From positions 90,001 to 122,000 of the forward strand of contig NC_007517.1 of assembly GCF_000012925.1 (NCBI RefSeq): a stretch of DNA of 32,000 nucleotides. Reading direction: 5' to 3'. The position numbers and the translations under genes are program-made. A model generated the notes under the pieces. That model did no database searches, was not told where the DNA came from, and was given only the letters and a program-made list of their open reading frames with translations. Source of the stretch: Geobacter metallireducens GS-15 (GTDB lineage Bacteria; Desulfobacterota; Desulfuromonadia; Geobacterales; Geobacteraceae). Shown one piece after another: positions 1 through 32,000 of the stretch (its first letter is position 1; every line of letters starts with the position of its first letter).

Positions 1-1041
1 GTTGGCGGCCCCCTTGGCCGGGGCGCCGGCGGCGAGGCACGCTTCGAAGTACTCGGCCATTTCCCGCGTCGCGGTCAGGACCTCGGCGTCGTAGTCGGAA
101 AGCCCCAAGTCGGAGCGGTAGCGATTGCGCCGGGCCTCGGGGAGTTCGGGGAGCGACAGGGCCACGTCGGCCACCCAGTCGTTGGAGATGACGAGCGGCA
201 CGAGATCGGGATCGGGGAAGTAGCGGTAGTCGTGGGCCTCCTCCTTGCCGCGCATGGAGCGGGTTTCGCCGCTGTCCGGGTTGAAGAGGCGGGTCTCCTG
301 GACCACCTTCCCCCCCTCCTCGATGAGCTCGATCTGCCGCTCGATCTCGTACTCGATGGCCTGTTTCACGAAGCGGAAGGAGTTGACGTTCTTGGTCTCG
401 GTGCGGGTCCCGAAAGTCGTGGAGCCCACCGGCATCACCGACACGTTGGCGTCGCAGCGGAAGCTCCCCTCCTCCATGTTCCCGTCGCAGATGCCGAGGT
501 AGACCACGATCTGATGGAGCTTCTTCAGGTAGGCCACCGCTTCGTCGGCGCTGCGGATGTCCGGCTCCGACACGATTTCCAGGAGCGGCGTGCAGGCCCG
601 GTTCAGGTCCACCCCGGAGCCGCTTCCCAGGCCGGGGATGTCGCTGTGGACCAGCTTGCCGGCGTCCTCCTCCATGTGGATGCGGGTGATGCCGATCCGC
701 TTAGTCTCACCCTCCACCTCGATGTCCAGGTGGCCGTTCTGGCAGATGGGGAGTTCGAACTGGCTGATCTGGTACCCCTTGGGGAGGTCCGGGTAGAAGT
801 AGTTCTTCCGGGCGAAGACGCTGCGCGGCGCGATCCGGCAGTTGGTGGCGAGACCGGCCTTGATGGCGAACTCCACCACCTTCCGGTTCAGGACCGGCAG
901 GGCGCCGGGCATCCCGAGGCAGACCGGGCAGGTCTGGGAGTTGGGGCTGGCACCGAACTGGGTGGAGCAGCCGCAGAAGATCTTGGTGTCGGTTTTCAGC
1001 TGGACGTGGACTTCAAGGCCGATGACGGCTTGGTAGTTCAT
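1..1041 (-). CDS. gatB: Asp/Glu-tRNA(Asn/Gln) amidotransferase subunit B, partial (C-terminus lies outside the window)
   Basis: The minus-strand ORF starts at ATG 1041..1039 with AGGAGA 6 nt upstream and stays open to the window edge. The translation [26 protein letters not shown]...[16 protein letters not shown]...KNVNSFRFV is canonical GatB. The plus ORF 232..1257 is its antisense shadow. Confidence 0.95.
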
Positions 1042-1474
1042 TCGGTTTCTCCTGGTTCAGGGAGTTCGGATAGTAGCTTTTTCTGTTTTTTCTCCAACTT
1101 CTTTATGCTGTCGGCAACCGGCAATAGGTCTGGCCAAGGGCGACGATTTCTTTGCTGGGGTCGGCATTTTGAACGATCAAATAACAGGCGTAGCGGGATA
1201 GAAATACCGATTTTACCTGGCGTTTCGCGCCACTGCCGAGATCGACCATTTCGGTGACGTCAACGAAATGGTCATCTATCCGCTGGCCGCTGTTGAAGCA
1301 GGCGGTACGTGCCTTGGTGACTACCTGCTCGAAGTTGCGATAGTCAGCATAATCCAGAATCTGGGCAAAATCGCGGCTTGACCAGAATTCACTGCCCGCG
1401 TCATTGGTGCGTTTGATCTGCTCGAAGGGAGAGACGTGTTTACCGGCAATGTCTTTCGATAATCGTTTGCTCAT
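1042..1474 (-). pseudogene. DinD-like (DNA-damage-inducible protein D family) remnant with an internal deletion and frameshift
   Basis: The ORF 1474..1103 (ATG at 1474) encodes MSKRLSKDIAGKHVSPFEQIKRTNDAGSEFWSSRDFAQILDYADYRNFEQVV...LSRYACYLIVQNADPSKEIVALGQTY, matching the N-terminal half of the DinD family. It then stops after 5 unrelated residues. A second frame (about 1117..1038) reads [25 protein letters not shown] and ends in a TGA overlapping the gatB ATG. G+C is lower than in the flanking gat genes. Confidence 0.7.
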
Positions 1475-1512
1475 TTCAGAGCCCTCACCATTCCCGCCTT
1501 TTGTGATCGCCC

Positions 1513-2970
<1,458 letters not shown>

Positions 2971-2992
2971 GGGGTCTCCGATGCGTGCGATT

Positions 2993-3145
2993 TTACTTTT
3001 CCGTCTCCCTCCCCAGGGAGTTGTTCGTTATGGTGGCGCTCGTCTCCACCGACCCGTGGAAGCTCGACGTGAAGCAGCCGGCCAGGGGAAGCGCAGCAGC
3101 AAGGACAAGGAGCCCAAGGAGCAGTCGGTGGGAGCAGGGATTCAC
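2993..3145 (-). CDS. Small putative lipoprotein (50 aa) between gatC and gatA
   Basis: I translated this by hand; at <60 aa it is absent from the ORF track. The GTG at 3145..3143 overlaps the gatC TGA (GTGA). The product is (M)[49 protein letters not shown], with a hydrophobic signal and an L-A-G-C lipobox. It fills the otherwise unexplained 170-bp gatC-gatA gap. Confidence 0.5.
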
Positions 3146-3429
3146 TCGATCACCTTCGGCACCCGGAAGAATCCTTCCACCCGGTCCGGGGCGTTGGCCA
3201 GGGCGTTCTCCACGCCGATGGAGGGGCGGACCGCGTCGTCCCGGAAGGCGTTTTCCACCGGCACCGCGTGGGAAGTGGGGATGATGCCGCTCGTGTCCAG
3301 CTCGTTCAGCTTTTCCACGTAGGCGAGGATGGCGTCCATCTGGCCGGTGAAGGTCTCCGTCTCCTCCGGGGTCAGCTCAAGGCGTGCCAGGAGGGCAACG
3401 GCGTCGACTTCGGCTTTGGTTATCTTCAT
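3142..3429 (-). CDS. gatC: Glutamyl-tRNA(Gln) amidotransferase subunit C
   Basis: The start is ATG 3429 with GGAGA upstream. The product MKITKAEVDAVALLARLELTPEE...FFRVPKVIE (95 aa) is typical GatC. The track ORF 3142..3513 adds a 28-codon N-terminal extension without support. Confidence 0.93.
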   Translation of the reverse strand: MKITKAEVDAVALLARLELTPEETETFTGQMDAILAYVEKLNELDTSGIIPTSHAVPVENAFRDDAVRPSIGVENALANAPDRVEGFFRVPKVIE

Positions 3430-3470
3430 GGGGGATCTCCGTGGGGTGAACCTGGTGAAATGAACGGTAT

Positions 3471-3499
3471 TTTGTAGCACGAACAGGGGAAAATGACAA
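3471..3499 (-). promoter_or_regulatory. Candidate sigma-70 promoter for gatC-lipoprotein-gatA-gatB
   Basis: The minus strand reads TTGTCA (3499..3494), a 17-nt spacer, then TACAAA (3476..3471), about 40 nt upstream of the gatC ATG. This is a motif match only. Confidence 0.3.
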
Positions 3500-3588
3500 G
3501 GCGACGCGGCCATGAATGCCGCGGCTCATCGTTCAAACGGCCGGGATGCGTTCGCTTCTCTCTTGTGGCTGTGGGCTGGTCGGGAAAT

Positions 3589-5643
3589 TCAGAGCGCGGA
3601 AGGGGTGACCCCGCCACCGCCGGGGGCCGGGGGGAGATTGCGGAGGATGACGTTGTACAGCTCCCCTGCCCGGACCGGCTTGGAGATGAAATCGTTCATC
3701 CCCGCCTCGTGGCAGACTTTCTCGTACCCCTTGAGGGCGTGGGCGGTCATGGCGATGACTGGCGTGGTCTGGTCGATGCCCCTCTCTGAGCCGCTCCGTA
3801 TCACGCGGGTCGCCTCCAGGCCGTCCAGCACCGGCATCTGGATATCCATCAGCACCACGTCGAATCGCTCCCCCTTCATGGCGCTCACGACATCGCCGCC
3901 GTTCTCCACCGCAACAACCTGGCACCCCATCATCTCCAGGAGGAGCCGGGAAACCTTGAGATTCATGGGATTATCCTCGGCGAGAAGGATCTTCACCTCC
4001 CGGCCAAACCGGGGTATCCCTGCCTGCCTGATTTCCCGGTTCTGGAGAGCGCAGGTCCCCAACCGGGCCGTGAACCGGAAGGTGCTCCCAACTCCGACGG
4101 CGCTCTTTACGGAGATATCCCCTCCCATCATCGACACCAGGGCGCGGCAAATGGCGAGCCCCAGCCCCGACCCCCCGTATTTCCTGGTGGTGGAGCCGTC
4201 GGCCTGGGTGAACGACTCGAATATGAGGGAGAGCTTGTCGGCGGGGATGCCGATGCCGGTGTCCGAAACCGTGAAGAGCAGCATCACGCCGTCGTCCGTG
4301 CCGGAAGAGGGGGCGCGCTCCACCTTCAGGCCCACTTCTCCCTTGGCGGTGAACTTGACGGCATTGCTGAGGAGGTTGATCAGCACCTGCCGCAGGCGGG
4401 TTGGATCGCCGATGAATGCCTCCGGGAGGTCCCGTGCCACGTCGAGGATCAGCTCCAGCCCCTTGCCGTGGGCCTGGGGGGCTACCACGTCCAGGGCTCC
4501 CTCCACGGTGTTCCGGAGGTCGAAGGGGACCTTCTCCAGCAAGAGGCGCCCGGCCTCGATCCTCGAGAAATCCAGGATATCGTTCAGCAGCCCCAGCAGG
4601 CTCTCGGCCGATGAACCGATGATCTCCAGGTTTTCGCGCTGGGAGGGTGAAAGGGGCGTTTCCAGGGTCAGTTCGGTCATGCCGATGATGGCGTTCATGG
4701 GGGTCCGGATCTCGTGGCTCATGTTGGCCAGGAACTCCCCCTTCATCCTGCTGGCGGACTCCGCTTCGTCTCGGGAACGCTTCAGGTCGTTGACCATCCG
4801 CTCGATGGTATGGAGCACCTGGTGTGTCTCGTCATGGCTTTTGTCCTCCACCACCGACGTGTCGTGCCCCATGGCGGCGGCCGCACAGAAGAGCGCCTGC
4901 CGGAGGGGGCGGTTGATGCGGTAGGCGGCATAGGCGGAAAAGACCACGGAGAGAAGCAGCGTCACCAGTGCCCCCGTTATGACTCGCGCCTCCAGCATGG
5001 AAATTTCGTCCTGCACGTCGTCCAGGTATACGCCGCTCCCCAGAACCCACTGCCACGGCTCAAAGAGGGAAACATAGGACACTTTGCGGCTCGGCTCTTG
5101 TTCGCCCGGGCGGGGCCAGAGGTAGTCGACTTCTCCCTTCCCCTCCCGGCGCACAAGGTTGTTCATGGTCAGGAAGAGGGGCTTCCCCCGGGCGTCGGCC
5201 AAGCGGGTGAGATAGTGCCCCTCCAATTCGGGTTGCAGGGGGTGCATCACCATCCTGTTCTCCAGGTCATGGACCCAGACGTAGCCGTTGACATTGTAGC
5301 GCAATGCACGAAGGGTATTCACGGCCAGTCTGCGGGCCTCTGGCTCGGAGAGCTCCCCCCGGAGTTGGAGGGAATGGTAGTGGGCGGCTATGGAGCGTGC
5401 CGCGTCCACGATATGGCTCGCGTTATCCGTCCGCTCGTGGATCAGCTTCGATTCCAGAAGCGGCAGGAAGAACCCCAGCAGCCCCGCTATGATGACGAAC
5501 ACCGCCACCGTCGACATGAGGAATATTTTCGTGAAGAGTCGCCAGTTGCGTATCCGCCAGGTTTCGAGATTCATGGCCCGCAGCAGTCCTTCTGCCGAAC
5601 GATGGAAGGCATCAAAGGTGGGAGTCGTGCCGGGTTCCGGCAC
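3589..5643 (-). CDS. Hybrid sensor histidine kinase (TM, Cache-like periplasmic domain, TM, HisKA, HATPase_c, receiver)
   Basis: Motifs are FLANMSHEIRTPMNAI (H-box), DTGIGIP and GGSGLGLAI (G-boxes), and a C-terminal receiver KILLAEDNPMNLKV...DVVLMDIQMPVLDG. The periplasmic segment YVWVHDLENRMVMHP is Cache-like. The start is uncertain: GTG at 5643 or ATG at 5574 (MNLETWRI...). Confidence 0.9.
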   Translation of the reverse strand: MPEPGTTPTFDAFHRSAEGLLRAMNLETWRIRNWRLFTKIFLMSTVAVFVIIAGLLGFFLPLLESKLIHERTDNASHIVDAARSIAAHYHSLQLRGELSEPEARRLAVNTLRALRYNVNGYVWVHDLENRMVMHPLQPELEGHYLTRLADARGKPLFLTMNNLVRREGKGEVDYLWPRPGEQEPSRKVSYVSLFEPWQWVLGSGVYLDDVQDEISMLEARVITGALVTLLLSVVFSAYAAYRINRPLRQALFCAAAAMGHDTSVVEDKSHDETHQVLHTIERMVNDLKRSRDEAESASRMKGEFLANMSHEIRTPMNAIIGMTELTLETPLSPSQRENLEIIGSSAESLLGLLNDILDFSRIEAGRLLLEKVPFDLRNTVEGALDVVAPQAHGKGLELILDVARDLPEAFIGDPTRLRQVLINLLSNAVKFTAKGEVGLKVERAPSSGTDDGVMLLFTVSDTGIGIPADKLSLIFESFTQADGSTTRKYGGSGLGLAICRALVSMMGGDISVKSAVGVGSTFRFTARLGTCALQNREIRQAGIPRFGREVKILLAEDNPMNLKVSRLLLEMMGCQVVAVENGGDVVSAMKGERFDVVLMDIQMPVLDGLEATRVIRSGSERGIDQTTPVIAMTAHALKGYEKVCHEAGMNDFISKPVRAGELYNVILRNLPPAPGGGGVTPSAL

Positions 5644-5727
5644 CGCGCATCATTACTCTCTTTTCGGCAAAAAAACGGCATCCTTGAGAATTTTCTCACT
5701 TCACATCACGTCACATTCCCGGAATCT

Positions 5728-7236
5728 TCAGAGGATGGGGGTCAGCGGCAGCGACTTCCAGAGGCGCAGCCTGTTCCGCTTGGCCGCCGAGGCGCGGCGG
5801 TCCGGGTTGTCCGTGGCCGGATTCCAGCTGTTCTCCGGGCGCATGTCCCGCTCGATCCGCTCCTCCACCTGGCGGGCCAGGGCGGGGTTGCGGACCATCA
5901 CCCCCACCTCGGTGTTCAGGTTGGCGGAACGGGGGTCCAGGTTGAAGGTGCCGACGAACAGAGTCACGCCGTCGATCACCATGGTCTTTGCATGGAGGGC
6001 GAAGGTGGGGGGCTTCTCCTTCAGCTTCGGGTAGCGGTCGATCAGCTCCTGCCGCACGGCCGGGTCCGGGCGGAATTCCCGGATGGTGATCCCCGCCTTC
6101 AGGAGCCGGTTGCGCTGCTTCCGGTAGCCGCTGAAGGCCTGGAGGTTGTCGGTGGCGGCCAGGGAGTTGGTGACGATCCGCACCTCCACCCCGCGCCGGA
6201 TCAGCTTCCGGAACAGCTCCACGCCCCCCTCGGGCATGACCAGGTAGGGGGACTGGATGGTGACCCGCCGCTTGGCCCGGCTCACCGCGTCCACCAGGGC
6301 CGCCGTGCTCCGGCCGCCGCCCCCCAGTCCCTCCCGGCCGCTGTTCTTTCCCGGCAGGTCCGAGATGAAGCGGGCCTCGTCCCAGACCATCTCCCGCAGC
6401 AGCCCGTCGAACCTGCGGGGGAGGTTCTGGAGCGCCTGGCGGACCTCCGGGGCGAAGTTTTCCGGCTTCCCGGCATAGGCGTGGAGGCCGGCATAGACCT
6501 GGCCGGTCCGCTCCGGCGTCATCTTCTTCATGGGCTTTTTCAGCAGCTTCTCCACCGGCACAGCCAGGGGGCTCTCCCAGAAACGGGCGAAGCTCGCCTC
6601 CGCCTCGGCCACAGTCGGGCCGAGCATCAGCATGTCCCGGTCCCGGAAGGTGTACTCCTGGTCGAAATCGTAGTACTCGTCGGCCATGTTGCGGCCGCCG
6701 GTGATCCCCACCATGCCGTCGAAGAGGGCGGTCTTGTCGTGCATCCGCTGGTTCACGGAACGGAAGCCGGTCACAACGTTGGCGAACCGCTTCACCTTCG
6801 AGGTTCCCACCGTCATCTTCGGGTTGTAGATCCGGATGTCGATGTTGGGGTGACGGGCCAGGGCCAGGAGCGATTCCGGCGGCGCGTCGATGAGGAGGTC
6901 ATCCACCAGCACCCGCACCCGTATCCCCCGCTCCGCCGCCCGCAGCAACGCCTCCGAGGCCAGGATGCCGATGTTGTCGCTGCTCCAGATGAAATACTGG
7001 ACGTCGATGCTCTTCGTGGCGTGGTCCGCGAGCCACGCCCGGGCCAGGAGCGACTCTTCCCCCTTTTCCAAGACATAGAGGCCGGTCTTGCCGGGGTGGG
7101 CAGACAGCAGGGGCTGGATGCTCCGGGCCAGGGGAAGCGTTACCGGGGTGGTTTCGGCGGCTGACAGGCGTGCGCCGGGAACGGCGGTGAGTATGAGAAG
7201 GAGTGACAGGGTGATAAGGAGCAGAGGTCGGATCAT
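5728..7236 (-). CDS. Secreted phospholipase D / cardiolipin-synthase-like protein with two HKD motifs
   Basis: The two HxK(x)4D motifs are MHDKTALFDG and LHAKTMVIDG. ATG 7236 gives the signal-like N-terminus MIRPLLLITLSLLLILTAVPGARLSAAE. The track start at 7362 adds 42 unsupported codons. Confidence 0.88.
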   Translation of the reverse strand: MIRPLLLITLSLLLILTAVPGARLSAAETTPVTLPLARSIQPLLSAHPGKTGLYVLEKGEESLLARAWLADHATKSIDVQYFIWSSDNIGILASEALLRAAERGIRVRVLVDDLLIDAPPESLLALARHPNIDIRIYNPKMTVGTSKVKRFANVVTGFRSVNQRMHDKTALFDGMVGITGGRNMADEYYDFDQEYTFRDRDMLMLGPTVAEAEASFARFWESPLAVPVEKLLKKPMKKMTPERTGQVYAGLHAYAGKPENFAPEVRQALQNLPRRFDGLLREMVWDEARFISDLPGKNSGREGLGGGGRSTAALVDAVSRAKRRVTIQSPYLVMPEGGVELFRKLIRRGVEVRIVTNSLAATDNLQAFSGYRKQRNRLLKAGITIREFRPDPAVRQELIDRYPKLKEKPPTFALHAKTMVIDGVTLFVGTFNLDPRSANLNTEVGVMVRNPALARQVEERIERDMRPENSWNPATDNPDRRASAAKRNRLRLWKSLPLTPIL

Positions 7237-7370
7237 TACAAAGAGCCTCGTTTCAATTGTCGGGAAGAGCGCGCAAAAAGGGCAGTCCCGCAGCAGTTTC
7301 GGCAGTTTTGGGGACAGTTTATTTCTCTGTCGAATAACCTGTCCCCAGACAGAGAATGTCATAGTTTCTT

Positions 7371-8261
7371 CTACCTGCGCTGCAATGCGATGTATCTCGC
7401 TACATCATCCCATTTGACAGAGAAATCAATCAATTCTCGTTTGACTTCGAATTTAGTCTGCGCTGATGGAGTGGTACGGGCGAATTCCATAAGCCCACGT
7501 CGAGGGGCAATTGCTCCAGCCAGCAAATTTTCTGTGGTCTGCGCCAAATCTGATGGGCTCATACCAAGTAAAGTCGCCGGACTCGAAGAAGGATAAAGTA
7601 GGTTTGATAAATTGTGCGTTGCCGGTTGAAACTCGGGTACCTTGGGTACTTGGGTCTCTTTGTAATTTGGTTTTAACAGCAGTTTCTCTCTTCCCAGCAG
7701 CTTTTCTCTGAATTCCTTCGATACTCTGCTCTGTCCAGGGGAAACCCTTGATTCCATTTTGCACGCCCTATGTAACGCCGGGCCTATGGCTGTCACAAAC
7801 GTATCTCCTCGTGGCCCTATTTTGGCCAATATCAATTTCCCATGGTGCAGAATTGTTTTAGTCAAAAAATGATATTTACTGAAGGTTGCATCGAGAGATT
7901 TCATCTGTAGAGCTGCTATTCGGCAGTAATATGCGGCATAAAGAACAGAGAGTGCGTTCACTTTGTCTGCTCTGAAATAGGCAATGATGCTATCTCCGAC
8001 ATATTCGACCTGATCATCGTCAGCGCCAAATTCGCGGGATATTTCATCAACCGAGGAAAGAAAAGTATGAGCTAGCTTGAGATATGTCTTATGAGTCCGC
8101 GTCCAGGTGAATAACGTCGAATCAACGAGGTCAATTTTGAGCATGTAGAACTCACGCTCGGTCCCCTCACCGCGTTTCAAGGCAGATGGAACTTTGTCTA
8201 CAATTCCGCCGGCAGCCTCGTTATAATGTTTATTTATAATCTCATCGATTGTCTTAGCCAT
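7371..8261 (-). CDS. Divergent class-III nucleotidyl-cyclase-like protein (Cyc2) with a C-terminal extension of about 110 aa of unknown function
   Basis: The 296-aa product lies in low-GC DNA. Cyclase-homology motifs are YMLKIDLVDST (first metal Asp), EYVGDSIIAYF (second metal Asp) and TAIGPALHRACKMES. The last aligns to GRPLNVACRLQS of the upstream cyclase, but with His and Lys in place of Asn and Arg. Its ATG lies 23 bp after the effector stop. Confidence 0.7.
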   Translation of the reverse strand: MAKTIDEIINKHYNEAAGGIVDKVPSALKRGEGTEREFYMLKIDLVDSTLFTWTRTHKTYLKLAHTFLSSVDEISREFGADDDQVEYVGDSIIAYFRADKVNALSVLYAAYYCRIAALQMKSLDATFSKYHFLTKTILHHGKLILAKIGPRGDTFVTAIGPALHRACKMESRVSPGQSRVSKEFREKLLGREKLLLKPNYKETQVPKVPEFQPATHNLSNLLYPSSSPATLLGMSPSDLAQTTENLLAGAIAPRRGLMEFARTTPSAQTKFEVKRELIDFSVKWDDVARYIALQRR

Positions 8262-8284
8262 TGTCAGATACCCTGGGTTGCTGG

Positions 8285-8730
8285 TTATTTACTACAGTAA
8301 TACAGAAACAACATCCGACCCCAAAAACCACAGACGAGCCATGCCATTACAAGAATATATGCCCATTTCAATCTAACTTCTTTCATGTCTCTAATGTATG
8401 CCAGCTTCATTTGCTCAAACACCAATTCTTGTTTGATGGCATCAATGGTGTCTGGAAGTTTTTTGACATAGTCCTCCAAGCGTACCTTCGAGGAAATATC
8501 CCTATTGATAAATGCATCACGTAATCCAAGATCGTACAACCCATCATTGTAGAAAGTCCCGATGGGGCAGTCCGTGAAAGTAACGTGGGATTTTGGATTG
8601 TGAATTGCCATTACGGACCGCATTGCAGCAACGAAGGCAGCAAACCATGTACAAAGGAACAACATAATTAGCGCCCAAAGTTGCCACTGGCCAGGCCCAC
8701 AATATACAGTCTGATGTAGTTTCGAAAAAT
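8285..8730 (-). pseudogene. 3' fragment of the IS-disrupted 3-TM effector gene (PycTM-like)
   Basis: Reading from 8722 down gives KLHQTVYCGPGQWQLWALI with no stop. This is in frame with track ORF 8665..8285 (MLFLCTWFAAFVAAM...WAYILVMAWLVCGFWGRMLFLYYCSK). Positions 8723..8730 are the left copy of the target-site duplication. Confidence 0.8.
8723..8730. repeat. Target-site duplication of the ISL3 element, left copy (CGAAAAAT)
   Basis: An identical 8-mer lies at 10103..10110, immediately outside the two terminal inverted repeats. Confidence 0.85.
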
Positions 8731-10102
8731 GCCTCGTCCGCAGAATCTGTGGGTAGTTGGCTGAAAAAATAAGGGCATTGCCCCTCCGTGAAGGATAAGA
8801 TTGTTTTTGCGAGAAACGATCAAGTCCGACACGGGAGAAGCAATGCTTATCAAGACTGTACTGAACAAGTTCGAGCGTTTCAAGTCCTTCATTTACGGAG
8901 ATTGCCGACTGGCGAAAGTCGGCGGCTCAGAAGCACTGGTCATTGACATCAAGGCTCGTCGCAACAGCAAGCCCGAATGCCCGGAATGTGGCAAGCGAGG
9001 CAAGACATACGACACGCAACCGGCCCGACTGTTCGAGTATGTGCCGATCTGGGCGTTCAAGGTCTTCTTTCGCTACGCTCCCCGTCGGGTTCTGTGCCCA
9101 ATCCATGGGGTAAAGGTTGAATCCCTCCCCTGGGGGTATGGCAAAGAGCAAATGACGATCTCGTACCAGGTCTATCTTGCCCGGTGGGCTCGGCGACTCT
9201 CCTGGAAGGAAGTTGCCGAAATCTTTAAGACCAGTTGGGACAGCATCTTTCGGGCGGTGCAGTATGCTGTCGATTACGGCCTGGCAAACAGAAACCTTGA
9301 TGGCGTTACGGAAATCGGTGTTGATGAAATTGCCGTCTTCAAGGGCCATCAGTATCTTACGATGGTCTATCAGCTCAATGCCGGCGTCAGGCGTCTTCTC
9401 TGGTGTGGTCCGCAACGTCGGATAAGAACGCTACTGCGCTTCTTTCGGGAATTCGGCAAAGAACGCAGCGCCAAGCTCAAGTATGTCTGCAGCGACATGT
9501 GGGCACCGTATCTCAAGGTTATCGCCAAGCGGGCACCCAATGCCGTGAACATCCTCGACCGCTTCCACATCATGCGGAAGTTTAACGAAGCGATTGACGA
9601 GGTTCGGCGCACCGAAGCCAAGGAGTTCAAGGCCGCCAAGCAGGAGAACGTCCTGGAAAAGGGCCGTTGGTTGCTGCTGAAACGGCCGGAAAATCTGTCC
9701 GAGAAGCAGACGTCACGATTGGGAGATTTGCTCAAGCTCAACCTCTCATCAATCAAGGCATATCTGCTGCGCGAGGACTTTCAGCAGTTCTGGGACTACC
9801 AGCGGTCTGACTTTGCTGGCAAGTTCCTCGACGACTGGGTCATCAGGACAATGCAAACTGACCTGGAACCGATGAAGAAGGTTGCCAGGATGTTACGCAA
9901 CCACAAACCGATGATTCTCAACTGGTTCAAGGCAAAAGGCCGACTTTCCAGCGGCGCGGTAGAGGGTCTGAACCTCAAAGCAAAACTGACTATCAGAAAA
10001 GCGTACGGTTTCCGAACCATCAAGTGCCTGCAAGTGGCGCTATATCACACACTTGGCGACTTGCCAGAACCCCTGTGTCACCACAGATTCTGCTAAAGAG
10101 CC
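8731..10102 (+). mobile_element. ISL3-family insertion sequence (1372 bp)
   Basis: The terminal inverted repeats are GCCTCGTCCGCAGAATCTGTGG (8731..8752) and the reverse complement of 10081..10102, GGCTCTTTAGCAGAATCTGTGG, with 18/22 identity. They are flanked by an 8-bp direct repeat. There is a single transposase ORF whose stop codon lies inside the right repeat. Confidence 0.88.
8843..10096 (+). CDS. ISL3-family transposase
   Basis: The product starts MLIKTVLNKFERFKSF, has a CPECG zinc-finger, and carries IGVDEIAVFKGHQYLTMVYQL and ILDRFHIMRKFNEAIDEVRR, typical of DDE_Tnp_ISL3. ATG 8843 is preceded by GGGAGAAG. The track start at 8801 is probably too far upstream. Confidence 0.9.
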   Translation: MLIKTVLNKFERFKSFIYGDCRLAKVGGSEALVIDIKARRNSKPECPECGKRGKTYDTQPARLFEYVPIWAFKVFFRYAPRRVLCPIHGVKVESLPWGYGKEQMTISYQVYLARWARRLSWKEVAEIFKTSWDSIFRAVQYAVDYGLANRNLDGVTEIGVDEIAVFKGHQYLTMVYQLNAGVRRLLWCGPQRRIRTLLRFFREFGKERSAKLKYVCSDMWAPYLKVIAKRAPNAVNILDRFHIMRKFNEAIDEVRRTEAKEFKAAKQENVLEKGRWLLLKRPENLSEKQTSRLGDLLKLNLSSIKAYLLREDFQQFWDYQRSDFAGKFLDDWVIRTMQTDLEPMKKVARMLRNHKPMILNWFKAKGRLSSGAVEGLNLKAKLTIRKAYGFRTIKCLQVALYHTLGDLPEPLCHHRFC

Positions 10103-10267
10103 CGAAAAATTGAGATATATCTTTCCTGAATTAGTAAGTGCCAAGATCAATATGCCCATCACAACAGCTGCTTTGGTGTCATTAACCCTAATAGCAGATT
10201 GAATATCTGTGATCGAGGCGTATAGGAATGCCAATATTTTTCCATCATTCTCTTTGCTCATTATCAT
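10103..10267 (-). pseudogene. 5' fragment of the IS-disrupted 3-TM effector gene (PycTM-like)
   Basis: ATG 10267 (or 10261) gives MIMSKENDGKILAFLYASITDIQSAIRVNDTKAAVVMGILILALTNSGKIYLNFS, with a codon boundary exactly at 10103. Track ORF 10040..10267 then reads 20 junk codons into the IS right repeat. Positions 10103..10110 are the right copy of the target duplication. Confidence 0.8.
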
Positions 10268-10319
10268 TACCCTTTAACACCCCTTGTGCTTATCACTCAA
10301 TGGCTTGCAAAATGTACTA

Positions 10320-10994
10320 TTAACCTCGATTCTTACGCTGTAGCAATGGAGGATGCAGTATTCGTTTTGTTACATTTTGTGGTTCTATACTCATGAGTTT
10401 CATGCAACTGACTCTCCTACTACCTGCAATATTACGAAGGGTTCTCTCTACCTCGGTAAAACGCCACTGTATAGTATCTTGTTTGATAGAATTGTAAAGA
10501 TTTTTGGTCATCAGCATCTTATTAGCAGGATTCTTGTCGCGATCTTTTATTGCGCTTTGCAACCTACATGCAACGTTCAGTGGCCGTCCCACATATTCGT
10601 CACGATGGTTCAACCTTATCTTGATTAACCGTCCGCGATCCATTCCGATTGTTAGACCTATAATTTCTGGTGGAGTTTCTAAAACCGGGTGGATTTTCTG
10701 CTCATAGAGATGTTTAAACGTGGTGCACAATTTTCGAATGAATGGAAGAAGCTTTTCTCCGTCAATATTGTGATCAAATAGAAGAATCCAGCCATCGCCA
10801 GTGAAGTTATAGAGTCGGAAAGGAAAGTTATCTCCTTGTTCTACGATGAATTTCTTTACACCTATCAACAAATTACGCCATTTTTGCAAATTGTCGGTGC
10901 GATGAAGATCTTCAAGAATATCTGTAGATGAGCATATGTCGAAAACTAAAACAGCGGCCATAACTTCCTGCGCCATGTCAGACTCTTGTGTCAT
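10320..10994 (-). CDS. Class-III nucleotidyl cyclase (Cyc1), PycC-like, minimal single domain
   Basis: The 224-aa product lies in low-GC DNA. Motifs are AAVLVFDICSST (metal Asp), YNFTGDGWILLF (metal Asp) and EYVGRPLNVACRLQS (N-x-x-x-R transition-state pair). GGAGAA lies 8 nt upstream of the ATG. The effector gene starts 52 bp downstream. Confidence 0.8.
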   Translation of the reverse strand: MTQESDMAQEVMAAVLVFDICSSTDILEDLHRTDNLQKWRNLLIGVKKFIVEQGDNFPFRLYNFTGDGWILLFDHNIDGEKLLPFIRKLCTTFKHLYEQKIHPVLETPPEIIGLTIGMDRGRLIKIRLNHRDEYVGRPLNVACRLQSAIKDRDKNPANKMLMTKNLYNSIKQDTIQWRFTEVERTLRNIAGSRRVSCMKLMSIEPQNVTKRILHPPLLQRKNRG

Positions 10995-11026
10995 TAGTAT
11001 ATTCTCCTCTGTTCAACATAATTATT

Positions 11027-11060
11027 GAGCGGTTCACGCGCACGCGCGCATGAACCGCTC
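11027..11060 (-). terminator. Perfect 10-bp stem hairpin at the SPFH-gene / island junction (candidate terminator)
   Basis: GAGCGGTTCA (11027..11036) pairs with TGAACCGCTC (11051..11060) around a 14-nt alternating GC loop. It lies 45 nt after the SPFH stop on the minus strand and is followed by A/T-rich AATAATTATGTT, which is not a clean U-tract. Confidence 0.4.
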
Positions 11061-11104
11061 ATCCCCCCAAACAGAACATTTCTCCCGTAACAGGATTTCC
11101 CGCC

Positions 11105-13597
11105 TCACGCCTGAGGCTGCTTCCCCCCCTTCGCCATCAACGCATTCAAATCCACCCCCGGCAGCAGCCGGGTCAACTGCCCCATGAGCCCGTCGCCGGC
11201 TGTGCCGCCGCCGGAGACGAGCACATCGGGGACGATCTTGATCTGGCCGTTTTCGATGGCGGCGGAGATCAGTTCGACGATCTTGATCTGCTTGATGGCG
11301 TCTTCGCCGATGGCCTCTTTCTGTTTCGAGTAGGCCTGGGCGGTGGCGTCGCCGATGGCGGCGATCTTTGACGCCTCGCCGTCGCCGATGGCCTTCAGCC
11401 GCTTCCCTTCGCCGGTCCCTTCCAGGGCCTGGGCTTCGGCGGTACCTTCGGCCAGGGTGATCATCTCGGCCTTCTTCTGGGTGGCCACCTTCACGGCGAT
11501 CTCAGACGCCACGAGGGTAGGCTGCTGGTCGGCGGTGGCCCGCATCTTCTCCATCTCGGTCCGCTCGGCCTGGGAGCGCTGCTCCATCTTGTACATCTCC
11601 TGCTGCTGCTCGGCGATGATCCGCTTGGTCTGGGTCTCCATCAGGTCTTCGGGGAGCTTGATCTGGCATATGAGTACGGAGACACACTCCACATGGTACC
11701 TCTCCAGGTCGATGCGGGCACGGCTCTCGGCTTTGGACTGCTCTTCGGAGCGGCTCTGGAGGAAGTTCATGGCCGAGGCGGTAGAGGCCTGGTTGCGGAA
11801 GGAGGAGTCGATCATGGGGTGGATGACGTGCTGGATCAGGTTGTCGATGGATCCCACCTTTGCCACCATGTAGGGGGCCTGGTCGGGCCGGACGCGGATG
11901 ACCACCTTAACCGCCACCTGGATGGGGAAGCCGTCCTTGGAGATGACGGTGAGCTGGTCGAAACGGGTGTCCTCCTGGTCGTCCCAGTCGATGGTGATGT
12001 TGGTGGTGTCGATGATGTAGCACATGAAGGCCCGGCGGTTCAGGTAGTAACGGCCGGGTCCGGCCACCTCCTCCTGGATCCCCCGGAACCCCTTGGGGAC
12101 CACGTACTTCTCTTTCCCCTCCTCGATGGAGGCGCCGGTCTGGGATGAGCCGAGCCGCTTCTTCATCTCCTCCGTCGGGTCATCCCCCACGTTGGAGACG
12201 ATGACCCCCACCTGGCCCCGCTCCACCACGGCCACATCGTCAATGGCGACGCTGAACATGAGGGGGTTGATGTAGTAGGTGCCGGGGCGAAGGACGTCGA
12301 GCTGCGGTCCCCGCTGGCCGCTCTTGGTGAGGAAGGCGGAGCCGTCCTGGTAGTCGTTGTGGCCGGTGATGGGGGAGGCGACATACTCCCGCTCCGGCAG
12401 GGGGATGCCGTCCAGGGCGGTGACCAGACCGATCTTGTTGGCCTCCACGACCGCCGCCGGGGCGATCTGGATCTGGAACAGGTTCAGGTTGATCCGGTAG
12501 GTACCGGGGAGGAGCACGTCGATCTGGGGCCCCTTCTGGCCGCCGTTTTTCAGGAATGCCTCGCCGTTCTCGAAGTTGGAGTGCTCCGGCACGCTCTGGG
12601 CCAGGAGCCGCCCCATTGGGATCGGTTCGCCGTCCTGGGCCGTGACCATCCCCACCTCACCCTTGGCGATGACCACCGCCGCCGCCTTCATGATGCGGAA
12701 GAGATTGGGATGGATCCGGTAGACCCCCGGCGGCAGGATTTCGATCTGGGGTCCCTTCTGGCCGCCGTTCTTGATGAATGCCTCGCCGTCCTGAAAGGAG
12801 TTGTGCCCCGGCACCACGTTGGCGAAGATCCGCCCCGCGGGGATGGCCGAGCCGTCCGACGACTCCACCATGCCGATCTCCCCTTCGCTGATCTTGGTGG
12901 CGAGGCTCTTGGTGACCTTGAAGAGGTAGGGGTTGATCCGGTAGTTGCCCGGCGGGATGATCTCGATCTGGGGCCCCTTCTGGCCGCCGTTCTTGATGAA
13001 CGCCTCGCCGTTTTGGAAGGAGGCGTGCCCCTCCACCGCCCTGGCGAAGATTTTACCCTCGGGGATGGCGGCGCCATCCACCGACTCGACGATGCCGATT
13101 TCCGTGTCCTTGATCTCGGTGACAGTCCCCTTGGTCAGCTTGAAGAGGTAGGGGTTGATCCGGTATTTCCCCGGAGGGAGCACCTCGATCTGGGGCCCCT
13201 TCTGGCCGCCGTTTTTGATGAAGGCCTCGCCGTCCTGGAAGGAGTTGTGACCGGTTACCACCTCGGCGAAAATCCGCCCCGCCGGAATGGCGTTGCCGTC
13301 CACCGATTCGATGAGGCCGATCTCGTTGTCGAGGATTTCCGTGAAAACGCTCTTGGTCGCCTTGTAGATGAAGGGGATGAGGAAATGGAGCCCCGGGCCG
13401 AGGGTGCGGGCCTGGATGCCCACCTCGTTCCCCAGGGCCACGACACGTCCCTGGGGCATCTTGCTCCCGAACCAGCGCCGCTCGATGAGGGCGATTTCGT
13501 TACCGCCGACAATGACGATTGAGGCATAGAGGAGGACGGCAATGGGCACCAGTGCGGCAAAGTACCCCCAGTGGTCAAGAACGACATTTAATAACAT
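11105..13597 (-). CDS. SPFH/band-7 (flotillin / YqiK-like) membrane protein with an expanded N-terminal repeat array
   Basis: The 830-aa product has an N-terminal TM segment (YFAALVPIAVLLYASIVIV) and then five 74-aa tandem repeats. An SPFH core follows (FDQLTVISKDGFPIQVAVKVVIRV), then a long Glu/Ala/Lys-rich coiled-coil tail typical of flotillins. AAGGA lies upstream of the ATG. Confidence 0.85.
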   Translation of the reverse strand: MLLNVVLDHWGYFAALVPIAVLLYASIVIVGGNEIALIERRWFGSKMPQGRVVALGNEVGIQARTLGPGLHFLIPFIYKATKSVFTEILDNEIGLIESVDGNAIPAGRIFAEVVTGHNSFQDGEAFIKNGGQKGPQIEVLPPGKYRINPYLFKLTKGTVTEIKDTEIGIVESVDGAAIPEGKIFARAVEGHASFQNGEAFIKNGGQKGPQIEIIPPGNYRINPYLFKVTKSLATKISEGEIGMVESSDGSAIPAGRIFANVVPGHNSFQDGEAFIKNGGQKGPQIEILPPGVYRIHPNLFRIMKAAAVVIAKGEVGMVTAQDGEPIPMGRLLAQSVPEHSNFENGEAFLKNGGQKGPQIDVLLPGTYRINLNLFQIQIAPAAVVEANKIGLVTALDGIPLPEREYVASPITGHNDYQDGSAFLTKSGQRGPQLDVLRPGTYYINPLMFSVAIDDVAVVERGQVGVIVSNVGDDPTEEMKKRLGSSQTGASIEEGKEKYVVPKGFRGIQEEVAGPGRYYLNRRAFMCYIIDTTNITIDWDDQEDTRFDQLTVISKDGFPIQVAVKVVIRVRPDQAPYMVAKVGSIDNLIQHVIHPMIDSSFRNQASTASAMNFLQSRSEEQSKAESRARIDLERYHVECVSVLICQIKLPEDLMETQTKRIIAEQQQEMYKMEQRSQAERTEMEKMRATADQQPTLVASEIAVKVATQKKAEMITLAEGTAEAQALEGTGEGKRLKAIGDGEASKIAAIGDATAQAYSKQKEAIGEDAIKQIKIVELISAAIENGQIKIVPDVLVSGGGTAGDGLMGQLTRLLPGVDLNALMAKGGKQPQA
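12212..13321 (-). repeat. Five tandem 222-bp (74-aa) in-frame repeats inside the SPFH gene
   Basis: The landmark GATCTGGGG(C/T)CCCTTCTGGCCGCCGTT recurs at 12521, 12743, 12965 and 13187, exactly 222 bp apart. A degraded copy sits near 12296. The protein repeat consensus is IG.VES.DG.AIP.GRIFA..V.GH.SFQ.GEAFIKNGGQKGPQIE.LPPG.YRINPYLF. Confidence 0.9.
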
Positions 13598-13669
13598 TCG
13601 GATTCCTTTCGTGGTGCGGATGTGAGAGGGATGGGGGGCAATGCCCCTAGGACTGTTTTAATGGGCACG

Positions 13670-15166
13670 CTACTCCCGCACCCGCATCAGCTCCGCCATG
13701 CGGACTGCGGGCCGGTCGCTGACCGGTTTACCGTCGTGGTAGAAGGTGACCAATTGCAGGTCGCCACCCTTGAAGGCGCGGACAGCCACGTCGTCGGGGC
13801 TGAAGGTGGCCCTTCCCAGGGACTTTTTCGTGGGCCAGTCGATGCCGCTGTAGGAGAGGTAAACCAGCTTGGAGCAGTAGACCCGCTCCTTGGATTCCAC
13901 GTCGAAGTTGAAGTCGTAGGGCTTGCCCACCTGGCGCAGGGCCTGGATGATGATCCGCCCCCGCTCGTCCCGGCCGGCGGCGGCCTTGCGCAGGATGCCG
14001 AGGCTGTCCACGTTCATGAAGTGTTCCAGTGTGTTCATCTCCACCCCGGAACGGAGGGCCTCCACCACGAGCCGTCCCTCACGGATCTCCCCGTGGTGGC
14101 GGGCCACCACGGGATTGTCCCAGATCCCCAGCTCCTTCAGCTCCGCCTCGCTGCCGATCCAGACCGCCGCATGACCCCAGTAACCGGGAATGAGCTTGTC
14201 GGTGAGCCGGAAGGGGGTCTTCTCCAGGAGGATGTCGCCGGACCTGAGGGTTGCCGAAACATCATGCGCCACGTCGCCCCGCAGGGCCAGCTTCCCCTTG
14301 CGGGTCTCCACCAGCCCCACCGCGTTGCCGAAGAGCATGCTGAAGACGTTGACCCCTTCCCGCTCCATTACGGTGAGGGTGTCGGTGGTGGCGGCCCCCA
14401 GGAAGCCCAGCTTGCGGCCGATAACGTAGAGGGGCGATACCTTCTCGACCATGGTGTACGAGGGGCTCTGGGCGATGAGGGTGGCGAGGTAGGAGGTTTC
14501 CGCGCCGTCGCGGAGGAGGGCCGGGTGCTTCTTTGATTCGCTCTCGAAGAACGAGATGGCCCGCCGGACCCGCTGCCGGTTGGCGATGGAGTTGTAGTTG
14601 AGGGTGACCTTCGAGAGGGCGGCGCGGGTCACGGCATAGCCGGGATCTTTTTCATTGAGGATGCGGCGCAGCTTGGCGTCCCCCTCAAAGAGGGAGACCG
14701 CAAGGAGGTAGTTGTCATAGAGGACCAGGGCCGAGGCCAGGGATACCATCACCCCCTTGAGACGGGCCTCATCGGTGATGCCGGCCTTGCTGAGTTCGGC
14801 GGTCGAGGCATCGAGCCAGCATTCGTGGCTCTCGGCCACGGCCAGCATCTCGTCCCGCAGGGTCAGGTGCTCGGTGATCCCCTGGTTGAGAAGTGCGATG
14901 TCATCGCCGGTAAGGGGTTTGCCCTGGTCCACTTTGGCGTGGACAGAATTTCCCACCTTGATGGTCTCGGCCCGGAGTGCCAGGGCCCGTTCCGCCAGGG
15001 TCCGGAAAGCAGTCATTTCCTTGGCGAGGGATTGGTTCACCGCCGCCCGGCCACCGCTGTGGGCCGCGGCAAGGTGCTCGCGGCAGGCCGCCTGGCGCTG
15101 GGCCAGGGCTGTGAAGGGTGAGAGGAGGGCAGCCATGAGCAGCACGGCAACGGTGATGCGCCTCAT
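13670..15166 (-). CDS. Secreted protein with a C-terminal YiiX/YaeF-type permuted papain-like (NlpC/P60 superfamily) domain
   Basis: The signal peptide is MRRITVAVLLMAALLSPFTALAQ. The C-terminal half carries GDILLEKTP...GYWGHAAVWIG...GKPYDFNFDVESKERVYCSKLVYLSY, the YiiX-family pattern with catalytic Cys and His. GGAGA lies 7 nt upstream of the ATG. Confidence 0.75.
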   Translation of the reverse strand: MRRITVAVLLMAALLSPFTALAQRQAACREHLAAAHSGGRAAVNQSLAKEMTAFRTLAERALALRAETIKVGNSVHAKVDQGKPLTGDDIALLNQGITEHLTLRDEMLAVAESHECWLDASTAELSKAGITDEARLKGVMVSLASALVLYDNYLLAVSLFEGDAKLRRILNEKDPGYAVTRAALSKVTLNYNSIANRQRVRRAISFFESESKKHPALLRDGAETSYLATLIAQSPSYTMVEKVSPLYVIGRKLGFLGAATTDTLTVMEREGVNVFSMLFGNAVGLVETRKGKLALRGDVAHDVSATLRSGDILLEKTPFRLTDKLIPGYWGHAAVWIGSEAELKELGIWDNPVVARHHGEIREGRLVVEALRSGVEMNTLEHFMNVDSLGILRKAAAGRDERGRIIIQALRQVGKPYDFNFDVESKERVYCSKLVYLSYSGIDWPTKKSLGRATFSPDDVAVRAFKGGDLQLVTFYHDGKPVSDRPAVRMAELMRVRE

Positions 15167-15197
15167 TCAGTGGTCTCCATTGATAGAATGATTTTTT

Positions 15198-15257
15198 GAC
15201 CCCCCTGCTCGCCTTGCTCGCTTCCCCCCTACAGGGTAGGGGGGACTGAGGGGGGTC
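15198..15257. repeat. Nested G/C-rich hairpin in the phosphatase-YiiX intergenic region
   Basis: The inner stem is CCCCCCTAC (15224..15232), loop AGG, then GTAGGGGGG (15236..15244). The outer stem is GACCCCCC (15198..15205) with GGGGGGTC (15250..15257). On the plus strand the structure is preceded by TTTTTT. Confidence 0.6.
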
Positions 15258-15261
15258 ACAA

Positions 15262-15870
15262 TCATCTCTTCGGCAATTGTTCCCCATAACTTTTAATAAA
15301 TTTTTTGAAATTAATCCAGACGTCATTGAAGCCGAAGGATTGCATCTCGGCCTCGGCGTCAGCCAGGGACCACCCCTCCACCTTCATCCGATAGGCGGCC
15401 ACCACGATGCCGGTCCGGTCCTGGCCATGGCGGCAGTGGACAAATACCGGCTGGTTAGCCGGGTCGGCCATGAGCACCACCACCCGGTCCACCTTCTCCC
15501 GGAGACCGTCGCGGGACATGGCGATGGGGATTGCAATGGCCTTCATGCCGGCCGCTTCCACCTCCCGCTGTTCACTTTCGGTGGTCCGGAGATCGATGAC
15601 CGTCCGGATTCCCATCTTCCGCAGGGTCTCGTACCCCTCGGGTCCCGGCTGGGCGCCCCGGTAGATTCCCGGCGCCACTCGTCCCCCATTTGATATCCCC
15701 GGCAGATGATAGATCCGTTCGGAGAGCCTCGCTTCCGGAGGGAGAGTGACGGACGCTTGTGGTTGGGCCGCAGGCGTCTGGCCGGTTACCGCGCTACCGA
15801 CGGCTGATCCCGCTCCCAGCGCAATGATCAGGCAGGCAACGATGGTTGGCCGAATGGTGATTGATGTCAT
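15262..15870 (-). CDS. Secreted Cys-based (CX5R) protein-tyrosine / dual-specificity phosphatase-like protein
   Basis: There is an N-terminal signal-like segment and the active-site motif VHCRHGQDRTG (HCxxGxxRT). AGGAGA lies 5 nt upstream of the ATG. Confidence 0.8.
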   Translation of the reverse strand: MTSITIRPTIVACLIIALGAGSAVGSAVTGQTPAAQPQASVTLPPEARLSERIYHLPGISNGGRVAPGIYRGAQPGPEGYETLRKMGIRTVIDLRTTESEQREVEAAGMKAIAIPIAMSRDGLREKVDRVVVLMADPANQPVFVHCRHGQDRTGIVVAAYRMKVEGWSLADAEAEMQSFGFNDVWINFKKFIKSYGEQLPKR

Positions 15871-15925
15871 GATGTTCTCCTATGTTCTCGTAGTTAAATG
15901 AAAACTGTCCATAGCTTACCCGGTT

Positions 15926-18900
15926 TCACCCCACTACCGCCAGAGCCGCCTCCTTCACCCCCCGCAGGTCCAGCTTCCCGGTCCCCAGCAGCGGCAGGGC
16001 GTCCACGGCCACGTAGCAATCCCGCCCCGGCTTCCAGAGGTTGGGGAGGTCGCTCTCGGCCATGAGCCGGTGGAGGGTTTCGGCATCGCCTGCCTCCCGG
16101 GCGAAGACCACCACGAGCTTTTCCCCCCGCTTCTCGTCAGGGATGCCGGTGACGGCCACGACGCCGGTCATCCCGAGGCGGGCGTGGAGAGCGTCTTCCA
16201 CGGCGCCGTGGGGAACCATCTCCCCGGCGATCTTGCTGAAGCGGGAGAGGCGGTCGGTGATGTGGAGAAAGCCGTAGTTGTCCAGCCGGCCGATGTCGCC
16301 GGTGACGTACCAGCCGTCCTTTACCACCTCGGCGGTCTTTTCGGGCTTGTGGAGGTAGCCGAGCATGACGTTGGGCCCCTTGACGAGGATGAGCCCCGCC
16401 TCCCCCTCGGGAAGCGCGGCAAAGGTGTCGGGGTCCACTATCTTCACCACCACGCCGGGGACCGGGAGCCCCACGCTCCCTTGCCGGGAGGCGATCTGGC
16501 GGACCCCGTTGACCTCCACGTCGGGAAGCGACAGGGAGATGACCGGCGACAGCTCCGTGGCGCCGTACCCCTCCATGGGGCGGATGCCGAACTTCTCCTG
16601 GAAGGTGTCGGCCAGCTTCGGCTTCAGTTTCTCGGCGCCGGTGATGACGAGGCGCAGGGTGGCAAAGTCCTCCTTTTTGGCTCGCCGCAGGTAGGCCATG
16701 AGGAAGGTGGGGGTGGCGATGAGGAGGGTCGACTGCCGCTCCCGCACGGTTTTGGCGATGGTTTCGCCGTCCAGGGGGTTGGTGTGGTAGACCGCCGAGA
16801 AGCCCGAGAGGAGCGGGAGCCAGAGGGTGCCGGTGAACCCCAGGGAGTGGAAGAAGGGGAGAGCCGAGCAGATGTTGTCCCGCTGGGTGGCGCGAAAGAC
16901 CATCCGGAGCGCCTCCAGGTTGGAGAGGATGTTGTGGTGGGAGAGCATGACCCCCTTGGGCTCCCCGGTGCTCCCGGAGGAAAAGATCACCGTGGCGAGG
17001 CGGTCGGCATCGAACCCGGCGGGGCGGGCGAAGGTGCGAAGCGGGAGGAAGCGGGCCGTGAGAAACGCCCGGCGCTTGTCGCCGTCGGTGAGGCCGGCGA
17101 GGAGGTCCTCCACGTAGAGGACACCGGGAAATTCCGGCAGGGTGCCGAGCTTCTCCAGGAAGACGCGGGAGGTGATGGTGGTCGTAATGGCGCACTGGGC
17201 CAAGGCCGAGCGGATACCCTCCGGCGAGGCGGTGTAGTTCAGGTTCACCGGCACGATGCCGTTCAGGGTGAGGGCAAGGTTCACCAGGGCGCCCCCCACG
17301 GTGGGGGGGAGGCAGACACCGACCATCTCCTGGCCGGGAGTTGCGTCCTTCAGCTTCGCCGCCAGGGCCACGGCGCCGGTGAGGGCCCTGCCGTAAGTCA
17401 GCTCCCGGCCCCCGGTGTCAGCCATGGCAAGGCGGTGCCAGTTCTCCCGGGCCGTCTCGGCGAAGAGCTCCCCCAGGGCGCGGCGTCGGGGCTTGCGGGC
17501 CTCGAACCAGGCCGCGGAAAGCTCCATCACGGCCCGGCGCACGTCGTGGGGGGTGCTCCCGGCCGGCACGGGCGCGCCGAAGAGGACCGTCACCCGGTAG
17601 GGGATGAGGGAGGGGAGGCGGGAGAGGAGCCTGCCGTGGGCGTAGGAGAGGGCGCTCCCCCAGGCGCCGCCGATGTAGACCGGGATGATGGGGTGGCTCG
17701 TCCCCTTGACGATGTGCTCGAAGCCCCCCTTGAACCGGTTCAGCATGCCGGTGCGGGTGATCTCCCCCTCGGCGAAGATGCAGACCAGGTAGCCGTCGTC
17801 CAGGGCCTTGCGGGCGGTGGCGATGAACTCCAGGAGGCCCCTTTTCCCGTCCCGGGACGAAACCGGGATCACCCCCATGAGGGCGCAGAGCTGCTTGAGG
17901 CCGGGAGCGCTGTAGATCTCCCGTTCCATGACGAAGCGGATCCGCCGCTGCTGGGTGGCGAGGAGGATGAGGGCGTCGAGCCAGGAGACGTGGTTCGCCA
18001 CCAACAACGCCCCCCCTTCCACCGGCACGTGGCGGTCGTCGATGGTGGTCACCCGGTAGCGGATCCGCATGACCGCCAAGGCGATGAAGCGGAGGAGGAA
18101 ATCGGGGAGGACCCGGAGGGTGACGGCCGTGAGGACGAGGGTGATCGCCCCGAGAACCGTGAAGCAGCTGCCGGGGGAGAACCCCAGGGGGCCCGAGAGG
18201 ACCCAGAGGAGCCCCGAGGCCAGAAGCACCCCGACCCAGCTCAGGAACGACGAGGCGGCCAGGACCTCCCCCCGCCGGTCCGCCGGTGCCCGCAGCTGAA
18301 TGAAGGACTGGAGCGGCACGATGAAGAGGCCGGCGCTGACGCCGAAGAGAGCCACCACGGCCAGGACCGCCCACAGGCTCGCCGGCATCATGGCCAGGAC
18401 GAAGGAGCAGACGGTGAGCCCCACGGCCCCGATGGGGACCACGCCGAACTCCACGGTGCGCCCGGAGAGCCGGCCGGCCCAGAGTGACCCGGCGCCGATG
18501 CCGATGGCAGCGGCCAGGAAGAGGTAGCCGCTCTGCTCTTCGGAGAGGGCGAGGATCTTCATGCCGTAGGGGAGGAGATTCAGCTGACAGAAGGCCCTCA
18601 CAAAGAGGAAGTAGGCGGCGCCGATCACCGCCAGGAGGAGATAGCCGTCGCGTTTCAGGCTCCGGAGGGTGCGCCAGTAGCTGGTCGGCAAGAAGGAAAT
18701 CGCCCGGTCCGGGGCCACGGCCGGTGTCGGGGGGAGGGTGCGGGCGATGAGAAGCCCGGCCACGGCAATGGCCACCCCCGCCAGAAGAGCCACGCCGTGG
18801 CGCCCCCCTGCCAGCTGCACGAGGAAGGGGGCCAGAGCAGTCCCCCCGACGATGGCGAGAAAGGAAGCCATCTCCAAGAGGCTGTTGGCTTTCGAGAGCC

Positions 18901-19312
18901 CCTCCCGGGGGACCAGCTCCGGCACCACCCCGTACTTAGCCGGAGCGAAGAGGGCGCTGTGGGTACCCAGGAGAAAGACCGCCCCATAGAGAAGTGGAGG
19001 GGAGGCCAGGAAGAGACCACTCACGGCCAGGAGGGCGATCCCCACTTCCAGCGCCTTGACCCCCACCACGATCCGCCCCTTGGGAAAGCGGTCGGCCAGG
19101 GAACCGGCCAGGGCCGAGAAGAGGAGAAACGGCGCAACGAAGGCGGCGCTCCCCATGGCGGCAATGGTGCCGGCCTCCTCCCGGCCGTAGCGGCCGATGA
19201 GGTAGAAGACGATGATCAGTTTGATGAGGTTGTCGTTCAGCGCCCCCAGGGCCTGGGCCAGGTTCAGGCGGCGGAAGGAGACGGGTAGGGTGGTCGGTTC
19301 GGTGGTATTCAT
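15926..19312 (-). CDS. Triple fusion: MFS lysophospholipid transporter (LplT-like), PlsC-type acyltransferase and acyl-ACP/CoA synthetase (Aas-like)
   Basis: The 1128-aa product has an N-terminal multi-TM region of about 420 aa. This is followed by LLVANHVSWLDALIL (HX4D acyltransferase motif) and VIFSSGSTGEPKGVMLSH plus GWYVTGDIG (AMP-binding motifs). Its ATG overlaps the amidohydrolase TGA (ATGA). Confidence 0.88.
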   Translation of the reverse strand: MNTTEPTTLPVSFRRLNLAQALGALNDNLIKLIIVFYLIGRYGREEAGTIAAMGSAAFVAPFLLFSALAGSLADRFPKGRIVVGVKALEVGIALLAVSGLFLASPPLLYGAVFLLGTHSALFAPAKYGVVPELVPREGLSKANSLLEMASFLAIVGGTALAPFLVQLAGGRHGVALLAGVAIAVAGLLIARTLPPTPAVAPDRAISFLPTSYWRTLRSLKRDGYLLLAVIGAAYFLFVRAFCQLNLLPYGMKILALSEEQSGYLFLAAAIGIGAGSLWAGRLSGRTVEFGVVPIGAVGLTVCSFVLAMMPASLWAVLAVVALFGVSAGLFIVPLQSFIQLRAPADRRGEVLAASSFLSWVGVLLASGLLWVLSGPLGFSPGSCFTVLGAITLVLTAVTLRVLPDFLLRFIALAVMRIRYRVTTIDDRHVPVEGGALLVANHVSWLDALILLATQQRRIRFVMEREIYSAPGLKQLCALMGVIPVSSRDGKRGLLEFIATARKALDDGYLVCIFAEGEITRTGMLNRFKGGFEHIVKGTSHPIIPVYIGGAWGSALSYAHGRLLSRLPSLIPYRVTVLFGAPVPAGSTPHDVRRAVMELSAAWFEARKPRRRALGELFAETARENWHRLAMADTGGRELTYGRALTGAVALAAKLKDATPGQEMVGVCLPPTVGGALVNLALTLNGIVPVNLNYTASPEGIRSALAQCAITTTITSRVFLEKLGTLPEFPGVLYVEDLLAGLTDGDKRRAFLTARFLPLRTFARPAGFDADRLATVIFSSGSTGEPKGVMLSHHNILSNLEALRMVFRATQRDNICSALPFFHSLGFTGTLWLPLLSGFSAVYHTNPLDGETIAKTVRERQSTLLIATPTFLMAYLRRAKKEDFATLRLVITGAEKLKPKLADTFQEKFGIRPMEGYGATELSPVISLSLPDVEVNGVRQIASRQGSVGLPVPGVVVKIVDPDTFAALPEGEAGLILVKGPNVMLGYLHKPEKTAEVVKDGWYVTGDIGRLDNYGFLHITDRLSRFSKIAGEMVPHGAVEDALHARLGMTGVVAVTGIPDEKRGEKLVVVFAREAGDAETLHRLMAESDLPNLWKPGRDCYVAVDALPLLGTGKLDLRGVKEAALAVVG

Positions 19313-20313
19313 GGGAAGCTCCGGTGTTTGATGGTGTCAGCGATCCCGAGTACGCCTGCGGCCCGGAACAGGATCTCCTCTGGCATCCCCAGGGCCAGCT
19401 TCAGGGCCACATCCTGATCCCAGGGGTTACCGATGACGGCCAACCGCCGGGCCTCCAGCGGCCCGAGCCGGAGGAGGTGGAACCAGGGGGAGGTGAGCCC
19501 CGTGGCAGGCAGGGGCATGTCGGTGCCGTAGAGGAGCCGGCCGTGAATGTCCCGGTGCGCCAGGACCCGCTCCAGGTGCCCCAGTCGGTTCAGCTGGGTG
19601 AGGGCCGAGATGTCGGCGTAGAGGTTCGGGAATTGGGCAAAGAGTGGAAGGAGGCGCGCCAGGTTCGACTCCCCGTGGCTTTGTCCGCTGGTGGCGCAGT
19701 GGGCGGCAATGACAGTCACCCCCTCTTCCAGGGGGAGCCGGAGACGCGCCGGGTCGGCCAGGGCGTTGTCGGCCAGGGTGAATGACTCCTCAAGGCCGGT
19801 GTGGGTCAGAAGCGGAAGCCCCAGCTGGGCCAGGTGGCGATAGAAGGGAACGAGGCACCGATCCGCAGGGTCGGTCCCCTGGATGGAGGGGAGCCACTTC
19901 ACGAGCACCGCTCCGGCGGCGGCAGCGGCGTCGAGGCGCTCCAAGGCGTCGGGGCGCTGGGGGTTGACGCTGGCGCCGAAGAGGAGGTTCGGGTAGCGGC
20001 GGCACTCCCGGGCCAGGAACTCATTGGGAATGTACATCTCGGTCCGGTCCCGATCCAACTGGCCGCTGCCGTCCACCACGCCATCCATGGCCAGCACCAC
20101 GGCCTGCTGGACCTGGGACGAAGCGGTGAGCCGCTCCGAAATACGCCGGAGCACCAGGCTATCACCCTCCCGCTCCAAGTCCGCATTGGTCACGCCGAAG
20201 GATTTGAGGTAGAAGCGGTACTTCCAGCTCCGGCGAAGCTTCGGGGAGATGAAGCAGCCGCTGTCACCGGCGCCGATGCCGGCGGCATGGCAGTGAATGT
20301 CGATGACGGTCAT
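19309..20313 (-). CDS. Metal-dependent amidohydrolase (TIM-barrel amidohydrolase_2-like)
   Basis: The 334-aa product has the N-terminal motif VIDIHCHA and the internal motifs VIAAHCA and LYGTDMP. It is translationally coupled at both ends. Confidence 0.75.
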   Translation of the reverse strand: MTVIDIHCHAAGIGAGDSGCFISPKLRRSWKYRFYLKSFGVTNADLEREGDSLVLRRISERLTASSQVQQAVVLAMDGVVDGSGQLDRDRTEMYIPNEFLARECRRYPNLLFGASVNPQRPDALERLDAAAAAGAVLVKWLPSIQGTDPADRCLVPFYRHLAQLGLPLLTHTGLEESFTLADNALADPARLRLPLEEGVTVIAAHCATSGQSHGESNLARLLPLFAQFPNLYADISALTQLNRLGHLERVLAHRDIHGRLLYGTDMPLPATGLTSPWFHLLRLGPLEARRLAVIGNPWDQDVALKLALGMPEEILFRAAGVLGIADTIKHRSFP

Positions 20314-20426
20314 TTCCGGCTCCGGTGGTTCATGCGGCAGTCGGTGATGGTCTTTACGGTCATGGCAGTGAAGACCGGGGCGGCGGCAACGGCGCTCATC
20401 AACAATAGGGCAAGTGGGGTGAACAT
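20310..20426 (-). CDS. Small hydrophobic leader ORF (38 aa) coupled to the amidohydrolase
   Basis: Hand translation gives MFTPLALLLMSAVAAAPVFTAMTVKTITDCRMNHRSRK. GGGAGG lies 5 nt upstream of the ATG at 20426. Its TGA overlaps the amidohydrolase ATG (ATGA). Confidence 0.4.
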   Translation of the reverse strand: MFTPLALLLMSAVAAAPVFTAMTVKTITDCRMNHRSRK

Positions 20427-20461
20427 GGCAACCTCCCGAACAATGGTTTCTGCTCAGAAGA

Positions 20462-20480
20462 TTGCCGATAACATGCCAAG
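20462..20480 (-). promoter_or_regulatory. Candidate sigma-54 (-24/-12) promoter for the small ORF-amidohydrolase-LplT/Aas operon
   Basis: The minus strand reads CTTGGCATGTTATCGGCAA, with the correct GG-N10-GC spacing. The -24 element TGGCAT is a good match and the -12 element CGGCA is imperfect against TTGCA. It lies about 35-50 nt upstream of the small-ORF ATG and faces away from a divergently transcribed sigma-54 activator gene. Confidence 0.4.
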
Positions 20481-20600
20481 TCGGCTACCGCCTGAGATTG
20501 CCAATGATTCTGGATTGTTGCAGTCAGACGGCAATCGCTCCTGCTGATTAGCGGCAAATCGTGATTGACATTTTATGAATGGCAACTATACATCGAATGT

Positions 20601-22076
20601 ATGAAAGCTATCGAGACAATACTGGCGACGGAGCGGGATTTTTTTGCCAAGGTGGCCCGGGCCGCCTTCCTCAATCCCTTTGGCGAGAGCCGCGACGAAC
20701 TGGACCTGCTCCTGGCGGGAACTGGTGCCGGTGACCGGGGCGGAGTGCTTGCCGCCATCATTGCCCGGGTGGCCGAACGGACGGCCGTCCTGCAGCGGGA
20801 ACTGCGGGGCAACCACCACCGCCTGCCGGCTGCCGACCGGGAAACGGTCCGGACTGTGCTCCTCTTCGATCTCTTTCATCGGTTCCTGGACTCCTTCGAC
20901 CGCCTGATCCGGGAGCAGGCCGTCGGCGGCGACTCCCCCTGCCCCGTCCCCTTTGCCGGCGGCTTCCAGGCCGCCTTCGCGGAGGCGGGCTTCTCCGAGA
21001 CGGAAAGCCGCCGCTACCTGGGCCTCTTCTACCAGCTCCGGCGGGCCTTCTACTTCATCCGGGAAGGGCTCGCCGGTTCCAGCCCGTCGCTGCGCCGGGT
21101 GCGGGAACACCTCTGGCAGACCCTCTTCACCCACAACATCCGGTGGTTCGACCAGTACCTCTGGGACCGGATGGAGGACTTCTCCGTACTCATCCTCGGG
21201 GAGACCGGCACCGGCAAGGGGGCCGCAGCCGCGGCCATCGGCCGGTCGGGCTTCATCCCCTTCGACCCGAAAACCGGCCGGTTCAGCGAAAGCTTCACCC
21301 GCAACTTCCTGGCGGTGAACCTCTCCCAGTACCCGGAGGGGGTCCTGGAGTCGGAGCTCTTCGGCCACCGGAAGGGGGCCTTCACCGGCGCCATCGATCA
21401 CCATGAGGGGGTCTTCAGCCGCTGCACCCCCCACGGCGCCATCTTCCTGGACGAGATCGGCGAGGTGCCGCTGCCGGTGCAGGTGAAGCTCCTCCAGGTG
21501 CTCCAGGAGCGGAGCTTCTCGCCGGTGGGGAGCCACCAGCGGCTCCGCTTCAGCGGCCGGGTCATCGCCGCCACCAACCGGGACCTGACCCGCCTGCGGG
21601 AGCAGGGGGAGTTCCGGGACGACTTCTACTACCGCCTCTGTTCCGACGTCATCACCATCCCACCCCTGCGGCAGCGGCTCCAGGAATGCCCCGACGAGCT
21701 GGGGGAGCTGGTGGCGGGAATCCTCACGCGCCTGACCGGGACCGCGCCGAAGCGGGAGGTGCAGCTATTGCGCAAGGCCATCGAACGGGAAACGGGAAAG
21801 GGATACCACTGGCCGGGAAACGTGCGGGAGCTGGAGCAGGCGGTGCGGCGGGTACTGGTGACGGGACATTACCGGGGGGAAGAGAAAGGGGCGCCGTCCG
21901 GCGTGACGGAGCAGTTCCTGGCGGACGTGGCGGCGGGGGGGCTCGATGCCCAGGGGCTTCTGGCCGGCTACTGCCGCATCCTGTACGAGCGGCACGACAC
22001 CTACGAGGAGGTGGCCCGCCGGGCCAACCTGGACCGGCGGACGGTGAAGAAGTATCTGCAGCAAGCAGGGGAGTGA
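20601..22076 (+). CDS. Sigma-54-dependent transcriptional activator (bacterial enhancer-binding protein) with a non-receiver N-terminal domain
   Basis: AAA+ motifs are GETGTGKG (Walker A), ESELFGHRKGAFTGA (GAFTGA loop), IFLDEIGE (Walker B) and RVIAATNRDL. There is a C-terminal HTH (YEEVARRANLDRRTVKKYL). No phospho-acceptor receiver is recognisable in the first ~200 aa. The start is ATG 20601, with an alternative TTG at 20565. Confidence 0.9.
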   Translation: MKAIETILATERDFFAKVARAAFLNPFGESRDELDLLLAGTGAGDRGGVLAAIIARVAERTAVLQRELRGNHHRLPAADRETVRTVLLFDLFHRFLDSFDRLIREQAVGGDSPCPVPFAGGFQAAFAEAGFSETESRRYLGLFYQLRRAFYFIREGLAGSSPSLRRVREHLWQTLFTHNIRWFDQYLWDRMEDFSVLILGETGTGKGAAAAAIGRSGFIPFDPKTGRFSESFTRNFLAVNLSQYPEGVLESELFGHRKGAFTGAIDHHEGVFSRCTPHGAIFLDEIGEVPLPVQVKLLQVLQERSFSPVGSHQRLRFSGRVIAATNRDLTRLREQGEFRDDFYYRLCSDVITIPPLRQRLQECPDELGELVAGILTRLTGTAPKREVQLLRKAIERETGKGYHWPGNVRELEQAVRRVLVTGHYRGEEKGAPSGVTEQFLADVAAGGLDAQGLLAGYCRILYERHDTYEEVARRANLDRRTVKKYLQQAGE

Positions 22077-22217
22077 TATCAAACAAAAAAATCAAATCGC
22101 GGATGGATTTAGGTCAGATTTGGTCGGGCCGAATGAGTACAACCGCAGGCGTAGCAGCGCTACGTCGAGGATTGTGCGATTGAGAACCGGCCAAAGATGG
22201 CCTGAATACGGCCGCGA

Positions 22218-24446
22218 TCAAACCCGCTCCAACCCTGCAAACCGCACCAACAGCTTCTTCGGCCCCACGGAGTTGAACCAGACGATCACCTTCTGGTCGT
22301 CCCCCTTCCCCTCGATCTTGCGGATGACGCCGACGCCGAACTTGCCGTGGCGCACCTTCATGCCGAGCCAGATGCCGCCGTCCTCGGGCTCGTCGGGGAT
22401 CACCTCGATGTCGTCGAAATCGGGCTCGATCTCCGTTTCGAAGATGCTCGCCAGGTTGTGGCGCGTCGGTTCGGCGGCTGTTGTCTCCCGCTCCAGCCCC
22501 CGTCCTGCGCCGAAGCCGAAGGAGGACTGGTACTCGTCTTCCAGATCCAGGAGATCCCGGGGAACGTCGGCGATGAAGCGGGACGACATGTTCACCTGGT
22601 CCTGGCCGAAGAGTCGCCGGCGGCGGGCGTTGGTGAGGATCAGCCGCTCCCTCGCCCGGGTCATCCCCACGTAGCAGAGGCGCCGCTCCTCCTCCATGGC
22701 CTCGGGGTCGTCCAGGGAGCGGACGTGTGGGAAAAGCTTCTCCTCCATTCCGATCATGAATACCACTGGGAATTCGAGCCCCTTGGCCGCGTGGAGGGTC
22801 ATGAGGGTGGCCGATTCCCGCTTCCCCTCGCCCCGCTCCAGATCCGACACGAGGGCCACCTGCTCCAGGAAGGCGGCCAGGGTCTTCTCGTCGCTCGTTC
22901 GCTCGAACTCCTCCATGGCGGAACAGAGTTCCTGGAGGTTGTCGAGGCGGTCCTGGGCCTCGTCGCTCCGCTCTTCCTTCAGTTTGGCGGCGTAGCCGGT
23001 CCCGTCGATGATGCGGGAGGCGAGCTCCGACAGGGGTACCGTGCCGGCGAGGCCGGCAAACTGCTCCATGAGTGCCATGAAGCCGGCGATTTTCCCCCGG
23101 GGGCCGGTGGAGAGGAGTCCGCTGGTGGACGCCTCGCTGAAGGCGTCGTAGAGAATGATCCCCTTGCGGAATGCCAGCTCCGCCACCTTGTCCACGGTGG
23201 CGTGGCCGATACCCCGGGCCGGGACGTTGATGATCCGCTTGAGGGACACCTCGTCGGCGGGGTTCACGAGGACCTTCAGGTAGGCGAGGATGTCCTTTAC
23301 CTCCATCCGCTCGTAGAACCGCATCCCCCCCACCATGTGGTAGGGAATCCCGTCGGCCACCATGGCGTCCTCGATGACCCGGGACTGGGCGTTGGTCCGG
23401 TAGAAGACCGCCACGTCCCGCAGATCCCCGCCGCGCCGCACATGCTTCTCCACCTCCCGGCAGACGAAGCGGGCCTCCTCCCGCTCGTCGGAGAGGCGCC
23501 GGTAGACAATGGCCTCGCCGGCCGGGTTCTCGCTCCAGAGGGTCTTGGCCTTGCGGCCGCGGTTTTTGGCCACCACGGCCCCGGCCGCGGCCAGGATGTT
23601 TTGGGTGGAACGGTAGTTCTGCTCCAGCTTAACTGTGACCACGCCGGGAAAATCCTTCTCGAAGTCGAGGATGTTCCGGATGTCGGCCCCCCGCCACCGA
23701 TAGATTGACTGGTCATCGTCCCCCACCACGCAGAGGTTGCGCCGCTCCCCGGCCAGAAGCCGCACGAGCCGGTACTGAATCGGGTTCGTATCCTGATACT
23801 CGTCCACAAGGATCCAGCGATATTTGTCCCGGTAGCGGGCCAGCACCTCGGGGTGCTCTTCTAAGAGACGGACCGTCAGCATGAGGAGATCGCCGAAGTC
23901 CAGGGCGTTGCACTTCTTCAGCCGCTCCTGGTAGGCGCCGTAGACCCGGGCCAGCATCTCGCCGGTGTAGTCGCCGGTGGGGATCTCCCCGGGGGGGATG
24001 CCCCGGTTCTTGCAGTCGTCGATGGCGGCGGCAAAGGAGCGGGCCGGGAAGCGTTTCTCGTCCAGGCCGAGGCCGGCGATCACCTCCTTCAGAAGCTTTT
24101 CCGCGTCCTTGTCGTCGTAGATAGCGAAGGAGGAGTCATACCCCAGGTGGTGGATATCGCGGCGCAGGAACCGGGCGCAGGTGGAGTGGAAGGTGGCGAT
24201 GAGGGGAGCCTCGCCGGCTCCCACGAGCCGCTCCACCCGCTCCCGCATCTCGCCGGCGGCCTTGTTGGTGAAGGTAACCGCCAGAATCTGCCACGGGGGG
24301 ACGCCGAGGTTGCAGATCAGGTGAGCGATACGGTGGACGATGACCCGGGTCTTGCCGGATCCGGCTCCGGCCAGAACCAGGAGCGGCCCCTCGCCGTGGA
24401 GAACCGCCTCCTTCTGGGGCGGGTTGAGATTTTTCAGAAGGTCCAT
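22218..24446 (-). CDS. pcrA: ATP-dependent DNA helicase, UvrD/PcrA family
   Basis: The 742-aa product has NPPQKEAV, AGAGSGKT (Walker A), ILVDEYQDTN, a TLHAAKGLEF-type motif and VGMTRA. The C-terminal Tudor-like tail is GMKVRHGKFGVGVI. I cannot decide between the pcrA and uvrD names from sequence alone. Confidence 0.9.
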   Translation of the reverse strand: MDLLKNLNPPQKEAVLHGEGPLLVLAGAGSGKTRVIVHRIAHLICNLGVPPWQILAVTFTNKAAGEMRERVERLVGAGEAPLIATFHSTCARFLRRDIHHLGYDSSFAIYDDKDAEKLLKEVIAGLGLDEKRFPARSFAAAIDDCKNRGIPPGEIPTGDYTGEMLARVYGAYQERLKKCNALDFGDLLMLTVRLLEEHPEVLARYRDKYRWILVDEYQDTNPIQYRLVRLLAGERRNLCVVGDDDQSIYRWRGADIRNILDFEKDFPGVVTVKLEQNYRSTQNILAAAGAVVAKNRGRKAKTLWSENPAGEAIVYRRLSDEREEARFVCREVEKHVRRGGDLRDVAVFYRTNAQSRVIEDAMVADGIPYHMVGGMRFYERMEVKDILAYLKVLVNPADEVSLKRIINVPARGIGHATVDKVAELAFRKGIILYDAFSEASTSGLLSTGPRGKIAGFMALMEQFAGLAGTVPLSELASRIIDGTGYAAKLKEERSDEAQDRLDNLQELCSAMEEFERTSDEKTLAAFLEQVALVSDLERGEGKRESATLMTLHAAKGLEFPVVFMIGMEEKLFPHVRSLDDPEAMEEERRLCYVGMTRARERLILTNARRRRLFGQDQVNMSSRFIADVPRDLLDLEDEYQSSFGFGAGRGLERETTAAEPTRHNLASIFETEIEPDFDDIEVIPDEPEDGGIWLGMKVRHGKFGVGVIRKIEGKGDDQKVIVWFNSVGPKKLLVRFAGLERV

Positions 24447-24581
24447 GGGAGTACCTTTTCACACAGTGGAGACTTGGATCAACGGCCCATATTTACGGCC
24501 CGGGGGAATTTAGTCAAGAATGTTTGTGGTATAGTTGCCAGGTTAAATATCCATCAGCCATGGATTCGAGGAGGAGCCACG

Positions 24582-25091
24582 ATGAAACGGTACTGCACCA
24601 TCAAGACCCCGTTGGGCGACATGGTGGCGCTGGCGGAGGGGGACGAACTGAGCGGGCTCTGGTTCACGGATCAGAAGTACGTGCCGGCGGATGCCGGAGA
24701 CCGGATGCACGACCAGGATCATCCCCTCTTTGCGGAGCTGCGCCGGCAGCTGGACGCCTATTTCGCCGGCATGCTGCAGACGTTCGACCTGCCGCTGGCG
24801 CCCCAGGGGACCCCGTTCCAGATGGCGGTCTGGGAGCTTCTGCGCACCATTCCCCCGGGGACGACCACCTCCTACGGCGCCTTGGCTGTCCGCATGGCCC
24901 AGGGCAGGGGGGGGCGCATTACGTCGGCCCGGGCGGTGGGGAGCGCGGTGGGGCGCAATCCCATCGACATCATTATCCCCTGCCACCGGGTGATAGGGGC
25001 CGACGGTTCCCTTACCGGCTATGCCGGCGGGCTTAAGCGCAAGGCGGCCCTCCTGGCCCTGGAGCGGGGCGGCGGGTTGCCGCCGGGTTGA
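24582..25091 (+). CDS. ogt: Methylated-DNA--protein-cysteine methyltransferase
   Basis: The start is ATG 24582 with GAGGAG 5 nt upstream. The product runs from MKRYCTIKTPLGDM to the active site IPCHRV. The track ORF from 24147 is an over-extension. Confidence 0.9.
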   Translation: MKRYCTIKTPLGDMVALAEGDELSGLWFTDQKYVPADAGDRMHDQDHPLFAELRRQLDAYFAGMLQTFDLPLAPQGTPFQMAVWELLRTIPPGTTTSYGALAVRMAQGRGGRITSARAVGSAVGRNPIDIIIPCHRVIGADGSLTGYAGGLKRKAALLALERGGGLPPG

Positions 25092-25136
25092 TGCCAGGCG
25101 GTTCCCCTCCCGCTAAAACTGTGCTAGGGTGAGTCC

Positions 25137-26111
25137 ATGTCGATGGAGTCACCTGAACACGAGGCAGCACCCTCTCCCCCCCGCAACCGCACCAAGGAGA
25201 CGATCCGCGCCATCAAGTGGCGGCTGGGGCTAGTCCTGTTCGCCTTGGTCGCAATTCCGGTCCTCCTCCTGCCGCGCCGCCTGGCCGTGGGGCTCGGCGC
25301 CCGCGGGGGCCGGCTCGTTTTCCTCCTCATGGGGAAGCTGCGGCGCAAGACCGTGGCACACATTGAGAGCGCCTATCCCTACCTCGGCACCCTGGAAGAG
25401 TGGGACCCCGCCGCCGGCACGCCGGAGGAGATCGCCCGGCGCACCTTCGCCAACATCGGCCGGACCGCTGTGGAGATCATTAAGCTCTATTTCGGCCAGG
25501 GAAAGGGACTTGTCGACCGGACGGAACTGCGGGGATTGGAGCACGTTCGGGCGGCAAAGGCGCGGGGGAAAGGGGTCATCTTCATCACCGGCCACTGCGA
25601 CAACTGGGAGCTAGTGGCCCACGCCTTCGGCACCAACGCCGAGGGGATGGCGGTGGTGGCGAGGCGGCAGAAGTTCGAGCCCCTGACACGGCTGCTGGAA
25701 CGGCTCCGCAACCGGCACGGCAACAGCATCATCTACTCCGAGGGTGCGGCCCGGCAGATCTTTTTCCGGCTCCGGAAGAACGCGGCCATCGGCCTTCTCA
25801 TGGATCAGTCAGTCCCTTTCCACGAGGGGGAGCTGGTGGAGTTCCTCGGAAGAAAGGCCTGGACCACCACCATGCCGGCCCTCATGGCGGCCAGGACCGG
25901 CGCCGCCCTAGTCCCCGGTTTCGGCCACCGGGAGGGGGACCGCCACGTGGTGGAGTTCTTCCCTGAAATAGCCCCCGATCCTTCCGGCGATCCCATCGCC
26001 ACCACCCGCCTTCTCAACCGGGCCATCGAGCAGTACATCGCCCGCCACCCCGACCAGTGGCTCTGGGTCTACAACCGCTGGAAGCGGGTGACCCGGGAGC
26101 AGCAAGGCTAG
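25137..26111 (+). CDS. LpxL/HtrB-family lysophospholipid / lipid A late acyltransferase
   Basis: The 324-aa product has an N-terminal TM segment and FITGHCDNWE (HX4D/E acyltransferase motif). The C-terminal PDQWLWVYNRWK is typical of the lauroyl/myristoyl acyltransferase family. Confidence 0.8.
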   Translation: MSMESPEHEAAPSPPRNRTKETIRAIKWRLGLVLFALVAIPVLLLPRRLAVGLGARGGRLVFLLMGKLRRKTVAHIESAYPYLGTLEEWDPAAGTPEEIARRTFANIGRTAVEIIKLYFGQGKGLVDRTELRGLEHVRAAKARGKGVIFITGHCDNWELVAHAFGTNAEGMAVVARRQKFEPLTRLLERLRNRHGNSIIYSEGAARQIFFRLRKNAAIGLLMDQSVPFHEGELVEFLGRKAWTTTMPALMAARTGAALVPGFGHREGDRHVVEFFPEIAPDPSGDPIATTRLLNRAIEQYIARHPDQWLWVYNRWKRVTREQQG

Positions 26112-26815
26112 GCCGGCCGTCTCCCGGCGGCGTCCTTCAGCTTCTCCATATCGAAAATCACCACCCGGCTCCCTTCCACCTCGATGAGCCCCTCCTCCTT
26201 CAGCTTCCGGAAGGCCCGTGACAGAGTCTCGCTCACGGTGCCGAGGCGCGACGCCAGCTCTCCCTTCTTCATGTCCAGATCCAGGTAGGTCTTTCCCTGG
26301 AACGCGGTGGACTTGCGTTCGGCCAGTTCCACCAGGTGGGCGGCGAGGCGGGCCGGCACCTCGGCGAAGGTGAGCTCCTCGATCTGGCGGGCGAAGCGGC
26401 GGAGCATGAGGGAGAGGGAGACGATGAGGTTCAGGGAAAAGCGGGGGTTCCGCTCCAGGATCCCCATGAACCCCTCCCTCGGAAAGAAGATCGCCTCCCC
26501 CTTTTCCGTGGCCCGGGCCTCGGCCGGGTACTTCCCGTCGCCGAAGAAAGCCGCCTCGGCAAAGGTCTCGCCGGGATGGACGAAATGGAGGACCTTTTCC
26601 TTCCCGTCGGGGGACACCTTGCAGAGCTTCATGCTCCCCTGGGCCAAAAGGTAGAAGCCGCTGGCCGGCTCCCCTTCCGAGAAGAGGGACTCTCCCCGGG
26701 CAAAGGGGCGCCGCGTGGCGATGGCCGCCACGTCGGACAGGTTCTCGCCGTCAAGGCCGGAAAAGAGGAGGGATTTTTTCAGGATCTCGGTTAGTTCCAC
26801 GGAATATCCTTTCAA
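26108..26815 (-). CDS. Crp/Fnr-family transcriptional regulator (cNMP-binding-like domain plus HTH)
   Basis: The product has a beta-roll effector domain (FSEGEPASGFYLLAQGSMKL) and a C-terminal HTH (ELASRLGTVSETLSRAFRKLKEEGLI). The true start is likely GTG 26800, with AAGGA 6 nt upstream, rather than TTG 26815. Confidence 0.88.
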   Translation of the reverse strand: MKGYSVELTEILKKSLLFSGLDGENLSDVAAIATRRPFARGESLFSEGEPASGFYLLAQGSMKLCKVSPDGKEKVLHFVHPGETFAEAAFFGDGKYPAEARATEKGEAIFFPREGFMGILERNPRFSLNLIVSLSLMLRRFARQIEELTFAEVPARLAAHLVELAERKSTAFQGKTYLDLDMKKGELASRLGTVSETLSRAFRKLKEEGLIEVEGSRVVIFDMEKLKDAAGRRPA

Positions 26816-26820
26816 TATGG

Positions 26821-26826
26821 ATTAGG
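26821..26826. repeat. Target-site duplication of the IS481-like element (ATTAGG); the second copy is at 28181..28186
   Basis: Identical hexamers directly abut the outer ends of the two 26-bp inverted repeats. Confidence 0.8.
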
Positions 26827-28180
26827 TGTTGAGTGCCACGACATCGTGGACAACTTTTTGTGCCATGACATCGTGGACACTCATCTGAATCACCGCAGTT
26901 TGTAATCGAATTCCTCGACCTGATTTTTATCCAGGAAGAGTTTCAGTTTCTGTTCTTTGACATCGATAGTCGCCACCACGTATTCAAGCGCTGTCTCCGG
27001 TGGAACCGAGAAGCATTCGCCGAAGATGTTCAGCTTCAGGTCACTGCGGATAAGGCGGACAGCATGATATTTTCCGACTTCTGGCTTCTTCAGGCGATGC
27101 CTGGGAGGTTCATCCTCAGTCGGGAACCTCAGTTGCACATGCGAGGTGGCCAGTGCTTTCAGCGGCGTACTCCCCTTTAGCTTGCTGTAGCGATACTTGC
27201 TGTTGTGTCGCTGCTCAAAGGTCAGTGAGCCGACTTTCAATTCCTCTTCTGAAGTCATGATGACTTTGCCGAGGAACCGTTGTTGGTACCGGTCGTTGAA
27301 CTTTTCGATCATGCCGTTTCTCCATGGTTCAGCCATGGGTATGAACCATGGTTCGACATCGTTATGCAGGCAAAGACGAATCAGTGGTCCCATGCCGCGG
27401 GGATGTGTCGGGCTGCCGAAGAATGACATGGCATTGTCAACCTGGAGTCGTTCTGGGATGCCTAGTCGTTTCCAGACTTCCCACAAACCGTCAATGACCA
27501 TCTGACCAGCTTTGGACCGAGATGAGTGCAACCCGCACCTGACGGTTGCTGTATCGACAACATTCAGGCTGTAGAAGCGAATTGGCCCTGTCAGATAGCA
27601 TGGACCAACGAGATCAGCTTGGTGCGTCTGGTTCGGCAACGCTGACGGCAGAACTGGGTAAAGCGTCCCTTTGGCTTCGTATTTGCCGGTGCGCCGATGT
27701 GTCAGTTCATTCCTTGCAAGAATCCGATTGATGGTTCTGGTAGAAGGCAACGGCTTGACACCCAGGTCCTCCAACTCCCACAGGATGGCCTGTGCACCAC
27801 AGAACAAGCCCTTGTTGTAGAGATTGAGGCGAACCATTTTGACGATTTCTTCAATCTCTGCCGTTGTACGGTTCGGCATGGATTGTGGGCATCGGGATCG
27901 CTCGTCACTCCATACAGGGTCATCTCCATTCTGGCGAGCAACCCATTTGTATAGCCAGGAACGAGACTTGCCGAGTGATGTGCAAATTGATTCCGGGGTT
28001 TCGCCGTTTCTGAACCGTTGAACGGCCAACACCCGAAGCTGCTTGTTTTTATCTTCCATGAACACCTCCGAGTTTGATGTGGTGTTCACAGAATGCCGTG
28101 GCGACTATTCGATTGTCAGAGAACTTTGTCTACGATGTGCTGGCACATTTTTCTGTCCACGATGTCGTGGCACTCAACAA
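26827..28180 (-). mobile_element. IS481-family-like insertion sequence (1354 bp)
   Basis: The 26-bp terminal inverted repeat TGTTGAGTGCCACGACATCGTGGACA (26827..26852) is a perfect reverse complement of 28155..28180. Each end has a second subterminal near-copy: 26860..26879 (19/20) and 28127..28146 (17/20). There is a 6-bp duplication, a single rve-type DDE ORF, and repeats starting with TGT. Confidence 0.85.
26890..28059 (-). CDS. DDE (rve/integrase-core) transposase, IS481-like
   Basis: The start is ATG 28059 with GGAGGTG 3-5 nt upstream. The product has an N-terminal HTH (RFRNGETPESICTSLGKSRSWLYKWV). The candidate D-D-E residues lie in HQADLVG, LQVDNAMSF and PWRNGMIEKFN. Confidence 0.85.
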   Translation of the reverse strand: MEDKNKQLRVLAVQRFRNGETPESICTSLGKSRSWLYKWVARQNGDDPVWSDERSRCPQSMPNRTTAEIEEIVKMVRLNLYNKGLFCGAQAILWELEDLGVKPLPSTRTINRILARNELTHRRTGKYEAKGTLYPVLPSALPNQTHQADLVGPCYLTGPIRFYSLNVVDTATVRCGLHSSRSKAGQMVIDGLWEVWKRLGIPERLQVDNAMSFFGSPTHPRGMGPLIRLCLHNDVEPWFIPMAEPWRNGMIEKFNDRYQQRFLGKVIMTSEEELKVGSLTFEQRHNSKYRYSKLKGSTPLKALATSHVQLRFPTEDEPPRHRLKKPEVGKYHAVRLIRSDLKLNIFGECFSVPPETALEYVVATIDVKEQKLKLFLDKNQVEEFDYKLR

Positions 28181-28201
28181 TTAGGAAATAAAAATAACAC
28201 A

Positions 28202-29441
<1,240 letters not shown>

Positions 29442-29489
29442 TTTGTTGACTGAGAACACGGTTGCTTGTGTTCCAAATACTTTTCAGGG

Positions 29490-30203
29490 TCAGAAATCGA
29501 CACCAAGCTCCGCAAGTTGTCGCAGGGCCGTGCCGGCCCAGTCCCGGTTGGCAGCGGGGCTGGCGGGGCTGGGGTGAATGATCCGCCCCACCTCCACGTC
29601 AAAGCCCTCCAGGGCCTCGTGGCAGCGCGCCTCGGCGAACGCTCCGACGCCGATGACCACCCGTGGCCGGAGCAGTACCACGGTCCGGCGCAGGGCCAGG
29701 TCACAGGCGGCGAAGAGGGGCTCCTGCTCTCCCCGGCGCAGTTTGTCCGGGGTGATGTTGCCACCCTCGGCGGTGAGGAAGAGGAGCGGGCAGTAGTTGG
29801 CCACGAAAAAGCGGGCAAAAAACCGCTCCGGCGTCCCGAACCGCTCCCGGATGAACCCCCAGAGCCGCCGGCCGCTCACCTCGCTCCGCCGGCAGGCAAA
29901 GCCGTCGACCCGCTTTTTGGGGTGCTCGCCCGCCGGCCGCGTGACCGTGCCGTTGATCCCGAGCCACTCCGTCACCACCGCGACCTCCCCGAAGGGGACG
30001 CCGGTCTGGGCCATCCCCCAGGGGCCGGGGTTCATGCCGACGAAAAGGACTTCCTTGGGAGGGGAGCCGAAGCGGGAGAGATAGGCGACATGGGGCTCCC
30101 GGGCGTAGAGGAGGGGATTGTAGACGTGGGCCACCGGCGATGAGAAGGAAAGCCCCGCCAGGTCAGCGGCAAGGGCATCGGAAATAGCCGCGAGACCGGT
30201 CAT
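29490..30203 (-). CDS. SMUG1-family uracil-DNA glycosylase (UDG family 3)
   Basis: Motif 1 is FVGMNPGPWGMAQTGVPF and motif 2 is IIHPSPASPAANR, both hallmark SMUG1 patterns. Its ATG overlaps the M48 gene TGA (ATGA). Confidence 0.85.
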   Translation of the reverse strand: MTGLAAISDALAADLAGLSFSSPVAHVYNPLLYAREPHVAYLSRFGSPPKEVLFVGMNPGPWGMAQTGVPFGEVAVVTEWLGINGTVTRPAGEHPKKRVDGFACRRSEVSGRRLWGFIRERFGTPERFFARFFVANYCPLLFLTAEGGNITPDKLRRGEQEPLFAACDLALRRTVVLLRPRVVIGVGAFAEARCHEALEGFDVEVGRIIHPSPASPAANRDWAGTALRQLAELGVDF

Positions 30204-31243
30204 CGGCCCGCCTCCAGGACCCGCTTGATCCGCTCCTCGGTCACCGGGTGGGTGGAGAAGTAATCGCCCAGGGATTTTTTCTCCTTCTTCCCCTTCTCCT
30301 CCTGCTTCTTCCGGTGCTCCGCTTCCAGGCGGCCCAGCATGGCGGCATAGCTCTTCAGGGGGATGCCGCGGCGCTTCAGGTAGGCTACCGCGGCGTCGTC
30401 GGCCTCCGTCTCGAAGCTGCGGGAATAGGAGGCGTCGACGAGGACCGTGGGAAGCGTGGCGGCCAGGGAGGTGATGGAGGTGATGTCGCCGGTGATGGCG
30501 GCGATAATGAGGCCCGTGGCCGAGTTCTGGAGCACGTGGCGCAGGGCGTGGCGGTGCCGCACGTGCCCCATCTCGTGGGCCAGGACCCCGATCAGCTCGT
30601 CATCGCTTTGGGCAATCTCCACGAGGCGGTCGGTGACGACGATGATCCCCGACGGCAGCGCCAGGGCATTGGCCCCCAGCTGGTCGCTCCGGCGGAACTC
30701 CAGCCGGTAGCCGGCAGCAAAGGGAAGATCCCGGCCCATGCGGGAAAATTGGGCCGCGATGTCCCGGCGCCGGGCATCGGGGAGCCGGGACGGCGTGAAG
30801 ACAAGCTTGTCGAGCATCGCCAGGCTCTCCCGCCCCAGGGAGACCTCGGTGACCGGGGGAACGGCCCGGGCGACCTTGTCAGCCAACGCGGGAATCCCGA
30901 AGGCGACAAAGCCCCAGACCACGGCCACCGTCGCCACGAGGGCCACCAGGGCCAGGGGGAGGCTCCGCTCCCACCGGTGGATGGCTGCCGAGGCGCGCCC
31001 TTTCCCCTGGCGCCGCATGAGCTCGTCCACGAAGCGGGTGTCGCTCACCTCGCAGAGGGCCCCGGACGGGAACCGGACCGAGCGTCGCGCCGTGGAAAGG
31101 GGGGAGGAGATGGCGAGGCGGGAGAGCTCCGCAGAGGTCTCAACCCCCTCCCCGGCCACCAGGAGGCGGTTCCCCTCCAGGGTGAGGCGTACGGTCCGCC
31201 GGGCCGAGGTCCGGCCGTCGTAGTAGATGCCTGGGGCCGTCAT
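30200..31243 (-). CDS. M48-family zinc metallopeptidase with an N-terminal cytoplasmic domain and a TM segment
   Basis: ATG 31243 gives MTAPGIYYDGRTSARRTVRL. The product has a TM segment (LPLALVALVATVAVVWGFVAFGI) and the zinc motif VLAHEMGHVRHRH (HExxH). Track ORF 30200..31981 (593 aa) over-extends into the overlapping frame of the upstream gene. Confidence 0.85.
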   Translation of the reverse strand: MTAPGIYYDGRTSARRTVRLTLEGNRLLVAGEGVETSAELSRLAISSPLSTARRSVRFPSGALCEVSDTRFVDELMRRQGKGRASAAIHRWERSLPLALVALVATVAVVWGFVAFGIPALADKVARAVPPVTEVSLGRESLAMLDKLVFTPSRLPDARRRDIAAQFSRMGRDLPFAAGYRLEFRRSDQLGANALALPSGIIVVTDRLVEIAQSDDELIGVLAHEMGHVRHRHALRHVLQNSATGLIIAAITGDITSITSLAATLPTVLVDASYSRSFETEADDAAVAYLKRRGIPLKSYAAMLGRLEAEHRKKQEEKGKKEKKSLGDYFSTHPVTEERIKRVLEAGR

Positions 31244-32000
31244 CACAGGGCCACGTCGATCCCGAAGATATCGCCGATCTCCTCGCCGGTGGCGCTCACG
31301 TCCCCCTGGAACCCTGCCCGGAACGCCTCCATATCCGCAATCCCCTCGACGGAAAGGGTCTCGAACCGGTACCGGGCCAGCCGCACCGACGCCCACGGGA
31401 TCATGAGTCCGAGGCTCCCCATGATGGCCACGGCGTTGGAGAGATAGAGCCAGGCCATGTCCCGGACCCGCATCCGGCTCACAAAGCTGCTTCCTGCGAT
31501 GCCGGTGCTGTTCCAGGTAAGGTTCGCCAGGGCGGTCTGCACGTAGACCACGATGAAGAAGTAGAGAAACGGCAGGGTGAAGATCATGAGGGCACCCACC
31601 ATCATCTGGGTCCGGTGCAGGTCGCCGCCGGCCAGGAGCGCCCCCCCTTCGGCCAGGGTGGAGATCACGTAGAAGGCCGCCGGCATCACCACCACCAGCA
31701 GGAGCACGAGCCACCCAGCCGCCTTCAGGAAGAGGACGTAGTAATCCTTTCCCGTGGCCGTGAAAGTGAAGGGGGTACGACCGAACGAGCTCCGCTCCAC
31801 GAGAAACTTCTTCTGGCGATAGATGAGGTAGGGGAAGATGAGCCCCAGCGTGAACGGCACCAGGAAGGCGAGGCCGGCAAATATTACGTAGGCCTCCTGG
31901 TAGTCGTCCCGGAAGGCAAAACGGAGGCTGCGGTAGCTGGAGTTGCGGTTGTTGAAAAGTCGCGAACGGACCACGAGCCACGGCACCGTCAGGAAGAAAA
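31243..32000 (-). CDS. YjgN/DUF898-family inner-membrane protein, partial (N-terminus lies outside the window)
   Basis: The frame is open to the window edge (…FFLTVPWLVVRSRLFNNRNSSYRSLRFAF…). It has multiple TM segments, and its TGA shares one base with the M48 ATG (TGATG). The family call rests on my recollection of DUF898 sequence patterns. Confidence 0.65.
   Translation of the reverse strand, partial: FFLTVPWLVVRSRLFNNRNSSYRSLRFAFRDDYQEAYVIFAGLAFLVPFTLGLIFPYLIYRQKKFLVERSSFGRTPFTFTATGKDYYVLFLKAAGWLVLLLVVVMPAAFYVISTLAEGGALLAGGDLHRTQMMVGALMIFTLPFLYFFIVVYVQTALANLTWNSTGIAGSSFVSRMRVRDMAWLYLSNAVAIMGSLGLMIPWASVRLARYRFETLSVEGIADMEAFRAGFQGDVSATGEEIGDIFGIDVAL

Follow-up and report, generated by a model that had tools for sequence, protein, structure and literature searches.

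Pycsar systems with a transmembrane effector, in which PycC is paired with PycTM, were reportedly described by Tal et al. in 2021, and PycTM is an experimentally validated family of defense effectors. The PycC enzymes known so far are homodimeric and carry a symmetric pair of active sites (PMC11224242). A preprint on Pucsar notes multiple cyclases in a subset of the Pycsar-1 loci whose effectors are of the pJV1-SpdB3 3TM kind, and speculates on relay or amplification (bioRxiv 10.64898/2026.08.12.744502). Several sensing enzymes combined with one effector are also found in CBASS Liu-DS2 (cGAS plus DAC) and in Thoeris, an arrangement read as wider phage sensing (PMC13069673).

Here we analyze an island within a 32,000-nucleotide stretch of Geobacter metallireducens GS-15 DNA, hereafter the window. 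In an evenly balanced judgment, we propose that the island is a three-gene Pycsar-type abortive-infection cassette, with one PycTM flanked by two non-orthologous class III cyclases, Cyc1 and Cyc2. Its Pycsar-type identity and its inactivation by an insertion sequence (IS) we hold with high confidence.

The island and its interrupted effector

With the IS excluded, the G+C content of 7365-11025 is 0.42; that of the IS is 0.53, and each flank has 0.64. The sharp drop that the earlier note had reported is thus real and abrupt, but it runs from approximately 64% to approximately 42%, not from 65-70% to 35-40%. DNA homology to two related loci (L039/L041) begins near 11017, and homology to three others (L013/L051/L053) stops at approximately 7364-7370, so the island coordinates of that note are essentially exact; the three minus-strand genes are also as tightly packed as it had claimed, with gaps of 52 and 23 nt. 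IS aside, the island contains Cyc1, the effector and Cyc2 only and has no mobility genes of its own, and a search of its flanks gave no direct repeats of at least 8 nt. The cassette in G. metallireducens is horizontally acquired. A palindrome, read directly from the letters, lies just beyond its edge on the upstream side of Cyc1, downstream of an SPFH-like gene; it probably serves that host gene as a terminator or boundary element.

The effector gene is split by an ISL3-family element with 22-nt terminal inverted repeats (GGCTCTTTAGCAGAATCTGTGG / GCCTCGTCCGCAGAATCTGTGG, 18/22 identical) and an 8-bp target duplication, CGAAAAAT, at 8723-8730 and 10103-10110. The DDE_Tnp_ISL3 transposase with HTH and zinc-ribbon, the inverted repeats of approximately 20 nt starting GGCTCTT and the 8-bp duplication are all shared with the family, nothing in the element being unusual, and the window holds no further copy. 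Once the IS is taken out together with one of the two target duplication copies, the effector pieces join in frame and yield the 200-residue, three-helix middle protein that had been predicted, with hydrophobic helices at 34-52, 68-86 and 176-194. This restored protein matches PADLOC PycTM (PDLC02364) at 2.9e-13, intact homologues of 198-205 residues and 79-87% identity align with it gap-free over the IS junction, and those of 84-87% identity bear Pfam PF18967 (PycTM). The effector is a PycTM of the 3-TM pJV1-SpdB3 type; judged by intact 198-residue homologues, its true form probably also has 198 residues, starting from the ATG at 10261. Both cyclase reading frames are intact despite the IS. 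Since the effector is split, however, the G. metallireducens cassette is most likely inactive, and we regard this copy, with its disrupted effector, as probably non-functional.

Table 1. Features of the island and its border, in window coordinates.
Feature	Position	Strand	Basis or remark
Low-GC cassette, three genes and inserted IS	7364..11017	-	G+C contrast, DNA homology limits
Cyc2, PycC-type cyclase, 296 aa, constant PycTM partner	7371..8261	-	PADLOC, profile, fold
PycTM effector, C-terminal piece, codons 56-200 (TM2, ~90-aa soluble segment, TM3)	8285..8722	-	PADLOC PycTM
ISL3-family IS, 1372 bp, inside effector gene	8731..10102	+	Transposase, inverted repeats, target duplication
ISL3 transposase ORF, 431 aa	8801-10096	+	Pfam DDE_Tnp_ISL3 1.5e-78; NCBIfam transpos_ISL3 4.2e-92
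PycTM effector, N-terminal piece, codons 1-55 (including TM1)	10103..10267	-	In-frame join to 8285-8722
Cyc1, minimal class III nucleotide cyclase, 224 aa, exchangeable 'first-position' cyclase	10320..10994	-	PADLOC, AF2, Foldseek
GC-rich palindrome, 34 nt	11027..11060	.	Direct sequence reading: GAGCGGTTCACGCGCACGCGCGCATGAACCGCTC

The two cyclases

In PADLOC, the three island proteins match PycC (both cyclases) and PycTM (effector) only, which upholds the Pycsar-like call and answers the profile search that the earlier note had suggested. Its assignment of roles, with the first two genes forming the Pycsar pair and Cyc2 being an extra, is nevertheless reversed: Cyc2 is the PycC-like, constant partner of PycTM and scores better against the PycC models (4.6e-11) than Cyc1 (3.3e-6).

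Cyc1 is a minimal class III cyclase of generic type, and other loci fill the same position with other cyclase families. The motifs FDICSST, TGDGWILLF and GRPLNVACRLQS are present as previously stated, and an AGGAG motif is located 10 nt 5′ of its ATG. D19, G66-D67-G68-W69, R137, N140 and R144 are invariant in the family alignment A2, the catalytic set of two metal-binding Asp, Asn and Arg being complete. While a Pfam search with Cyc1 returned no match, its AF2 model (pLDDT 90) has adenylyl and guanylyl cyclases as top Foldseek matches and its family profile has CyaB as best PDB match (1e-4), placing Cyc1 nearest to CyaB, CyaC, OaPAC and similar purine cyclases.

Cyc2, on the other hand, is distantly related to BcPycC, a uridylate cyclase of clade B. 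Its score against Pfam Guanylate_cyc (0.0019) is under the cut-off, and the best PDB match of its A1 profile is 7R65 (3.9e-7), the structure of BcPycC, the clade B cUMP synthase of Burkholderia cepacia. The same structure is the top Foldseek match of the AF2 model (pLDDT 83; 7r65_A, E 3.6e-10, TMt 0.70). Because the PycC model scores are weak (1e-11), Cyc2 represents a divergent clade. D44, D90, H164, K168 and W284 are invariant; H164 occupies the position of the ribose-binding Asn of class III cyclases and BcPycC, and the UTP-specifying Y50, D94 and R97 of BcPycC are all replaced (K42, V88 and S91). A cyclase core (1-206) is followed by a disordered loop (approximately 215-266), a conserved strand (271-282) and a helix (284-295). 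The C-terminal extension of approximately 110 residues that had seemed unrecognizable therefore comprises a disordered, poorly conserved linker of approximately 55 residues and a conserved 25-residue strand-helix; by alignment and AF2 model, a separate C-terminal domain is ruled out.

Related loci and module swaps

The earlier note had proposed searching genomes for cyclase-TM-cyclase synteny, and would have abandoned its claim had the triad been found nowhere else; the three-gene layout is conserved in other loci, and that ground for rejection consequently falls away. A PycTM homologue adjoins the Cyc2 homologue in 8/8 genome loci and in almost every metagenome locus whose flanks are long enough. 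A second cyclase is present in 16 of the 19 informative non-redundant Cyc2 loci, a census that is mostly metagenomic and in which families C and C′ were detected by motif or weak HMM score. All matches to an extra cyclase lie directly beside the core, with none elsewhere in 238.6 kb and 941 ORFs, and three loci (L010-L012) have TM and Cyc2 without a second cyclase. The two-cyclase layout around one PycTM is thus recurrent in most related loci, beyond G. metallireducens.

The partner cyclases belong to at least five families, among them Cyc1, B (PADLOC PycC 1.4e-13), C (Guanylate_cyc 0.016), D (Guanylate_cyc 1.2e-8) and canonical PycC (PDLC02368, 1.6e-99), and gene order and orientation vary, with the partner divergent or convergent on the opposite strand in L017, L023, L032 and L038. 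The metal-binding Asp pair is kept in Cyc1, Cyc2 and family B, the last having Phe, Tyr or Trp at the ribose-binding Asn position; considering this and the invariant His of Cyc2, one partner could be catalytically weak or regulatory.

Judged by its DNA matches, the island is a two-module mosaic, each module having relatives of its own. Island nucleotides 84-719 match only the Cyc1 gene of L039/L041 (82%), and nucleotides 823-2357 match only TM and Cyc2 of L051 (88.6%), L013 and L053, where canonical PycC is the first gene, its stop overlapping the TM start in L051 and L053. L039 is ordered as a Cyc1 homologue (82% amino acid identity), a different PycTM (4.8e-26) and a close BcPycC homologue (7R65, 8.6e-95), and between L019 and L020 the cyclases are 79-82% identical while the TM proteins share only 27%. 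The swaps leave a set of two cyclases with a single TM effector in place, and it is quite likely that this composition has been selected rather than being accidental. Neighbors in other loci include restriction, HEPN_AbiV, toxin-antitoxin, GmrSD and integrase genes.

A possible mechanism and its alternatives

The reading we favor, tentatively and at somewhat short of even chances, has a single effector fed by two sensor cyclases that work independently. Cyc1 and Cyc2 would each act as a head-to-tail homodimer, each possibly switched on by a different infection cue, and the cyclic mononucleotide signal of both would converge on the single PycTM, which once activated would damage the membrane and thereby abort infection, in the manner of Thoeris loci where a single ThsA is served by several ThsB sensors. 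If so, the second sensor could mean a wider phage range or harder evasion. Independent action is suggested by the kept Asp pairs, the variable order and strand, the loci with TM and Cyc2 only, and the homodimeric nature of known PycC. Cyc1-family members are moreover found apart from PycTM, in defense-like neighborhoods and at a prophage end, as would fit a module that generates its signal autonomously. As a counterpoint, the two enzymes are very different, with Cyc1 resembling purine cyclases and Cyc2 PycC; whether their products are one and the same nucleotide, as sharing an effector would seem to demand, is not obvious.

That difference is what a two-signal circuit would build on, with the cyclases making different nucleotides in a relay, amplifier, guard or decoy arrangement: one cyclase could prime or inhibit the other, or a constitutive decoy signal, depleted by phage sponges or phosphodiesterases, could trigger the effector, as in Panoptes. 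We consider such a circuit unlikely. Congruent with it, Cyc1 is nearest to purine cyclases, Cyc2 is nearest to a uridylate cyclase and keeps none of the UTP-specifying residues of BcPycC, and there is a precedent for a decoy nucleotide (PMC12657218). Pfam, PADLOC and NCBIfam searches, however, detect no cNMP-binding or other receiver domain in either cyclase, the Cyc2 C-terminus being a short strand-helix and not a sensor domain, and the partner diversity speaks against a specific enzyme-to-enzyme relay. The same diversity, with at least five unrelated families swapped freely among close relatives, is hard to reconcile with the co-adapted interface of an obligate Cyc1:Cyc2 head-to-tail heterodimer, in which the signal synthase would combine a competent site with a degenerate or regulatory one. 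Class III active sites do span the dimer interface (PMC11224242), the canonical Asn is missing from Cyc2 whereas Cyc1 has the full Asn/Arg set, and two cyclases recur in tight linkage, staying paired between L019 and L020 as the effector changed. Complementary degeneracy is nonetheless absent, a pairing of Cyc2 with family B would have no canonical site as family B also lacks the Asn, and the partner is missing from three loci and lies on the opposite strand in four. The heteromeric enzyme raised in the earlier note is consequently disfavored, and we deem it improbable.

TM and Cyc2 could also constitute a complete two-gene Pycsar, with Cyc1 as an orphan cyclase or separate defense gene that landed beside it in a hotspot. 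Most Cyc1-family members examined do not adjoin PycTM, many being solo genes beside housekeeping genes, and some adjacency could hence be hitch-hiking. The two-module mosaic also agrees with chance neighbors. Such an origin is still very unlikely considering the strict adjacency of the extra cyclase in the census, the same-strand gap of 52 nt between Cyc1 and the effector, the stop/start overlaps in L051 and L053, the island holding these three genes alone, and the nearest Cyc1 relative again lying immediately upstream of a different PycTM-PycC pair. Least probable of all are housekeeping cAMP/cGMP signaling genes with a membrane target and no immunity role. The database annotation 'adenylate/guanylate cyclase' and a Cyc1 relative among kinase genes point in that direction, whereas the foreign low-GC island with its patchy distribution, a small and fast-diverging family (34 clusters at 50% identity), the shuffled modules, the defense-type neighbors elsewhere and an effector from a validated defense family (PADLOC, Pfam PycTM) all argue against it.

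Comparison with known systems

As in Pycsar systems with PycC and PycTM, above all those of clade B, a class III-type cyclase adjoins a small 3-TM PycTM in the island, which however has three genes instead of two. BcPycC (7R65) is the best profile and fold match of Cyc2, with the Asp pair kept along with the GxxxNxxxK lysine; Cyc2 differs by His for Asn, none of the UTP-specifying residues, a disordered insertion of approximately 55 residues and an extra C-terminal helix. Mammalian adenylyl cyclase C1/C2 and soluble guanylate cyclase alpha/beta are stable, co-evolved partners with complementary loss of catalytic residues. These heterodimeric class III cyclases likewise have two cyclase-homology partners encoded or used together, but both island cyclases keep the Asp pair and partners are swapped between families.

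The Pycsar-1 multi-cyclase loci represent the same kind of arrangement as the island, mentioned there in one sentence, without census, family definitions or experiments (bioRxiv 10.64898/2026.08.12.744502). Against the view that the third gene falls outside known Pycsar architecture, such loci had thus been mentioned before, in that 2026 preprint; we found no experimental work on the two-cyclase layout in the literature. Finally, Thoeris with multiple ThsB and one ThsA and CBASS Liu-DS2 share with the island several signal-producing or sensing enzymes and one effector; these have TIR, CD-NTase and DAC folds where the island has class III cyclases, and the analogy is functional only.

The island and its interrupted effector

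The island is set apart by its composition, with a G+C of 0.64 in both flanks against 0.42 at 7365-11025 without the insertion sequence (IS) and 0.53 in the IS itself. Two cyclase genes, Cyc1 and Cyc2, enclose the gene of a transmembrane (TM) effector. An earlier note on this DNA is confirmed in the intergenic distances it gave (52 and 23 nt), in the motifs it quoted and in its three hydrophobic helices. The features are collected in the table below.

Features of the island, its neighbourhood and related loci (window positions unless a locus is named)
Feature	Position	Strand	Remarks
Bro-N domain gene	~1103-1474	-	small
gatA	1513-2970		
PLD/cardiolipin-synthase-like gene	5728-7236	-	secreted product
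Cyc2	7371-8261	-	296 aa
Effector, split ORF	10103-10267 + 8285-8722	-	two pieces
ISL3 element	8731-10102		1372 bp, interrupts the effector ORF
Cyc1	10320-10994	-	224 aa
Palindrome	11027-11060		34 nt, GC-rich, GAGCGGTTCACGCGCACGCGCGCATGAACCGCTC
SPFH/HflC-like gene	11105-13597	-	830 aa
L019 TM gene	1168-1752		family B cyclase and Cyc2 homologue downstream
L020 TM gene	1746-2381		same two genes downstream, at ~660 nt
L021 PycTM gene	1713-2251		two overlapping ORFs, different frames
L022 PycTM gene	2969-3524		two overlapping ORFs, different frames
L045/L046 STAS-like gene context	3551-5797		upstream of a Cyc1 relative
L051 genes after Cyc2	2607-4649	same as Cyc2	322 and 349 aa

The IS carries every hallmark of an ISL3 element, namely a DDE transposase (431 aa; DDE_Tnp_ISL3, 1.5e-78 in Pfam; NF033550, 4.2e-92 in NCBIfam), 22-nt imperfect inverted repeats at the termini and an 8-bp target duplication (CGAAAAAT). 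Deletion of the IS and one copy of the duplication regains an effector ORF of 200 aa, with a true product probably of 198 aa starting at the third codon, and the restored protein aligns without gaps through the IS junction to intact homologues (79-87% identical). The G. metallireducens effector is on record solely as a truncated form, and assemblies break at the IS; the insertion thus appears fixed in the sequenced strains. Strain RCH3 has named proteins 100% identical to Cyc1 and Cyc2. In G. metallireducens the cassette is most likely a relic, inactivated by the IS. A promoter and terminator scan returned counts near the shuffled expectation, and a search of the window turned up neither direct repeats flanking the island nor a boundary of the tRNA type, nor another copy of the IS.

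The palindrome lies exactly at the high-coordinate island edge, between Cyc1 and the SPFH-like gene, and may act as a terminator or mark a hotspot of recombination. The SPFH-like neighbour displays an unusual repeat architecture, in which five or six internal ~70-aa repeats (…GEAFIKNGGQKGPQIE.LPPG.YRINP.LF…) precede a C-terminal region that resembles SPFH/HflC proteins (NCBIfam HflC, 1.7e-5). The low-coordinate neighbour, PLD-like and with a weak likeness to DISARM DrmC (1e-17, below the cut-off), has the G+C of the host and so probably does not belong to the island. Further out, in the gene tables of loci L001-L003, the gene for Bro-N, a phage-associated domain, sits between gatA and gatB, inside what is normally a gatCAB operon.

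Relation to Pycsar

Pycsar is usually described as a two-gene system, in which a cyclase makes cCMP or cUMP upon infection and thereby activates an effector, leading to abortive infection. A PADLOC scan of all three proteins matched Pycsar models (PycC, PycTM) only, and thus neither a CD-NTase as in CBASS nor a TIR/SIR2 pair as in Thoeris. The restored effector scored 2.9e-13 with PycTM PDLC02364 and has three predicted TM helices; intact homologues 84-87% identical to it carry PF18967 PycTM, the restored protein itself remaining below PF18967 in the Pfam scan. Judged from sequence, the adjacent TM (PycTM) or TIR effector of a Pycsar system is in place once restored, as is the metal-binding Asp pair, in Cyc1 as well as Cyc2, and a class III cyclase of the PycC branch is present, Cyc2 being the protein that fits. 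The cassette would work like a TM-effector Pycsar and largely qualifies as one, with divergent cyclases. Context may point to a part in abortive infection, since HEPN_AbiV, Mrr_cat, toxin-antitoxin, RhuM and resolvase/integrase genes are among those that surround related loci. Pucsar is an offshoot of Pycsar whose cyclases make 3',5'-cGMP, and given the resemblance of Cyc1 to purine cyclases a place in that subclade is conceivable for it.

The two cyclases

The earlier note had assigned the PycC role to Cyc1 and left Cyc2 unexplained, an assignment that our comparisons reverse. Among the defence families of PADLOC, Cyc2 matched PycC alone (4.6e-11), with a Pfam Guanylate_cyc match below the cut-off and nothing useful in NCBIfam. 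The best PDB match of a profile of 22 Cyc2 homologues was 7R65, the Burkholderia cepacia cUMP synthase BcPycC (3.9e-7), and the same structure topped the Foldseek search with the AlphaFold2 model (pLDDT 83; 7r65_A, E 3.6e-10, TMt 0.70). The Asp pair D44 and D90 is invariant in the 22 sequences, as is K168, and the Asn that binds ribose in class III cyclases, BcPycC included, is replaced in this family by an invariant His, H164; Cyc2 thus has the class III catalytic set only in part. The family is small, with about 34 clusters at 50% identity.

The C-terminal extension of Cyc2 singled out in that note does not hold up as a domain, consisting rather of a disordered loop followed by one strand and one helix. 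No Pfam domain was found at residues 200-296; residues ~215-266 are Pro-rich, poorly conserved and modelled at pLDDT <50, and residues 271-295 form a confident strand and helix that include the invariant W284. We rejected an AGS-C domain of the Pycsar-2 type, given the missing Pfam domain and the AlphaFold2 model, and a new sensor domain, given Pfam, conservation and the model. BcPycC possesses a C-terminal β-hairpin (PMC11224242), and the strand of Cyc2 may complete the same hairpin, in which case the long loop would be an insertion.

Cyc1 matched PADLOC PycC weakly (3.3e-6), with no Pfam match and nothing useful in NCBIfam; phmmer with Cyc1 alone found nothing in the PDB, and relatives emerged there with the family profile. 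With this profile and the Cyc1 model (pLDDT 90), the purine cyclases OaPAC, CyaC and CyaB ranked first and PycC structures 32nd and 44th. D19, GDGW (66-69, containing D67), R137, N140 and R144 do not vary among the 29 sequences aligned, and Cyc1 holds the full class III catalytic set (D19, D67, N140, R144). The residues described as setting nucleotide specificity in BcPycC, EaPycC and AnPycC (PMC11224242) are conserved in neither Cyc1 nor Cyc2, so the nucleotide product of either cannot be predicted from sequence.

The Cyc1 family is large (330 matches, cyclases of ~205 aa), and its members outside this island mostly do not adjoin PycTM. Relatives occur beside a 636-aa HATPase_c_3 protein (L043), two unknown genes and an HNH gene (L044), a 2-TM protein (L050), PIN_8 and GmrSD genes (L049), integrase and toxin-antitoxin genes (L047) or an integrase at a prophage end (L055), as well as among housekeeping genes (L045, P0120). 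Cyc1 thus has the look of a self-sufficient module that generates a signal and pairs with various partners, a pattern more in keeping with independent action than with an obligate heteromer, and its family may supply the signal in several systems that are still undescribed. Among the viral contigs searched, no Cyc2 relative and a single Cyc1 relative were present, the latter located at the end of a prophage. The Cyc1 family is widespread among environmental bacteria and occurs in one archaeal MAG. An odd, apparently metabolic context is seen in L045/L046, where the Cyc1 relative, with a STAS-like (SpoIIAA-like) gene upstream of it, lies between two acetate/butyrate-kinase paralogues.

A second cyclase recurs beside the core pair

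Scans of genomes and metagenomes with the Cyc2 profile yielded 34 loci, and close effector homologues 4 more. Wherever the flank suffices, a PycTM homologue directly adjoins the Cyc2 homologue, nearly always in the order TM, then Cyc2. Counting as informative the loci flanked on either side by at least ~800 nt, or with a partner already seen, a second cyclase-like gene directly adjoins this core pair in 16 of 19 non-redundant loci. The cyclase-TM-cyclase layout described in the earlier note is thus conserved in other loci. Partners are missing only in L010, L011 and L012, and away from the core no cyclase matches occurred in 238.6 kb (941 ORFs). The place of the partner is not constant: it may precede the TM gene, separate TM from Cyc2, follow Cyc2 or be encoded on the other strand. 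We looked for Cyc1 homologues beside the Cyc2 homologues of related loci and found none; the partner cyclase hence differs from locus to locus.

Partner cyclases of the TM-Cyc2 core pair
Partner	Loci	Basis
Family B	L006, L007, L009, L019, L020/22, L032, L033, L034, L038	PADLOC PycC 1.4e-13
Family C	L005	Guanylate_cyc 0.016
Family C' (probable)	L023	motifs only
Family D	L017	Guanylate_cyc 1.2e-8
Canonical PycC	L013, L051, L053	PDLC02368, 1.6e-99
Cyc1	G. metallireducens	this window

With three genes here and a partner in most informative relatives, the two-gene definition of one cyclase and one effector fails for this cassette. For the Cyc2 family it is rather the rule to have a second cyclase that can be freely exchanged, and annotation pipelines probably label the wrong gene as PycC in such loci and overlook IS-disrupted effectors such as the one described here.

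Exchange of modules

DNA comparison shows the restored island to be a mosaic. Its nt 84-719 (Cyc1) match only L039/L041 (82%), and nt 823-2357 (TM and Cyc2) only L051 (88.6%), L013 and L053. The latter three instead begin with the gene of a canonical 240-aa PycC, 90-92% identical from one to another, the stop of which overlaps the TM start. L039-L042 have a Cyc1 homologue (82% identical) that is followed by a different PycTM (PADLOC 4.8e-26) and then a close BcPycC homologue (7R65 8.6e-95; PDLC00766 5e-104). L019 and L020 have cyclases that are 79% and 82% identical but TM proteins that share only 27%; here the effector is swapped and the cyclase pair kept together. The first cyclase, the TM-PycC pair and the effector can thus each be exchanged, with two cyclases and one TM effector retained in these examples. 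We regard shuffling that preserves this make-up as our best argument for selection acting on it, and it is very improbable that Cyc1 adjoins TM and Cyc2 by chance. A co-divergence comparison of family B, TM and Cyc2 over 7 loci gave pairwise identities saturated at ~40-50%.

L051, the closest intact triad, has two more conserved genes after Cyc2, without Pfam matches, that G. metallireducens lacks. In the metagenomic loci L021 and L022, the divided PycTM gene suggests a frameshift and could be an assembly error; together with the IS in G. metallireducens, it hints that a toxic effector is lost repeatedly while the cyclases stay intact.

How two cyclases may serve one effector

The components and their families, the conserved catalytic residues, the conserved composition of the loci and the disruption of the effector are shown by the data. 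Beyond them we propose a scheme in which each cyclase would form a homodimer, as known PycCs do (PMC11224242), and be switched on by its own cue. Both would signal to the single PycTM, and the cell would be killed or arrested. We tentatively favour this reading of two separate sensors, to which we give nearly even chances, because the partners are diverse and swappable, the active sites show no complementary degeneracy, and TM and Cyc2 stand alone in three loci.

Cyc1 and Cyc2 are very dissimilar, the ribose-binding Asn gives way to H164 in Cyc2 and to an aromatic residue in family B, and nucleotide specificity is not readable from either sequence, all of which would suit a Cyc1:Cyc2 heterodimer as well as a relay or decoy between the cyclases. 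The complementary degenerate active sites that would mark a heterodimer were rejected, however, by the residue patterns across partner families, and we regard a heterodimer as quite unlikely, and a relay or decoy as unlikely to a slightly lesser degree. On a par with the relay, and doubtful, is the idea of non-redundant cyclases that make different cyclic nucleotides or act as a heteromer, with PycTM integrating two signals as an AND/OR gate or in a guard arrangement of constitutive decoy and alarm; if so, the exchangeable first-position cyclase would retune the circuit against countermeasures of phages, Apyc1-type phosphodiesterases or nucleotide sponges for example. Housekeeping signalling by proteins of this kind is hardly credible.

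Comparison with known systems

Whether it is the first cyclase, the effector or the core cyclase that is exchanged in evolution, two cyclases and one TM effector remain. This makes the family a compact, testable model: do multi-cyclase loci broaden phage sensing, implement two-signal logic or counter anti-Pycsar enzymes? Our literature search found no experimental work on multi-cyclase Pycsar loci. Functional analogies to the two-cyclase cassette are offered by multi-ThsB Thoeris loci and by a CBASS operon with cGAS and DAC (PMC13069673).
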